This document shows, in pieces, positions 1 through 64,000 of a stretch of DNA of 64,000 bases. The DNA comes from Acidimicrobiia bacterium (lineage in GTDB: Bacteria; Actinomycetota; Acidimicrobiia; Spongiisociales; ZC4RG35), in assembly GCA_040905965.1 (NCBI GenBank), contig JBBDQP010000058.1, positions 24,344-88,343 on the forward strand. The letters are read 5' to 3'. How positions within the stretch are numbered: position 1 is the stretch's first letter; each line of letters opens with the position of its first letter. Made by a program: the position numbers and the translations under genes. The notes under the pieces were generated by a model. That model did no database searches and had not been told where the DNA came from. It saw only the letters and a program-made list of their open reading frames with translations.

Positions 1-23
1 TACATGCCTGACGAGCAGTACTC

Positions 24-551
24 TCACCAGTCGTCGCCAGATCGCGGCTCGCAGGCGATCCGGGCGGTCAGGTCCACCGGTGCGGTGGTAGCCAACACCA
101 TGATGCTGTCGTCGTCGTCCGGGGTGGGGACCAGGGTCCCGTCGGGATAGCGGACCGCACTCGGCCCCCGCCACCGCTCCCACCCGAGCCGCTCGTAGAA
201 ATGGTGCTCCCCGGTGCCGAGGCAGCCCAGGTCGTAGGTCTCCCGGATCCAGTACCCCGTCAAACTCACGACATCCGTCCCGTGACCGAGTCCCTGGGAC
301 TCCGGATCGGTGGCGACAGCTTCCACGTACCCGGTGCGATACGGGACATCCCCCACCCAGATCGTCCGTTCCGCTACCGAGGCGTGGGACACCACCCGGC
401 CGTCGTCCACGACGACGAAGTGACGTCCGCCCAGGGCGTGCTCCCAGTCCTCGGGGTCGAAATCGCCGTCGAACGCACGCAGACAGAGTTCGTGGGCCTG
501 CTGCAGAAACGATTCGGGTGCGTCGGGAGTCTCGAAGACCCTGACGGTCAC
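24..551 (-). CDS. GNAT-family aminoglycoside 2'-N-acetyltransferase-like protein (AAC(2')-I family)
   Basis: 175 aa. Its conserved blocks (GDF..DWEHALGG.H..V, GYVE.VA) have the same layout as mycobacterial AAC(2')-Ic, recognised by eye and not searched. Confidence 0.6.
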   Translation of the reverse strand: MTVRVFETPDAPESFLQQAHELCLRAFDGDFDPEDWEHALGGRHFVVVDDGRVVSHASVAERTIWVGDVPYRTGYVEAVATDPESQGLGHGTDVVSLTGYWIRETYDLGCLGTGEHHFYERLGWERWRGPSAVRYPDGTLVPTPDDDDSIMVLATTAPVDLTARIACEPRSGDDW

Positions 552-1429
552 GACGCCTCAGCTTCTCGCACCGCCGATTCGATCGCTCGGCCGACCGCCT
601 CGAACGCCGCCTCGGCCACCACGTGACGTGGCACCTCAACGTCCCCGCAACTCACGGCGAAACAGGTGTCGCCGTCGAAGCGGGTGTGGGCCGGCCGCAG
701 GCAAGCGGCAAGCGCATCCTGACCGCGGACGGCGAGACGGGTGAGATCGGACCGGTTGAATCGGGCGTCGGTCGCCACGACCACCAGAGTCGTGTTCTGA
801 CCCCACTCCGGCTCGAAGGCGGGAGCCCCCGATACGTGGGGTCCGCCGGTCAGCGGCTCGCCCTCAAGTGTGAAGACATCACCCATCGCGTTGAGGACGA
901 CCAGTGCGCCGACGGTGGCACCCGCCCGGGTGGCAACGGCTGAGCCGATTCCGGCGGGGACTGGCTGCATCCGCCACTTCCCTACCGACGTTCCGGTTCC
1001 CGCCCCCACCCGACCGAGGTGGACCGGGTCCGAACTTCGACTTCGATACGCAGCGGCCCCCTGCTGGGGTCCGGGCCGGACCGAGGCGTCGCCTTCCATC
1101 AAATCGAAGACCACGGCCGTCGGAACGATCGGCACCGGTCCAGCCGGCGTCTCATGTCCCCGACCATCGACCTCCAGTTCCCGCATCACGCCGTCGGCAG
1201 CAGCGAGACCGAAGGCACTCCCCCCGGTGAGGAGGACGGCGTGGCATTGCTCGACAGCCATTCCCGGTTCGAGCAGTGCGGTTTCGCGCGAGCCCGGGGC
1301 GGCTCCGCGAGTTTCGGCGGTGACCACGTTCGGTTCGGGGAGGGTGACCACGGTGCATCCGGTGCGCGCCACGGGGTCGGTCCAATGTCCGACCTCGATT
1401 CCCGGGATGGCGGTGATCGTCGTGTTCAC
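548..1429 (-). CDS. P1 family peptidase (DmpA/L-aminopeptidase-like, S58)
   Basis: The ORF frame runs to 1561, but its Arg-rich N-terminus overlaps the SDR gene. A GTG at 1429 overlaps the SDR stop (GTGA). Conserved 'NTTITAIPGIEVGHWTD' and a Gly/Thr-rich DmpA-type core. Confidence 0.6.
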   Translation of the reverse strand: MNTTITAIPGIEVGHWTDPVARTGCTVVTLPEPNVVTAETRGAAPGSRETALLEPGMAVEQCHAVLLTGGSAFGLAAADGVMRELEVDGRGHETPAGPVPIVPTAVVFDLMEGDASVRPGPQQGAAAYRSRSSDPVHLGRVGAGTGTSVGKWRMQPVPAGIGSAVATRAGATVGALVVLNAMGDVFTLEGEPLTGGPHVSGAPAFEPEWGQNTTLVVVATDARFNRSDLTRLAVRGQDALAACLRPAHTRFDGDTCFAVSCGDVEVPRHVVAEAAFEAVGRAIESAVREAEAS

Positions 1430-2217
1430 AGCGGTGGGGTGAAGCGGCCGTCGATCGCCAACCACCCGCCGTCGACGACGAGCAGCGACGCCGTCACGAA
1501 CGACGCCGCGTCGGAGGCGAGATAGACGATGGGACCCGCCATCTCGATCGGTTGTGCCCAACGCCCGAGGGCGCCCTTCTGGGCATACGCCTCGTACCAG
1601 GCAGGGTCGTTCTTGATCTGTTGGGTGAGCGGGGTTTCCACGACCCCCGGCGCGAGCGCATTGGCGCGGACTCCGGACGGGCCGAGTTCGGCTGCCAGGG
1701 CGCGGATCATCTGCAACACTCCGGCCTTCGTCGCCGCGTACACCCCCTGGCCCGGTTCCACGACCTGGGCCCGGATCGAGGAAACGACGACGATCGACCC
1801 TCCCCCACCGTCCGCCATGATCCGTCCCGATCTCGTCACGACGTTGAATGTTCCTTCGAGATTGACCGAGACGACCCGGCGGAACTCTTCCTCGGTCAGG
1901 TCGAGAAGACGTTTGCGGACGTTGATGGCGGGCGTCGTGACCAGGACGTCATGCGAGCCGACCCGATCGAAGAACTCGCCGACCGAAGCGGAATCGGCCA
2001 CATCGACCGTGTCTGCCGTCGCAGAGCCGCCCGCGTCACGGATCTCGGCGGCAACGTCGGCCGCGGCGGTCGCAGCGAGATCTGCACACACGACTTCGGC
2101 CCCGTGGGCAGCGAGACCAAGGGCGCCGGCGCGGCCGATGCCGCTCCCTGCCCCAATCACGACGGCGCGCCTACCCGAGAGGTCGAAGAGCGCGCGGTAG
2201 GTATCGAATCCGGACAC
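1426..2217 (-). CDS. SDR family NAD(P)-dependent oxidoreductase
   Basis: N-terminal Rossmann motif (VVIGAGSGIGRA) and a YxxxK catalytic motif (YAATKAGV). 263 aa. Confidence 0.8.
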   Translation of the reverse strand: MSGFDTYRALFDLSGRRAVVIGAGSGIGRAGALGLAAHGAEVVCADLAATAAADVAAEIRDAGGSATADTVDVADSASVGEFFDRVGSHDVLVTTPAINVRKRLLDLTEEEFRRVVSVNLEGTFNVVTRSGRIMADGGGGSIVVVSSIRAQVVEPGQGVYAATKAGVLQMIRALAAELGPSGVRANALAPGVVETPLTQQIKNDPAWYEAYAQKGALGRWAQPIEMAGPIVYLASDAASFVTASLLVVDGGWLAIDGRFTPPL

Positions 2218-2237
2218 GACGGTCAGACTAGAACCGG

Positions 2238-2651
2238 TCAGCGAACGGTGACAGCGTCCTCGGGTAGCCCGTCCTTGCCCGCCCGATCGACCACCTCACG
2301 CCCGAAAGGTGCGAGGGCGAGGCGTGTCATCTTGAAGTTGGCGATTCCCATCGGGATACCGATGATCGTGAGGCAGAGCAGGATTCCGGTGAGGATGTGC
2401 GCCAGCGCCAGCCACCATCCGGCCAGCACCACCCACAGCAGGTTGCCGATCACGGCAAGCACACCAGGGGTCTTCGTCCGCACGACCGCCTTGCCGAATG
2501 GCCACAGTGCGAACCCGGCCAACTTGAACGCCTGGATACCGAACGGTATGCCGACGATCGTGACCATCAGGAGTAGTCCGGCGATCACGTAGGCAACCGC
2601 CAACTCGATCCCCGCCACGACCAGCCAGATCAGATTCAGAATCACACCCAT
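2238..2651 (-). CDS. YccF-domain inner membrane protein (DUF307)
   Basis: Two repeated hydrophobic YccF-like halves (..IWLVVAG..GIPFGIQAFKLA.. / ..LWVVLAGWW..GIPMGIANFKM..). Start taken at the internal Met (MGVILN), since the N-terminal 20 aa look like an extension. Confidence 0.65.
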   Translation of the reverse strand: MGVILNLIWLVVAGIELAVAYVIAGLLLMVTIVGIPFGIQAFKLAGFALWPFGKAVVRTKTPGVLAVIGNLLWVVLAGWWLALAHILTGILLCLTIIGIPMGIANFKMTRLALAPFGREVVDRAGKDGLPEDAVTVR

Positions 2652-2794
2652 GATCGAAAGGTTAGGTGAGGGCCAGCCAAATGCGCTGGCTGCCCCCCTC
2701 GCCCGGCCCAAAGCGACCGTGCGGTCCCCCCAACGTCGCTCCGCTCCTGGGGGGACTTACTCGCTGCGCTCACTCCGTGCTATCAACCAGCCGT

Positions 2795-3730
2795 ATGTAC
2801 GTTGTCCGCCGGCTCGGGGTCTTCCTGTTCTCGGTGGTGGTGGCGTCGGGACTCGTGTTCTCGGTGATGTCGATCCTTCCGGGAGATCCGGCGCAGGTGA
2901 TGCTCGGCACGCAGGCAACGCCGGAATCGGTGGCGGCGTTGCGCACCGAACTCGGCCTCGACCGTCCGATACCGATCCAATACCTCGACTGGCTGAGCGG
3001 GGTGGTCCGTGGCGACTTGGGTACGTCGATCTTCTCCGGTCAAGACATCGCCGCCCAGATTGCCTCCCGCCTGCAAGTGACGATGCCGCTGGCGGTGATG
3101 GCGATGACAATGACGATCCTGCTGGCGTTCCCGGCCGGGGTGTACGCCGCCTCCCGTCACCGGCACCTGGGTGACACCGTGGTGACCACCCTCAGCCAGG
3201 TCGGGCTTGCGATCCCGGCGTTCTGGGCGGGACTGATCCTCGTCACCGTCTTCGCCGTTGGTCGCGGGTGGTTTCCTGCGAACGGTTTCCCGGGTTGGAA
3301 CTCGGCGGGCGAAGGCCTGCGCGCCCTCTTCCTCCCGGCCCTGTCTCTCGCCATCGTGCAGGGGGCGATCATCACCCGTTACGTACGCGCTGCGGTGCTC
3401 GACACGATGCGAGAGGACTACATCCGCACCGCCCGCGCCAAAGGTTTGAGCCGCTCCGCCGCGCTGTGGCGCCACGGGCTGCGCAACGCCGCCATCCCGG
3501 TGCTGACGATCCTCGGGCTCCAGTTCGCTGCCCTGCTGGCCGGCACCGTCGTGATCGAAACTGTCTTCGTCCTCCCTGGGCTCGGATCGATGCTGCTGCA
3601 GGCGATCACCCGCCGCGACCTGCTGCTCGTCCAGGGCGGCGCCTTTGTGATCGTGGCGTTCATCCTGACGATCAACCTGCTGGTCGACCTGACCTACCGC
3701 TTCGTCGACCCTCGGGTGGCCAGGCGATGA
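2795..3730 (+). CDS. dppB: ABC transporter permease (peptide/nickel, DppB/OppB family)
   Basis: N-terminal 'MYVVRRLGVFLF...ILPGDPAQVMLG', typical of DppB, with multi-TM and EAA-like motifs. Start chosen at the internal Met at 2795. Confidence 0.8.
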   Translation: MYVVRRLGVFLFSVVVASGLVFSVMSILPGDPAQVMLGTQATPESVAALRTELGLDRPIPIQYLDWLSGVVRGDLGTSIFSGQDIAAQIASRLQVTMPLAVMAMTMTILLAFPAGVYAASRHRHLGDTVVTTLSQVGLAIPAFWAGLILVTVFAVGRGWFPANGFPGWNSAGEGLRALFLPALSLAIVQGAIITRYVRAAVLDTMREDYIRTARAKGLSRSAALWRHGLRNAAIPVLTILGLQFAALLAGTVVIETVFVLPGLGSMLLQAITRRDLLLVQGGAFVIVAFILTINLLVDLTYRFVDPRVARR

Positions 3731-4551
3731 GATGGAAACGAGTGAACCTGGTGGTGGGGGCGGCGATCGTCGCCCTGGTGATCGTGACCGCGCTGGTGTC
3801 CTTCGTGTGGACCCCGTACGACCCGCAGCAGATCTCGTCGACGGAACGACTGCTCGGTGTCGGCGAGAACGGCCATGTGCTGGGGACCGACCAGTTCGGC
3901 CGGGACGTCCTCTCCCAGATCATGGTCGGCTCCCAGACCGCCCTCTTCGTCGGTGTCCTGGCCGTCGGTATCGCGGTGGTCATCGGGATTCCACTGGGCG
4001 GACTCGCCGCCGCCCGCCGCGGGTGGACAGAGGAGGGAGTCATGCGTCTGTCCGACGTGATCTACGCGTTCCCACCGGTACTGCTTGCCATCCTGTTGGT
4101 GGCCGCGGTCTCCCCCGGGGTCGGACCGGCGATGGTCGCCATCGGCATCGCCTACGTCCCGATCGTCGCCCGGGTCACCCGTGGTGCCGCCCTCAGCGTG
4201 TTCGAACTCGACTACGTGGCCGCTGCACGCACCTACGGCCGACGAAAGACCTACATCTTCGTTCGCCACGTTCTCCCGAACATCGCCTCGGTGCTGATCG
4301 TGCAGGTGACGGTGCTCTTCGCCCTCGCCATCCTCGCCGAAGCTGCCCTGTCCTTCCTGGGGATCGGGGCCCAGCCGCCCCGTCCCTCGTGGGGTCGGAG
4401 CCTGCGCGATGCCCAGACCTTCATCCAACTGTCCCCCCGACTGGCAGTGTGGCCCGGGCTGGCGATCGCCTTCACCGTGCTGGGGTTCAACCTGCTGGGT
4501 GACGGACTGCGCGACGCGCTCGACCCCCGACTGGAGGTGCGGCGCACATGA
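3727..4551 (+). CDS. dppC: ABC transporter permease (DppC/OppC family)
   Basis: 'MRWKRVNLVVGAAIV...' multi-TM permease. The ATG at 3727 overlaps the dppB stop (ATGA). Confidence 0.8.
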   Translation: MRWKRVNLVVGAAIVALVIVTALVSFVWTPYDPQQISSTERLLGVGENGHVLGTDQFGRDVLSQIMVGSQTALFVGVLAVGIAVVIGIPLGGLAAARRGWTEEGVMRLSDVIYAFPPVLLAILLVAAVSPGVGPAMVAIGIAYVPIVARVTRGAALSVFELDYVAAARTYGRRKTYIFVRHVLPNIASVLIVQVTVLFALAILAEAALSFLGIGAQPPRPSWGRSLRDAQTFIQLSPRLAVWPGLAIAFTVLGFNLLGDGLRDALDPRLEVRRT

Positions 4552-6152
4552 CCTTGCTCACGGTCGACGGCCTGACGATCACGACCGCATCCGGTCAAGC
4601 GCTCGTCGACGACGTCTCGTTCGCCATCGAGCGGGGCGGCCGAACCGGGCTGATCGGAGAATCGGGATCAGGCAAAACCCTCACCGCGTTGGCGATCATG
4701 GGACTACTCCCCGAAGGGCTAGAGGTGTCCGGCTCGATCACACTCGACGGGGAAGAACTCGTCGGACGGTCAGATCGCGCTCTCACTGTCCACCGGGGCA
4801 ACTCGATGTCGATGATCTTCCAGGAGCCGATGACGGCGATGAATGCCGTCATGCGGGTGGGGCGGCAGGTGTCCGAACCGCTCCGCATCCACCGGGACAT
4901 GTCGGATTCCGACGCCGACGCCGAAGCGGTGGCGCTGCTGGAGGCGGTCGGAATCGACCGACCGGAGCAGAGAGCCGGTGCCTATCCGCACGAGCTGTCC
5001 GGCGGACAGCGGCAGCGGGCGATGATCGCGATGGCCCTGGCGTGCGGCCCTGCGCTGGTGATCGCCGACGAGCCCACCACTGCCCTCGATGTGACCGTCC
5101 AGGCCCAGGTTCTGTCGGTGTTGCGTTCCCGGCTCGCCGCCACCGACGCTGCACTCCTTCTCATCACCCACGACCTGCCGGTGGTGGCGGGGATCACCCA
5201 CGATCTGTTGGTCATCGAAGGAGGCAAGATCGCCGACCGGGGCGGCACCCGTGAGCTGTTCGACACACCGGTTCACCCGGTCACCCGCAGACTGGTAGAG
5301 GCGGTTCCGCCGATGAGCCGCAGCGGCGAGGTACCGACCAAGGCCCACACTCCGTCGGTCGAAGACGTCATCATCTCAGCCCGCCAACTCACTCGGACCT
5401 ACACCCTGCGTCGACGACGACTACGAGAACCCGGCCCAGTGATCCGGGCGGTGGACGGCGTGAGTCTCGACATCCACCGCGGCGAGACGTTCGGAATCGT
5501 CGGCGAATCGGGATCGGGGAAGACCACCCTCGCCCGCATACTCATCGGCCTCAATCGACCAGACCGCGGGTCGATCACGGTGGACGGTGTCGACCTGACA
5601 GCCACCAAGGACCTGCGACCGCTTCGCCACATCGCCCAGATGGTGTTCCAGGACCCAATGGGCAGCCTCGACCCGCGGATGAGAATCGGCGACATCGTGG
5701 CCGAGCCGCTTCGCTCTCTGAAGATCGGCGGGGACCACGAAACCAGGGTCAGGGAACTCCTGGAAGCAGTGTCACTCCCGTCAGACACCGCTGACCGCTA
5801 CCCGCACGAGTTCTCTGGCGGGCAGCGCCAGCGCATCGCCATCGCCCGTGCCCTCGCCCCGGATCCGAAGATCCTCGTCGCCGACGAGCCGGTGAGTGCG
5901 CTGGACATGTCAGTCCAAACGGTCACCCTTGACCTGCTCGCCAGGCTCAAAGAAGACTTCGACCTCACGATGATCTTCATCAGCCACGACCTGTCGGTCG
6001 TTCATCGGATCTGTGACCGGGTGCTCGTAATGGAGTCGGGCCGTGCGGTGGAGACCGGACCGGCCGACGACGTCTTTCGCACTCCGGACCATGAGCACAC
6101 CCGCCAACTGGTTGCATCGATCCCGCGACTGGACGGAACGGTCAGTGCCTGA
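4548..6152 (+). CDS. ABC transporter ATP-binding protein, fused double-ATPase (DppD/DppF-like)
   Basis: Two Walker A motifs (GESGSGKT x2) and two signature motifs (LSGGQRQR x2). 534 aa. The ATG overlaps the dppC stop. Confidence 0.9.
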   Translation: MTLLTVDGLTITTASGQALVDDVSFAIERGGRTGLIGESGSGKTLTALAIMGLLPEGLEVSGSITLDGEELVGRSDRALTVHRGNSMSMIFQEPMTAMNAVMRVGRQVSEPLRIHRDMSDSDADAEAVALLEAVGIDRPEQRAGAYPHELSGGQRQRAMIAMALACGPALVIADEPTTALDVTVQAQVLSVLRSRLAATDAALLLITHDLPVVAGITHDLLVIEGGKIADRGGTRELFDTPVHPVTRRLVEAVPPMSRSGEVPTKAHTPSVEDVIISARQLTRTYTLRRRRLREPGPVIRAVDGVSLDIHRGETFGIVGESGSGKTTLARILIGLNRPDRGSITVDGVDLTATKDLRPLRHIAQMVFQDPMGSLDPRMRIGDIVAEPLRSLKIGGDHETRVRELLEAVSLPSDTADRYPHEFSGGQRQRIAIARALAPDPKILVADEPVSALDMSVQTVTLDLLARLKEDFDLTMIFISHDLSVVHRICDRVLVMESGRAVETGPADDVFRTPDHEHTRQLVASIPRLDGTVSA

Positions 6153-6194
6153 CATCACCTCTACGATGCCCTGATCCTGAGGACGGAGCGCAAG

Positions 6195-7694
6195 GTGACA
6201 CGACGAATGACTATCGCGGTGGTGGCGCTGACCCTGGTCGCTGCCGCCTGTAACGGATCGGACGGCGGGCAACTGCCCCCTTCGGCCCAACCGGATGCCG
6301 TGATCGGACTCCAACTCGAACCACCGACGCTCGATCTGACGTCGAGCCCGGCAGCCGCCATTCCCCAGGTGCTGCTGTACAACGTCTACGAGGGCCTGGT
6401 GAAGCTGGAAGCGGACGGATCGATCAGCGGCCTCCTCACCGAGTCGTGGGAAGTGAGCGACGACGGCCTCACGTACACCTTCGAGCTTCGCGAGGGTGTG
6501 TCTTTCCACAACGGAGACGAGGTCGACGCGGACGATGTCGTGTTCTCGCTGACGAACGTCATCACCAAGGAACCGCCCCATCCCTTCGCAGGGACGTTTG
6601 ACCCGATCGCAGCCGTGCGGGCGGTGGACTCGATGACCGTGGAGATCACCCTCGAGCAGGTGAGCGCCAACCTCCTCTTCTACTTGACCCAGGGGCAGGG
6701 TGTCATCCTCAACGAGGCAGCAATCGCCACTATCGAGAACGAGCCAATCGGCACGGGGCCGTTCCGGTTCTCCTCCTGGACCGTCGGCGACTCGATCATG
6801 TTGGAACGGAATCCCGAATATTGGGGTGAGGCAGCTCCGCTGCAGACGGTCACGTTCCGCTACATCAACGACCCCAACGCGCTCAACAACGCCATGCTGG
6901 CGGGCGACCTGGACATCATTGCTGGCGTCTCAGCTCCGGAACTGCTGTCTGCCTTCGAATCCGACGACCGCTTCCAGGTGCTGCAGGGGCTCACGAACGG
7001 TGAAGTCACTCTGTCCCTCAACGGACGGAACTTCCCCCTCGACGACGTGCGAGTCCGCCAGGCGATCACCCACGCCATCGACCGCCAGGCCGTCGTCGAC
7101 CTGGCGTATGCCGGCTACGGCACGGTCATCGGCACCTTCTCGACCCCGCTCGACCCCTGGTACCGGGATCTGACCGACGTCTATCCCTACGACCCGGACC
7201 GTGCCCGAGAGCTCCTGGCGGAGGCCGGGGTATCGGATGTGACCCTCCGGATGGTGCTGCCGCCGGTCTCGTACGCCACCCGATCTGGCGAGATCATCGC
7301 CAGCCAGCTCGCCGAGGTCGGCATCAACGTCGAGATCAACAATGTCGAGTGGGGCGTGTGGCTGGAAGACGTGTTCACCAATTACGACTACGACATGTCG
7401 ATCGTCGCCCACGTGGAGCCACGGGACGTCTTCCAATACGGGAATCCGGAGTACTACTGGGGCAACGACAGCCTGCAGGTGGCATCGATCATCGGGCAGG
7501 CCGACTCCGAACCGGACGAAGCCACCCGCAACGAACTGTACGCGTCAGTCCTGGAGGAGATCACCGCGGTGGCCGCAGACAACTGGCTGTTCGTGCTCCC
7601 GGCATTGTCGGTGACCGAACAGGGCGTGACCGGGTACGAAGCCGACCTGCCCGGCCTGTCACTCGATGTGACCAGGCTCGCCATCAACCCGTGA
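6195..7694 (+). CDS. ABC transporter substrate-binding lipoprotein (family 5, peptide/nickel)
   Basis: Signal peptide with lipobox (LVAAAC), size and family-5 SBP-like sequence. Follows the permease and ATPase genes. Confidence 0.8.
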   Translation: MTRRMTIAVVALTLVAAACNGSDGGQLPPSAQPDAVIGLQLEPPTLDLTSSPAAAIPQVLLYNVYEGLVKLEADGSISGLLTESWEVSDDGLTYTFELREGVSFHNGDEVDADDVVFSLTNVITKEPPHPFAGTFDPIAAVRAVDSMTVEITLEQVSANLLFYLTQGQGVILNEAAIATIENEPIGTGPFRFSSWTVGDSIMLERNPEYWGEAAPLQTVTFRYINDPNALNNAMLAGDLDIIAGVSAPELLSAFESDDRFQVLQGLTNGEVTLSLNGRNFPLDDVRVRQAITHAIDRQAVVDLAYAGYGTVIGTFSTPLDPWYRDLTDVYPYDPDRARELLAEAGVSDVTLRMVLPPVSYATRSGEIIASQLAEVGINVEINNVEWGVWLEDVFTNYDYDMSIVAHVEPRDVFQYGNPEYYWGNDSLQVASIIGQADSEPDEATRNELYASVLEEITAVAADNWLFVLPALSVTEQGVTGYEADLPGLSLDVTRLAINP

Positions 7695-8869
7695 AGCCCG
7701 CCATCGACCGGGTCGGCCTGGTCGAGTTCACCCGCCGGCTGGTACGCATTCCCAGTGTGAACCAGCCGGGCCAGGGTGAGACACCGGTGGTGACGGCGGT
7801 GGTCGAACTCGCTCGCTCGTGGGGGTGGGACCCGGTGGTCGACGAGGTCGCTCCCGGCCGACCCAACTGCATCATTCGCCTGGAAGGAGGACTCCCGGGC
7901 AGAACGCTGCTGTTCGAGGGCCACACCGACGTCGTGACCCCGGGCGACCCCGAGGAGTGGTCGCGCGACCCGTTCGGCGCAGACCTGGTGGACGGCCGGA
8001 TCTGGGGTCGGGGTTCGGCGGACATGAAGGGTGGCCTGGCGGCCATGCTGTTCGCTGCCCGTGCCATCGAAGAAGCCGGACCGTTCCCCGGCACGATCGT
8101 GCTCGGAGTCCTGTGTGACGAGGAAGAAATGATGATCGGGGTGCATGACTTCGTCCGCCGCGGTCACGCACGGGGGATCGACGGGGCGATCGTCTGCGAG
8201 CCGGAGGCAGGAGAGATCTGCATCACCCAGAAGGGTGCGATCCGGCTACGGATCGACCTCGAAGGCAGCATGGCGCACGGTGCCATGCCGCATCAGGCTC
8301 GTAACCCGATCCCCGCAGTACTGGACCTGATCACCGAGGTCCGTGAGATCGAAGCCGACTACCAACGCCACCCCGGAGACCATCCCACCCTGGGCCTGAC
8401 CTATCTCACCCCCACCCACGTCACTGCCGGATCACTCCCCCAGATGAACGTCATCCCTTCGACCGCGTTGTTGACCCTCGACGTGCGCACGGTGCCCGGC
8501 GTGGACCATCTTGACCTGCTGGCAAAAGTGGGCGAAGCAGCCGACCGTGTCGCCTCCGCCACCGGAGTCGAGATCACCCCCACCGTCCTCGTGGATCGAC
8601 CGCCCACCTCCATCGACCCGGATCATCCACTGGTTCAGGCAGTGGATGCCGCCCACCGCGAGGTGACCGGATCCGAACCGGTGTACGGCGGTGTGCCGGG
8701 AACCACCGACGGCACGATCCTGTGGCGCGACGCCGGTTTGCCTGTCGTGGTCTACGGGCCCGGCGGCAAGTGGATCGCCCACCAGGCTGACGAGTACGTC
8801 GAAATCGACGACCTCGTCCGCCACGTCGAGGTGTACGTGTCTGCCGCTCTCCGTTTCCTGTCAGTTTGA
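7691..8869 (+). CDS. M20 family metallopeptidase (ArgE/DapE/succinyl-diaminopimelate desuccinylase-like)
   Basis: 'HTDVV' and 'GRGSADMKGG' metal-binding motifs. The GTG start at 7691 overlaps the SBP stop (GTGA). The upstream part of the ORF frame (7349-7690) is a shadow of the SBP gene. Confidence 0.8.
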   Translation: MKPAIDRVGLVEFTRRLVRIPSVNQPGQGETPVVTAVVELARSWGWDPVVDEVAPGRPNCIIRLEGGLPGRTLLFEGHTDVVTPGDPEEWSRDPFGADLVDGRIWGRGSADMKGGLAAMLFAARAIEEAGPFPGTIVLGVLCDEEEMMIGVHDFVRRGHARGIDGAIVCEPEAGEICITQKGAIRLRIDLEGSMAHGAMPHQARNPIPAVLDLITEVREIEADYQRHPGDHPTLGLTYLTPTHVTAGSLPQMNVIPSTALLTLDVRTVPGVDHLDLLAKVGEAADRVASATGVEITPTVLVDRPPTSIDPDHPLVQAVDAAHREVTGSEPVYGGVPGTTDGTILWRDAGLPVVVYGPGGKWIAHQADEYVEIDDLVRHVEVYVSAALRFLSV

Positions 8870-8891
8870 GGGTCTCGTAAGGTTCTGCCTC

Positions 8892-9698
8892 GTGCGCAAG
8901 CTGTCGGACATCACCCACATCGGGCGGATCATCGATCTCCGGCTGGCATCCAACCGGGCGGCGCTGCTCATTCCGACAGGGGCGGCCCTGGTGCTGTACG
9001 GCTTGGACACCTCCGACATCCGCCGGGCAATCGCCGGAGCCATGGGATCGGTGGCGGCGTGGATGCTGGCCCGGGAACTCGATCCGGATCGACCCCATGC
9101 CGCCACCATCGCCGCATTCTTGGCCCCGGCGTCGACCCTGGTCCTCGGCGCTCCCGCTCCGGCCGCGTTGTTCTTGACGTTGTTCACCGCCCGCATCCTC
9201 GCCCGCACCACCGGACTGCCTCCCCGCACCACCGACTACGCCGGAGTCGGACTGGGCGCAGTGGTATTCGCCGACACTCCGTGGGGCTGGGCGGTGGGCA
9301 TCCTGCTGGCCTTCGCCATGGTGCGCGACGTCGCCCTGCCGGGCGATCCCCCGATGAATGCCGGCTTGTGGGGAGCGGTATTGGCGATCGGAGTGACCCT
9401 GCGCGCCGCCTTTGGAGACCGTCTGGGCGACTGGACCGCGCCCGACGTGACCTCGCTCGGGTTCATCTTGTTTGGACTGGTCGGTGCAGCGGTCGTCGTG
9501 CAACCGATACCGGTTCTCTCGTTGGGAGATTGGACCCGAATGCCGCTCGAGCCGCGCCGGGTCCGAGAGGCGGCGGTGTTCACAGTGCTCACCGCGGCCC
9601 TGGCGGTCCTTGCCGGCGGTCAGGCGGGCGTGGTGGCGGTCGCCCCGCTGCTCATGACCTTCGCGGCGGTGGCCATGACCCGGATCGCTTCGCGCTGA
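8892..9698 (+). CDS. hypothetical polytopic membrane protein
   Basis: 268 aa with 6-8 hydrophobic segments. GTG start at 8892. No recognisable motif. Confidence 0.45.
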   Translation: MRKLSDITHIGRIIDLRLASNRAALLIPTGAALVLYGLDTSDIRRAIAGAMGSVAAWMLARELDPDRPHAATIAAFLAPASTLVLGAPAPAALFLTLFTARILARTTGLPPRTTDYAGVGLGAVVFADTPWGWAVGILLAFAMVRDVALPGDPPMNAGLWGAVLAIGVTLRAAFGDRLGDWTAPDVTSLGFILFGLVGAAVVVQPIPVLSLGDWTRMPLEPRRVREAAVFTVLTAALAVLAGGQAGVVAVAPLLMTFAAVAMTRIASR

Positions 9699-10373
9699 TC
9701 AGATCACCTGCCGCACCCGGGCAAACACCCCGTCGAACATTTCTTCAGTCAACCGCCTTGTGAACGTGTTCTGCTGACTGGGGTGATACGAACAGATCAC
9801 GAGGGGACCGTTCTCGAGTGCGACCTCGACACCGTGACCGAACTTGGGTTTCGGCACCGGACGCTGCCACCCGAGCGGCTCGCACATCCTGAGCACCGCA
9901 TCGAAGCCCAGCCCGCCCAAGGCGACGACGACCTCGAGCTTCACCAAAGCCCTCATTTCGGCGACCGTCCACTCCAGACACGCCGCCCGCTCACCGGCAG
10001 TGGGCGTGTTGTCTGGCGGAGCGCAATGGACGGCGGAGGTCACAAACACCCCGGTGAGTTCCAGCCCGTCGCCGGCGTGGCTCGACTCTGGCTGGTTGGC
10101 GAAACCCGCCCGATCCAGCGCCCGGAACAGCCAGTCACCGGACCGGTCGCCGGTGAACATGCGCCCGGTGCGGTTGGCGCCGTGGGCGGCTGGGGCGAGA
10201 CCGACAATGGCCACCCTGGCATCAGAATCACCGAACCCGGGTACCGGTCGTGCCCAGTAGTCGTCGTCACGGAACGCCGCCCGCTTCTCCCGACCGACCC
10301 TCTCCCGCCACTCCACCAGTCGCGGGCAACGGCGGCATTCGATCAGCTCGGAGTGGACCAGGTCGAGGCTCAA
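9699..10373 (-). CDS. uracil-DNA glycosylase, family 5 (UdgB-like, Fe-S)
   Basis: 'ECRRCPRL' Cys motif and 'GLAPAAHGANRTGRMFTGD', characteristic of UdgB. A TTG at 10373 overlaps the stop of the upstream gene (TTGA). The longer ORF to 10502 would overlap its neighbour by 130 nt. Confidence 0.65.
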   Translation of the reverse strand: MSLDLVHSELIECRRCPRLVEWRERVGREKRAAFRDDDYWARPVPGFGDSDARVAIVGLAPAAHGANRTGRMFTGDRSGDWLFRALDRAGFANQPESSHAGDGLELTGVFVTSAVHCAPPDNTPTAGERAACLEWTVAEMRALVKLEVVVALGGLGFDAVLRMCEPLGWQRPVPKPKFGHGVEVALENGPLVICSYHPSQQNTFTRRLTEEMFDGVFARVRQVI

Positions 10374-11833
10374 CCCGGATCGAGGGCGTCGACGCTCACA
10401 TTGGAGAAGGCGTTCCACAGCATCCAGCCGAGTCCGAACGCCTCGGCCGATTCGGTCTGCGCTCTCACCTGGTCGGCCGTGTAACCGAAGTCCTGCAGCC
10501 ACGGCCGGATGATTGCGCCCCGCTCCAACCGGGAGATTCCGTCTTGAAGGGCCCGGTGCACCATTTCACCCGGGTGATCGACGGGTCGGGCAAAGCCATA
10601 CCAGTCCGCCGAGTAGTGGCTGGGGTAGAGCATCGGCGAAGCCACGTCGACGGTGTCGACAAGAACATCCCACTGCTGGCCGATCCCGCCGTCGTCGCGT
10701 GCCGTCGTGATGAACCCGAAGATGTCTGCCGCCACCGCGCATCCGAGCGGATGCAAGACCTCGCGCGCTTCGAGCAGGAACGACTCGATCGTGGCGACCC
10801 TCGTCTCCGAATCCGAACCGCCGTCGAAGACGACGGTGTCGGGAAGGCCATCGGGGTAGCGGACATAGTCGAACTGGATCTCGTCGACGCCGAGTTGACA
10901 TGCCTCGACCGCGAGCGAGAGGGCGTACCCGCGAGCCTTGGGATCGGTCGGATCGAGGAACCACTGCCCGTTGTTGTTGTACGGACCGTCCGTGGCGGTG
11001 TTCCACGCCGCGATATCGGGTATGCGCTGGGCAGCCTGCGGGTCCTGGAATGTCACGATGCGGCCGATCAGGTAGAGATCCCGGGCGTCGACGTCCCTCA
11101 CGATCTCGCCGAGGTCGTACAGCGGGTAGTCGGCGTTGGCTTCCTCGGCCACGCCGACAGCGGTGTCGTAGTAGATGAGGCCGTACTCGTCTTTGAGGTC
11201 CAGCATCACCCCGTTCAACTCGGTCGCTGCCTTGAGATCGAGGATCGCCTTCCACCGGACGGGATCGCCGGCCACTTCGCCGGTGACGTGGACCGCTTTC
11301 ACCACCCGTGGCTCGATCTGGATCGTGCGTTCGCCGAGACCGCCATCCCATTGGAAGTCTGCGAGGTGCCAGGCGGGACGCCAGACCCTTACCTCGCCTG
11401 GCTCGGCGAGCCGGACGGAGAACGCACCATCGGGACCAGACACGGCGCTCCCTCGACCGGATTCGACGTACACGCCCTCGACCGGCCGCCCGTCGGGATC
11501 CTGGACGATCCCGCGCAGAGTGTGTGGCATGAGCCGCACGGTTGTCGCCGAGTCCACGGTCGGGGATGTCACCGGCTGCGGCAGGAAGCCATCAGCCTCG
11601 ACGATGAGGTGACCGTCGTCCGGCCAGTCCAGCGTCGCGACGCCGTCGGGACCGGTCGTCGCCTTTTCCGAGCCGTCGGCCACCAGCAACGCACCCGGAA
11701 CCGGCTCGCCCCGCTCGTCGACCACAGCAACAGCAGCCGAAGTCTCCGGTCCGAACGCGGCGAAGCCCGCCCACCCCGCCCAGACCAGGGTGATGACGAG
11801 AAGGACCCGAAGTTGATGTGTGCGTTTCGCCAT
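10370..11833 (-). CDS. putative secreted glycoside hydrolase-like protein (GHL/DUF4015 family TIM barrel) with N-terminal Ig-like domains
   Basis: Signal peptide (LLVITLVWAGWAGFAAF). The 'DEIQFDYVRYPDG' motif resembles the DYIRYP hallmark of the DUF4015/GHL family. 487 aa. Confidence 0.55.
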   Translation of the reverse strand: MAKRTHQLRVLLVITLVWAGWAGFAAFGPETSAAVAVVDERGEPVPGALLVADGSEKATTGPDGVATLDWPDDGHLIVEADGFLPQPVTSPTVDSATTVRLMPHTLRGIVQDPDGRPVEGVYVESGRGSAVSGPDGAFSVRLAEPGEVRVWRPAWHLADFQWDGGLGERTIQIEPRVVKAVHVTGEVAGDPVRWKAILDLKAATELNGVMLDLKDEYGLIYYDTAVGVAEEANADYPLYDLGEIVRDVDARDLYLIGRIVTFQDPQAAQRIPDIAAWNTATDGPYNNNGQWFLDPTDPKARGYALSLAVEACQLGVDEIQFDYVRYPDGLPDTVVFDGGSDSETRVATIESFLLEAREVLHPLGCAVAADIFGFITTARDDGGIGQQWDVLVDTVDVASPMLYPSHYSADWYGFARPVDHPGEMVHRALQDGISRLERGAIIRPWLQDFGYTADQVRAQTESAEAFGLGWMLWNAFSNVSVDALDPG

Positions 11834-11983
11834 GGCTCGGCCAAGTGTACGAACTCCGGCAGTTAGGCGAACCTCGGCGAAACTTCATTGCGGGCGTCAC
11901 ACCCTGGTGATACTTTGGCCACCGGTGTCGGGACCATCCCGCACCGTGAGCGCAGCGTCTGCTGGGACGGAGAGGGGGTTCTC

Positions 11984-12910
11984 GTGTCCAACCGCCATTC
12001 GGCATCCGCAGCCGACACGATCGGCATGTACCTCGACGAGGTCTCCTCCCACACGCTCCTGACCGCGGATGACGAGATCCGGCTGTCGCGCACGATGGAG
12101 CACGGCCGCCGGGCAGCCATCCGACTCGAGACCGAGCCCGATTTGGACGCCGAGGAACGCCGTCGCCTCCAACGAATCGTCGAGCAGGGCGAGGAGGCGA
12201 AAATGGCCTTCATTCGCGCCAACCTGCGTCTCGTCATCTCGATCGCGAAACGCTACGCCGGTCGCGGCCTCGACCTCCTCGATCTCATCCAGGAGGGCAA
12301 CCTCGGCCTCATCCGAGCCGTCGAGAAGTACGACTGGAAGAAGGGTTTCAAGTTCTCGACCTACGCCACCTGGTGGATCCGCCAGGCCATCAGTCGAGGT
12401 CTCGGCAACGCCGCTCGCACCATCCGGCTCCCTGTCCACATGGTGGACATCGTCCGCACCGTCCACGACACCAGACAGATCCTGTTCGAGACGCTGCGGC
12501 GACCGCCAACGCTCGACGAGATCGCCGAATACAGCGGCCTCGACATCGACAAGGTAGAAGCCGCCGTTCGAGCGCCGACGGACACCGTCTCACTGGACCG
12601 TCCGGTCGGCGAGGACGGAGACTCCGAACTGCACGAGTTCGTGGTCGACGTCGCGGCGCCCGATCCGTACCTCGAAACCGCCGAAGCGGACCGCCGATCT
12701 CACATGCTCACAGCTCTCGCACACCTCGACCCCGAGGAGCGGATCATCGTTGATCTCCGGTTCGGTCTCTCGGGCGACGACCCGTGGACGATGTCCGCCG
12801 TCGGCAAACATCTCGGACTGACTCGTGAGCGAGTGCGGAACATCGAGACCAGGGCGCTGGCCAAACTGCGCCATCCATCGTGCGGGGTGGATCTCGAAGA
12901 ACTCTTGTAG
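11984..12910 (+). CDS. RNA polymerase sigma-70 family sigma factor (group 2/SigB-like, lacks region 1.1)
   Basis: Region 2 ([13 protein letters not shown]) and region 4.2 HTH ([20 protein letters not shown]). The GTG at 11984 is preceded by GGAGAGGGGG. Confidence 0.8.
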
Positions 12911-12940
12911 GCAGGGTTCGTCGGGGTAGCTTGTCAGGGC

Positions 12941-13210
12941 ATGCCCTTCGACGACATCACCAACCAGGCGGTGCTCCTCATTGCCCTCTCCGGAGGAATC
13001 GGCGGGCTGCTGGGCGGACTTCTCGGATCGCTCCGGGCCAATCTGATCGGTTCCATCCTGGTGGGTGCGATCGGAGGAATCTCGCTCGGTGCCATCATGC
13101 GGATCGCCAACGTCGACCCGATCGTCGACGCCGGCGGCGGCTACAGCTGGCTCTGGTCCTTCATCGGCGGCCTGGTCCTCGGCCTCGCCGTCTCCGCCTC
13201 CAACCGCTAG
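12941..13210 (+). CDS. GlsB/YeaQ/YmgE family stress-response membrane protein
   Basis: 89 aa, Gly-rich, two TM segments. GIGG..LLGG pattern typical of the transglycosylase-associated (GlsB) family. Confidence 0.7.
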   Translation: MPFDDITNQAVLLIALSGGIGGLLGGLLGSLRANLIGSILVGAIGGISLGAIMRIANVDPIVDAGGGYSWLWSFIGGLVLGLAVSASNR

Positions 13211-13240
13211 GCGCGAACCCCTGGGTACGCAACGATCGAT

Positions 13241-14653
13241 CTAGCCGATGGCGCCGGCTTCGGCCATGTTGAGCTCGATCAGACGGTTCATCTCGACGGC
13301 GTATTCCATCGGGAGTTCACGCACGATCGGCTCGATGAACCCGGCGACGATCATCGACGTCGCCTGATCCTCGGTGAGTCCGCGGCTCCGGAGATAGAAG
13401 AGCTGCTCGTCTCCCACCTTCGAAACGGTCGCCTCATGTCCGATCTCGGCGTCGTTCTCCTCGATCTCCATGTACGGATAGGTATCCGAGCGTGAGTGGT
13501 CGTCGAGGATCAGCGCGTCGCAACGGACGAAGCTCTTGGAATTGACCGCTCCCTCTTCGACACGGACAAGCCCCCGGTAGCCCGCCCGTCCACCGTTCTT
13601 CGAAATGGACTTAGACACGATCGTCGACGTGGTGTTCGGTGCGACGTGGACCATCTTCGCTCCGGCGTCCTGATGCTGACCCTCACCGGCGAATGCGATC
13701 GAAAGCACCTCGCCGTGCGCGCCCGGCTCCATCAGCCAGACTGCCGGGTACTTCATCGTGAGCTTCGACCCGAGGTTGCCGTCGATCCACTCCATCGTGG
13801 CGTTCTCATAGGCGGCAGCCCGCTTGGTGACGAGGTTGTAGACGTTGTTCGACCAGTTCTGGATGGTCGTGTAGCGGCATCGGCCGCCCTTCTTGACCAC
13901 GATCTCGACCACGGCCGAGTGCAACGAGTCCGACGTCCAGATGGGAGCAGAGCACCCTTCGACGTAGTGACAGAACGCGTCTTCGTCGACGATGATGAGG
14001 GTCCGCTCGAACTGACCCATGTTCTCGGAGTTGATCCGGAAGTAGGCCTGAAGCGGCTGATCGAGGTGCACGCCGGGCGGGACGTAGATGAAGGACCCGC
14101 CTGACCAGACCGCCGAATTGAGCGCGGCGAACTTGTTGTCGTTGGGCGGGATGATCGTTCCCATGTACTCCTGGACGATCTCCGGGTACTCGCGCACCGC
14201 CGTATCCATGTCACAGAAGAGCACGCCGAGTTCTTCGAGGTCCTCCCGGTTGCGGTGATAGACGACCTCGGACTCGTACTGCGCCGTGACTCCGGCCAGG
14301 TACTTCCGTTCGGCCTCCGGAATTCCCAGCTTCTCGTAGGTCGCCTTGATCGACTCGGGCACCATGTCCCAGTCTTTGGACTGACCTTCGGTGGGCTTGA
14401 CGTAGTAGTAGATGTCGTCGAAGTCGATGTCCTCGAGTGCGCCACCGCCACCCCACGTCGGAAGGGGCTTGGCGAGGAACCGCTTGTAGGACTTGAGGCG
14501 GAAGTCCAACATCCAGTCGGGCTCGTCCTTGATCTTCGACATCTGGCGGATGATCTCTTCGGACAGCCCCTTCTGGGGCTTGAACACGTACTCGTCTTCC
14601 GAGTCGTGCCAGCCGAGCTTGTATGCACCGAGGTCGATATCGACGGTTGCCAT
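13241..14653 (-). CDS. sufB: Fe-S cluster assembly protein SufB
   Basis: 470 aa with SufB-like sequence throughout (…[17 protein letters not shown]…). GAGGTGA RBS. No sufD, sufC or sufS downstream. Confidence 0.9.
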
Positions 14654-14679
14654 CAGGCGTTCACCTCTGCGATCGAATT

Positions 14680-14806
14680 TGCACTATGCACGTAGTGTAA
14701 AGCGCATCACGCCTGAACGGTATTCCGCACGGGCACGTTCTCGCCTCCCCTGGATTGGTTGGTGCAAGCGCTTTCGACGTAGAATCCTAACTTGCGCATA
14801 TGCGCA
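14680..14806. promoter_or_regulatory. candidate operator/promoter elements in the sufB-gltB divergent intergenic region (TGCACTATGCAC, TGCAAGCGCTTT, and the perfect palindrome TGCGCATATGCGCA)
   Basis: Seen directly: 12-14 bp direct/inverted repeats of TGCRC(A) with a TA spacer. The perfect 14-bp palindrome sits 29-42 nt upstream of the gltB ATG, between TAGAAT and CATAAT -10-like hexamers. Confidence 0.4.
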
Positions 14807-14834
14807 TAATGCCGAACGCCGCGAGGAGGGGCAC

Positions 14835-17800
14835 ATGACGGACGCATCCCACCACACCCGCCGTGTGGACGCACGCGCCGCCGCCCAGCGCCACGGTCTG
14901 TACCGGGAGGAGACCGAGCACGACTCCTGTGGCGTCAACTTCGTCGTCGACCTCAAGGGCCGAAGAAGCCATCAGATCGTCCAGCACGGCATCGACGCCG
15001 TCTGCAATCTCGAACACCGCGGGGCGACGGGAGCCGATCCCCTCACCGGAGACGGTGCAGGCATCCTCATCCAGGTCCCTGACCGGTTCTTCCGTGCGGT
15101 CGTCGACTTCGAACTGCCCCCGGAAGGAACGTACGCCACCGGTATCGCGTTCCTCCCCCAGGAGGGGGAGCAGGCAAGGATCGCCCGGGCGAGGATCGAG
15201 GCGCTCGTGGTGGACGAGGGCCTCGACGTGCTCGGGTGGCGCGATGTCCCCGTCGAGCCGTCGATCCTCGGCAAGGCGGCGCTCGAGACGATGCCGCGCT
15301 TCAAGCAGATCTTCATCGCCGGCAAAGGTCTGAGCGGCATGGCCTTGGAGCGCCAGTCCTATGTCTTACGCAAACGGATCGAGCACGAGATCCACCTGCA
15401 GGCTGGACCGGACGAGGTCAACGAGGCGATCGGCGGAGCCTCGACGATGCACGACGGCGTCTACTTCCCGAGTCTCTCGTGCCGCACGTTCGTGTACAAG
15501 GGAATGCTCACGGCGCGACAGGTCGCCGAATTCTTCCCCGACCTTCACGACGACCGGGTCGAGAGCGCGATGGCTCTCGTGCACTCGCGATTCTCGACCA
15601 ACACGTTCCCCATGTGGCCGCTCGCCCACCCGTACCGCATGGTCGCCCACAACGGCGAGATCAACACCATCCAGGGCAATCGCAACTTCATGCGCGCCCG
15701 CGAGACGCTCCTCGACACGGACCTGATCCCCGGCGACCTGTCCCGGATCTTCCCTGTGTGCTCCCCTGGTGCCTCGGACACCGCCGGTTTCGACGAGGCG
15801 CTCGAGTTGCTGTACATGGGCGGCTATCCGATCACCGAGGCGGTGCTGATGATGATTCCCGAGCCGTGGGAGCGGCATCAGCACATGGACCCGGATGTGC
15901 GAGCGTTCTACCAATACCACGCCTCACTGATGGAGCCGTGGGATGGGCCGGCCTCGATCGCCTTCACCGACGGTCGGGTCATCGGCGCCGTCCTCGACCG
16001 CAACGGCCTCCGCCCCAGCCGGTACTGGGTCACCGATGACGACCTCGTGATCATGGCTTCGGAGGTCGGTGTCATCGACATCCCGCCACACAAGGTCATC
16101 GAAAAAGGCCGGCTGCAGCCCGGAAAGATGTTCCTGGTCGACACGACGAAGGGCCGCATCGTCCGCGACGAGGAGATCAAAGCCGAACTGGCTTCCGCCC
16201 GCCCCTATCGGGAGTGGCTCGACCGACAACTTCTGCACCTCGACGACGTCGAACGGCGCGAGTCGCACCGAAGCGAAGCCTCCTCCCTCCTTTCGCGCCA
16301 ACAGACGTTCGGCTACACCCATGAGGAGCTCAAACTGCTGTTGGCGCCGATGGCCCGGGACGGCAAGGAGGCGCTCGGATCGATGGGCACGGACACGCCG
16401 GTGGCGGTGCTGTCCGCCCGACCGCGCCTGATGTACGACTATTTCAAGCAGCTCTTCGCACAGGTGACCAACCCCCCGCTCGACGCCATCCGCGAAGAAC
16501 TGGTCACCGCACTCCGCACGATGATCGGACCCGAGGGGAACCTCTTGGCGCCGCGAGAGCGCTCAGCGAACATGATCGAGCTGGACAGCCCGATCATCGA
16601 CAACGACCAGCTCGAACAGCTCTTGCATCTCGACGAGGCCCCAACCGTCGAAGGATTCACCGCGGTCATTCCCTGCCTGTTCGAAGTCGACGCCGGCGAA
16701 GCGGGCTTGCGGTCCGCCATCCAATCGGTCTTCGACCAGGTGGATGCCCTCATCGAACAGGGCGTCTCGGGGATCGTGCTCTCCGATCGAGGAGTCGACG
16801 CCGCTCACGCCCCGATACCCTCCCTGCTCATCACGGCAGGTGTCCACCACCACCTCATCCGCACGAAAAACCGCACCCGTATCACGTTGATCGTCGAAAC
16901 CGGAGAAGCGCGCGAGGTGCACCATCTGTGCCTCCTCCTCGGATACGGTGCGGCTGCCATCAACCCGTACCTGGCGTTCGAGACGATCGACTCGATGATC
17001 GACCAGCGGCTGTACGAGGTCGACTCGATCGACCGGGAGACCGCCCACGCCAACTACATCGACGCGGCCGGCAACGGGATCCTCAAGGTCATGTCCAAGA
17101 TGGGCATCTCCACGGTCGCCTCCTATATCGGGTCACAGATCTTCGAAGCCGTCGGTATCGGCAGTGAACTGGTCGACCGCTTCTTCACGGGAACACCGAG
17201 TCGCCTCGGGGGCATCGGTCTCGACACCGTCGCCGAAGAGGTGGCACTCCGCCATCGTGTGGCATTCGCCCCGAACCCGGCGGAACGAGCCCACCGGGAT
17301 CTCGACCTCGGCGGCGAGTACCAATGGCGTCGGGAAGGCGAAATCCACCTCTTCGCGCCGGAGACGGTGTTCAAGCTCCAGCATTCGACCCGCGAGGGGC
17401 GCTACGACATCTTCAAGGAGTACAGCAAGCTCGTCGACGACCAGACCGAGCGACTGGCCACGCTTCGAGGGCTGTTCCGCTTCAAGACGGGCGTGCGACC
17501 ACCGGTTCCAATCGAGGAGGTCGAACCGGTCTCGGCAATCGTCAAGCGGTTCTCGACCGGTGCGATGTCGTATGGGTCGATCTCCCGCGAGGCCCATGAG
17601 ACGCTCGCCATCGCCATGAACCGGATCGGCGGCAAGTCGAATACGGGTGAGGGCGGTGAGGACGCTGACCGCTACACGCCGGACGCCAACGGCGATTTGC
17701 GCCGTTCGGCGATCAAGCAGGTCGCTTCGGGCCGTTTCGGGGTCACGTCCGAGTACCTGGTGAATGCCGACGACCTCCAGATCAAGATGGCGCAGGGCGC

Positions 17801-19466
17801 CAAGCCCGGTGAGGGAGGACAACTCCCCGGCCACAAGGTGTATCCATGGATCGCCAAGACCAGATATTCGACGCCCGGTGTTGGTCTGATATCGCCGCCT
17901 CCGCACCACGACATCTATTCGATCGAGGACCTCAAACAGCTCATCCACGACCTGAAGAACGCCAATCCCGACGCCAGAGTGCACGTCAAGCTGGTGGCGG
18001 AGATGGGAGTCGGGACAGTGGCGGCCGGGGTTGCCAAGGCCAAAGCCGACGTCGTCCTGATCTCGGGACACGACGGCGGGACCGGCGCCTCACCACTCAC
18101 GTCGCTCAAGCATGCCGGTGTTCCCTGGGAACTCGGGCTGGCCGAGACACAACAGACCCTGCTCCTCAACGAGCTTCGCGATCGAATCGTGGTCCAAGCC
18201 GATGGCCAGCTCAAGACGGGTCGCGACGTGATGATCGCCGCCCTCCTGGGCGCCGACGAGTACGGGTTCGCAACTGCTCCCCTCGTGGTCTCCGGCTGCA
18301 TCATGATGCGCGTCTGTCACCTCGACACCTGTCCCGTGGGCGTCGCAACCCAGAACCCGGAACTGCGAAAGAAGTTCTCCGGCAAGGCCGAGTACATCGT
18401 CAACTTCATGGAGTTCATCGCCCAAGAGGTCAGGGAACTGCTCGCCGAACTCGGGTTTCGGACTCTCGCAGAGGCGATCGGCCACGCCGAACTCCTCGAT
18501 GTGTCCAACGCCGCTGACCACTGGAAGACGACAGGTCTGGACCTCTCAGCCATTCTCCACGTCCCCGATCTCGGGCCGGACACCCCGCGGTCGGCGAAGA
18601 CGGGACAGGACCACGGACTGGAGAAGGCGCTCGACCAGACCCTCATCCAGCTCGCGGGGGCATCGATCGAAACCGGTGAGAGGGTCACCCTCGACCTGCC
18701 GATCCGAAACGTCAACCGCACCGTCGGGACCTTGTTGGGGCACCACCTGACGAAACGCCGAGGTGGAGAGGGTCTGGCCGACGACACGATCACCGTCAAT
18801 TTCACGGGATCCGCAGGAATGAGCTTCGGGGCCTTCGTCCCCAAGGGGATCACACTTCGACTCACTGGGGACGCCAACGACTACGTGGGCAAGGGACTCT
18901 CCGGCGGCCGCCTCGTCCTCCGCCCACCAGCCGACTCTCGAATCGTCGCCGAAGACAACGTCATTGCCGGCAACGTCATCCTCTATGGCGCCACGAGCGG
19001 CGAGATGTTCATCCGCGGGTTGGTGGGTGAGCGCTTCTGCGTGCGGAACTCGGGCGCGGTCGCCGTTGTCGAGGGAGTCGGCGACCACGGCTGCGAGTAC
19101 ATGACCGGGGGCAGGGCCGTCATCCTCGGCCCGACCGGACGGAACTTCGCGGCCGGGATGTCGGGCGGCATCGCCTATGTGCTCGACGCCACCAGAGACT
19201 TTCACACCAAGGTCAACCACGAAATGGTCGACCTCGACCCTCTGGACGACGACGATCGCGCCTTCCTCCGCGATCGGGTCGAGGTCCATCACCGGGAGAC
19301 GGGCTCGACGGTGGCCGAGCGACTCCTGGCCGACTGGCCCGCCGCTCTCTCCATGTTCGTCAAGGTCATGCCCAAGGACTACAAGCGGGTTCTCGATGCC
19401 GCCCGCCGGGCCGAAGAGCGGGGCGAACCGGTCATCGACGCCATCATGGCGGCGGCGCATGGCTGA
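14835..19466 (+). CDS. gltB: glutamate synthase large subunit
   Basis: ATG at 14835 preceded by GAGGAGGGG. Amidotransferase Cys in 'CGVNF', followed by FMN and GXGXG domains. The ORF upstream of 14835 lies in the intergenic region. Confidence 0.9.
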
Positions 19467-20922
19467 TCCGCGCGGCTTCCTCAAGCACGGACGCGAGCTT
19501 CCCACACGCCGCCCCGCAGATGCTCGCATCGGTGATTGGCAGGAGGTCTATCTCGACTTCGGAGCCGACGCGCTCGTCGCACAGGCCTCGCGGTGCATGG
19601 ACTGCGGGATTCCATTCTGCAACAACGGCTGTCCGCTCGGGAACCTCATCCCGGACTGGAACGATCTCGTATACCGGGATCATTGGAGGGAGGCGATCGA
19701 CCGCCTCCATGCCACGAACAACTTTCCCGAGTTCACCGGACGGCTCTGCCCTGCGCCGTGCGAAGCGGCCTGCGTCCTCGGCATCAACGACGACCCGGTC
19801 GCCATCAAGCAGGTCGAAGTGGAGATCATCGACCGTGCCTGGGACGAGGGCTGGGTTGCTCCGGTGTTGCCCGCCGAACGCACGGGTCACAGAGTGGCAG
19901 TGGTCGGTTCCGGGCCCGCCGGCCTGGCTGCCGCCCAGCAACTCACCCGGGCGGGACACGATGTGACGGTCCTCGAGCGGGAGGACCGCGTGGGCGGACT
20001 CCTGCGCTACGGCATCCCTGAGTTCAAGATGGAGAAGCGCCATCTCGACCGTCGCATCACTCAGATGGAAGCCGAGGGGACACGTTTCTTGACGTCGGTG
20101 GAAGTCGGCGTCGACATCTCCGCCGACCAGCTCAAGGCGGACTTCAACGCGATCGTTCTCGCCGGAGGAGCAACCGCGCCGCGCGACCTGCCCATCCCCG
20201 GGCGGGAACTGGCTGGAATCCACCAGGCGATGGAATACCTTCCATGGGCGAACCGGGTCCAACAGGGCGACCTGATGTCGTCGCCGATTTCGGCTGAAGG
20301 CAAGCACGTCATCATCATTGGGGGAGGGGACACCGGCGCCGATTGCCTGGGTACCGCCCACCGCCAGGGAGCGGCATCGGTCTATCAATTCGAGATCATG
20401 CCCCGCCCACCTGACAGCCGAGATCCGTCGACGCCGTGGCCGACGTATCCGCTGCAATATCGGATCTCGTCCGCCCACGAGGAAGGCGGGGAACGGGAGT
20501 TCTCCATCAACACGGAGAGATTCGTCGACGACGGCTCGGGTCGCGTGTCCGCACTCAAGACCCACCGGGTCGAGACGAAGTTCGTCGACGGCCGCCCGAC
20601 ATTCGAGCAGGTTCCAGGGAGTGAGGAGGATTACCCCGCCGACCTCGTCCTCCTGGCAATGGGTTTCGTCGGGCCGGAAAGGAGCCCGATGCTGGAGCAG
20701 TTCGGCGTCGAACTCAACCAACGCGGAAACGTCGACCGGGATGACTCATGGCGAACGAACGTCGACGGCGTCTTCGTCGCCGGCGACATGGGCAGGGGTC
20801 AGTCGCTCATCGTGTGGGCAATCGCCGAGGGCAGGGCTGCTGCCGCCTCCGCCGACCGCCATCTGATGGGCGAAACCTTTCTCCCGTCCCCGATCGCCCC
20901 GACCGCGGCGCCGCTGCGCTGA
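19459..20922 (+). CDS. gltD: glutamate synthase small subunit (NADPH-dependent)
   Basis: '[13 protein letters not shown]..' N-terminus, Fe-S cysteines, and a '[12 protein letters not shown]' dinucleotide fold. The ATG overlaps the gltB stop. Confidence 0.9.
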
Positions 20923-20929
20923 GTCCGCC

Positions 20930-21364
20930 GTGCCGGTGATCGTCGTCGGAGCTGACACCGCCGTCGGCCGGGCAATTGTCGATGCGCTCCTCGAACCCGA
21001 CCGCGAGGTCCGAGCCTTCGTCAGCGACCTCGGGGCCGCCGAGGAGCTACGCGAGCAAGGTGTCAAGGTTGCGCTGGGCGACGTCTCCGATCCGTCTCAT
21101 GTCGGAGGAGCGTGCACTCGATGTTTCAGCGCCGTGCTCATCACCGAGGCGGCCACCGACGACCGGGAACGTTCCTTCGCCAGGACACCCGGGGCGGTCC
21201 TCGCCGGCTGGGTCGAGGCGGTCCAAGATGCGCAGGTCACCCGGGTTATCTGGGTGGGCGAGGGCGCCATCCCTGTCCCCGGACTTGAAGTGGCGAAGGT
21301 CGGTGTCGCTGAACCCGACATCCCTGCGCGGGTGGCGGAACTGGACGACGCCGCCAGGATCTGA
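20930..21364 (+). CDS. short NAD(P)-binding Rossmann-fold protein (NmrA/atypical-SDR-like; possibly truncated)
   Basis: 'VVGADTAVGRAIVDAL' glycine-rich motif, but only 144 aa, about half of a typical NmrA-like protein. Confidence 0.4.
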   Translation: MPVIVVGADTAVGRAIVDALLEPDREVRAFVSDLGAAEELREQGVKVALGDVSDPSHVGGACTRCFSAVLITEAATDDRERSFARTPGAVLAGWVEAVQDAQVTRVIWVGEGAIPVPGLEVAKVGVAEPDIPARVAELDDAARI

Positions 21365-21376
21365 CGGCTCCCGCGC

Positions 21377-21997
21377 TCAACAGATGCGGGCCGTCCCGTC
21401 GGCGATCCGCCCAGCCTGGATGGCGAGGAGAGCCCGTTCGTGGGCTTCGACGAGCATCGTGTAGGGGTCGATCGCCCGACCGTCGCGGTGCAGTTCGAAA
21501 TGGGTGTGTGGCTCGGTGTGTTCGGCGTTGCCCGAATCGCCCACGAATCCGATGAGCTGGCCCGCATCCACGAATGCTCCCGGGACGAGGCCACTGGCGA
21601 ATGCTGCGTCGACGCCGCCGCGCCCGTTGTCGGTGCCCGGCTCGTCAGTGTCGAGGTGCATGTACCACGACGTCCATCCGGGTCCATGATCGACGACGAT
21701 GTATGCCCCCGCTCGGGGGCTGATCGACATGCGCGTCACGACTCCGGGTGCGACGGAGTACACAGGCGAACCCTTGGGCGCATGGAGGTCCACACCGATG
21801 TGAACGTTGCCGACTCGGCGGGCACCGAACGTGTCCAAGAACCAGGTCGTCTCCGGATCTTGCGGGAACGTCATGTGAAGTCGTTCGACGGGTTGTTCGG
21901 CGATGACCTCGGGCAGGTTGGCATCGGCCGCGCCCAAGGCAGGCAGGGGAAGCAGAACGGAGACGGTGATGGTGAGGGCGAGCGCGCGACGAATCAT
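21377..21997 (-). CDS. secreted M23 family metallopeptidase (LytM-type peptidoglycan endopeptidase)
   Basis: Signal peptide. 'HIGVDL' and 'HTHFELH' zinc-ligand motifs of M23. Confidence 0.75.
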   Translation of the reverse strand: MIRRALALTITVSVLLPLPALGAADANLPEVIAEQPVERLHMTFPQDPETTWFLDTFGARRVGNVHIGVDLHAPKGSPVYSVAPGVVTRMSISPRAGAYIVVDHGPGWTSWYMHLDTDEPGTDNGRGGVDAAFASGLVPGAFVDAGQLIGFVGDSGNAEHTEPHTHFELHRDGRAIDPYTMLVEAHERALLAIQAGRIADGTARIC

Positions 21998-22164
21998 CGA
22001 AGACCTCGGTGGGGAGCCGGTGAATCCTGGCCGACGGTCGTTCCAACGTCAAGACCGCCTGGGCGCGCCCGGCGGTTCGGCCTGTGCCGAGTCCCCCGGT
22101 TCGCGGCGTGTCCGCAACTCCCTGGCAGGAACGAGTCAGGCTGTCTCGTATCGACCGGACTCAT

Positions 22165-22779
22165 TCAGGACGTGAGCGGCCCAAAGATTGCTTCCAGTTC
22201 CGCCAGTGCCTGGGCGACGGACGTGACCTTCACCGTCCGCATCCCCATCGCCAGGGCGGGCTTCAGGTTGGGACCGAGATCGTCCAGCATCACACATGCG
22301 GCGGGCGCCACGCCGAGACGTTCGATGCAGATCTCATAAATCCGGCTCTCCGGCTTCCGCGTCCCCTCGACGACCGACTCGACCACGACATCGAAGTGCG
22401 CAGCAAGACCCTCGGGGCCGAAGGGAGTCCAGTTGTTCGTCAGCGCCGCCACTCTGATCCCTCGGTTCCGGAGCCGGTCCACGGCCAGGAGCATCTCCGG
22501 TCGGACTCGGATAGAGGTGTCGATATCTGCCATCAACTCCGCCGTATCCACATCGATTCCGGCACTCTCGAACTCGGAGCGAAACATCGCGAGGAACTCC
22601 GCGTGGCCCACTTCGCCCCGCTCGTGACGCGCCCAGGCACCGCCGCTTCCGGAGGCAAAGACGTGTCGGTTGATCGACCCAGGACGAATCGAGTGCCGCT
22701 GTTCGAAGGCGGCGATTGCGTCCAGCGGCGAATCGAGGATCACGCCGCCAAGATCGAAGACGACAGCTTCGATGGTCAC
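22165..22779 (-). CDS. HAD family hydrolase (subfamily IA)
   Basis: 'VVFDLGGVILD' motif I with Asp nucleophile, and a 'LDDLGPNLKPA' motif. GTG at 22779 overlaps the upstream stop (GTGA). The 368-aa ORF in another frame here is an Arg-rich artefact. Confidence 0.7.
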   Translation of the reverse strand: MTIEAVVFDLGGVILDSPLDAIAAFEQRHSIRPGSINRHVFASGSGGAWARHERGEVGHAEFLAMFRSEFESAGIDVDTAELMADIDTSIRVRPEMLLAVDRLRNRGIRVAALTNNWTPFGPEGLAAHFDVVVESVVEGTRKPESRIYEICIERLGVAPAACVMLDDLGPNLKPALAMGMRTVKVTSVAQALAELEAIFGPLTS

Positions 22780-23372
22780 GATCCCCCGAGCTGGAGGCGG
22801 ATCAACTCGATTTGGTCGTCCAGCATCTCGATCGCACGTCGCATCCGTTCCCGCGGTCCGGCAGCTCCGAGCAGAACGTACGAGTCGAGGGGTGTCACCG
22901 GTATCAGCGACGCCAGCTGATACGAAACAGCCACCGGATCGTCGCCGACCTCCAAGTCGACGTCGGCGGTGTCGGCGCCCAACTCTGATGCCATCGCCAG
23001 CATCCGTTCGAGACGGCTGCACACTTCGCCACGGAGATCGGAGATGTCCTCGGTCGGGTCGTCGAAACGCTCGACCATTGCCCACGGGTGCGGTGCGTCC
23101 TCCAGCCACTCGAGCACCCGGATCCTCTCGACTCCGGCAACGACGATCGCCCGGTGCCCGTCGGAGAGGTCCTGGTGGGCCAAAACCCGTAGCCGCGTCC
23201 CGATCGGTGACCGTACGTCCCCACCCCCGACTTCGAAACCGCGCTCGATGAGCACAGACCCGAAGCTGCATTCCTCGGAGAGCACATCATCGAGCAGGGC
23301 CTGGTAGCGCGGTTCGAACACCCGCAGCGGGACGCCGCTGTACGGGAAGATGACCGTACCCAGCGGGAACAT
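22776..23372 (-). CDS. stand-alone LON N-terminal (substrate-binding, PUA-like) domain protein
   Basis: 'MFPLGTVIFPYSGVPLRVFEPRYQALL' is the classic Lon N-domain opening. No ATPase or protease domain. Start taken at the internal Met (23372), because the upstream 97 codons are Arg-rich. Confidence 0.6.
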   Translation of the reverse strand: MFPLGTVIFPYSGVPLRVFEPRYQALLDDVLSEECSFGSVLIERGFEVGGGDVRSPIGTRLRVLAHQDLSDGHRAIVVAGVERIRVLEWLEDAPHPWAMVERFDDPTEDISDLRGEVCSRLERMLAMASELGADTADVDLEVGDDPVAVSYQLASLIPVTPLDSYVLLGAAGPRERMRRAIEMLDDQIELIRLQLGGS

Positions 23373-23395
23373 CCGCAGCCGTTCGGCCACAGGAC

Positions 23396-23902
23396 TCAAG
23401 ATGGTCTCGGACGCACCGAAAACCGCAGCCGAGACGCCACTTCGTTGTTCAACAGAACGACGAACGAATAGGCCCCGGCCGCCGGAAAAGAGATGTTGTT
23501 GAAGGTGAACGACCGGGCGACACCGACGTCGCTTCCCTCGGGAATCCCCTGTGGCCGTGCCACCTTGACACCCTGGGCGACGGGTGGCGTCGGGAGCACT
23601 CGTCCTCCGTCTTCGTCCTGGAGGTCGACCCCGATGACAAGCACCTGATCCGTCCAACTCCACGGGACTCTCACGCGCAAGCCCAGGCCAAGCGACGGAT
23701 AGCGGGCGGGGAAGTCGGTGACGAAGAGGGTGTCCCAGCCTCCGCCGAGTACGTAGAGCTTGCCCTGCACCACCTGAACGGCATCCGCCAGCAACGCGAA
23801 ATCGACGGCTGGCCGTACTTCTTCTGTCGTCACCCGGGCGATGGTACCCGCACCGTCTTTCGGTGCCGGAGCCGAGCGGGTATATCGTTCCGGTCCCCTC
23901 AA
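23396..23902 (-). CDS. hypothetical protein
   Basis: ORF with coding-like composition, divergent from ino1. No motif recognised. The true start may be the internal Val near 23833. Confidence 0.35.
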   Translation of the reverse strand: MRGPERYTRSAPAPKDGAGTIARVTTEEVRPAVDFALLADAVQVVQGKLYVLGGGWDTLFVTDFPARYPSLGLGLRVRVPWSWTDQVLVIGVDLQDEDGGRVLPTPPVAQGVKVARPQGIPEGSDVGVARSFTFNNISFPAAGAYSFVVLLNNEVASRLRFSVRPRPS

Positions 23903-23919
23903 CTATCCAGGAGAAGCAG

Positions 23920-25235
23920 TGTCCGCATCCCCCATCCCACCCGCGACCGGCCGCCTCGGCGTCCTCCTACCCGGCATGGGGGCGGTTGCGACCACGCTCA
24001 TCGCCGGGGTGATGGCCACCCGCAAGGGGATTACCCTCCCGATCGGATCGATGACACAGATGGGGCACATCCGGCTCGGCAGGCGGACCGAGAACCGTTC
24101 GCCCCTGGTTCGGGACTTCGTTCCACTCACCCCGATGGACGATCTGGTCTTCGGTGGCTGGGACCCCTACTCCGAGGATGCCTACTCCGCTGCGATGCGG
24201 GCGGGCGTGTTGGAAGCGAACCTGCTGGAGTCGGTCGGTGACGAGATGCGACTGATCAAGCCGATGAAGGCGATCTTCGATCCGAGCTGGGTCACGCGCC
24301 TCGAGAACACCGATCACGTCGCCAGCTACGACTCCCATCTGGAAGCAGTCGAGAGGATCGTGGAAGATATCGAGGGGTTCCGCCAGGCCAACGACTGTGA
24401 GCGTCTGGTCATGGTGTGGTGCGGTTCGACCGAGGCGTACCAGGAGGAGTCCGAGGTCCACCAGACACTCGACGCCTTCGAGGAGGGGTTGCGCAACAAC
24501 GATCCGGCGATCGCTCCGTCACAGCTCTACGCCTATGCCGCCCTCACGACGGGCGTGCCGTTCGCCAACGGAGCCCCCAACCTCACCGTCGACTTCCCTG
24601 CGATGGTCGAACTGGCAATGCGTGAGCGGGTGCCGATCTGCGGAAAGGACTTCAAGACCGGCCAGACACTCATGAAGACCATCCTCGCCCCGGGTCTCAA
24701 GACACGCAGTCTGGGAATCCATGGGTGGTTCTCCACGAACATCCTCGGCAATCGCGACGGCGAGGTGCTCGACGCGCCGGAGAACTTCAAGTCGAAGGAG
24801 GTCTCGAAGCTCGGCGTTCTCGAGACGATCCTGCAGCCGGATATCAACCCGGAGCTGTACGGCGACCTCTATCACAAGGTCAGGATCAACTACTACCCGC
24901 CGCGCGGGGACGACAAGGAAGGCTGGGACGCCATCGACATCTTCGGATGGCTCGGCTACAAGATGCAGATCAAGGTCGACTTCCTGTGCAAGGACTCGAT
25001 CCTCGCCGCGCCACTCGTCCTGGACCTGGCGCTCTTCCTCGATCTCGCTTCCCGAGCGGGCAAGAGCGGCATCCAGGAGTGGCTCTCCTTCTACTTCAAG
25101 AGCCCGCAGACGGCCCCCGGCCTGTACCCGGAGCACGACATCTTCATCCAGCAGAAGAAACTGAAGAACACACTCCGTTCGTGGATGGGCGAAGATCTGA
25201 TCACCCACCTCGGCGACGAGTACTACGCGGACTGA
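23920..25235 (+). CDS. ino1: inositol-3-phosphate synthase (myo-inositol-1-phosphate synthase)
   Basis: GTG at 23920 after AGGAGAAG. Rossmann 'LGVLLPGMGAVATT' and a conserved bacterial/archaeal MIPS core (…NGAPNLT…, …DFKTGQT…). Confidence 0.8.
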
Positions 25236-25239
25236 CCGG

Positions 25240-25665
25240 ATGGCTGGCCCGGCACCGGACGACGACCTCGAGGTCTCCGAATGGATCATCCCTTCCGCCG
25301 AACTCGAATGGCGGTTTTCGACGTCAGGGGGACCGGGCGGCCAGCACGCCAACCGGTCGAACACCCGGGCCGACCTGATATTCGACCTCGCCTCGTCCGA
25401 GGCGTTCCCGCCCGAGATCCTTCAACGACTCACCCGGAAGATCGGGTCGGACCCCATCGTCGTGTCTGTCGCCGAGAGCCGTTCCCAATTCCGCAACCGG
25501 ATGCTCGCTCGCGCTCGGCTGCGTGAGCTGCTGACCGAGTCGATGAAGCAGCCGAGAAAGCGGCGACCGACCAAGCCGACCCGAGCCTCCAAGCGCAGGC
25601 GACTCGACGACAAGCGTGCCCTCAGCGAGAAAAAGGACAAGCGGAGGACACCGCGCATCGAGTGA
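25240..25665 (+). CDS. arfB: alternative ribosome-rescue factor ArfB (peptidyl-tRNA hydrolase, GGQ)
   Basis: 'SGGPGGQHANRSNT' GGQ motif followed by a basic C-terminal tail. 141 aa. Confidence 0.85.
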   Translation: MAGPAPDDDLEVSEWIIPSAELEWRFSTSGGPGGQHANRSNTRADLIFDLASSEAFPPEILQRLTRKIGSDPIVVSVAESRSQFRNRMLARARLRELLTESMKQPRKRRPTKPTRASKRRRLDDKRALSEKKDKRRTPRIE

Positions 25666-26961
25666 TCAATCGAACAGCGCGCCCACTGCCCGTCGATCGA
25701 CCTTGCCGATCCCGCCCTTGGGAATCGCCGTGACGCGTATCCAACGACGCGGTATCTCATGCGGCGCGAGATGACCCCGGAGGGCCTCTTGCAACTCATC
25801 CGGCTCCGCCGGTCCTGTGAAGGCGGCCGCGACGATCATCCCCCATCGATCGTCCGTCACACCGACCACTGCCACCTCGCCCGCCCCTGACAGGGTGGCC
25901 GCGATGCGCTCGACCCGCTCAGGCATCACGTTCTCTCCCCCGGTCACGATCACATCGTCCGCCCTGCCCATGACCTCCAACCTGTTCCCGTGGAATCGCC
26001 CGAGATCGCCTGTGAGCAGTGGACCGCCCCGGTCCGCGGCGTCAAGATCGCCCGGCGAAACCATCGGACCGTCGATGACGATCCGCCCCTCGCCCGAGAT
26101 CGTCACTCGCGCTCCATCGAGGACGACGAGCCGATCGGACCTTGGCTCGGCCGGATCGGCAGTCGCCACCTGTGATGCCGTCTCCGTCATTCCGTAGGTT
26201 GCGAGCAGCCGCATGCCCCCCACGGAGAGCGCCCGTTCAGAGGCCGGTCCTCCTCCGACGAGGCCCAACCGGAACCCTGATACACGATCGAGGCCGGTGT
26301 CGGCGAGTCGCTCCAACATCGGCGACACGAAGGATCCCAAAGTGGCTGCCCCGGTCGCGAGCAGCCCAGCCACCGTCGCAGCGTCGAATCTTCCTGCCAA
26401 CACCGCCGCCGAGCCCTGCCGGGCCGAACGCCACAGGATCGACAGCCCCCCGACGTGATGGAGAGGTAGCACCGCAAGCCATCGGTCGTCCGATCGATGG
26501 TCGATATGGCCCGCCGATGCCGCCGAACTGGCTTCGATGTTCGACCAGGTCAACCGAACCGCCCTCGGCTGTCCGCTTGTGCCCGAGGTGAAGATCGCGG
26601 CAGCAGTCGCCGAGGGGTCGGGTACGGACGGCACCGGTGAGCCATCCCCCGTGTCGCCCGGTCCCACGACGTCGACAACGCCGGCCAAGTCGGCCAACCG
26701 GCGCCGCTCGTCATCGCTCCCCGCGACGGGAAGAGGTATCAGCACCATGCCGGCGAGAGGCACCGCCATGGCCACCATCAAGTGGGGAATGTCCGGGCGC
26801 ATGACGACCCCGAGTCGAGCGCCATGCGGGTACCGACCTCGCAGTCCGCCGGCGATCCCGGAAAGCTGGGCGAAGGCAGCCGCGTAGTCGAGGACGTCCG
26901 AACCGTCGATGAGAAACGGAGCGTCCGGTCGATCGCGCGCCCAACGGGCGAACCAGTCCAA
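25666..26961 (-). CDS. AMP-dependent synthetase/ligase (acyl-CoA synthetase superfamily, MenE-like)
   Basis: AMP-binding motif 'TSGTSGQPRAV' and 'YGMTETAS'. 431 aa. Confidence 0.7.
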   Translation of the reverse strand: MDWFARWARDRPDAPFLIDGSDVLDYAAAFAQLSGIAGGLRGRYPHGARLGVVMRPDIPHLMVAMAVPLAGMVLIPLPVAGSDDERRRLADLAGVVDVVGPGDTGDGSPVPSVPDPSATAAAIFTSGTSGQPRAVRLTWSNIEASSAASAGHIDHRSDDRWLAVLPLHHVGGLSILWRSARQGSAAVLAGRFDAATVAGLLATGAATLGSFVSPMLERLADTGLDRVSGFRLGLVGGGPASERALSVGGMRLLATYGMTETASQVATADPAEPRSDRLVVLDGARVTISGEGRIVIDGPMVSPGDLDAADRGGPLLTGDLGRFHGNRLEVMGRADDVIVTGGENVMPERVERIAATLSGAGEVAVVGVTDDRWGMIVAAAFTGPAEPDELQEALRGHLAPHEIPRRWIRVTAIPKGGIGKVDRRAVGALFD

Positions 26962-26967
26962 GCCGGC

Positions 26968-27579
26968 TCAATCTCCCCAGTACCGCTGTTCGCGAAACGG
27001 GTCGCCATACATGTGATACCCGTTTCGCTCCCAGAAGCCCGGCTCGTCATGATCGAGGAAGCGAAAACCGCGCACCCACTTGACCGACTTCCAGAAATAG
27101 AGGTGCGGCACGACCAGCCGCAAGGGCCATCCGTGGTCGGGATCGAGATCTTCGCCGCCGAACCTCCATGCCAGGAGGTTTTCGGGTCGCAGGAAGTCTT
27201 CCACCGGCAGATTGGCGGTGAAACCGTGCTCTGCCCATACCAGCACGTGGCTCGCGCTCGGAGCCAGTTCGAATCCGGACATGAACTCCGGCACCTCGAC
27301 TCCGTGCCAGACCGTGTCAAGCTTCGACCACTTGGTCACGCAGTGAATGTCGGTGACCTTGTCGGTGGTCGGCATCGCCTTGATCTCATCGAGGGTGAAC
27401 GTCACTTCCCGATCGACGAGCCCCTCGACGGTGAAGTCCCACGATGTCAGGTCGACTCGCGGCACCGACCCGGCGTGAAGCACCGGGAAGCGATCGGTGA
27501 GGTACTGACCAGGCGGCACGCGCGAGGCGTCGATGCCCTCCTCCTTCAGATCTGAACCCCGCCCCTTGAAGAACGCCAT
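26968..27579 (-). CDS. sulfite oxidase-like molybdopterin-dependent oxidoreductase (short YedY/MsrP-like form)
   Basis: About 200 aa with 'CVTKWS' and 'WPLRLVVPHLYFWKSVKWV' molybdopterin-domain motifs. Confidence 0.6.
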   Translation of the reverse strand: MAFFKGRGSDLKEEGIDASRVPPGQYLTDRFPVLHAGSVPRVDLTSWDFTVEGLVDREVTFTLDEIKAMPTTDKVTDIHCVTKWSKLDTVWHGVEVPEFMSGFELAPSASHVLVWAEHGFTANLPVEDFLRPENLLAWRFGGEDLDPDHGWPLRLVVPHLYFWKSVKWVRGFRFLDHDEPGFWERNGYHMYGDPFREQRYWGD

Positions 27580-27619
27580 ATCGAACCTCTTTCACCCGGC
27601 ATCCAATACCCTATCCGCA

Positions 27620-28174
27620 ATGGCAACCACCGATCGACTGTTCCCCGAACCGGTCGCTCCGCTCCAGCCGGCGCGCGGTCGCCTGACGCTCGTGTTCGTC
27701 GTCGTCGTCGCCATCGGTCTTCTCGTCGCCCAGGCACTCGGCGATCCGGAAGGTTCCGGGGGAAGCCTCACGGGAGTGGCACCGGAAGTGGTGTTGACCG
27801 CGTTCGACGGCTCCGAGTGGCGGCTTTCCGAGCATCTGGCGGAGGATGGCCGACCGGTGGTACTGAACCTCTGGGCGAGCTGGTGCATTCCCTGTCGGGA
27901 AGAGATTCCTGAACTCTCGGCTTTCGCAGATGCCAACCCGGACCACGTCGTCATCGGTGTCTCTGTCGACGTATCCGCCTCAGAGGCCCAGGCGATGGTG
28001 GACGAGCTTCAGCCCCGCTATCTCGTCGGAATAGACGCCACCGGCCGCATCAGAGATCGCTATCCGTCGGTGGGAATGCCGTTCACGGTTGTCATCGATG
28101 CCCGGGGAGCGATTCGCTGGTCGAAGGCGGGTGGCGTCACCGCGCTGGAGCTGAGCCAGGCGACCGCCGGCTGA
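27620..28174 (+). CDS. TlpA/ResA family thiol:disulfide oxidoreductase (thioredoxin fold), membrane-anchored
   Basis: 'WASWCIPC' CxxC motif with an N-terminal TM anchor. Start at the ATG at 27620. Confidence 0.8.
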   Translation: MATTDRLFPEPVAPLQPARGRLTLVFVVVVAIGLLVAQALGDPEGSGGSLTGVAPEVVLTAFDGSEWRLSEHLAEDGRPVVLNLWASWCIPCREEIPELSAFADANPDHVVIGVSVDVSASEAQAMVDELQPRYLVGIDATGRIRDRYPSVGMPFTVVIDARGAIRWSKAGGVTALELSQATAG

Positions 28175-28891
28175 TCAGGAGACGTCGCTGAACTGAGCGT
28201 CGAAGAGAAACTGGGCATAGTCCAGGTTGGGCCCGTCGGTGAGTTCGGCCTGGACGATGAGCCGTTGGGCGGCTGAGAATTTGGGGTGACAGGTCGTGAG
28301 GGTCAGCCACGCCCCCGGTTTCGGATTGGTGACCCACACATCTTTGGCGGTGACGATGAATGTGTCTCGGACCGTGTAGATGTGAGCGCCGATCGCGGTC
28401 TCGATCTCGATGATGTCACCTGGTTCGAGCTGGTCGAGATCGAAGAATGGAGCTCCGTACGTCGTCCGGTGTCCCGAGATGACGGAATTGCCGGGCTGGC
28501 CCGGGAGCGGCGTCCACGGCATATGCCCAGGACCCTGATCCAACGTCGCCGGGAGAACCCCACCGAAGAGCACCCAGTCCAGTTCGATCGATGGAATGCG
28601 AATGACCCCGAAAGGATCGCCCTCTTCTACCGCATCCTCTGGGTGAAAGTCGATCGTCTCGACGACCGGGGCCGGGGTGGTATCCGTGGTCTGTGGTGGA
28701 ACGGTCACGGTGACCGGCGTTTCCAGGCTGTCTCGACGCTCGTCGAGGCCGGTGACCAATTCGGTGCGTGCCTCCTGCTGTACGCGATCGTTGAGGAGGT
28801 CGGTCACGACGAGTTGATACGCGACGACGCCCAGGGTCAAGACCCCGATCCACACCATGGCAAAGCCGGCGATTCGAATCATTCTGCGCAT
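28175..28891 (-). CDS. class E/F sortase (transpeptidase)
   Basis: N-terminal TM segment, catalytic His region, and 'LTLTTCHP' (TLxTC) motif. Confidence 0.8.
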   Translation of the reverse strand: MRRMIRIAGFAMVWIGVLTLGVVAYQLVVTDLLNDRVQQEARTELVTGLDERRDSLETPVTVTVPPQTTDTTPAPVVETIDFHPEDAVEEGDPFGVIRIPSIELDWVLFGGVLPATLDQGPGHMPWTPLPGQPGNSVISGHRTTYGAPFFDLDQLEPGDIIEIETAIGAHIYTVRDTFIVTAKDVWVTNPKPGAWLTLTTCHPKFSAAQRLIVQAELTDGPNLDYAQFLFDAQFSDVS

Positions 28892-28930
28892 CGCGCCTCA
28901 GGCTATCCGCCGTCTCGGGTTAGAAAGGAC

Positions 28931-29707
28931 TCACTGCTGGCCGAATGAGGGCGGGCGCTTCTCGACAAACGCGCTGACCCCTTCGCGAGCGTCGCGGGTG
29001 GACGCGACAGCCGTCAATCCACCCTGGAGACGATCGAGGGCCGTGTCCGAGTCGGTCGAGGCCACCGACATGAAGGCATCGCGTCCGATCATCACGCTCG
29101 ACGGCGCATTCCGTAACGACGCAACCGTCTCTTCCACGGCGGCGTCGAGCCCCGAGCGGGAAACCACCCGTGACACCGCACCGAGCCGAAGTGCTTCGTG
29201 CGGAGTGATGGTCCGACCGGTCAGCATCAGCTCCAGGGCCGCCTTCTGCGGCATCGCCCTCGCCAGTGCCGCCGTGATCATCATCGGCCACAGCCCGACA
29301 CGAACCTCCGGCACCCCCAACTTCGCGTCGTCCACGCAAAGTGTGATGTCACACGCAACCGCCAGCCCGAATCCGCCGGCGAGGGCATGGCCGTTGACGC
29401 GGGCCACCGTCGGCTTCCCGCCACTCCACAAGAGCCTCAGGAGGTCGGCGAACCGCCCCCTCTCCGAGTGCCTCGCCACGGGGTCCTCGAAAAAACCAGA
29501 CGCCAGATCCCCTCCGGCACTGAAAGCCGCATCGCCGGCGCCGGTGATCACGACAACCGACACCTGCGGATCGTCCAGTGCCCGCCGCAGTCCGACGATG
29601 AGACCCTCAATGGTCTCGGAGCCAAGCGGATTCCGGCGTTCCGGATCGTTCATCGTGAGCGTTGCGACCGAGGCGGAGATTTCGTAGATGACCATGAGAT
29701 CGCACAT
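28931..29707 (-). CDS. enoyl-CoA hydratase/isomerase family protein
   Basis: Crotonase 'ITGAGDAAFSAGGDL' oxyanion-hole motif. Start at the internal Met (29707 or 29695). Confidence 0.75.
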   Translation of the reverse strand: MCDLMVIYEISASVATLTMNDPERRNPLGSETIEGLIVGLRRALDDPQVSVVVITGAGDAAFSAGGDLASGFFEDPVARHSERGRFADLLRLLWSGGKPTVARVNGHALAGGFGLAVACDITLCVDDAKLGVPEVRVGLWPMMITAALARAMPQKAALELMLTGRTITPHEALRLGAVSRVVSRSGLDAAVEETVASLRNAPSSVMIGRDAFMSVASTDSDTALDRLQGGLTAVASTRDAREGVSAFVEKRPPSFGQQ

Positions 29708-29743
29708 TCTGGCCGGAACCGCCTGTGATAGCGTTCGCATCGC

Positions 29744-30322
29744 ATGCTGTGGCTTGTCATCGTCCTCTTCGTGGCGATGTCCGTTGCGGTGTTACGTGGG
29801 GGACGTCTCACCAATCTCGCCGACATCAGGCTGAAGATGTGGTGGTTGCTGCCCCTCGGTTTCGCCATGCAGGGCATCGCAATCCGGATAGATCCCGACG
29901 TCGGGTTCTACCTTGTACTGACCTCCTACCTCCCGCTGCTTGCGTTGATGATCCTCAACCGAGACCGTTCCGGTCTCTGGCTGGCGGGAGTGGGTGTGCT
30001 GCTCAACTTCACCGTCATCGCTCTCAACGGTGGCATGCCGGTCCTCGAAGGGGCGATCGAAGTCGCGGCCGGATACGCCCCAGGCGGACCCGATCTCACC
30101 AATGCTGCCAAGCACACCGAACTGGGCGCAGACACGATGCTGCCGTTCCTCGCCGACGTCATCCCGATCCGGATGGCCAACCAGGGCTCGGTGATCTCGA
30201 TCGGTGACGTCTTCCTGGCGGTGGGTTTGGGACGCTTCCTCGAAGCCGAACTCCGACGACCGGTCCGCTGGTTCAAGCCAGGCGTGAAACTGCAGGGCGG
30301 ATCCGCGACCCGGGATCGTTGA
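29744..30322 (+). CDS. DUF5317-like integral membrane protein
   Basis: 192 aa with 5-6 TM segments. Resembles the family of small membrane proteins recurrently adjacent to HD-GYP genes. Family assignment from memory. Confidence 0.45.
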   Translation: MLWLVIVLFVAMSVAVLRGGRLTNLADIRLKMWWLLPLGFAMQGIAIRIDPDVGFYLVLTSYLPLLALMILNRDRSGLWLAGVGVLLNFTVIALNGGMPVLEGAIEVAAGYAPGGPDLTNAAKHTELGADTMLPFLADVIPIRMANQGSVISIGDVFLAVGLGRFLEAELRRPVRWFKPGVKLQGGSATRDR

Positions 30323-31594
30323 TCAACGGCGGCTGACCGATCGGTCGAATGCGCCGCGACGTTCCAAGAGCCGCCGGAGCACTGCCACCACTTCCGGGTC
30401 GTAGTCGTAGACCGAACCGCGATGCAGCTTCTCCATCGACTCGAGAGGTGAGGACCCCAACTCGTGCGTGGATTCGTCGTAGGCGCTGCAGACCTTGACG
30501 ATCTTGGCGGCGATCGGCACGTCCTCGCTGCTCTCCATGCCAGGGTTCCGATACGGCTCGTGCTGCCGAAGCACGACGTCGCTTACCTCGGCGAGATAGG
30601 AGGTCTCCCCCACGATCTCCGAACCCCACCTGGCGATGTCGGTGTCTGTGAACCCCATGCGGAGGACGCTCGGCTCGTTCAACGAGATCCGACCGATGTC
30701 GTGGAGCAGAGCGGCGTATTCGACTGTGTCGACGTCGCGCGGTCGCAGTCCGAGTTCGGCGGCCACCCCGACGGCCAAGTCAGCCGTTCGGGCGGCGTGC
30801 CCAGGATCCGAGTGTCCTGCGACCTCCGGAATCCTGGCGAGCGATCGCACGGTCTGCGAGTACGTCTGCCGGGCGTCCGCATACCTCCGGAACGCCCCAT
30901 GGGCGAAGGCGTAGGGAAGGGCGGCCAACAGGAGCGACCACCAACCAATGGTCTCGAACGCAATCCCGAACAAGGCACCTGCAGCCACGAGAGAGAGATA
31001 GACGTTCAGGTCACGAGCCGTATCCAGCACCACGAAGAGTCTCGGCCCTCCGCCGCCGACCCGTGAACGGAAGGCGGCACTCGTCGCCATCTCGCCGACA
31101 AAACCTGCGGACGCGGCGAGAACGAAGAGGAGAGCATCGTGCCAACCGACGACCTGGTCGAACTTGAGCGAAGTGTCACCGACGGCGAAGGCCGCAATGA
31201 AAGAACCGTACGAGAGGCTCCGCTTGAAGAAGTCCGCAAGCACCATCTTCTGATCGTCGCTCCTCGCGGCGCGCATGATCCAGGTGATCGCCGATCCGGC
31301 GGCAAGAGCGAGAAGGATCTCGCGTGTGGTGAAGAGGCGGTCGCCATCGCTCGTCGAGACGAATGGAACCGAGGCGACGACGAGATAGCCGGCCGTGAAC
31401 CGCCCCCGACCGGCCGAGGGGACCACCGAGAGGGACGCCACCCCGAATGCAACAGCAGCGACCGCCATCCACGCCAACTCGTCGTCAGTCTCAACGAATC
31501 CAACAACTGCCGCGGTTGCCCCGAGAGGGATGAGCGCAGACACGATCCACGACCAACCCCTGATGGTCTTCAAGTCAGCCACGGGAGACAACAT
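30323..31594 (-). CDS. membrane-anchored HD-GYP-type phosphohydrolase (degenerate GYP)
   Basis: N-terminal multi-TM region, then an HD domain ('AALLHDIGRISL', '…KIVKVCSAYDEST'). Confidence 0.65.
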   Translation of the reverse strand: MLSPVADLKTIRGWSWIVSALIPLGATAAVVGFVETDDELAWMAVAAVAFGVASLSVVPSAGRGRFTAGYLVVASVPFVSTSDGDRLFTTREILLALAAGSAITWIMRAARSDDQKMVLADFFKRSLSYGSFIAAFAVGDTSLKFDQVVGWHDALLFVLAASAGFVGEMATSAAFRSRVGGGGPRLFVVLDTARDLNVYLSLVAAGALFGIAFETIGWWSLLLAALPYAFAHGAFRRYADARQTYSQTVRSLARIPEVAGHSDPGHAARTADLAVGVAAELGLRPRDVDTVEYAALLHDIGRISLNEPSVLRMGFTDTDIARWGSEIVGETSYLAEVSDVVLRQHEPYRNPGMESSEDVPIAAKIVKVCSAYDESTHELGSSPLESMEKLHRGSVYDYDPEVVAVLRRLLERRGAFDRSVSRR

Positions 31595-32936
31595 CCTCCT
31601 GGATCACGGATGACGCCAGTTGGGGCGGCCCATAGGTTTCGCCGACCTTGTCGAGAGCGGCTTCGAGCGCCGCCAAAACTTCATCGTCGTAAAGCGGTGA
31701 AGTGTCTTCGCGCAACGCGTCGAGAGCGGCGCGTTGGCTCATGGCCATTCGGTAGCCGCGAACGCTGGTCATTGCGTCGAACGCGTCGGCCACCGCCAAC
31801 ACCTTCTGCTCGAGAGTGGGCGTCGTTGTGTGATGGTGACCTGTCTGTCCGAAGTCCTCCTCCGGCTGTCGGGGATGAGCACCGGAGCAGACGTCAACCA
31901 TCGGACGCAAGAAGTCGACTTCCGACAGAAGGTCATCCACCGTGTGGGTGGCCGTGCGAAGGCGTCGGTACTCGTCGTCGGTCAACGTTCCTTGCTTCCT
32001 CATCAGCTCGATCGGGATCGCCAGCTTGCCCATGTCGTGAATGAGCGACGCCCAACGCATATGTTCGAGTTGAGTTCCAGCAAAGCCCAGTTCTTGCCCA
32101 ATCAGCTGTGAGAAGTACGCAACCCGTTCTGTGTGACCCCTCGTATAGAGGTCCCGAGTTTCGAGCGTCTTCGCGAAACCGCGCAACGTCGACTCGTGGG
32201 CCACGCGCAGCACCGAGTACGACGTGAAAACGGTGTGGCCCAACACGTACACGACGAGTATCAAGAGCAGCAGAGACTCATTTGACGCAAACTCGAACAC
32301 GGCACCCAACATGCCTCCGAGCAGACCCATGAGGATCTGCGAACCGAACAACATCCACAGTCCCGACCACGGGAGAATGTTTCGTGACCCGTATGCGATA
32401 CGGACTCCAAACCGGACGAGTGAGATGTTGACGAGGTTGTAGACAAGACCGACCAACGCACCCACCGCCGCCACGTAGACGAAGTCACCGGTTTCTTGTG
32501 CGCCGCGACCATCGAGCAGGGTGTCGGCCACGAGACCAGCTGCGAACGCAGACACCACAAGAAGTCCGAAGTTGCTCGCCGGCTGAAACACGCGACGCCC
32601 CCGAAAGTCAAGGATGTCGAGGGGACCGACGGCAGCGATCAGCACCACAACGGTCACAGCGTCGAACTCGATGAACCCCTGCGGAGTGGCTTTTGTGTGG
32701 ATTGCGAAATAGGTGGAAGCGGTGGCGATGACCATCGCACTCGAGGAGGCGAGCATCCGGTCATTCACCTCAACGGATCGGAACGAGAGCGCAGCGAAGG
32801 CGAGGGCGAACAAACCCACGATCACCCAGTCGGTACCGGGCTTTGGGGTCCACCGCACAAGCGTGAATACCACGGTTCCGGCACCGAGAAGGAAGTAGGC
32901 GCTCGCCAGCGCGAATCGCTTCTTTCGGACATCCAC
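31575..32936 (-). CDS. membrane-anchored HD-GYP domain protein (putative c-di-GMP phosphodiesterase)
   Basis: N-terminal multi-TM region, then 'ASLIHDMGKLAIP' and 'VLAVADAFDAMTSVRGYR', the canonical HD-GYP C-terminal motif. Confidence 0.7.
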   Translation of the reverse strand: MDVRKKRFALASAYFLLGAGTVVFTLVRWTPKPGTDWVIVGLFALAFAALSFRSVEVNDRMLASSSAMVIATASTYFAIHTKATPQGFIEFDAVTVVVLIAAVGPLDILDFRGRRVFQPASNFGLLVVSAFAAGLVADTLLDGRGAQETGDFVYVAAVGALVGLVYNLVNISLVRFGVRIAYGSRNILPWSGLWMLFGSQILMGLLGGMLGAVFEFASNESLLLLILVVYVLGHTVFTSYSVLRVAHESTLRGFAKTLETRDLYTRGHTERVAYFSQLIGQELGFAGTQLEHMRWASLIHDMGKLAIPIELMRKQGTLTDDEYRRLRTATHTVDDLLSEVDFLRPMVDVCSGAHPRQPEEDFGQTGHHHTTTPTLEQKVLAVADAFDAMTSVRGYRMAMSQRAALDALREDTSPLYDDEVLAALEAALDKVGETYGPPQLASSVIQEDVVSRG

Positions 32937-32986
32937 CCGAACGGTCTCCTCGCTGTTCGAAGAGGAGAGAGGACCCGACGATCAGA

Positions 32987-33076
32987 TCAACCGATCTTGA
33001 AGGAAGCCGAGCCAGCCACTATGAGCGTGGCGAGGCTTCCGGCCGCAGCAAGAATCCGGACCAGGCGTGCCTTCAT
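32987..33076 (-). CDS. candidate small ORF (29 aa, hydrophobic: MKARLVRILAAAGSLATLIVAGSASFKIG) upstream of the HD-GYP gene
   Basis: Not in the ORF track because it is shorter than 60 aa. ATG preceded by GAGGTGA at a 6-nt spacing, in-frame TGA stop, ends about 50 nt upstream of the 31575-32936 gene on the same strand. Confidence 0.35.
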   Translation of the reverse strand: MKARLVRILAAAGSLATLIVAGSASFKIG

Positions 33077-33366
33077 CCGGTATCACCTCGTCGGTGAATC
33101 AAGACTCGCCGACACATCTGTCGACGCGTCGTTCCGCTCCGCTTCGGTGTAATCAACGTTGGAAGGATCCGTCGCCGGGCTCTCCCCGTATTCCCGACCC
33201 GTAGACGAGCCGGGAAACCTCACTTGTCAATGTGAGGCCCCACCTATGACAGGTCCGCCCACCTCCCAACCGGGCAGCGATCCCGGTTCCGCCGGCCTCC
33301 CTGTGTGAGACCGACCACAGTGCAATCTACCTGGCGAAATCGCGAAGTCGCAACATCCCGGGTCTC

Positions 33367-34035
33367 GTGCGCATCCCTGTCCTCACGGGGCTCGGGGGGT
33401 ACGCTCCGCTGACCATGGATGTCAACGCACTCGAAGCGGCCATCGCCCGGATCCCCGGCGTCGAGAACGTCCGGATCGTGCTCGAAGGCAACAGGCCGCG
33501 CGAAGTCCATGTCCTCGCCACACCAGGAAAACCGGCCAAACAAGTGGTGCGTGACGTCCAGTCGGTCGCGATGGCGGCATTCGATCTCGACATCGATCGC
33601 AGGATCATCTCGGTCGTCCAGATCGACGGCGAGGAACTGTCCGTCGGTGACCGCCCAATCGTCGACAATGTCGCCGAGGAGATCGACTTCTCCCGGATGA
33701 AAGTCACCGTCACCCTGCACTGGCACGACGAAAAGCTGACCGGTTCAGCCCAAGGTCCGGCTGCCTCCGCCACCCGGATGCGGCTGGTCGCCGAAGCCAC
33801 GCTCGTCGCCCTCGGGCAGGCACTCGACGAGAAGGCCGCCTTTGCGATCAGCGCCGAAGCCGTGCACCGAGTCGGGGCAGAGGACGTCGCCATCGCCCAG
33901 GTGGTACTTGTGGCCGGCGGCCGCGAACAGATGATGGTCGGATCAGCCCTGGTCGGCAGCAACCCGAGCCAGGCGATGGTGCGAGCGGTCCTCGATGCCG
34001 TGAACCACCAGGTCCCCGGACTCCGCCGTCCCTAA
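33367..34035 (+). CDS. hypothetical protein (two similar halves, Ala/Val-rich)
   Basis: 222-aa ORF with coding-like periodicity. No motif recognised. Confidence 0.45.
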   Translation: MRIPVLTGLGGYAPLTMDVNALEAAIARIPGVENVRIVLEGNRPREVHVLATPGKPAKQVVRDVQSVAMAAFDLDIDRRIISVVQIDGEELSVGDRPIVDNVAEEIDFSRMKVTVTLHWHDEKLTGSAQGPAASATRMRLVAEATLVALGQALDEKAAFAISAEAVHRVGAEDVAIAQVVLVAGGREQMMVGSALVGSNPSQAMVRAVLDAVNHQVPGLRRP

Positions 34036-34108
34036 TCCCGGGTCGGACGCGCCGAAACCGCCCCCAATCGGGGATTCCGCTCACATGGCCGAGTCCGAGA
34101 CTGCGGGA

Positions 34109-35203
34109 TCAGGGACCGGCGCGGGTCGGAATGGCGCGAAGGAAGGTACGGGCGTGGGGAGGCGAAGCCGGATCTATCACCATGCCCCGCTGATGGACGA
34201 CAACGTGATGGTGGAACCAGCACAAAGTGACGAGGTTGTCGGGATGATGGCTCCCTCGCTCCGAGTACGGCACGACGTGGTGGGGTTGGAGCCTCGATCG
34301 GGATTGGCAGCCGCCGATCACACAACGGTGACCGTCGCGGTGCAGCACGAGGGAACGGATCGCAGGGGGAATGGCGCGGCCGGTAGGCGACGTGGAGACG
34401 GTCCGCAGGACGTCGTCGTGAACGGTGACTCGAACCGTGCCGGAGCAGAGGATCTCACCGAGGGTGTTTGGACCGACCCTCGGTCCTGAGACGACGCTCA
34501 CGCCCTCCCGACCTTCGGACGTGGTGGCGAGGGCGGCGTCGATGAAGATCTCTGCGGTGAGTTCGTGGCCGCCGACCTCACCCGAAAGCCATTCGGACGC
34601 CACCGAAACCAGCCCGTCCGCCCGAAGCTGGCCGGCGGTGGCATCAGGGTCGCCCGGAAGACTGTCGACCGAGGTGCTGATCGCCTTCTCGACGATGCGC
34701 CCATCGACACCGGACAATTGGCCCCACATCCGCCAGATGCTCTCGTCGAGGGAAGGCTGCATGTGAAGAAACCGACCGGCGTGGGAATCTGACTCCGCAT
34801 CGGGACTGATGGGACGGCGTTGGGCTGTCATCTGGCGAACACCGGCGATGTCTCGACCGACAGACTCGTCGACAGTGGCCTGATCTGCCCCCGACTGGAT
34901 GAGGCAGAGCGTGGCGTTCGCCCGATCGACACTGGCGCCTTCCTCGAGCATCTCATCGATCCGCTCGTCGTTCGAGCGAGCGAGACCCAGCAGGGTCCGT
35001 GCCGTCCGGACGTCCACATCGAGACGGGCGGACAGCCATTCGTCCATGCCCCTCGCGCCGTCCACCATGTCGATCTGGGCGGCGTCGAGCGCGCGGATTG
35101 CCGGAAGCATCTTCGCCGTCACCCGTCCGATCAGGCCGGTGCAATCAGCCAGGTGCTGTTCCAACTGGTCGATCGTGAAGTCGGTTGAGGCGCTTGCGAA
35201 CAT
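34109..35203 (-). CDS. DUF222-HNH endonuclease (REP13E12-type)
   Basis: C-terminal HNH motif ('HHVVPYSERGSHHPDNLVTLCWFHHHVVVH') with a DUF222-like N-terminal region. Start taken at the internal Met (MFASAS…). Confidence 0.7.
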   Translation of the reverse strand: MFASASTDFTIDQLEQHLADCTGLIGRVTAKMLPAIRALDAAQIDMVDGARGMDEWLSARLDVDVRTARTLLGLARSNDERIDEMLEEGASVDRANATLCLIQSGADQATVDESVGRDIAGVRQMTAQRRPISPDAESDSHAGRFLHMQPSLDESIWRMWGQLSGVDGRIVEKAISTSVDSLPGDPDATAGQLRADGLVSVASEWLSGEVGGHELTAEIFIDAALATTSEGREGVSVVSGPRVGPNTLGEILCSGTVRVTVHDDVLRTVSTSPTGRAIPPAIRSLVLHRDGHRCVIGGCQSRSRLQPHHVVPYSERGSHHPDNLVTLCWFHHHVVVHQRGMVIDPASPPHARTFLRAIPTRAGP

Positions 35204-35294
35204 GAACCAAACGTATCGGAGGGGTGTGACAAGAAGTCCTTGACGCGAAAGGGCGAACGCACCCCTTTTTCGGACCGACCCGCCCCCTGCCAAG

Positions 35295-36872
35295 ATGATT
35301 CGCATGCTCGAAGTTCAAGGATTCGACGGTGCGGTCGTGACGCCGCATGTGCTCTCGACCCAGGCCGGAATGGAGGCTCTCGACCGGGGCGGCTCGGCGG
35401 TGGATGCCGCCATCGCCGCCAACGCCGTGCAGGGCATGGTGGCCCCGGAGACCTGCGGGATCGGAGGCGATCTCTTCGCTCTGATTCACACGAACGGCGC
35501 AGTCACCGCCCTCAACGCCTCGGGATGGGCGGGCTCGAATGCGTCGGCGCAGGACCTCCGGGATGAAGGCCTGACGTCGATCCCTCAGCACCACCCGGCA
35601 GGCGTCACCATCCCGGGATGCGTGGCGGGATGGTTCGCCCTCCACCAAAGGCACGGACGGCTTCCGTTCGGCGACCTACTCCAACGAGCGATCGAGCATG
35701 GACGGCGCGGGTTCGCCGCCTCCACCGAGTACAGCCGCGCCACTCATCGCATGGCCGAATTCCTTGCCGGGAACGAAGCAGGAGCCCAGTTGCTCATCGA
35801 CGGTCGACCGGCGCTCCGAGGTGAGCGCGTTCATCGGCCGAATCTGGCGCACACCCTGGAACGGATCGCCGAGGGAGGCCCCACAGCGTTCTACGAAGGT
35901 CCGGTCGCCAAGTCGGTCAGCGAGGCCGTCGGCGGACTCATCACCCCGGACGACCTCGCCGCCTACTCCCCCGACTGGGTCGACCCGATCTCCGCCCGAG
36001 TGTTCGGTGTGACGGGTTGGACGATTCCGCCCAACAGCCAGGGATATCTGACCCTCGCCACTCTCCTCCTCTTCGAATCGCTCACTCCCACCCTGGACCC
36101 CGGCGACCCGAGATGGACCCACACCCTCATCGAGGCGTATCGGGCAGTGGCCGCCGAACGCGACGACGTCGTCGCCGATCCTCATCATGCGCCCCTCCCG
36201 AACGAGGTGCTGCTCGACCCGGAACGCCTGGCAGCCTTCGGCGAGAAGATTTCGATGGACTCCGCAGCACCACAACCGCGGCCCATGCCCAAGCCGGGTG
36301 GAACGATGTACATGTGCGCGGTCGACGGCACCGGGATGGGCGTGTCGCTGATCGAGTCGAACTTCCGGGGAATTGGCTCTGGGATCGGCGCCGCCGACAG
36401 CGGGTTCATCCTCCACGACCGCGGTGGTGGGTTCGACCTGCGAACAGGTCACCCCAACGAGATCGGCCCAGGCAAGCGACCACTGCACACCCTGTCTCCG
36501 ACACTGTGGACCGACGGCGCCCGGCTTCGCACCGTGCTCGGCACGCGGGGCGGACATCAGCAACCGCAACTCCTCGCCCAGGTCGCCGCCCTGCTCTTCG
36601 GGGCAGGCCGGTCCGCGGGCCACGCCCAGAGTGCACCCCGCTGGACGATCGCCAACGCCGAGCTGACGGCCACCACTTCCGTGATCGACGTCGAATCCTC
36701 CATGTCGAGTCACATCACCGCCGGCCTCGCCGAGCGTGGCCACACAGTGCGCCCCCAGGCCGACCGGATGGGAGGGTGGGGGCCGGCATCCGTGATCGAC
36801 ATCGACTCGCAGGGGCTTCGCACCGCGGCTGCCGACGGGCGGGTCGACACCGCGTCGGCCGCGGTGCGCTGA
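35295..36872 (+). CDS. ggt: gamma-glutamyltransferase
   Basis: GGT family throughout, with the nucleophile region 'GGTMYMCAVDGTG'. 525 aa. Confidence 0.8.
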   Translation: MIRMLEVQGFDGAVVTPHVLSTQAGMEALDRGGSAVDAAIAANAVQGMVAPETCGIGGDLFALIHTNGAVTALNASGWAGSNASAQDLRDEGLTSIPQHHPAGVTIPGCVAGWFALHQRHGRLPFGDLLQRAIEHGRRGFAASTEYSRATHRMAEFLAGNEAGAQLLIDGRPALRGERVHRPNLAHTLERIAEGGPTAFYEGPVAKSVSEAVGGLITPDDLAAYSPDWVDPISARVFGVTGWTIPPNSQGYLTLATLLLFESLTPTLDPGDPRWTHTLIEAYRAVAAERDDVVADPHHAPLPNEVLLDPERLAAFGEKISMDSAAPQPRPMPKPGGTMYMCAVDGTGMGVSLIESNFRGIGSGIGAADSGFILHDRGGGFDLRTGHPNEIGPGKRPLHTLSPTLWTDGARLRTVLGTRGGHQQPQLLAQVAALLFGAGRSAGHAQSAPRWTIANAELTATTSVIDVESSMSSHITAGLAERGHTVRPQADRMGGWGPASVIDIDSQGLRTAAADGRVDTASAAVR

Positions 36873-37516
36873 TGGGGAGACTCGTGCTCGTTCGCCACGG
36901 GCAGGCAGAGGGGAACACCGAGCATCGATTCATCGGTCAAAGCGACGTACCTCTCACCGAGATCGGAAGAAGTCAAGCGGAAGCGGTCGGTCTTCGACTG
37001 CGCGGCGCCGAGATCAGTCGGGTGGTTTCGAGTGATCTCGTCAGGGCATCCGACACGGCCGCAGCGATCGCGGCGGTATCCGGCCATTCCGTGGACGTCG
37101 AACCGGCCATCCGCGAGATCCACAACGGGGAGTGGGTCGGCCTCACCCCGACTGACATCGAGACCGGCTGGCCCGACCTGTGGAGCAGATACCGGGGTGG
37201 AGAGGACGTGCCTCGTCCTGGTGGCGAGAGGTGGGCCGACGTGCGGGAGCGATCGGTCGCCGTCTTCCGCCGGCTGCTCAAGCTCGACGGCGTGACCGTC
37301 GTCGTCTCTCACGGAGGGCCGATCATCATCGGCGCCCATTGGGCCACCGGCCAGACTGTGACCGGAAATGTCTTCCGGGGTCCGCTCGGCGCGGTGCAGA
37401 ACACGTCGATCACCGTGATCGACCCCGGACCAAAACTGACCGCCTTCAACGACGTTGGGCATCTCGACCCGTTCGCCGGATTCGAGGTGCCCGACGCCCC
37501 GGTCTCAGCGAGTTGA
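36872..37516 (+). CDS. histidine phosphatase family protein (phosphoglycerate mutase-like)
   Basis: 'LVRHGQAEGN' RHG motif. The ATG overlaps the ggt stop (TGATG). The upstream 285 codons of the ORF frame are Arg-rich shadow. Confidence 0.75.
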   Translation: MGRLVLVRHGQAEGNTEHRFIGQSDVPLTEIGRSQAEAVGLRLRGAEISRVVSSDLVRASDTAAAIAAVSGHSVDVEPAIREIHNGEWVGLTPTDIETGWPDLWSRYRGGEDVPRPGGERWADVRERSVAVFRRLLKLDGVTVVVSHGGPIIIGAHWATGQTVTGNVFRGPLGAVQNTSITVIDPGPKLTAFNDVGHLDPFAGFEVPDAPVSAS

Positions 37517-38521
37517 GGCCACCATCGCCGCAAGGTCTTCGTCCGACATCGGCGGTGCCCCGTCGAGGGTGTAATACCCGATCCGGGCGATCCGGTCGCC
37601 GTATCGATCCTTGATCACCGTGCCGACCCGGTCGGGTTCGGCGACGATTCCCACCGTCTCGACCACCTCGTCGGGAATCAGCGCACCCATCGACTTCCAC
37701 TCTCCCCGCTTGCTCATCGCGTTGAGTTCATCGGCGAAGTCCCAGCCGTGCGTTTCGAGCACGATGCGGTAACTCGGGGTCGAGGCGTAGAAGGCCATCT
37801 GCTGCTTGGTTGCCGCCATCGACCGTGCCATCTCTTCTTCGTCCCTTCCGGTCACGACGAATACCGTGGATATCAAGTCGATCGCGGAGGCATCCCGCCC
37901 GAAGTCGGCGGCTCCGGAGGCGACGTTCGGAATCACCACTTCGTCGAGATACTTGACCGTGTGGAACGGGTGGACGTGGAATCCGTCGCAGCGCTCACCG
38001 GCGAGACGGGCGAGCTGCGGACCCACCCCTGCGATGGCCACGGGAACGTGGGGATGGTCTATGGGGCCCGGGTTGAAGAACGGCGTGATCAGCGTGAAAC
38101 GGTATTCGGTGCTGTCGAAACGGAGGCCCTCGCCGGTCTGGAAGGAGGTCCAGATGGCGCGGAGCGCGTCGATGTAGTCGCGAAGGCGGGCCGTCGCCGT
38201 CGTCCACTCCATCCCGAATCGCCTCACGATGTGCGGTTTGATCTGGGTGCCGAGGCCGAGGATGAATCGCCCATGCGACATGGCGGCCAAATCCCACGCC
38301 ACCTGCGCGGTGACCATCGGCGAACGGGGAAACGCCACGGCGATGGCGGTGCCGAGGGTCAGCTCGGGGGCGGCGGTGGCTGCGAGGGCAAGCGGGATGA
38401 AAGGATCGTGGGCCGTCTCTGCGGTGAAGAATCCGTCGAACCCGATCTCGGCTCTTCGACGCGCCTCGTCAGCGACCTCGAGGGTCGGCGTGGTGGGAGG
38501 GAGGTAGTAGTCAACCAGCAT
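37505..38521 (-). CDS. LLM-class F420-dependent oxidoreductase (luciferase-like monooxygenase)
   Basis: LLM TIM-barrel sequence (…GFDGFFTAETAHDPFIPLA…, …FILGLGTQ…). Confidence 0.75.
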   Translation of the reverse strand: MLVDYYLPPTTPTLEVADEARRRAEIGFDGFFTAETAHDPFIPLALAATAAPELTLGTAIAVAFPRSPMVTAQVAWDLAAMSHGRFILGLGTQIKPHIVRRFGMEWTTATARLRDYIDALRAIWTSFQTGEGLRFDSTEYRFTLITPFFNPGPIDHPHVPVAIAGVGPQLARLAGERCDGFHVHPFHTVKYLDEVVIPNVASGAADFGRDASAIDLISTVFVVTGRDEEEMARSMAATKQQMAFYASTPSYRIVLETHGWDFADELNAMSKRGEWKSMGALIPDEVVETVGIVAEPDRVGTVIKDRYGDRIARIGYYTLDGAPPMSDEDLAAMVASTR

Positions 38522-38583
38522 CGATTCCTCGTTTTCGGGAAGGTCAGAACCTAACGCCGTCCGAGCTCGGGCTGGTCGCTACG

Positions 38584-38922
38584 ATGCCGGGCGTGAACAA
38601 GATCGGAAAAGTGATTGGCCTCGTCGGTGGCGCCCTCGCCATCCTCTGGGCCATGCGCGACCGCTTGGTCTCCATCGCCGCCCCGCAGGATCCGGAGCCG
38701 CCCAAATTCCGCGTCGTACCACCCCAGCCTGCGCCTGCTTCGGCCGACGATCTCACGTCGATCACCGGGATCGGACCGGTCTTCGCCGGTCGGCTGCGCG
38801 ATGCCGGCATCACGACGTACGCCGATGTCGCAGGGGCGGGAGCCGCCAAGCTTGCTGCGATCACCGGCACATCCGAGGCTCGCGCCGCTGAGTGGGGAGC
38901 TGCAGCCTCGGCCCTGGTCTAG
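38584..38922 (+). CDS. small helix-hairpin-helix (HhH) domain protein with N-terminal membrane anchor
   Basis: '[27 protein letters not shown]' HhH motif and an N-terminal hydrophobic segment. 112 aa. Confidence 0.5.
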
Positions 38923-38965
38923 GGAGCGGCGCCGGTCGACTGGAACTACCGAGAGTGGAGTCGAG

Positions 38966-40084
38966 ATGAGTGGTGTGCGAGTGCTCGTCGGCACCAAGAA
39001 GGGTGCGTTCGTCCTGACGGCGGACGGCGCCCGTCGGTCCTGGGACGTGACAGGTCCTCTCTTTGCCGGATGGGAGATCTACCACCTCAAGGGATCACCG
39101 GTGGATCCGTCCCGGATCTGGGCATCGCAGTCCACCGGCTGGTTCGGTCAACTGATCCAACGGTCAGACGACGGCGGTCAGACATGGAATGCGGTGGGCA
39201 ACGAGTTCGCCTACCAGGGCGAGACGAGCCCTCACCAGTGGTACGACGGCACACCCCATCCTTGGGAGTTCGCAAGGGTGTGGCATCTCGAACCGTCCCT
39301 CAGTGACACCGACGTGGTGTGGGCAGGTGTGGAGGATGCCGCGCTGTTCCGCACGACTGACGGGGGCCACTCGTGGCAGGAGATGGCCGGCATGCGGACG
39401 CAGCCCACAGCGTCTCGCTGGGCTCCCGGTGCCGGCGGCCTTTGCCTCCACACCATCCTCATCGACCCGTCCAACGAGGATCGGATGTTCGGCGCGGTGT
39501 CCGCCGCCGGAGTCTTCCGCAGTGATGACCGGGGCGAGTCGTGGAGACCCGTCAACAAGGGCTTGGTGTCGTCCCCCGAGCTGCCCGAACCCGAAGCCGA
39601 AGTCGGACACTGTGTGCACAACCTCGCCATGCATCCCGACCGTCCCGACGTGCTCTTCATGCAGAAGCACTGGGACGTCAACCGTTCCGACGACGGCGGT
39701 GAGACGTGGCACGAGGTGAGCGGCGACCTTCCCACCGATTTCGGCTTTCCGATCGAGGTGAACGCCAACGAACCGGACACGGTGTATGTGGTTCCGATCA
39801 CCAGCGACTCCGAGCATTTCCCTCCCGAGGGGAGACTCCGGGTGTATCGAAGCCGGGTCGGAGGCAACGAGTGGGAGCCGCTCACGAAGGGCCTCCCGCA
39901 AGAGAACTGTTACGTCAACGTCCTACGGGATGCGATGTGCGTCGACCACCTCGACCCGTGCGGCATCTACTTCGGGACGACAGGCGGGCAGGTGTACGGA
40001 TCGGCGGACGGAGGAGATTCGTGGGATCCGATCGTGCGGGATCTTCCGGCGGTGCTGTCCGTCGAGGTGCAGACACTGCCGTGA
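38966..40084 (+). CDS. BNR/Asp-box repeat beta-propeller protein (sialidase/Ycf48-like fold)
   Basis: Repeated Asp-box motifs ([39 protein letters not shown]). 372 aa. ATG at 38966. Confidence 0.75.
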
Positions 40085-40377
40085 TCCGGGTGCAACTGCC
40101 ATATCACCTGCGGAACCTGGCCGGTACCGGGAGCGAGGTCGAGCTCGAAGTGGAGGGCCCGGTGACGCAACGGTCGATCCTCGATGAACTCGAACGGGCG
40201 TATCCGGTGCTGCGAGGCACGATCCGGGGTCACGGGACGGCCGACCGGAGGCCATTCGTCCGCTTCTTCGCATGTCAGGAGGATCTGTCCCACGACGATC
40301 CAGACGCCGAGCTTCCCGCCGAGGTGGCAGCGGGGAAGGAACCGTTCATGGTCATCGGAGCCATGTCGGGCGGTTGA
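40081..40377 (+). CDS. MoaD/ThiS-family ubiquitin-like sulfur-carrier protein (C-terminal Gly-Gly)
   Basis: 98 aa ending '…MVIGAMSGG' immediately before the stop. GTG overlaps the BNR gene stop (GTGA). Confidence 0.7.
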
Positions 40378-40454
40378 TCGACCGGGCTTGGCGTGCCGCA
40401 GGCTGACTTGGCTGATGGCCGGCACCGATCCGATCGTCCGTACACTTCAGGCCG

Positions 40455-41513
40455 GTGCTGTACACGACTGACCCCGAAGCGATCCACGGACTCCTTCTTC
40501 CCGAGGAGCCCCCGTTTCGCGCCATTCAACTTCGAGAGTGGCTGTACGCACACCCCGTCATGACCACCGACGAGATGACGAATCTGCCCCTTTCCCTACG
40601 CGAGCAGCTGGCGGATCAGTTGTGGCCTTTCGTGGTGGACGTCGAACAGTCCGGTGACCAGGGACGGACGATCAAGTGGCTGTTCCGCGCGGCAGACGGC
40701 GTCGGGATAGAGGCGGTGTTGATGGGGTACACCGACCGGGTGACTCTGTGCCTCTCCAGCCAGGCGGGCTGCGCCCTCGCCTGCACCTTCTGTGCCACTG
40801 GGCAGTTCGGGTTCGAGAGGAATCTGGATGCGGGAGAGATCGTCGCCCAGGTTGCCTACGCCAAGGCCTTCGTCGCGTCACACGGCCTGCCCGGATCACC
40901 ATCGGATGTGACGAACATCGTCTTCATGGGAATGGGCGAGCCACTGGCGAATTTCGATCGCGTGCGAGAGGCGATACGGAGGATGATCGAGGTCATGAAC
41001 ATCGGCGCTCGGTCGATCACCGTCTCGACCGTTGGCGTCGTCCCCGGTATGCGACGGCTCGCGGCGGAGCCGTGGCAGGTCAATCTGGCGGTCAGCATCC
41101 ATGCCGCCGACGATGAACTCCGATCGCAACTCGTTCCCCTGAACCGGCGCTACCCCCTTGCCGAAGTGGAGGCGGCGGCCAGGGAGTACTACGAGCTCAA
41201 GGGCAGGCGGGTATCGCTGGAGTGGACGATGATCGAAGGGGTCAACGACACTGCCGATCAGGCTCACAAGCTGGCCGCTCTCGCTCGTCGTTTGCGAGCT
41301 CATGTGAATCTGATCGCCCTCAACGCGACTCCGCTGTCTCCGATGCGGCCATCGCACCCGGCGCGCATCGCCGAGTTCGCCGAACTCCTCGGAGCCGAAG
41401 GAGTCAACGTGACCGTTCGCAACACTCGCGGCGCTGACATCGACGGCGCATGTGGACAGCTCCGCGCGCTGGAAGCTCCCCGCCGCAACCGGCTCCACGT
41501 CTCACCTGCGTGA
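40455..41513 (+). CDS. rlmN: 23S rRNA/tRNA (adenine-C2)-methyltransferase RlmN (radical SAM)
   Basis: 'CALACTFCATGQ' CX3CX2C radical-SAM motif and RlmN-like N- and C-terminal regions. Confidence 0.85.
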   Translation: MLYTTDPEAIHGLLLPEEPPFRAIQLREWLYAHPVMTTDEMTNLPLSLREQLADQLWPFVVDVEQSGDQGRTIKWLFRAADGVGIEAVLMGYTDRVTLCLSSQAGCALACTFCATGQFGFERNLDAGEIVAQVAYAKAFVASHGLPGSPSDVTNIVFMGMGEPLANFDRVREAIRRMIEVMNIGARSITVSTVGVVPGMRRLAAEPWQVNLAVSIHAADDELRSQLVPLNRRYPLAEVEAAAREYYELKGRRVSLEWTMIEGVNDTADQAHKLAALARRLRAHVNLIALNATPLSPMRPSHPARIAEFAELLGAEGVNVTVRNTRGADIDGACGQLRALEAPRRNRLHVSPA

Positions 41514-41553
41514 TTGCGGGCGTTGTCGGCGAGAAACCTCATTGCCTCCGGCG

Positions 41554-42231
41554 TCAGGTAGGCCGATCTAACCCAAAGGTGTCCCTCGTGCGTGTGTAGT
41601 GGGGTCCGCCCATGCGGCCGATCAGATCGAGTCCCGCCTGGTCGACCCGGGTGCCGTCCAACAGGTCCTCGCGAACGTGAAACGCCACCACCTCGCCGAT
41701 GACGAGGACCGAGTTCATGGGGGGTCGCCCGATGGGCACGAGTTGGCTGACCCGGCATTCCAGATTGGCCCTCGCCTCGGCAACCATCGGTGCGCCCACC
41801 TTCGCACCGGTGACGGCGGTGAGGCCGGCGACCTCGAACTCGTCGACGTCGAACGGATACCGTCCGGATGTCAGATTCATTGCTTCTGCCAGGTCGGATG
41901 AGACGAAGCTCACGGTGAACTCGCCGGTCTCTTCCACATTGCGCAAGGTGTCCTTCGGCGCGCCCGACTGCATCAGCGGCGAAAAGAGCACGGTGGGCGG
42001 GGTGGCCGCCACGGCATTGAAGAACGAGAAGGGAGCCAGGTTCCGAACGCCGGCGGCGTCGATCGAGCCGATCCAGCCGATCGGGCGCGGCACGACGAGT
42101 CCGATGAGGAGTTTGTAGGCGTCGATCGGATCGACCGATGCCGGATCGATTGTGCGTTTGACACTCACGAGCGGTCGAGCGTACCGGGTACCCTCAGCCG
42201 CCGTGACTTCCCAGCCACTCCCGGAACACAT
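41554..42231 (-). CDS. flavin reductase family protein (NAD(P)H:flavin oxidoreductase domain)
   Basis: 'LLIGLVVPRPIGWIGS..G..NLAPFSFFN' flavin-reductase-like domain. Start uncertain (42231 or the Val at 42168). Confidence 0.7.
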   Translation of the reverse strand: MCSGSGWEVTAAEGTRYARPLVSVKRTIDPASVDPIDAYKLLIGLVVPRPIGWIGSIDAAGVRNLAPFSFFNAVAATPPTVLFSPLMQSGAPKDTLRNVEETGEFTVSFVSSDLAEAMNLTSGRYPFDVDEFEVAGLTAVTGAKVGAPMVAEARANLECRVSQLVPIGRPPMNSVLVIGEVVAFHVREDLLDGTRVDQAGLDLIGRMGGPHYTRTRDTFGLDRPT

Positions 42232-43273
42232 CGAGGTCCGACCGGACGAACGCTTCGATGTCGAACGTCTCGGCGGATACCTGCGCGACCGCCTTCCAGG
42301 CTCCGATCAGACGCTGACAGTTCGCCAGTTCTCCCGGGGCAAGGCCAATCTCACGTATCTGCTCCGATACGGCGAAGACCCCGACGCCGTCGAGTACGTG
42401 CTCCGGCGGCCACCGCTTGGACCGGTCGCACCCGGATCCCACGACATGGCTCGCGAGTACCGGGTGCTGTCGACCCTGTGGCGGGCGTTCCCGAAAGCCG
42501 CGCGGGCGTTCCTGTACTGCGAGGACGAGACCGTGATCGGCGCGCCATTCTTCGTGATGGAGCGCCTGCACGGCGTCGTCGTCCAGGGTGTCGTCCCGCC
42601 CGAATTCGGCGGGGGTGAGGATCCGGCTGCCAACCGAGCGCTGTCCGAAGTGGTCGTCGACACGTTGGCCGAGTTCCACGCCGTCGACCCGGAGGCTGCC
42701 AGGCTAGGAGACATGGGACATCCGGAGGGGTTCATGGCCCGCCAGGTGACGGGATGGACCGAACGGTGGGAGAAGGCGAAACACGAGGACAATCCGCTGG
42801 CGACAGAACTCGCCCACTGGCTGTCAGACAACATGCCGCCTCCGGGGCCGACGACCCTCCTCCACAACGACTGGCGGCTCGACAACCTCGCCGTCTCCCA
42901 CGACGATCCTGGGACATGCGTGGCGGTCTACGACTGGGACATGTGCACGAGAGGCGACGCCTTCGCCGACCTGGGAACACTCATGTCGGTGTGGTACGAC
43001 CCGGGCGAGGCGCCGTCGGAGTTGAACACGATGCCCACCTTCACACCCGGGTGGATCCCCCGATCGGAAGCAATCGAGCGATACGGACGGCAGTCCGGCT
43101 CCGACCTCACCCACATCGAGTGGTACGTGGTCTTCGGAACCTTCAAACTGGCGGTCGTGCTCCAGCAGATCTACATCCGTTGGCTGCGGGGCCAGACAGC
43201 CGACCACCGGTTCGAGGCGATGGGCGCGGGCGCCAGTCAACTCCTGGAACTTGCGGCGGCTCGGCGACCATGA
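42152..43273 (+). CDS. phosphotransferase family protein (APH/ChoK-like kinase fold)
   Basis: Brenner motif 'LHNDWRLDNL' and 'DWD'. The start is uncertain (GTG at 42152 or 42203), because the gene is divergent from and overlaps the flavin reductase 5' end. Confidence 0.65.
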   Translation: MRLTLTSGRAYRVPSAAVTSQPLPEHIEVRPDERFDVERLGGYLRDRLPGSDQTLTVRQFSRGKANLTYLLRYGEDPDAVEYVLRRPPLGPVAPGSHDMAREYRVLSTLWRAFPKAARAFLYCEDETVIGAPFFVMERLHGVVVQGVVPPEFGGGEDPAANRALSEVVVDTLAEFHAVDPEAARLGDMGHPEGFMARQVTGWTERWEKAKHEDNPLATELAHWLSDNMPPPGPTTLLHNDWRLDNLAVSHDDPGTCVAVYDWDMCTRGDAFADLGTLMSVWYDPGEAPSELNTMPTFTPGWIPRSEAIERYGRQSGSDLTHIEWYVVFGTFKLAVVLQQIYIRWLRGQTADHRFEAMGAGASQLLELAAARRP

Positions 43274-43286
43274 AGGCGGGGAGCCG

Positions 43287-43628
43287 GTGAGCCTCGACGG
43301 CGAACGTTTCGTGAATGTCGAAACACGACGGCGTAACGGCGACCGGGTGTCGACGCCCGTGTGGTTCGCCGAGGTCGACGACGGCTTCGTCTTCGGCACC
43401 CACAGCGACTCAGGCAAGATCAAGCGGCTGAGAACGAATCCGACCGTTCGTTTTGCGGCAGCCAACTACCGCGGTTTGGAACGCCAGGAGTACGTGGAGG
43501 GGACGGCCACGGTGCTGACAGGATCCGACGCCGCGGCAGCTGAAGCAGCTCTTGCCACCAAGTACGACTGGCAGTGGTTTCCGTTCTCCCGGCTGATCGA
43601 CTGCTACGTCATCGTCCAGCCGAAGTAG
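43287..43628 (+). CDS. PPOX-class F420-dependent enzyme (pyridoxamine 5'-phosphate oxidase-like split barrel)
   Basis: 'TRRRNGDRVSTPVWF' motif, about 113 aa. GTG at 43287 after AAGGCGGGGA. Confidence 0.65.
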   Translation: MSLDGERFVNVETRRRNGDRVSTPVWFAEVDDGFVFGTHSDSGKIKRLRTNPTVRFAAANYRGLERQEYVEGTATVLTGSDAAAAEAALATKYDWQWFPFSRLIDCYVIVQPK

Positions 43629-43632
43629 CGGT

Positions 43633-43782
43633 TCAGCGCCACCGATCGAGGATGCGGGCGGCGATTATCCCTGCTCCCATCGAGAGCAGCGCAACGGTGG
43701 GAACGAGGAACTCGAGGCGAATACCCAACCCGATCACGAGATCAGTGACGGGCCCTGCAACGATCTCGGCGGGACGGAACAT
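43633..43782 (-). CDS. candidate small membrane protein (49 aa, two hydrophobic segments)
   Basis: ORF with a hydrophobic core (…IVAGPVTDLVIGLGIRLEFLVPTVALLSMGAGIIAARIL…). Weak RBS, unsupported otherwise. Confidence 0.25.
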   Translation of the reverse strand: MFRPAEIVAGPVTDLVIGLGIRLEFLVPTVALLSMGAGIIAARILDRWR

Positions 43783-43876
43783 GACCCAATCATCCCCGCC
43801 CGACGGGTGCGGTGTCAATGCGAGGGGGTTCCGCGGTCGGGTACACGCGCACAGCATGCCTATTCTCCGCGCACAC

Positions 43877-44368
43877 ATGCCATCTGTACGCGCCATGGCG
43901 CCGACCGACTGGCCGGCGATCTACCGCATCTACGAAGACGGGATCGCCACCGGCACAGCCACCCTCGACACGATCGCCCCGTCGTGGATCGCGTGGGACG
44001 CCGCCCATCTCGACCGATGCAGGGTGGTGGCGGAGGAGGACGGCGAAGTCGTCGCCTGGGCCGCCCTGACCCCGGTCACGGGCCGATGTGCCTACGGAGG
44101 AGTGGCAGAGCTCTCCATCTACGTGGCGGAGGACGCCCGGGGCAAGAAGCTGGGCCAGCAGCTCCTCGAGGCACTGGTGGCGAAGTCCGAAGCCGAAGGA
44201 TTCTGGACCCTGCAGGCCCAGATCTTCGAAGAGAACCAGGTGAGCGTCCACATTCACGAGGCTGCCGGATTCCGGATCGTGGGAGTGCGCGAGCGGATTG
44301 GCCAGGTCAACGACCGATGGCACGATGTCGTCCTGATGGAGCGGCGGTCTCAGGTGGTCGGAGTCTGA
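43877..44368 (+). CDS. GNAT family N-acetyltransferase (phosphinothricin acetyltransferase-like)
   Basis: 'WPAIYRIYEDGIATGTAT' opening and 'VAEDARGKKLGQQLLEAL' acetyl-CoA-binding motif. Confidence 0.7.
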   Translation: MPSVRAMAPTDWPAIYRIYEDGIATGTATLDTIAPSWIAWDAAHLDRCRVVAEEDGEVVAWAALTPVTGRCAYGGVAELSIYVAEDARGKKLGQQLLEALVAKSEAEGFWTLQAQIFEENQVSVHIHEAAGFRIVGVRERIGQVNDRWHDVVLMERRSQVVGV

Positions 44369-44892
44369 ACGTCGAGGACCAGTCGTCGGGACCAGTCGAT
44401 GGTGTAGATCACGCCGTGATCGGGGAACGAGGCTGACTCCCCGCACAGTCGCAACGCCGCCCGGATGACTCCCCCGTGAGTCACGATCAGGTGTGATGCA
44501 GTGCCACACGCGTCGAGGAACCCCACCACCCGGGAAGTGAATTCTTCCGTCGATTCCCCACCCGGAGCCTTGAACCCCTCGAACGCGGCGAGACCCTCGC
44601 GCACATCCGGATCGAGTTCCGCCCAAGTGAGACCCTCGAGTTCGCCGAAGTCGAATTCGCGGAGAGTTGCGTCAGGCGTCGCCTCCCACCCAGCCAGCCG
44701 CGCCGTCATCGAAGCCCGCCCGAGATCGGAGGTCCATATCCGGTCGTACTTCGAGATGTCGACACCGGCGCCCAGCGAACGCGCCTGGGTCTCGCCGACC
44801 GCATCGAGTGGTACGTCGGTCCAGCCGAGCAATTTCCGTTCGGCGTTCCACGCGGTCTGACCGTGTCGAACGAGGGAGACGCGAACCGTCAC
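44350..44892 (-). CDS. cobC: histidine phosphatase; putative alpha-ribazole phosphatase
   Basis: 'LVRHGQTAWN' motif. Last gene of the cob operon. GTG at 44892 overlaps the cobS stop (GTGA). Confidence 0.65.
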   Translation of the reverse strand: MTVRVSLVRHGQTAWNAERKLLGWTDVPLDAVGETQARSLGAGVDISKYDRIWTSDLGRASMTARLAGWEATPDATLREFDFGELEGLTWAELDPDVREGLAAFEGFKAPGGESTEEFTSRVVGFLDACGTASHLIVTHGGVIRAALRLCGESASFPDHGVIYTIDWSRRLVLDVQTPTT

Positions 44893-45620
44893 GCGGCCAG
44901 CGCTACCAGTACGCCCACCAACCCGACCTGCTGGCACGCGCCGAGGACATCCCCGGTGACTCCTCCGATCCTGCGGTGTGCCCAACGCCAAACGACGAAC
45001 GATCCGACCGTCGCCAACGCCACCGCGAGCAACGCCCGTTCGCCGGCAATGAGCCATCCCGCAGTCGCCACGGCCACAGCCAGCACCAGCGCCGGACCAC
45101 GGCGGAGTTCCGAGAGATAGGCAACACCCGAACCGTCGGCGGCTGCGGGAGTGGCGACGCACATCACGCCGATCACCACGGATCGAGAAACGCCGTGAGC
45201 CCACGCCAGATCCCCGACCGTCGCCGCCGTGCCCGGGAGTCTTGCCACGAGGACGACCCTCGCGAGGAGCACCAGCACGAGAGCGCTTGCTCCGAAGGTG
45301 CCGAGACGCGAGTCCTTCATGATCTCGAGCTGCCGTTCACGTGACCGGATGGACGAGAGACCGTCGAAGGTGTCTGCCAAACCGTCCTCGTGAAACGCAC
45401 CGGTGATCGCCACGGCGAGTGCCACCGCCAACACGGCGGCGACCTGGCTCCCGAGCGGTCCGGATACGGCCCAGTAGGCGAGACCGGACGGTACGCCGAT
45501 CCCGAGCCCGACGATCGGAAACCACTTCACCGAGGGGGCGACGTCGGCTGTCCCGATCGACACAGGGATCCGCGTCAGGAATCCCACCGCCCCGAGGAAC
45601 CCGTTCACATCAGACCCCAC
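44889..45620 (-). CDS. cobS: adenosylcobinamide-GDP ribazoletransferase (cobalamin synthase)
   Basis: Polytopic membrane protein with a 'FLTRIP' N-terminus, characteristic of CobS. Confidence 0.8.
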   Translation of the reverse strand: MGSDVNGFLGAVGFLTRIPVSIGTADVAPSVKWFPIVGLGIGVPSGLAYWAVSGPLGSQVAAVLAVALAVAITGAFHEDGLADTFDGLSSIRSRERQLEIMKDSRLGTFGASALVLVLLARVVLVARLPGTAATVGDLAWAHGVSRSVVIGVMCVATPAAADGSGVAYLSELRRGPALVLAVAVATAGWLIAGERALLAVALATVGSFVVWRWAHRRIGGVTGDVLGACQQVGLVGVLVALAA

Positions 45621-46594
45621 TCGTCAAAGGTGGCGACGTCGACGACGGCTGCCGCCGCCAGACGCACGATCGGGAGAGCCACGAGCGCGCCCGAGCCCTC
45701 GCCGAGCCTCATCTTCAAGTCCACGAGCGGCTCGAGGCCGAGCCTGTCCAACAGCAGACCATGCCCCGGTTCGGGAGAGATGTGAGAGGCGAGGCAGTGG
45801 TCGAGAGCACCATCAACGGCGAAAGCCAAGGCTGCGGCGGCGACGGTGGTCACGTACCCGTCGAGCATCACGGGGATCGACCTCATGCGCGCTTCGGCGA
45901 TCGCGCCTACCAACACTGCGTGTTCGGATCCGCCGAGGCGCCGGAGCACCTCCATCGGGCTGTCCGATCCGACCCTCGCCACCGCATTCCGCACCGCCTC
46001 ACGTTTGGCGGTCATACCGTCAGCGTCCAGGCCCGCACCGGTTCCGACGAACGCATCGGAGTCGCCGCCGCACAGGGCCGCTGCGACGGCAGCGGCGGCC
46101 GTCGTGTTCCCGATACCCATCTCACCGACGAGCAACAGGTCCGTGTCGAGTTCGGCGACGGTGCGCCGCCCCAACGCGATGAGATGTTCGAACCGTTCGG
46201 TGGAAAGAGCGTCGTCGGTGACGATGTCCGCGGTCGGAAATCCGACGCCAGCGTCCACCAGTCGGAGCGCAACATCCAGTCGGGCGGCCATCACCGCCGA
46301 CGTGGCAACGCCCGCCTTGATGGCATCGACCATGGCACGGGTGACCTCGGACGGATACGCCGTCACGCCGCGATCGACAACACCGTGATCCCCCGCCGCA
46401 AGGATCAACGTGGGCCTTGAAACCTCGGGGACATCGGTGCGCTGCCAAGCCGCCAGCCATGCCGCCACGGCGTCGAGACGGGCGAGGGCTCCCGGCGGCC
46501 GGAGGACGCGGGCGGCCCGTTGGATCACCGCCTGCCGGTGCAGTTCGTCGGGACGCGGCGCAGATGTCAGGTCTGCCAGCAGCCCTTCGATCAC
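45605..46594 (-). CDS. cobT: nicotinate-nucleotide--dimethylbenzimidazole phosphoribosyltransferase
   Basis: 'GEMGIGNTT' motif. Start taken at the GTG at 46594 overlapping the cobU stop. The upstream 113 codons of the ORF frame are Arg-rich shadow. Confidence 0.8.
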   Translation of the reverse strand: MIEGLLADLTSAPRPDELHRQAVIQRAARVLRPPGALARLDAVAAWLAAWQRTDVPEVSRPTLILAAGDHGVVDRGVTAYPSEVTRAMVDAIKAGVATSAVMAARLDVALRLVDAGVGFPTADIVTDDALSTERFEHLIALGRRTVAELDTDLLLVGEMGIGNTTAAAAVAAALCGGDSDAFVGTGAGLDADGMTAKREAVRNAVARVGSDSPMEVLRRLGGSEHAVLVGAIAEARMRSIPVMLDGYVTTVAAAALAFAVDGALDHCLASHISPEPGHGLLLDRLGLEPLVDLKMRLGEGSGALVALPIVRLAAAAVVDVATFDEWGLM

Positions 46595-47109
46595 CACGGC
46601 GACGGTTCCAGTGGGAGGAACCGGCCTGCCACCACCAGGTACGACTCGGCGGCTCCGGCTGCGAGCCGCCCGTTGACGACTCCGAGCAGGTCCCGATAGC
46701 GCCGGGTCATCGGATCGGCGGGCACGATGCCATCTCCGACCTCGTTGGACACGACCACTGCCTGGCCGTCGCGAGTCGACAGCAAACTCGACAGCTCCTC
46801 GACGTGTTCCAAGATTGCCGAGTCCGACCATCCGAGAACATTGGCGAGCCACAGTGTCATGCAGTCGATCAGCACGAAGCAGTCCTCGGACACCTGTCCC
46901 ACAGCCTCTGTCAGACGGATCGGCTCCTCGATCGTCATCCACCCCGTGGGTCTCGAACGCCTGTGGTGTTCGATCCTGGCAGCCATCTCCGCGTCACCAG
47001 CTTCGGCGGTGGCGATCACTGTCACCGGAGCTCTCGAGGCTGCAGCGCGGCGCTCGGCCGCACTCGACTTGCCGCTCCTCGCCCCGCCGGTGAGAAACGC
47101 ATAGGCCAT
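46591..47109 (-). CDS. cobU: bifunctional adenosylcobinamide kinase/adenosylcobinamide-phosphate guanylyltransferase
   Basis: P-loop 'GGARSGKS'. About 172 aa. The ATG overlaps the cobO stop. Confidence 0.8.
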   Translation of the reverse strand: MAYAFLTGGARSGKSSAAERRAAASRAPVTVIATAEAGDAEMAARIEHHRRSRPTGWMTIEEPIRLTEAVGQVSEDCFVLIDCMTLWLANVLGWSDSAILEHVEELSSLLSTRDGQAVVVSNEVGDGIVPADPMTRRYRDLLGVVNGRLAAGAAESYLVVAGRFLPLEPSPW

Positions 47110-47681
47110 CAGAAGTCGATGCCGCGCCGTGACATCACGCCCGTGTCGTAGGGGTGCTTCACCTTGACCATCTCGGTCACGGTGTCTGCGATCTCGACGA
47201 GTATTTCAGAGGCGTCGCGACCGGTCGCCACGATGTTGACCGAAGGTGGACGAGTCCGGATCGTCTCTGTGACTTCGGCCGGGTCGATCCAACCCCAGTT
47301 CATCGGATAGGTCACCTCGTCGAGGATGACCATGTCGTAGTTCCCCGAGCGAATGGTCTCAGCCGCAAACGCCCAGGCCTGACGGGCGACCGCCTCGGAC
47401 TCGGAGAGTTGCTCGGAGTCCCAGGTGAATCCATCGCCCAACGCCCACCAGTCAACCCCGAGTTGCCGCCCCACGGCCTCTTCCCCGACCTTCCAGTCTC
47501 CGGACTTGAGGAACTGGATCACGGCGACCTTCCAGCCGCGTGCGACAGCCCGGATCATGATGCCGAACGCCGCGGTGCTCTTCCCTTTGCCGTCGCCCGT
47601 GTTCACGATGACGAGAGACGGCTTGCGCACATTGGCCTTGGCGGGCGGGTCGACCGGCGGCGTTGCGGGCGTGTCGGTCAC
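47109..47681 (-). CDS. cobO: cob(I)yrinic acid a,c-diamide adenosyltransferase (CobA/CobO/BtuR)
   Basis: 'NTGDGKGKSTAAFG' P-loop and 'MVILDEVTYPMNWGWI'. GTG at 47681 overlaps the upstream ATPase stop (GTGA). The upstream 84 codons are Arg-rich shadow. Confidence 0.8.
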   Translation of the reverse strand: MTDTPATPPVDPPAKANVRKPSLVIVNTGDGKGKSTAAFGIMIRAVARGWKVAVIQFLKSGDWKVGEEAVGRQLGVDWWALGDGFTWDSEQLSESEAVARQAWAFAAETIRSGNYDMVILDEVTYPMNWGWIDPAEVTETIRTRPPSVNIVATGRDASEILVEIADTVTEMVKVKHPYDTGVMSRRGIDF

Positions 47682-48493
47682 GGTCCCACCATCTCCGGCC
47701 GGGCCTCCGTCTCGGGACGAGCCGTCCGGCTCGGAATGACCACCACCCTGCCGTCCCCATCGTCGAGCACACGAACGGTCGCGCCGTAGTGGGCGCGAAT
47801 GGTCGACTCCGTGAGAACGGTGACGGGTTTTCCCTCCGACACGACCCGGCCTCCTGACATCATCACCAGACGATCGCAGAACTGGGCGGCAAGCGTCAGA
47901 TCGTGGATGGCCGCCACGACCGTCAGGCCGCACGACCTCCGCATCTCGTCGACGAGGCCGAGCACTCGCTGGGCATGTCCGACGTCCAGAGCACTGGTCG
48001 GTTCGTCGAGGAGCAGCAGTCCCGAGCCCTGGGCGAGAGACCGCGCCAACACGACCCGCTGGAACTCTCCACCCGACAGTGAAGCCAGTTGGCGGTCGGC
48101 GAGATCCTCACACTCGAGCGAAGCGAGTCCGGCGCGAGCCGCCTCGATGTCACGCCGAGTCTCTGCTGCGAGCAAGCCGAGGTGCGGGGTTCGTCCGAGG
48201 AGCACATAGTCGGCCACGGTCATGCCGACAGGGGCGACCGGCCGCTGTGGTACGAGGGCGACGGCCTTTGCCCGGTCGCGCCTGGACATCGCTGCAGCGT
48301 CGCGTCCCTCGATACGAATCGCGCCCGAGAAGGGAACGATGCCGACGACCGCGTTCAGGACGGTGGTCTTGCCTGCGCCGTTGGGTCCGACGACCCCCAC
48401 GAAGTCACCCGGTTCCACCGCCAGATCGACTCCTTCGACGATGACGCTTCCGCCGAGGGTCACCGAAACTGCATTGAGAGAGAGCACGGTCAT
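47678..48493 (-). CDS. btuD: ABC transporter ATP-binding protein (FecE/BtuD-like)
   Basis: Walker A 'GPNGAGKTT' and signature 'LSGGEFQRV'. The ATG at 48493 overlaps the permease stop (ATGA). Confidence 0.8.
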   Translation of the reverse strand: MTVLSLNAVSVTLGGSVIVEGVDLAVEPGDFVGVVGPNGAGKTTVLNAVVGIVPFSGAIRIEGRDAAAMSRRDRAKAVALVPQRPVAPVGMTVADYVLLGRTPHLGLLAAETRRDIEAARAGLASLECEDLADRQLASLSGGEFQRVVLARSLAQGSGLLLLDEPTSALDVGHAQRVLGLVDEMRRSCGLTVVAAIHDLTLAAQFCDRLVMMSGGRVVSEGKPVTVLTESTIRAHYGATVRVLDDGDGRVVVIPSRTARPETEARPEMVGP

Positions 48494-49518
48494 AGCGCGG
48501 TCCTCTGGGAACGACGCAGCACCAAGAGGAAGAACGGTGCGCCGAGAAATGCAGTGACCACGCCGATTGGCAGTTCGGCCGGGCTCATCACTGTTCTCGC
48601 CCCGAGATCGGTGGCGACCATGAATGCGGCACCGAACAGCATCGAGAGCGGAACGACCACCCGGTAGCTGGCGCCGGCGACGAGACGCACCAAATGGGGC
48701 ACGATGATGCCGACGAAGCCGATGAGGCCGCTCACCGAGACGGCTGCGGACGTGGCGAGCGTTGCTGCCACTACCAACAGCAGTCGGATCCGGGCGACGG
48801 GGAGACCGAGCGTGCCCGCCTCGTCCTCGCCCACCGCCAGCACGTCGAGGTGCCGCCGGAAGACGAAGATCACCACTCCGCTGGCGACGGCGTAAGGAGC
48901 GAGCGAGGTCACGTCGCCCCATCCGTTGGTGGAGAGACGACCCAGGATCCAGACGTAGACCTCACGCAACGTGTCGGTGTTGCGCTGCTGCAGATAGGTC
49001 TGCAAGGCGGTGAAGAAGGCAGCGACAGCAACCCCCGCCAAGATGATCGAGGGACCGGTCCGACCCCCCGCCGCTCGTCCAAGCACGTAGGCAACCGCCA
49101 CCGCCACCATCGCACCTCCGAAGGCTCCCAGAGCGATGAACCCGCGCGCTCCGGTGGTGATCGCCACCGTCGCTCCGAGGCCGGCTCCCGCCGCTGCCCC
49201 GAGCAGGTACGGGTCGGCGAGCGGGTTCCGGAACACTCCCTGATAGGCCGCGCCCGACATTGCCAGGCAAGCCCCGACGAGTGCGCCCAGCACAACGCGC
49301 GGCAGCCGCCACGAAAAGAGGATGCTCTGATGGGCGTCGGAGATCTCCGGGGTTACCACGCCGGGGACCCAGTCGAAAAGGGCAGCGAGGGCGACGCCTG
49401 GCTCCAGTCCAGCCGGCCCGATAAGGACTCCGGCGAACAGAGCGACGACGAGCGCCAGCCCTCCGGTGAAGGCCAGTCGCGGCCGAACCCTGCTCGCCCT
49501 GAGCCCGGCCACTGTCAT
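48490..49518 (-). CDS. btuC: FecCD-family ABC permease (BtuC-like)
   Basis: Polytopic FecCD permease sequence. The ATG overlaps the SBP stop (ATGA). Confidence 0.8.
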   Translation of the reverse strand: MTVAGLRASRVRPRLAFTGGLALVVALFAGVLIGPAGLEPGVALAALFDWVPGVVTPEISDAHQSILFSWRLPRVVLGALVGACLAMSGAAYQGVFRNPLADPYLLGAAAGAGLGATVAITTGARGFIALGAFGGAMVAVAVAYVLGRAAGGRTGPSIILAGVAVAAFFTALQTYLQQRNTDTLREVYVWILGRLSTNGWGDVTSLAPYAVASGVVIFVFRRHLDVLAVGEDEAGTLGLPVARIRLLLVVAATLATSAAVSVSGLIGFVGIIVPHLVRLVAGASYRVVVPLSMLFGAAFMVATDLGARTVMSPAELPIGVVTAFLGAPFFLLVLRRSQRTAL

Positions 49519-50519
49519 CCATTGCCTCGACTACTGAGAGCGTCGGCCACGAGACGGAAGAACTCCACCAGTCGAGGTCCCCAACGAGACGCCAGGTCGT
49601 CGTCCAACTCATACAGCGACCCGGAGGACACCGCCGAGATCGACTCCCACCCTGGTCGGGCGGCGATCGTCTCCGGCGTGTCGCCACAGCAATTGGTGAA
49701 GAAAATCAGATCAGGATCGGCCTCGATGATGAACTCCACCGAGAGCACCGGATATCCGAAGCCGTCTGTGTCGGCGGGATCGGCGATGTTCTCCAGCCCG
49801 AACGCGCCGAAAACTTCGCCGATGAACGTGGACGACGTCACCGAGTAGAACGAACCGCCGCCGTCGCTTCCCAACTCGTGGTAGTAGGTGAGTGGCTCGG
49901 CCGGGATCTCCACCTCGGCAACAAGGCCCTCGATCTCTGCCTGCATCGTCGACGCCAAACTCTCGGCATCGTCGACGAAACCCGTGACCTCGCCAAGGGT
50001 CCGGATCTGTTGGTAGGCGTCCTCGATCACTGTGGCAGCAGGAAGAACCAGCGTCGGGATGCCGACTCCTTCGAGGGAGGCGACGATGCCGTCGATGTCC
50101 CCGCCGACGACGACCAGATCGGGCTCGTAGGCGACGATCGCCTCCAGATTCGGTGTGAACCCGGACAGATCGGTGACGGGAGCTTCCGCCGGGTAGTACG
50201 AGTACTCGTCGACTGCCACGACATTCGACCCTGCGCCGATGGCAAAGAGCATCTCGGTCGCTGTAGGAGAGAGCGAGACGATCGCCGTCGGAGGGGACTC
50301 CACAGTCGTCGTCACTCCTCCCGACTCGACAGTGACCGGATACCCGGACTGCACCGTGGTCGTGGTGGCGGCCGAAGTGGTGGTCGTCTCGGCCACCGTC
50401 GTCGCCGTCACCGCCTCCGTGGTAGTGGTCTCTTCCGAGACGGATTCACTGCTGCACGCGCCGAGAACCAGCGCAATCGACACAAGCAACGCCGCTAACG
50501 GCTTGCGATTCCTGAACAT
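49515..50519 (-). CDS. btuF: ABC transporter periplasmic-binding lipoprotein (class III, cobalamin/siderophore; BtuF-like)
   Basis: Lipobox 'LVLGAC'. AGGAGG RBS. First gene downstream of the cobalamin riboswitch. Confidence 0.75.
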   Translation of the reverse strand: MFRNRKPLAALLVSIALVLGACSSESVSEETTTTEAVTATTVAETTTTSAATTTTVQSGYPVTVESGGVTTTVESPPTAIVSLSPTATEMLFAIGAGSNVVAVDEYSYYPAEAPVTDLSGFTPNLEAIVAYEPDLVVVGGDIDGIVASLEGVGIPTLVLPAATVIEDAYQQIRTLGEVTGFVDDAESLASTMQAEIEGLVAEVEIPAEPLTYYHELGSDGGGSFYSVTSSTFIGEVFGAFGLENIADPADTDGFGYPVLSVEFIIEADPDLIFFTNCCGDTPETIAARPGWESISAVSSGSLYELDDDLASRWGPRLVEFFRLVADALSSRGNG

Positions 50520-50522
50520 CCC

Positions 50523-50745
50523 ATCCTCCTGGGTCGGAGGATGAAGAGAGAGTTCGACGGCGGGGTCCCGCCGGCGGACTACACCTTCACCCGAGGCTTC
50601 GTCTGCGCCGTGACACCAGGCGACCTGGCTCGGCCCCGAGGGGCCTCACAGTTGCGGGACAGCGCCGGTTCGTTCCGGACTTCGCTGATGCCGACGGCAA
50701 CGCTCACGTGGAGCGATCGGGACACACGCTAGCGGACGCAGAACC
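50523..50745 (-). promoter_or_regulatory. cobalamin (B12) riboswitch with SD-sequestering expression platform
   Basis: The minus strand reads 'GGAACGAACCGGCGCUGUCCCGCAACUGUGA', which matches the B12-box core (..GUCCCGCcACUGU..). It is flanked by 'GAAGUCCGG..' and 'GAGCCAGG..' aptamer-like segments. At the 3' end, CCUCC…GGAGG pairs the anti-SD with the AGGAGG RBS of btuF. Boundaries are approximate. Confidence 0.75.
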
Positions 50746-50762
50746 TCGCTCGTCGATCCGGA

Positions 50763-51950
50763 TCAGCCTTCGGGGGGGCGCGCTCCGAGTTCTGCGTCGA
50801 CGAAGAGAGTTTCGCCGTCACGCTCGATCTCGAGTTCGACGACGTCACCGACGCCGTAGTTTCTGATCACCGCGGCGAGGTCGGTGAAGTCTCCGATCCG
50901 GTCGCCGTCGACGGCAACCACGATGTCACCCAATTGCAGCCCTGCAGCAGCAGCCGCGGTGTCCGGGTTCACTTGCGTGATCACCGAACCCGCCCGACCG
51001 GTGGCCGTCGCATCGATCGACACACCGAGGAATCCGGGTTCGAATGTGCCCCCGTCGATGATGGCCCGCGCCACCCGATAGGCACGGTCGATCGGGACGG
51101 CGAATCCGACGCCGTCGTTGGCGCCGCTGGCCGAAAAGATCGAAACGTTGATGCCGACGATCCGCCCGAACCTGTCTGCCAGGGGTCCGCCACTGTTCCC
51201 CGGATTGATCGAGGCGTCGGTCTGGAGCATCAGCCGGGGAAGCCCGTCGGGGCCGGGGATCGCCTGATCCACGGCCGAGATGATCCCCGACGTGACCGTC
51301 GAGTCGAGACGCCACGGTGAACCGAGCGCGATCGCGAGTTGACCGGGTCGCGGGTCGTCGTTCAAAGCGAGCGGGGCGGCGGGTAGCCCGGTCAAAGCCA
51401 CCTCGATGACGGCGATGTCGTTGTCGTCGTCTGCTCCGATGACGCGGCCGGGAACCCGATCACCGTTGGCGAAGCGGACGAGCACATTCTCCACGCCGAC
51501 CACGACGTGGGCCGCCGTGAGGATCCGTCCGTTGCGATCGAAGATCACGCCACTTCCCAGCCCACCGGACTCGAGTTCGATCTGCACGACGGAGGGGAAA
51601 AGTGCTTCCGCGACGTCCGCCACCGGTTCGTCGGACTCGGAACTCACGAGCGGGGCAGTCTCCGGACCCGCCACAGGCGCCGTGTTGTCTGGCGGTGGCA
51701 CGATCGAAGTGGAGGAGGGCGGCGTTTCGGCCATGGACGTCGTCGTAGTCGACTCGGCAGCGACGACGGTGGTTTCGGTTGGGACGGGAGGTCCTGCGAG
51801 CCAGCCGATGCCTGCACCGGCGACGAACACGGTGAGAACGGCGAAGAAGATGACGACCCGCGACGGGGAAGCGTCGTACGGGGGTGTGTCGTCCGTCACC
51901 GAGATGTGATCCATATCCAGCATTCCAACGTCTCCGGCCGCTTGTGCCAA
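50763..51950 (-). CDS. HtrA/DegP-family serine protease with PDZ domain (PepD-like)
   Basis: His/Asp/Ser triad motifs (TAAHVV, DIAVIEV, GNSGGPL). N-terminal TM segment and C-terminal PDZ domain. Confidence 0.85.
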   Translation of the reverse strand: MAQAAGDVGMLDMDHISVTDDTPPYDASPSRVVIFFAVLTVFVAGAGIGWLAGPPVPTETTVVAAESTTTTSMAETPPSSTSIVPPPDNTAPVAGPETAPLVSSESDEPVADVAEALFPSVVQIELESGGLGSGVIFDRNGRILTAAHVVVGVENVLVRFANGDRVPGRVIGADDDNDIAVIEVALTGLPAAPLALNDDPRPGQLAIALGSPWRLDSTVTSGIISAVDQAIPGPDGLPRLMLQTDASINPGNSGGPLADRFGRIVGINVSIFSASGANDGVGFAVPIDRAYRVARAIIDGGTFEPGFLGVSIDATATGRAGSVITQVNPDTAAAAAGLQLGDIVVAVDGDRIGDFTDLAAVIRNYGVGDVVELEIERDGETLFVDAELGARPPEG

Positions 51951-51962
51951 CTCATGGATATC

Positions 51963-53138
51963 TCAGCTCTGGTAAACCGGCGGTAAAGCGTCCACCGGCG
52001 GTGTGGGCGTGCTCACGCCCCCGGTCGGTATCCACACGACGAGGATGGCGCCGCCGTCGACGCGTTTGTCCGACGTCAACCGGCCATGATGCAGCCGAGC
52101 CACCTCGCGCACGATGGGCAACCCCAGCCCGCGTCCGTCGCCCGCCCCTTCCACCACCGCAGGATCGATACCAGGACCCCTGTCCGCAACCGCGAAATAC
52201 GCCCATCCGTCCACCAGTCCTGTCCCGAGCCTGATCGTCGATCCCCGAGGCGACATCCGCAGGGCGTTCTCCACGAGGTTGCCCACGGCCCTGTCGAGGG
52301 TGGCACGATCTCCTTCGACGACTGCGGAGTGAGCATCCAGTTCGATCGACACGCCGGCCGCCTCCAGTCGGGCTGCCCAGTCCTCGGCAACCACTCCCGC
52401 CACATCGGAGAGGTCGAGTTCGACCATCACCACCTCGTCGACTTCGAGCCGGGCGACGGCGAGTAGTTCCTCGACCATGCGCCCCATCTGGTCACTCGCC
52501 CGGGACACGAGCTCACCGGTCTCCCGCCAGTCGTCCACGGTCGCCTCGGGATCGTCGAGCGCGACCTCGACATTCGACCGGATCACCGCCAACGGGGTAC
52601 GCAGATCGTGCGATGTCCGGGCCAGGAGATCGCGCTGAGCGCGAAACGCCCGGTCGAGCCGGTCGAGCATCGCATCGAAGGTACCTGCCATCTGGGTCAG
52701 CTCGTCGGGCGGGCCGCTCAATCCGATGCGACGAGTGAGGTCGGTGGCTTCGATCTCCTGGGCGACGGCAGTGATCCGCGTCAGCGGCTTCAGCGCCCGC
52801 CCGGCGGTGAACCAGCCGACCGCGAGCGAGAGCACAAAGAGAGCGGCGAATACGAGGAGGGTGATTCCCGCAACCTGGTTGAGGATGAACTCGCGAACAA
52901 GGCTTTCGAGCGTGCGGATTTGCTGCTCTTCGATTTGGGGGAGGAAGACGATCGTCCCGTCGATCTCGACTGTTCGGCCGCCCGTGACCACCCGTTGGGT
53001 CATGGTGAGCCCGCGCACCGCGTCAAGAACAGCGAGATAGACGACCCCGAGGGCGAGGCCACCGATACCGAAGACCACCGCAGAGGTGATCCACGACAGG
53101 CGGAAGCGGAGCGACTTTGTGACCGGCGGAAGATCCAT
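51963..53138 (-). CDS. sensor histidine kinase (MprB-like; TM-HAMP-HisKA-HATPase)
   Basis: H-box 'LARTSHDLRTPL'. C-terminal 'DRGPGI' and 'GLGL' ATPase motifs. Confidence 0.85.
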   Translation of the reverse strand: MDLPPVTKSLRFRLSWITSAVVFGIGGLALGVVYLAVLDAVRGLTMTQRVVTGGRTVEIDGTIVFLPQIEEQQIRTLESLVREFILNQVAGITLLVFAALFVLSLAVGWFTAGRALKPLTRITAVAQEIEATDLTRRIGLSGPPDELTQMAGTFDAMLDRLDRAFRAQRDLLARTSHDLRTPLAVIRSNVEVALDDPEATVDDWRETGELVSRASDQMGRMVEELLAVARLEVDEVVMVELDLSDVAGVVAEDWAARLEAAGVSIELDAHSAVVEGDRATLDRAVGNLVENALRMSPRGSTIRLGTGLVDGWAYFAVADRGPGIDPAVVEGAGDGRGLGLPIVREVARLHHGRLTSDKRVDGGAILVVWIPTGGVSTPTPPVDALPPVYQS

Positions 53139-53183
53139 CCGATCCGAAAGGCTATCGGCTGTCTCCTAAGGCCGAGGTAAACG

Positions 53184-53861
53184 TCACGGAGAGCGCGCCA
53201 CGTACCCGCGCCCAGGCACCGTCTCGATCACTCGTGGATCCCCCAGCTTCTTGCGCAGGTTCGAGATCGTCACTCGAACAGTGTTCGTGAACGGATCGGC
53301 CATCTCGTCCCAGACATGCTCGAGCAGATGCTCCTGGCTGTGCACCACGTCCGGATGCAGGAGGAAGTACTCCAGCAAGGCGAACTCCTTGGCGGTCAGA
53401 CCCAACTCGCGACCGTCGCGTTCCGCGGCGAATCGGGCAGGGTCGAGGACGATGTCGCCCAACTCCAAGACCGGGGCGCGATCCTGTTCGCGCCGCAACA
53501 GCGCCCGCACCCTCGCTTCCAACTCCGCAAAGGCGAACGGCTTGACGAGGTAGTCGTCTGCGCCGGCGTCGAGCCCTCGCACCCGGTCGTCGAGCGTGTC
53601 GCGTGCCGTCAGCATCAGAATCCGGGGAGGGATGCCGTCGAGAGTCGGAACGGTTCCGGCCTTGAGCCCGGTGGCCAGGTCGATCCCGGCACCGTCCGGC
53701 AGATTCCAGTCGAGGATGACCAAATCGTGTTCGGCGCCAACGAGGGTGATCTCAGCTTCCGAAATTGTGCCGACGATGTCCACGGCATGACCACGGCGGG
53801 TGAGACCGCGGCGGATGGCGGCCGCGAGATCAGCCTCGTCTTCGACGATCAGGATGCGCAC
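53184..53861 (-). CDS. OmpR-family response regulator (MprA-like)
   Basis: 'ILIVEDE' receiver domain and a winged-helix C-terminus. GTG start at 53861. Confidence 0.85.
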   Translation of the reverse strand: MRILIVEDEADLAAAIRRGLTRRGHAVDIVGTISEAEITLVGAEHDLVILDWNLPDGAGIDLATGLKAGTVPTLDGIPPRILMLTARDTLDDRVRGLDAGADDYLVKPFAFAELEARVRALLRREQDRAPVLELGDIVLDPARFAAERDGRELGLTAKEFALLEYFLLHPDVVHSQEHLLEHVWDEMADPFTNTVRVTISNLRKKLGDPRVIETVPGRGYVARSP

Positions 53862-53913
53862 GACCCCAATCTCGCACAGCAGGGTGTTCGAGGCGAGCGG
53901 TAGCGTCTCTGAG

Positions 53914-54639
53914 ATGAGCCGACCCATCGACGCTCACGCCGCAGTGCTCTTCGATCTCGACGGCGTGCTGACTCCCACCGCAGAAGTCCATCGGAGAGCA
54001 TGGAAACGCACATTCGATCGCGTTCTCGCCACCCATGTGGGAGCACAGGCAGATCCGTTCACGACCGACGACTACCTCCGATACGTCGACGGGAAGCCCC
54101 GCTTCGACGGCGTGCACAGTTTTCTCGCGGCCCGCGGGATCGAACTCCCCCAAGGCGAGCCGGATGAAGAGCCGTCGCTCGACTCCGAGACAGGGGTCGG
54201 GAACCTCAAGAATCGCGAATTCACTGCGGTCTTGGGAGAAGAAGGAGTCGACGCCTATCCGGGCTCGGTGGCTCTGCTGGACCATCTTCTGAAGGCGGGC
54301 GTGGCGGTGGCGGTCGTGTCGTCGAGCGCCAATGCCGAGTCGGTGCTCGAGGCAGCCGGACTCCGCACCCGCTTCGAGGTGATCGTCGACGGGATCGTCG
54401 CCCTGCAGCGGGGTCTTCCCGGAAAGCCGGCCCCCGACACGTTCCTGGCCGCCGCCCGCGAACTCGGGGTGGACGCCGCGGACGCAGTCGTGGTCGAAGA
54501 CGCTCTGTCCGGCGTCCAAGCCGGCGTGGCGGGAGGTTTCGGGCTGGTCGTCGGTGTCGACCGCGGAGGCCAAGCAGAGGCGCTGGCAAAGGCGGGGGCG
54601 CACGTCGTCGTCTCCGATCTCGCCGAACTCCTTCCCTGA
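53914..54639 (+). CDS. pgmB: HAD-family beta-phosphoglucomutase
   Basis: 'VLFDLDGVLT' motif I. Immediately upstream of the GH65 phosphorylase gene. Confidence 0.7.
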   Translation: MSRPIDAHAAVLFDLDGVLTPTAEVHRRAWKRTFDRVLATHVGAQADPFTTDDYLRYVDGKPRFDGVHSFLAARGIELPQGEPDEEPSLDSETGVGNLKNREFTAVLGEEGVDAYPGSVALLDHLLKAGVAVAVVSSSANAESVLEAAGLRTRFEVIVDGIVALQRGLPGKPAPDTFLAAARELGVDAADAVVVEDALSGVQAGVAGGFGLVVGVDRGGQAEALAKAGAHVVVSDLAELLP

Positions 54640-54670
54640 GATGGTCCGGTCCGGCCCTAGTGTCCGGCCG

Positions 54671-57013
54671 ATGATCGGACGCCACCGGACCGACCTTCCT
54701 CCCGACGTGTATCCCAGCGATCCGTGGGCACTCGTCGAGGAATCGTTCGCTCCTCGGTTCCTCTATCTCACCGAGACGACCTTCGCCCTCTCCAACGGGT
54801 ATCTCGGCATCCGCGGCACCGTCGACGAGGGGACGCCGGTTCACTTGCACGGAACGTTCGTCAACGGATTCCACGAAACGTGGCCCATCACCCATGCCGA
54901 GGCGGCGTTCGGGTTGGCACGCACGGGTCAGACGATCGTGAACGTACCCGACGCCACGTCCATCCGGGTCGAGGTCGACGGAACCCGACTCTCACTCAAC
55001 AAGCTGGGGAATCTCACCCAGCGGCGCTGGCTCGACTTCCGCCAGGGAGTACTCGAGCGTCGGGTCTCTTTCACGGCCGCGTCTGGAACGCAGGCGACCG
55101 TGCACTTCCGCCGTCTCGTCTCGCTGGCGATGCGTGAGGTGGCAGCATTTTCGGTCACGGTGCATGTCGATCGTCCGGCCAGGGTCGTCGTCACCTCCCG
55201 GATGGTGAACCGTCAGGACCGTCAGCAGGCCGAAGATATGACCGAAGATGATCCGCGACTCGCCCAGTCGTTCTCGCACCGTGTGCTCGAACCGCGCGCC
55301 GCGACCCTCGACGGGCTGCGCTTCTCTCAGGGTTGGGTCACGGCCCACAGCGGGCTGGGGCTGATCGCGTCCGTCGACCATCGCCTGTCCCAGCCGGCAG
55401 AGGTCGCGCTGAACCGCGACGCCAACGACTTCGGCCATCGTTTCACCGCAGACGTGACGCCTGAAAGACCTTTCGTGGTAGAGAAGTTCGCCCACTACCG
55501 GCGTTGCTCCGAGCGGCCGGAGGAAACGGATCGGCGGGCAGTGGCAGATGATCTGGACCGGTGCATCGAGATCGGTTTCGACGGCCTGGCAACGGCCCAG
55601 GCCGACGTCCTGTCGGCTCTGTGGGATCGTGCCGACATCGAGGTCGGCACGACGCCGGACACCCAGCGGGCAGTGCGGTGGACGCTGTTCCAGATGTTCC
55701 AGGCCAGTGCCCAGTTGAAGGATGGTTCGATTCCTGCGAAGGGTCTCACCGGCCAGGCGTACGACGGGCACTACTTCTGGGATACCGAGATCTATTTGCT
55801 GCCGTTCTTGGCGAGAGCACTCCCGGACAAGGCGCGCGAGATTCTTCTCCACCGGTACCACATGCTCGACGCGGCACGCCACCGGGCAGCCGAACTGTCA
55901 CAACGCGGAGCACTGTTTCCATGGCGGACGATCACCGGCGAAGAAGCGTCGGCCTACTTCCTGGCAGGCACGGCGCAATACCACATCAATGCAGACGTCA
56001 CCTACGCCGTCCGGACGTATACCGAGGCGACGGGAGACGAGGAGTTCCTGTGGGACTTTGGGGTCGAGATCGCCGTCGAGACTGCTCGTCTCTTCGAAGA
56101 CCTCGGCTTCTACCGGAACAACCGGTTCCACATTCATGGCGTGACAGGCCCTGACGAGTACACGGCCCTCGTCGACGACAACGCCTACACGAACGCCATG
56201 GCAAGGATGAACATGCGCTACGCCGCCGAGGTGGCGAGCCGCATGGCAGATGAACAACCGGAGCGGTGGACCGACCTCGTCGACCGGCTCGGAATCGAAC
56301 CTGATGAGATCACCCGTTGGCGTCTCGCGGCTGATGCCATCTACATCCCACACGATCCGGACCTGAATATCACACCCCAAGATGACGACTTCCTGAAAAA
56401 GGAGCCGTGGGACTTCGACGGCGTCCCGCCCACGAAGTACCCGCTGCTACTCCACTTCCATCCTCTGGTGATCTACCGGTTCCAGGTGCTGAAGCAGGCC
56501 GACGTCGTGCTCGCCGACTTCCTGCTCGGCGAAGAGTTCAGTCCGGAACTGAAGCGGGCCAACTTCGACTACTACGACCCCATCACGACAGGCGACTCGT
56601 CATTGTCGGCCAGCGTGCAGGCGATCATGGCTTCCGAGATCGGCTACGCCGACAAGGCGATGCAGCACTTCATGCACGCACTCTTCATGGACCTGGCCGA
56701 TCTTGCGGGAAACACCACCGATGGCGTGCACATGGCGTCGGCGGGCGGCGTCTGGCTGGCTCTCGTCCACGGCTTCCTCGGACTCCGCCGCCACGGCGAC
56801 CGTATCTCGTTCAGCCCTCGCCTTCCGGACGAGTGGGACCATCTGACCGTGAATGTGCCGCATCGCGGGCGACGGCTTCGGATCATGCTGCGGCGAGATC
56901 AGATGACCTTCACACTGGACGGCGACCCGCTCGACGTCGAGGTCGACAACCAGTCCGTCCATCTCGTTCCAGGATCGACCGAGGTTGCAATCAGTTCGCA
57001 GGCGCCACGGTGA
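54671..57013 (+). CDS. glycoside hydrolase family 65 phosphorylase (maltose/trehalose/kojibiose phosphorylase-like)
   Basis: 780 aa with GH65 N-terminal, central (alpha/alpha)6 and C-terminal domains (…YDGHYFWDTEIY…, …HMASAGG…). Confidence 0.8.
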   Translation: MIGRHRTDLPPDVYPSDPWALVEESFAPRFLYLTETTFALSNGYLGIRGTVDEGTPVHLHGTFVNGFHETWPITHAEAAFGLARTGQTIVNVPDATSIRVEVDGTRLSLNKLGNLTQRRWLDFRQGVLERRVSFTAASGTQATVHFRRLVSLAMREVAAFSVTVHVDRPARVVVTSRMVNRQDRQQAEDMTEDDPRLAQSFSHRVLEPRAATLDGLRFSQGWVTAHSGLGLIASVDHRLSQPAEVALNRDANDFGHRFTADVTPERPFVVEKFAHYRRCSERPEETDRRAVADDLDRCIEIGFDGLATAQADVLSALWDRADIEVGTTPDTQRAVRWTLFQMFQASAQLKDGSIPAKGLTGQAYDGHYFWDTEIYLLPFLARALPDKAREILLHRYHMLDAARHRAAELSQRGALFPWRTITGEEASAYFLAGTAQYHINADVTYAVRTYTEATGDEEFLWDFGVEIAVETARLFEDLGFYRNNRFHIHGVTGPDEYTALVDDNAYTNAMARMNMRYAAEVASRMADEQPERWTDLVDRLGIEPDEITRWRLAADAIYIPHDPDLNITPQDDDFLKKEPWDFDGVPPTKYPLLLHFHPLVIYRFQVLKQADVVLADFLLGEEFSPELKRANFDYYDPITTGDSSLSASVQAIMASEIGYADKAMQHFMHALFMDLADLAGNTTDGVHMASAGGVWLALVHGFLGLRRHGDRISFSPRLPDEWDHLTVNVPHRGRRLRIMLRRDQMTFTLDGDPLDVEVDNQSVHLVPGSTEVAISSQAPR

Positions 57014-58265
57014 GGGTGAGCAGGGCGGTCGATTCGTCGTAGACGAGGGTGTACAAGATCCCCCCGGATTCGACCGTTCCGTTGATCCCTTCGAGCAGCG
57101 GCTGCCGCACGTCCAGACCCAACTCGCCCAGCAGAGAGGCTCGCTGCTGGGGTGTACGGTCTGGTTCGACCGTGGCGATGGCGACGCCAAGCGCCTGGAT
57201 ACCCACCCTGTCGTATTCGGCAGGTCCGCTCGGATCGATATCCAGGGCGAACTCGTCGAGAGTCCCATCCGGCTGGACCACGCTGACGAGGGAAAGGAAG
57301 GGCGTGAACCGCTCCTCGAACGGGCCGAGCACCGGATTGGCGTCGAATTCCAAGACCTGGTCAACCGGTCCGCCGGCGGCGTCCCAGGCGGCGACGAACT
57401 CGGATGACGGCTGGTCGAAGATCACGTCGCCGACCGGGGCGGGTGGACTCGTCGTCGCCGTCACGTCTTCTGCGATGGTCGTCGACGGCGCGACGGTGGC
57501 TTCCGACACCGGGAGCGTCGTTGGGGGCCGTGCCTCACTTTCGTAGTTCTGGATGAACTCGATGGCAAGTGGCGTGACGAATGCGAACAGTGCGACGACT
57601 GCGGCCACCCCGGCAATGAGCCCGGCGATCTTCATCCGCTGGCTCCGCTTGGCGTCCTTCACCTGATACCCGCGCAGAGAGCGCTGGGCGAACAACGCGT
57701 CTTCGGCCACGGTGTTCGGCCCGGGAACGTACTCCTCGGCGAGGAGACGAGCTTGGGAGGGCCGTTCGTCGGCATCGTCGCGGTTGTCGAAGGCGGCGGG
57801 ATCTGCATGGGAGATGGGGAGCGCCGCCGGCGTGAAAGGGAACGCGACCGGATCATCGGCCGACTCCGCATCGGTAGTCGGGACAGCTGAAGGAGGAGGG
57901 GACGAGTGGTCGTCGCTGTCGGATCCGACGCCCCGCTCCTTGATGATGGCGACGAGCGAGCTGAAGCCTTCTGGATCGACGGGGGTGAACACCGCATCGT
58001 CACCATCGACCACGATCCTGAACGACCCGTCTCCAGCCGGATCAGCGTCGATCCGGCATTCTTCGATGGGCCAGGTCCCGAGTTCGCCGCCTGCCGCGCT
58101 CATGCGCAGGGTGCGTCCGCCAATCAACTCGACATCGATGTCGAGTCCTTCGCCGGCACCTGTCACCAGGAGTCCGGAATGTACGGTGGCGTCGTTGGTC
58201 ACAATCATCATTCTGCAAGGTCCCACAACACCATCGGCCGTCAATCCCGCCGACTTGAAGGACAT
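56991..58265 (-). CDS. hypothetical single-pass membrane protein (cytoplasmic N-domain, TM, extracytoplasmic C-domain)
   Basis: One TM segment ('IAGLIAGVAAVVALFAFV'), flanked by an acidic Pro-rich linker. Start taken at the internal Met at 58265, because the upstream gene ends at 58324. Confidence 0.4.
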   Translation of the reverse strand: MSFKSAGLTADGVVGPCRMMIVTNDATVHSGLLVTGAGEGLDIDVELIGGRTLRMSAAGGELGTWPIEECRIDADPAGDGSFRIVVDGDDAVFTPVDPEGFSSLVAIIKERGVGSDSDDHSSPPPSAVPTTDAESADDPVAFPFTPAALPISHADPAAFDNRDDADERPSQARLLAEEYVPGPNTVAEDALFAQRSLRGYQVKDAKRSQRMKIAGLIAGVAAVVALFAFVTPLAIEFIQNYESEARPPTTLPVSEATVAPSTTIAEDVTATTSPPAPVGDVIFDQPSSEFVAAWDAAGGPVDQVLEFDANPVLGPFEERFTPFLSLVSVVQPDGTLDEFALDIDPSGPAEYDRVGIQALGVAIATVEPDRTPQQRASLLGELGLDVRQPLLEGINGTVESGGILYTLVYDESTALLTLTVAPAN

Positions 58266-58323
58266 AGGTTGGGTCGGAGGGCCCAATTCCCAGCCTGTGG
58301 CTGTCACTGGGCGGCACGAGAAC

Positions 58324-58914
58324 TCAGCGCCAACAGCCTCCGCTGGCATTCCAGTGTGACCATCCGCCGAAGTCGTATACGAGCCAAGCGGCCACGGCCA
58401 CATTCGCCACCGGATCGAATACGTCGGCGCCCGGCCACCCTGCGTCGGCAGACCGCTCTGGCCACATGCTCGCCAGATGCTGGAAGAGGCCGGAGGCGGT
58501 CGATGTCGGGTTCTTGGCTGCCACCCGACCACCTGATTCGCACGCGATCACGCGAAGAGCACGATCCACGTGACGCGGCTCGAAGAACTGTTCGACGAGG
58601 GGGCGCCAGTCCGAAACCTGCGCCACTTCGTCCGGCACGAGGTCGTAGGCGTCGCGCGGCATCTCCAGACCGCCTGCCTCCACGGTGGTGGCGCACGTGG
58701 CACCTACCAGCCCGGGACGACACCCTGGGGGCAGCGGCCGCAGGTCGGCCGCCGGTGGGGCGATGTCCGTTTCGTACGGAAATGCCGCGTGACCGGAATT
58801 AAGTTGCACGGGAAAGAGCCGGGCTTCATCGTTGAGAGTCCAAGCCCCTCCGGAAGCGAGGATCATCACGAGTGTGAAAATCCCTGCGGCGTAGGACGCG
58901 ACAGCGCGCATCAT
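58324..58914 (-). CDS. transglycosylase-like (lysozyme-fold, Rpf/SLT-like) domain protein, membrane-anchored
   Basis: 'IACESGG…NPTSTASGLFQ' resembles the catalytic block of transglycosylase/Rpf-like domains. N-terminal TM segment. Confidence 0.5.
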   Translation of the reverse strand: MMRAVASYAAGIFTLVMILASGGAWTLNDEARLFPVQLNSGHAAFPYETDIAPPAADLRPLPPGCRPGLVGATCATTVEAGGLEMPRDAYDLVPDEVAQVSDWRPLVEQFFEPRHVDRALRVIACESGGRVAAKNPTSTASGLFQHLASMWPERSADAGWPGADVFDPVANVAVAAWLVYDFGGWSHWNASGGCWR

Positions 58915-59046
58915 TCACCTCTCTTCGGGGGAACCAGACGTGAAAACGTCCGAGGCAAAGGGTACCTGCCCGCGAAAACCAACCCAATTCGGGTCAGGTG
59001 AGAGTGATGGCGAAGAGCACGGCGCGGAAAGACGAGACGGAGGTCA

Positions 59047-60144
59047 TCAAGGCCCCCAACCGCGTGGCCGTTCGGCCCGTCCGATCACCTCTTCACCTCG
59101 CACCAACGCCAGTCGAGAGTGCATCTCGGCGGTGGCACACGCGTGGTTCGGCCACACGCGCACACGCTCCCCCACTTCGAGACCGGTTGGACCGCCGGTT
59201 CGCATGGTGACGAACCCGTGTTCCTGATTGGCCTCCGAGACGATCAGTTCAGAGTCGGCGAGTCCGGCGGTGGTGACGCTCCCGAGCCCGGTCATGCCCT
59301 TCAGCGCCGGTACTCCCCGATCCTGGGAGAGAGCGGACCATCCGGCATCGATGAGCGCCCGATGACCGCGGTCGACGACCCCTACGACCGTTGCGAGCGT
59401 GGAGAGCGCCAATTCCGTCGGACGCATCACGCCGAGCGACACCATCGAGAGATCGCCGAACAGGTACACCCCCGGTCGCGCCTCGCTCGCACCACGCAAG
59501 TGATCGACGCCGAAGAACGTCGGCGTCGACCCCACGCTGACCAGATCGACGTCGTGACCGCGATCGCGCAGCCCGGCGGCGACGCCGACCACGGCGTCGC
59601 GCTCGGCTGTCGCAAGCATCGGGACCTCGGAAGCGCCCACCAGGTACGAACCGCCGCCGTGCGTCATCACACCCCGCAACCGGTGATGCTCGACGATCTG
59701 GTCTGCCAGGCTGTACACACGCGGATCGTCGGGACGTACTCCCCCGCGATGTCCGTCGCAGTCGATCTCGATGGCGACGTCGACGCGGGGATCGGACGGC
59801 ACTCCGAGGAGCCCCGAGACCGAGTCGACGACGACCGTGAGTCGGATCGGGGCATCGCCGAGCGCCTCCAACAGGGCGGGACTCTTCCCGGCCGCGACCG
59901 GCACCGCGTACATGATGTCGGTGCTCACGGCCGCCAGCGTGCGTAGTTCTGCCAGGGTCGAAACGGTGAGGCCGCTGGCGCCGGCGGCGACGACACTTCC
60001 CAGCAACTCCGGACTCTTGACCGTCTTGGCGTGAGGGCGGAGGTCGACACCGAGTTCCGCAGCTCGCTGGACGCCCTGCCCGGTATTGGCCGCGAAGACG
60101 TCCATGTCGACGAGAGCGGCGGGTGTGACGAGGTCTCCGAACAC
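59047..60144 (-). CDS. DSD1/D-TA family PLP-dependent enzyme (alanine racemase N-domain; D-serine dehydratase/D-threonine aldolase-like)
   Basis: PLP-lysine block 'RPHAKTVKS' and a C-terminal D-TA domain. GTG start at 60144 chosen over the extended ORF. Confidence 0.65.
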   Translation of the reverse strand: MFGDLVTPAALVDMDVFAANTGQGVQRAAELGVDLRPHAKTVKSPELLGSVVAAGASGLTVSTLAELRTLAAVSTDIMYAVPVAAGKSPALLEALGDAPIRLTVVVDSVSGLLGVPSDPRVDVAIEIDCDGHRGGVRPDDPRVYSLADQIVEHHRLRGVMTHGGGSYLVGASEVPMLATAERDAVVGVAAGLRDRGHDVDLVSVGSTPTFFGVDHLRGASEARPGVYLFGDLSMVSLGVMRPTELALSTLATVVGVVDRGHRALIDAGWSALSQDRGVPALKGMTGLGSVTTAGLADSELIVSEANQEHGFVTMRTGGPTGLEVGERVRVWPNHACATAEMHSRLALVRGEEVIGRAERPRGWGP

Positions 60145-60268
60145 CGGCCGAAGCTTACGACGACCGGGGTGGGCGTCTGAGAAAGTGGAGAGCCCACCCC
60201 GATGACGAGTCACGGTGGGCAGGAGATGCAGATGATGCGAGCACACGAGAACGTGGGAACATGGGTCG

Positions 60269-60775
60269 ATGACCGAAGCACGCGAGACGCTCACGTGGGA
60301 TCTCTACGGCACCGCGGTCCGTTCCCTCGCCCGGCAGGTCGCAGACGACGGATACCGACCAGACATCATCCTGGCCATCGCCCGGGGCGGTCTCTTCGTG
60401 GCCGGATCGCTCGGGTATGCCCTCAGCGTGAAGAACCTGTACGTGATGAACATCGAGTACTACACGGGGGTTGGAACCCGTCGCGACGTGCCTGTCATGC
60501 TTCCCCCGTATCAGAACCAAGTGGAGTTGGACGGCGCCCGCATCCTCATCGCCGACGACGTGGCGGACACGGGCAACACGATTCGCGTCGTTCACGACCA
60601 CTGTCAGGGTCGGGTGGCGGACGTCCGCACCGCGGTGCTCTACGAAAAGCCCCACTCACTGGTCGACTGCGAATACGTGTGGAGGCACACGGACAAGTGG
60701 GTCAACTTCCCCTGGTCGACCGAAGCACCCATCATCGGCCCTGCGGATGGCGGCGAGATCGTGCTCGACGCCTGA
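60269..60775 (+). CDS. gpt: xanthine-guanine phosphoribosyltransferase-like PRTase
   Basis: 'TWD', 'IARGGL' and PRPP-binding 'ILIADDVADTGNT' motifs. The layout is the same as E. coli Gpt. Confidence 0.65.
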   Translation: MTEARETLTWDLYGTAVRSLARQVADDGYRPDIILAIARGGLFVAGSLGYALSVKNLYVMNIEYYTGVGTRRDVPVMLPPYQNQVELDGARILIADDVADTGNTIRVVHDHCQGRVADVRTAVLYEKPHSLVDCEYVWRHTDKWVNFPWSTEAPIIGPADGGEIVLDA

Positions 60776-60779
60776 GGCG

Positions 60780-62102
60780 TCAGACCTCGAAGTGCCGTTC
60801 AAGCGAGTGCCACACGCTCGGGTAGTCGTCCTGGAGGGCGGGAATCGAGCCGGCGTAGGAGGTCGGAATGAGCGGGTACCTGGTTTCGAACATGAACGAC
60901 ATCGTGTCTGAGAGTTTCTCCGGCTTCAGTTCGGAGGTCGTCGCCTTGATCCAGGCGTCATGATCCGGTCCATGGGGGAAATACATGTTGTGCAAGCTCA
61001 TCCCGCCCGGATTGAACCCTTCCTCTTTGGCGTCGTAGACGCCGTAGAGGATCCCCATGAACTCCGACATGAAGTTCTTGTGGTAGTACGGCGGGCGGAA
61101 GGTGTGCTCGCCGACCAGCCACCGATCGGCGAAGACGACGAAGTCGACGTTCGCAACGCCCGGATCGGGTGACGGCGAGGTGAGCACGGTGAAGATCGAC
61201 GGATCGGGATGGTCAAAACTGATCGATCCCATCACGTTGAACGATCTCAGGTCGTACTTCCAAGGAACATGGTTGCCGTGCCACCCGACTACGTCGAGCG
61301 GCGAATAGTCGGTGGCAACGACGAACAGCCGCCCGTCGAACTTCACGTACAGCTCCCCAGGCTCCTCGGTGTCCTCGAATGTTGCGACCGGGTGGAGGAA
61401 GTCACGAGGGTTCGCCAGGCCGTTGGCGCCGACCGGACCGCGCTCGGGCAGTTCGAGCAGCGTTCCGTAGTTCTCGCAGATGTAGCCGCGGGCCGCCTCG
61501 TCCATGAGTTCCACCCGGAACACCATGCCTCGCGGCATCAGCGCGACCTCACCGGGACGAACTTCGAGGACACCGCATTCGGTCACGAAACGCAGTCGAC
61601 CCGACTGGGGGACGATCAGCAGTTCTCCGTCGGCGTCGTAGAAGTGCGTGTTCCTCATCGACTCCGTTGCCATGTAGACATGGGCCGCCATCCCCCGCTG
61701 GAGGTGGGCGTCTCCATTGGTGGCGATCGTCCTGATCCCGGTGAGGAACGTGGTGGACTCGTCCGGAAACTCGGGCGGATTCCATCTGAGCTGGCCGATC
61801 GGCGGGTCCGACTCGCGATTCGGAGCGGTCCGTATGAAGTGATTCGAGGTCTCGGTGAACCGCCAGGCGTGACGGACCGAGGGCCGAATCCGATACATCC
61901 AGGTCCGCCGGTTGCGATCGTTGGCGACGGTGAAGGCGGTGCCGGAGAGCTGTTCGGTGTAGAGGCCCAGCGGAGGTTTCTGCGGATTGTTCTGACCGAC
62001 CGGAAGTGCGCCTGGCACCGCCTCGCTTGCGAACTCGTTGCCATACCCCGACAGGTAGGACAGCTCACCCATGTCGCTCACGATCCTCTCTCGCCATGCC
62101 AT
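60780..62102 (-). CDS. hmgA: homogentisate 1,2-dioxygenase
   Basis: 'SYLSGYGNEFASEA' N-terminus and HGD family sequence throughout. About 430 aa. Confidence 0.85.
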   Translation of the reverse strand: MAWRERIVSDMGELSYLSGYGNEFASEAVPGALPVGQNNPQKPPLGLYTEQLSGTAFTVANDRNRRTWMYRIRPSVRHAWRFTETSNHFIRTAPNRESDPPIGQLRWNPPEFPDESTTFLTGIRTIATNGDAHLQRGMAAHVYMATESMRNTHFYDADGELLIVPQSGRLRFVTECGVLEVRPGEVALMPRGMVFRVELMDEAARGYICENYGTLLELPERGPVGANGLANPRDFLHPVATFEDTEEPGELYVKFDGRLFVVATDYSPLDVVGWHGNHVPWKYDLRSFNVMGSISFDHPDPSIFTVLTSPSPDPGVANVDFVVFADRWLVGEHTFRPPYYHKNFMSEFMGILYGVYDAKEEGFNPGGMSLHNMYFPHGPDHDAWIKATTSELKPEKLSDTMSFMFETRYPLIPTSYAGSIPALQDDYPSVWHSLERHFEV

Positions 62103-62129
62103 GGACCGTACCTGGGAGGTCGGCCACGT

Positions 62130-63395
62130 TCATCTGATTCCGGTTGGCGTCACCAACTTCAGCCATGGAGTGATGACGGCGATGAGGGCCGGAGCGACTG
62201 CGGCGGCGAGGAGCACGGGGCGATACGACCCGGACATGTCGAACCCGATTGCGAGCAGGAGCGGTCCTGCTGCAGTGCCGGCCACCATGATCGTCGACAC
62301 CATCCCCTTGATCGCTCCCTGATGGGTGCGGCCGAAATAGTGAGGGTATACGGTGAGAGATATGGCGCCGCTCATCCCCTGCATGACCCCGAAGACCACC
62401 CCGTAGACCAGCAGGCTGGGTCCGGCCGAGACCCTCGTGGCGAGAATCATGACGGTCGCCATCGCCGCTTGGGCGGCAGCGAGGAGGAAGCGGGGTGGAA
62501 CCCGATCGAGCAACCATCCGGTCAGAAAATTGGCGATCGCCTGCACGATCCCGAACGAGATGAACACAGTCGCCGCCAGTTCTCGACTCAACCCGTTGTT
62601 GTCCATGATCGAGAAGTGGTGGAATACCAGTCCGGTGCCGAGCATCGCCGTGAAGAACGCCCCGGAAGCAAAAAGCCAGAAGGTGATCGTCCGTCTCGCC
62701 TGAGCGAGCGTAAAATTTCGCTCAGTGGCTGACACGCTCTCCGCGCCCTCGAACTTCTTGCCGTCGGGTTCGTGCCCGTACCGCTCAGGGGCGAACCGGA
62801 AGAACCCTCCGCCGACTGGGAGCACGACAACCGCCACGGCGAGACCGAGCAGGGCGTAGGCGGTTCGCCACCCGAATGCCTCGATCAGCCAGTTGATCAC
62901 GACTGGCATCACCGACGTGGCCAGTGCCATACCGACCCCGGCCAGTCCGATGGCGAGCCCCCGCCGGCGGACAAACCACAGGTTGATGGTGTGCATGCTC
63001 ACGAGACCCAGCGCTCCCTGCCCGAGTGCGCGAATAAGAGCAAAGCCGACGAACAGCGTCACGATGCTGCCGACGAAGCCCATGAACACGCAGGCGAACG
63101 CAAAGGCGGATCCGATCAGAAGTACCGCCCGCCGGGGTCCGTGCCTGTCGATGGCACGCCCGATGTAGGGGAGGCTGAACGAGCCGACCAGCGTGCCGGC
63201 CGTGTACACCGCCGAGACTGTCGACCGGCCGAGCCCCAGATCGTCGATGATGAAGTCCAGGAAGACCGAAACCCCGACGGTCTGACCAGGAATAGTCATT
63301 CCGACTGCGATCGTTCCGGCGACGAGGACGACCCAGGAGTAATGGACAGGAAGGCGGTCGATCAGGCGGCTCGTGAGGAGCGGGGGCGCGTTCAC
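62130..63395 (-). CDS. MFS transporter
   Basis: 12-TM profile, about 420 aa, MFS loop motifs. Confidence 0.8.
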   Translation of the reverse strand: MNAPPLLTSRLIDRLPVHYSWVVLVAGTIAVGMTIPGQTVGVSVFLDFIIDDLGLGRSTVSAVYTAGTLVGSFSLPYIGRAIDRHGPRRAVLLIGSAFAFACVFMGFVGSIVTLFVGFALIRALGQGALGLVSMHTINLWFVRRRGLAIGLAGVGMALATSVMPVVINWLIEAFGWRTAYALLGLAVAVVVLPVGGGFFRFAPERYGHEPDGKKFEGAESVSATERNFTLAQARRTITFWLFASGAFFTAMLGTGLVFHHFSIMDNNGLSRELAATVFISFGIVQAIANFLTGWLLDRVPPRFLLAAAQAAMATVMILATRVSAGPSLLVYGVVFGVMQGMSGAISLTVYPHYFGRTHQGAIKGMVSTIMVAGTAAGPLLLAIGFDMSGSYRPVLLAAAVAPALIAVITPWLKLVTPTGIR

Positions 63396-64000
63396 AGGGC
63401 GATGATCGGATCCAGGAGCAGGTCGGGGTGATCACGCTCGACCGCTTCCAAACGATGTCGGTTCGTGAACAGGGCAACCGGGATGCCGCTGCTCCTGCGA
63501 GCGACTTCGACACCCCGGATTCCGGCGAGGGTCCCCACTCCGGCATCGTCGGTCCTGCGGGCGACGTTCCACGGGGTCGACTCGAAGAGCACCTCGGCGT
63601 TGAACTCGTGCTGGAGGCGGTGGAGCGCCACTTCGTACTGCATCTCGCCCACCGCAGCGAGGATCGGCTCTCTCTCGCCGCCCTGTTCCGTACGGAGGAT
63701 CTGGATGACGCCCTCCTCGTCCAATTGGGTGATCCCTTTCCGGAACTGCTTGTACCGGCCGGTGTCCAGATTGCGGGCCACGCGGAAGAATTCGGGGGCA
63801 AAGGTGGGGATCGGGGGGTAACGGACCACACCGTCGAGTGAGAGCGTGTCGCCGATCAGGAGATCGTTCGCATTGACCAGACCAACGATGTCGCCGGGGA
63901 AGGCATCTTCCACGGTGTCGCGTTCCCTTCCGAAGACCTGGTGGGCGTATTTGGTGGTGAACGACCGTCCCGTGCGGTTGCTGGTGAGAGTCATCCCGCG
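63392..64000 (-). CDS. prfC: peptide chain release factor 3 (C-terminal part; gene continues beyond the window end)
   Basis: C-terminal RF3 sequence (…FFRVARNLD…KQFRKGITQLDEEGVIQ…). The ORF is still open at the window edge. Confidence 0.7.
   Translation of the reverse strand, partial: RGMTLTSNRTGRSFTTKYAHQVFGRERDTVEDAFPGDIVGLVNANDLLIGDTLSLDGVVRYPPIPTFAPEFFRVARNLDTGRYKQFRKGITQLDEEGVIQILRTEQGGEREPILAAVGEMQYEVALHRLQHEFNAEVLFESTPWNVARRTDDAGVGTLAGIRGVEVARRSSGIPVALFTNRHRLEAVERDHPDLLLDPIIAL

Follow-up and report, generated by a model that had tools for sequence, protein, structure and literature searches.

The divergent promoter region between sufB and gltB, located in the 64-kb stretch of Acidimicrobiia DNA analyzed here (referred to as the window), contains an 18-nt element, CTTGCGCATATGCGCATA, that lies immediately in front of the glutamate synthase genes gltB and gltD. 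Alignment of orthologous regions demonstrates that it is a real cis-element of the gltBD promoter region under strong purifying selection, and a comparison of gene neighborhoods likewise demonstrates that it goes with gltB rather than with sufB. The element is probably the docking site of a gltBD regulator and is put forward here as a candidate for that role. The sufB gene is probably controlled separately from gltBD, via an inverted repeat of its own that is common with the promoters of sufD. On the comparative evidence, then, the intergenic region is composed of two independent control modules that were brought together by the loss of an intervening gene. The features discussed below are listed in Table 1.

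Table 1 Features of the sufB/gltB intergenic region and its flanking genes in the window
Feature	Position	Strand	Remarks
sufB, 470 aa	13241-14653	-	TIGR01980, 717 bits
Candidate Suf-regulon operator, GAATTTGCACTA-TGCACG-TAGTGTAAAGC	14675-14703	-	Arms at 14680-14686 and 14693-14699; A/T tracts on both sides
Conserved block B, CGGTATTCCG / CGGTATTCC	~14719-14728	not assigned	Fixed distance from the Suf operator; invariant run 14721-14726
Partly conserved block GATTGGTTGGTGCAAGCGCTTT, -35 and spacer region	14753-14774	+	Holds TGCAAGCGCTTT
-10-like hexamer TAGAAT, putative gltBD promoter	14780-14785	+	Conserved hexamer in the alignment; predicted promoter role
18-nt invariant element CTTGCGCATATGCGCATA	14791-14808	+	Putative gltBD operator; holds the palindrome TGCGCATATGCGCA
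gltB Shine-Dalgarno sequence GAGGAGG	14823-14829	+	Found 5-8 nt ahead of the ATG in all six aligned regions
gltB, glutamate synthase large subunit, 1543 aa	14835-19466	+	NF008730, 1711 bits
gltD, glutamate synthase small subunit, 487 aa	19459-20922	+	Start overlaps the gltB stop

The sufB gene is monocistronic in the window, and downstream of it lie a convergent small membrane ORF and the gene for a SigB-like sigma factor. Four relatives (L172, L174, L175, and L178), those whose contigs reach far enough, display the gene order of the window, namely DUF4015, SigB-like sigma factor, small ORF, sufB (minus strand), gltB (plus strand), gltD, NmrA-like, and M23. The gltD orthologues in these four loci also encode 487 residues and show an identical 8-nt overlap with gltB. 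Searches with GltB, SufB, and GltD assign the window to uncultured Acidimicrobiia. A first group of relatives, referred to as subclade 1, is made up of L001, L172, L174, L175/L176, and L178. Their proteins are 87-90% (GltB), 81-86% (GltD), and 92-96% (SufB) identical to those of the window, with the SufB value for L001 measured over the first 107 residues only, where that locus is cut. The informative syntenic relatives were found via GltD look-ups, and scans of metagenomes and genomes with the GltB N-terminus gave mostly distant relatives. Six syntenic sufB/gltB intergenic regions, those of the window, L001, L172, L174, L175, and L178, were used for the footprinting alignment.

Three motifs in this region were singled out in the original prediction: TGCACTATGCAC (14680-14691), TGCAAGCGCTTT (14763-14774), and the palindrome TGCGCATATGCGCA (14793-14806). 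All of these sequences and coordinates are correct, as is the placement of the perfect 14-bp palindrome 29-42 nt upstream of the gltB ATG (14835). The geometry of the dyad, TGCGCA-TA-TGCGCA, can be described as either 6-2-6 or 5-4-5, and the symmetry expected of an operator for a dimeric repressor is perfect over its 14 bp. The palindrome doubles as a tandem repeat, TGCGCATA twice over, and positions 14793-14808 form 16 bp of perfect pyrimidine-purine alternation. Additional copies were sought in the window with the 14-mer (allowing up to 3 mismatches), the 8-mer, a 9-mer, and a 10-mer, and only the site itself was recovered. The 8-mer TGCGCATA is absent from the rest of the 64 kb (three overlapping matches at the site; 0.41 expected), and matches to the 14-mer with up to 3 mismatches are no more numerous in the window than in shuffled sequences. 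Palindromes of at least 14 bp are likewise not above chance, with 4 observed in the window versus ∼8 expected under a first-order Markov model. Given that the length of the palindrome is unremarkable and that its degenerate matches are at shuffle level, the case for the element rests on the comparative evidence.

Pairwise identity among the six intergenic regions is 35-61%. All 18 positions of CTTGCGCATATGCGCATA are invariant in the alignment, and a permutation test of the run of 18 invariant columns yielded P ∼5e-5. Conservation in orthologous promoters against a diverged background is a hallmark of an operator for a dimeric repressor, and the 18-nt element displays it. Phylogenetic footprinting of the gltB upstream regions, proposed in the original prediction, thus bears out the palindrome. 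Two observations had been named beforehand as counting against the motif, namely its occurrence only here and its lack of conservation. No other copy is indeed present in the window, but the motif is conserved in front of orthologous gltB genes. The invariance reaches 2 nt past the 14-bp dyad on both sides and includes the central ATAT. Such symmetric flanks and an invariant center are easier to reconcile with a protein footprint than with a stem-loop, in which the loop would be free. Between the element and the Shine-Dalgarno sequence the six regions carry indels of 12-34 nt, and the flanks of the element diverge.

Upstream of the element the six regions contain, in alignment with positions 14780-14785, the hexamers TAGAAT, TACACT, TAGACT, TACACT, TACACT, and TACAAT. 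The gap of 5-6 nt between this TAnAnT hexamer and the CTTGCGC at the start of the element is fixed in all six. The TAGAAT of the window places the predicted transcription start at approximately 14790-14794, which corresponds to the left edge of the palindrome. A strict sigma-70 scan yielded no full promoter. It had been suggested that the palindrome sits between two -10-like hexamers; the upstream one is conserved, but the downstream CATAAT is replaced by CATACA or CATAAA in the relatives. Block C, GATTGGTTG...AAGCGCT, is kept in four of the six regions and has diverged in L175 and L178.

Two coding features overlapping the element were considered and rejected. The first was an upstream ORF that begins with the ATG at 14800 and ends with a TGA overlapping the gltB ATG. 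Its peptide is not conserved past MRI, its length and frame vary, and it is not preceded by a Shine-Dalgarno sequence. The second was an N-terminal extension of gltB across the element, in a frame that is open from 14493. It is contradicted by the fact that the 12-34 nt indels are out of frame and by the conservation of both the Shine-Dalgarno sequence and the MTDAS start.

A second group of relatives (L017, L108, L081, and L161, referred to as subclade 2) encodes GltB proteins that are 75-78% identical to that of the window. Between sufB and gltB there is an EamA gene in L081 and L161 and an EamA gene plus a further ORF in L017, such that sufB lies 1.5-3 kb away. In L108 the position directly upstream of gltB is occupied not by sufB but by an antitoxin-like ORF, as read from its translation alone. 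The 9-mer TTGCGCATA is found once per locus, always on the sense strand and upstream of gltB, in L001, L017, L081, L108, and L161. In the four loci of subclade 2 it is positioned 43-77 nt before the gltB start in spite of the differing upstream neighbors. Throughout the 1.5 Mb of fetched loci it never occurs upstream of sufB or sufD where gltB is not adjacent.

The second arm of the element is more variable in subclade 2. It takes the form TTGCGCATA-TCGG-TATGCGGG in L081, a degenerate TTGCGCATA-TTTG-TATGGAC in L161, and TTGCGCATA-CCTGAATGGC-TATGCGCG in L017 and L108, where 10 nt lie between TTGCGCATA and TATGCGCG. In the window-type loci the two arms overlap, and relative to these the right arm is shifted by 6 bp in L081 and L161 and by 12 bp in L017 and L108. 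With these shifts and the degenerate arm of L161, the half-site spacing that characterizes the operator of a dimeric repressor is not kept across the wider clade. Furthermore, the element is located ∼35-40 nt downstream of the homologous hexamer (TAAGAT/TATGAT) in L017, L081, and L161, as compared to ∼+8 in the window-type loci. The distal palindrome of subclade 2, TGCATATATGCA, is possibly homologous to the window element; the two have GCATAT in common, but the center differs by 2 bp. Hexamers of the type TGCRCA are enriched in the gltB upstream regions of the window-type loci and L017 (P ∼0.001-0.003), and L017 contains a TGCACA-TA-TCCGCA-TATA-TGCACA cluster ∼160 bp farther upstream.

The motif is absent from other relatives at a similar GltB distance (L002/L162, L003, L163, L164, L004, L008, L005, and L066). 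From these sequence comparisons, the element is a strongly conserved cis-element in one family-level lineage of the Acidimicrobiia. In L166 and L169-171, whose SufB proteins show 92-93% identity, the slot adjacent to sufB is filled by another gene, oppositely oriented and without gltD, which encodes a single-subunit GOGAT-like protein 45% identical to GltB. On the basis of these arrangements, and of those in L081, L161, and L017 where EamA separates the two genes, the direct adjacency of sufB and gltB is a derived trait of subclade 1.

We place at about an even chance the reading that the 18-nt element is a gltBD-specific operator for a dimeric repressor. As its dyad begins 7-8 nt downstream of the -10-like hexamer, it would overlie the predicted transcription start together with the first ∼16 transcribed bases (about +1 to +16). 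A dimeric protein, most likely a repressor of the (winged-)helix-turn-helix or ribbon-helix-helix type, would bind TGCGCA-TA-TGCGCA, and gltBD transcription would thereby be blocked at initiation or at promoter escape. As for the signal, one would guess first at nitrogen or glutamate status. We infer the promoter and the start site, a protein on DNA as the ligand, and repression as the outcome. The operator model is supported by the dyad itself, the symmetric invariance, the fixed spacing to the hexamer, the retention of TTGCGCATA in subclade 2, the enrichment of TGCRCA hexamers, the lack of the RNA hairpin in L161 and the folding of whole leaders at the level of shuffled sequences, and the absence of a relevant Rfam match and of matches to known regulator boxes. 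The shifts of 6 or 12 bp in the right arm and the distance of ∼35-40 nt from the hexamer in subclade 2 are not what is predicted for the operator of a rigid dimer. Note also that the perfect palindrome could have arisen incidentally through a tandem duplication of TGCGCATA; the building blocks of this 8-mer, TGCGCA and TA, are both self-complementary.

No cognate regulator gene is linked to the gltB locus in the window or in the loci of the relatives. DNA-binding regulators noted in the window are limited to the SigB-like sigma factor and, ∼38 kb away, a response regulator of the OmpR type that is encoded with its kinase and an HtrA-like protease. A conserved 99-residue ORF that follows the sigma factor gene was examined as a linked regulator and discarded, given that it encodes a glycine-rich membrane protein and is also present in relatives that lack the motif. 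With no second site in the 64-kb window or in the 1.5 Mb of related loci, a regulon cannot be defined.

In actinobacteria, the box for GlnR, an OmpR-type regulator, is composed of the direct repeats gTnAc-n6-GnAAc, and the box for AmtR, a TetR-type regulator, is CTAT-N6-ATAG. Regulator boxes were searched for in ten gltB upstream regions using consensus strings, in part those of the original prediction, rather than curated matrices. In agreement with the original prediction, all ten lack a GlnR or AmtR pattern at or near the element. Specifically, GTNAC-N6-GNAAC with up to one mismatch is absent from the six window-type regions, and its single match in L108 is far from the element; CTAT-N6-ATAG, again with up to one mismatch, has no match in the window-type regions. 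The gltB element resembles these boxes in its location within a gltBD promoter region of the Actinomycetota and in a presumed coupling to nitrogen status, but it differs from both the GlnR direct repeats and the AmtR box in sequence and architecture. Given the lack of a GlnR or AmtR match, it is reasonable to read the element as an operator on which another regulator acts. That part of the original prediction thus gains from the finding of a conserved cis-element at gltB, whereas the notion that the same operator is common to sufB does not hold.

The ARG box has the consensus TGAAT-W4-ATTCA in Escherichia coli or TGCAT-N4-ATGCA in actinobacteria and usually occurs in pairs. It has no match at the palindrome when up to two mismatches are allowed, and TGCGC-ATAT-GCGCA agrees with it at only 6 of 10 arm positions. 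None of the patterns for TnrA/GlnR (MerR-type), NtcA, CRP/GlxR, FNR, ClgR, or IdeR overlaps 14791-14808 in any locus, with the ClgR pattern, CGC-N5-GCG, missed by one base of spacing. Well-known dyad operators include those of ArsR/SmtB (TGAACA-N2-TGTTCA) and FNR (TTGAT-N4-ATCAA). Like these 6-2-6 and 5-4-5 operators of dimeric winged-helix or CRP/FNR-type repressors, the gltB element has arms of 5-6 bp, an A/T center, and a length of 14 bp, and its position would overlap the predicted core promoter or start. It differs from them in its arm, TGCGC (by pattern test for FNR and CRP), and in the loss of half-site spacing in subclade 2.

The sites of MetJ (met-box arrays) and of the ribbon-helix-helix proteins PutA and omega provide another, purely architectural, point of comparison. 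As in those, the gltB element is built of short self-complementary units, TGCGCA or ATGCGCAT, arranged in tandem with an 8-bp period and with variable unit number and spacing. It differs from them in the sequence of the unit, in spacings of 8, 14, and 20 bp that are not multiples of 8, and in that no ribbon-helix-helix regulator has been identified. By analogy only, a small dimer that reads short repeats in the manner of MetJ, PutA, or omega would reconcile the variable spacing; flexible spacing would explain the arrangements of 8, 14, and 20 bp and the upstream TGCACA/TCCGCA clusters in the relatives. A tentative extension of the operator model, which we hold to be possible but on the unlikely side, is that the element is read by a regulator not yet described, which would replace GlnR or AmtR at gltBD in this uncultured Acidimicrobiia family and may be a small dimer that recognizes self-complementary TGCGCA hexamers with flexible spacing.

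One further resemblance emerged from the literature. The stretch TGCGCATAA (14801-14809) corresponds to 9 nt of the XerC arm of E. coli dif, GGTGCGCATAA (PMC10132070). A dif/Xer site was rejected, however, because there is no XerD arm (TTATG...) at a distance of 6 bp, the sequence after the palindrome is variable, and the TAA is not conserved in L001. In addition, the element follows gltB through different contexts, unlike a site for chromosome dimer resolution. Apart from this lead, searching the full text of the literature for the motif sequences turned up nothing but primers and unrelated matches.

The main rival of the operator model is a role at the RNA level, which we regard as rather doubtful. 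The element would then act in the 5' leader of gltBD, where it could form a 5'-proximal stem-loop (UGCGC-AUAU-GCGCA) protecting the mRNA against 5'-end-dependent decay or could serve as a UUGCGCAUA site for an RNA-binding protein or small RNA. The invariable sense orientation of the 9-mer speaks for such a role, as does its fairly constant distance from the start codon (43-77 nt) while that from the hexamer varies (∼+8 versus ∼+35-40). In the window-type loci the hairpin would begin within ∼3 nt of the predicted 5' end. Loop lengths of 4, 4, and 10 nt with an identical left arm are typical of hairpins, and the arms in L017 and L108 are lengthened by three G.U pairs, which are meaningful in RNA only. 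In the window the local hairpin has a calculated energy of -7.5 kcal/mol (z -1.65), compared with -16.3 kcal/mol in L017 (z -3.9), but L081 is marginal (z -0.8), L161 has the 9-mer without a hairpin, and the whole leaders fold no more stably than shuffled sequences. Moreover, the pairing register differs by clade, with the AUA in the loop in window-type loci and paired in L017 and L081, and invariance is as complete in the loop and flanking bases as in the stem. A structured RNA would be expected to show the hairpin in all orthologues together with covariation. Neither was found: the arms are identical wherever they are present, with no covariation or compensatory changes. Searches of Rfam with the window and L017, extending to E values of 10, gave no relevant match.

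It is improbable that the element is a promoter-intrinsic or structural feature of the DNA without a dedicated regulator, such as a discriminator, an initially transcribed sequence, or a supercoiling-sensitive tract that tunes gltBD output. The tract from T14793 to A14808 alternates between pyrimidines and purines and could form Z-DNA or a cruciform, the spacing to the -10-like hexamer is fixed in six genomes, and searches of the window and the related loci yielded neither a partner regulator nor a second site. In subclade 2, however, a distance of ∼35-40 nt separates the 9-mer from the homologous hexamer, and the alternation extends over just 8-9 nt. Base-by-base invariance over 18 nt is, in addition, rarely needed by structural elements.

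The region proximal to sufB contains a second conserved element, which has the pattern AATTT-GCACTA-N6-TAGTGT-AAA and overlaps the first motif of the original prediction, TGCACTATGCAC. On the sufB strand this region of the alignment (block A) reads TTTACACTA-N6-TAGTGCAAATT; its arms and A/T flanks are invariant in the six regions, and the 6-nt spacer is variable. All relatives examined have the element 25-45 nt in front of sufB, whether gltB is nearby or not. It is also located upstream of sufD in L165-L170. In these genomes sufB and sufD-Rieske-sufC are separate transcription units. Within the 1.5 Mb of fetched loci the pattern is limited to the upstream regions of sufB and sufD, which argues for a Suf-regulon operator with a SufR-like architecture.

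In a recent structural study, the SufR sites in the suf promoters of Synechocystis, Streptomyces avermitilis, and Mycobacterium tuberculosis are characterized by a palindromic core that is bordered on either side by an A/T tract no shorter than 4 bp, the published cores being CAAC-N6-GTTG and, in M. tuberculosis, ACACT-N5-TGTGA (bioRxiv 10.64898/2025.12.26.696629). The Suf element described here is similarly placed in suf promoters, shows this arrangement of a palindromic core between two A/T tracts, each of 4 bp or more, and contains the ACACT half-site of the M. tuberculosis sequence. Its core, (A/C)CACTA-N6-TAGTG, is distinct, matching neither CAAC-N6-GTTG nor ACACT-N5-TGTGA. Neither the window nor the fetched loci showed a sufR gene. 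The assignment of 14675-14703 as a SufR-type Suf-regulon operator is, on these sequence grounds, a well-supported lead rather than proven membership.

These observations bear directly on the proposal that one regulator acts at three TGCRC(A)-TA-TGCRC(A) sites and thereby co-regulates sufB, for Fe-S assembly, with gltB, which encodes an Fe-S enzyme. In other bacteria, glutamate synthase can come under iron-sparing control, and TA-separated hexamers of the TGCRCA type do recur upstream of gltB in the relatives, as in the L017 cluster described above. Nevertheless, we consider this proposal highly unlikely. The half-site said to be shared by the three motifs is not maintained: the second TGCAC of the first motif falls in the variable spacer of the Suf inverted repeat and reads CGGAC, CGCAC, CGCAC, CGTCC, and CGTAC in the relatives, and the TGCA of TGCAAGCGCTTT is not conserved, its AAGCGCT core being present in only four of the six regions. 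The first motif thus belongs to another inverted repeat that precedes sufB and sufD irrespective of gltB, and TTGCGCATA is never found before either of these genes unless gltB is adjacent. The Suf inverted repeat (CACTA-N6-TAGTG) and TTGCGCATA therefore follow their own genes independently. The derived adjacency of sufB and gltB also speaks against the proposal, in that the two genes are separated by EamA in some relatives, and in others sufB has another, oppositely oriented GOGAT paralogue as its neighbor. Finally, it is barely credible that the palindrome arose by chance and lacks function, for although 64 kb of such composition would be expected to hold ∼8 palindromes of 14 bp or more and degenerate matches are at shuffle level, the 18/18 invariance in six genomes against a 35-61% background (P ∼5e-5) and the retention of the 9-mer in a second clade already contradict this reading.

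The gltB and Suf elements are both, in kind, ordinary operator-like promoter sites and not a new type of system. The Acidimicrobiia are widespread, mostly uncultured bacteria encountered in marine, freshwater, and soil samples, and we know of no nitrogen-control circuit described for them. Located at GOGAT, the entry point of ammonium assimilation, the 18-nt element provides a concrete handle on the responsible regulator and its regulon and thus an entry point to nitrogen regulation in this uncultured group. The sharply defined Suf operator, located in front of sufB and of sufD-Rieske-sufC as split units, would bring the SufR-type architecture of "palindrome plus A/T flanks" to the Acidimicrobiia and should help in annotation. 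Block B, as judged from its position, is possibly the upstream part of the sufB promoter.

An inverted repeat with a sharply defined sequence, ATTT-(A/C)CACTA-N6-TAGTG-(C/G)-AAATT, was observed in the 1.5 Mb of Acidimicrobiia loci, with sites only upstream of sufB and sufD. The arrangement, a palindrome with A/T flanks, is the same as that described for the sites of SufR, and the repeat looks like an operator of a Suf regulon. Its positions are provided in the table, together with those of some of the other features considered here.

Features in the window and in related loci (L-numbers; each locus has its own coordinates)
Feature	Sequence	Positions	Strand	Location
Suf inverted repeat	window	14675-14703		
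Suf inverted repeat	L165	3956-3981		
Suf inverted repeat	L166	13842-13867		
Suf inverted repeat	L167	4529-4554		
Suf inverted repeat	L168	4241-4266		
Suf inverted repeat	L169	10576-10601		
Small ORF	window	12911-13210	+	directly 3' of sigma factor gene
Single-subunit GOGAT-like gene	L166	4661-9046		
Single-subunit GOGAT-like gene	L169-L171	2551-6930		
Palindrome YGCATATATGCR	L017	3763-3788		
Palindrome YGCATATATGCR	L081	2787-2798		
Palindrome YGCATATATGCR	L108	about 640-665		
Palindrome YGCATATATGCR	L161	4652-4663		

The suf genes are split, both in the window (9699-14653) and in L165-L171. The sufB gene is monocistronic; downstream of it come a convergent small ORF and a SigB-like sigma factor gene. 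In relatives, sufD-Rieske-sufC lies a few kb from sufB, past a UDG-family gene, and in the window the genes seen beside sufB include neither sufD nor sufC. The small ORF is kept in all relatives at the same place after the sigma factor gene, and it encodes 89-105 amino acid residues. As judged from its sequence, the Gly-rich, hydrophobic product is probably a membrane protein, and it has no Pfam or NCBIfam match. In L166, the ∼950 bp from 9047 to 10000 are devoid of genes and are built of complex tandem repeats, the units of which include GATGCCCAGGGGGGACGACCCCCCTTCGACCCCCCGCCGG and GTTCTGCGTTCTGC. Repeats of CTTCCTCCGC lie immediately upstream of the sufB operator in that locus, and similar ones are found in L165, L167, and L168.

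Relatives whose SufB proteins are 92-93% identical (L166, L169-L171) have a different, single-subunit GOGAT-like gene in the slot that is bounded by sufB on one side and by the NmrA-like and M23 genes on the other. Its product, ∼1460 residues in length, shows 45% identity to GltB. The gene is in the opposite orientation, is not accompanied by gltD, and the TGCGCATA motif is absent at its slot. It appears that, at one locus, one type of GOGAT has been replaced by another.

The gltB leaders of other Acidimicrobiia (L012-L015, L083, L090, and L107) have in common another conserved motif, G(C/G)GGCCA(A/G)CGT(C/T)GTCCC(C/T)GCTC, positioned ∼40-90 nt upstream of gltB and ∼20 nt past a -10-like hexamer. 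It might represent a leader RNA element; the Rfam search was confined to window positions 14500-15000 and L017 3600-4100. A GGGCCAA remnant is still present in the leaders of L017, L108, and L081, and the motif has been lost from window-type leaders. Subclade 2 (L017, L108, L081, and L161) has a second conserved palindrome, YGCATATATGCR, which precedes the putative -10 hexamer of gltB by ∼90-110 bp and which window-type loci lack. In L017, L081, and L108, TATGCAY stands before it. Both YGCATATATGCR and the TTGCGCATA element contain GCATAT, but they differ by 2 bp in their centre.

Within the gltB element, the 16 bp at 14793-14808 alternate perfectly between pyrimidine and purine (TG CG CA TA TG CG CA TA). 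DNA of such composition tends to adopt a Z-DNA or cruciform structure when negatively supercoiled.

Elsewhere in the window, a perfect 20-bp palindrome, ACTCGACATCGATGTCGAGT, occurs at 58127-58146 inside an ORF with no family match (∼0.14 expected at such length or longer), and a 16-bp palindrome, GCGACGACGTCGTCGC, at 36160-36175. The only DNA-binding regulators noted in the window are the SigB-like sigma factor (11888-12910) and an OmpR-type response regulator. The latter is encoded on the minus strand in a row of genes (50763-53933) that also specifies an HtrA-like protease with a PDZ domain and a kinase of the HAMP/HisKA type, an arrangement similar to that of MprAB-PepD.
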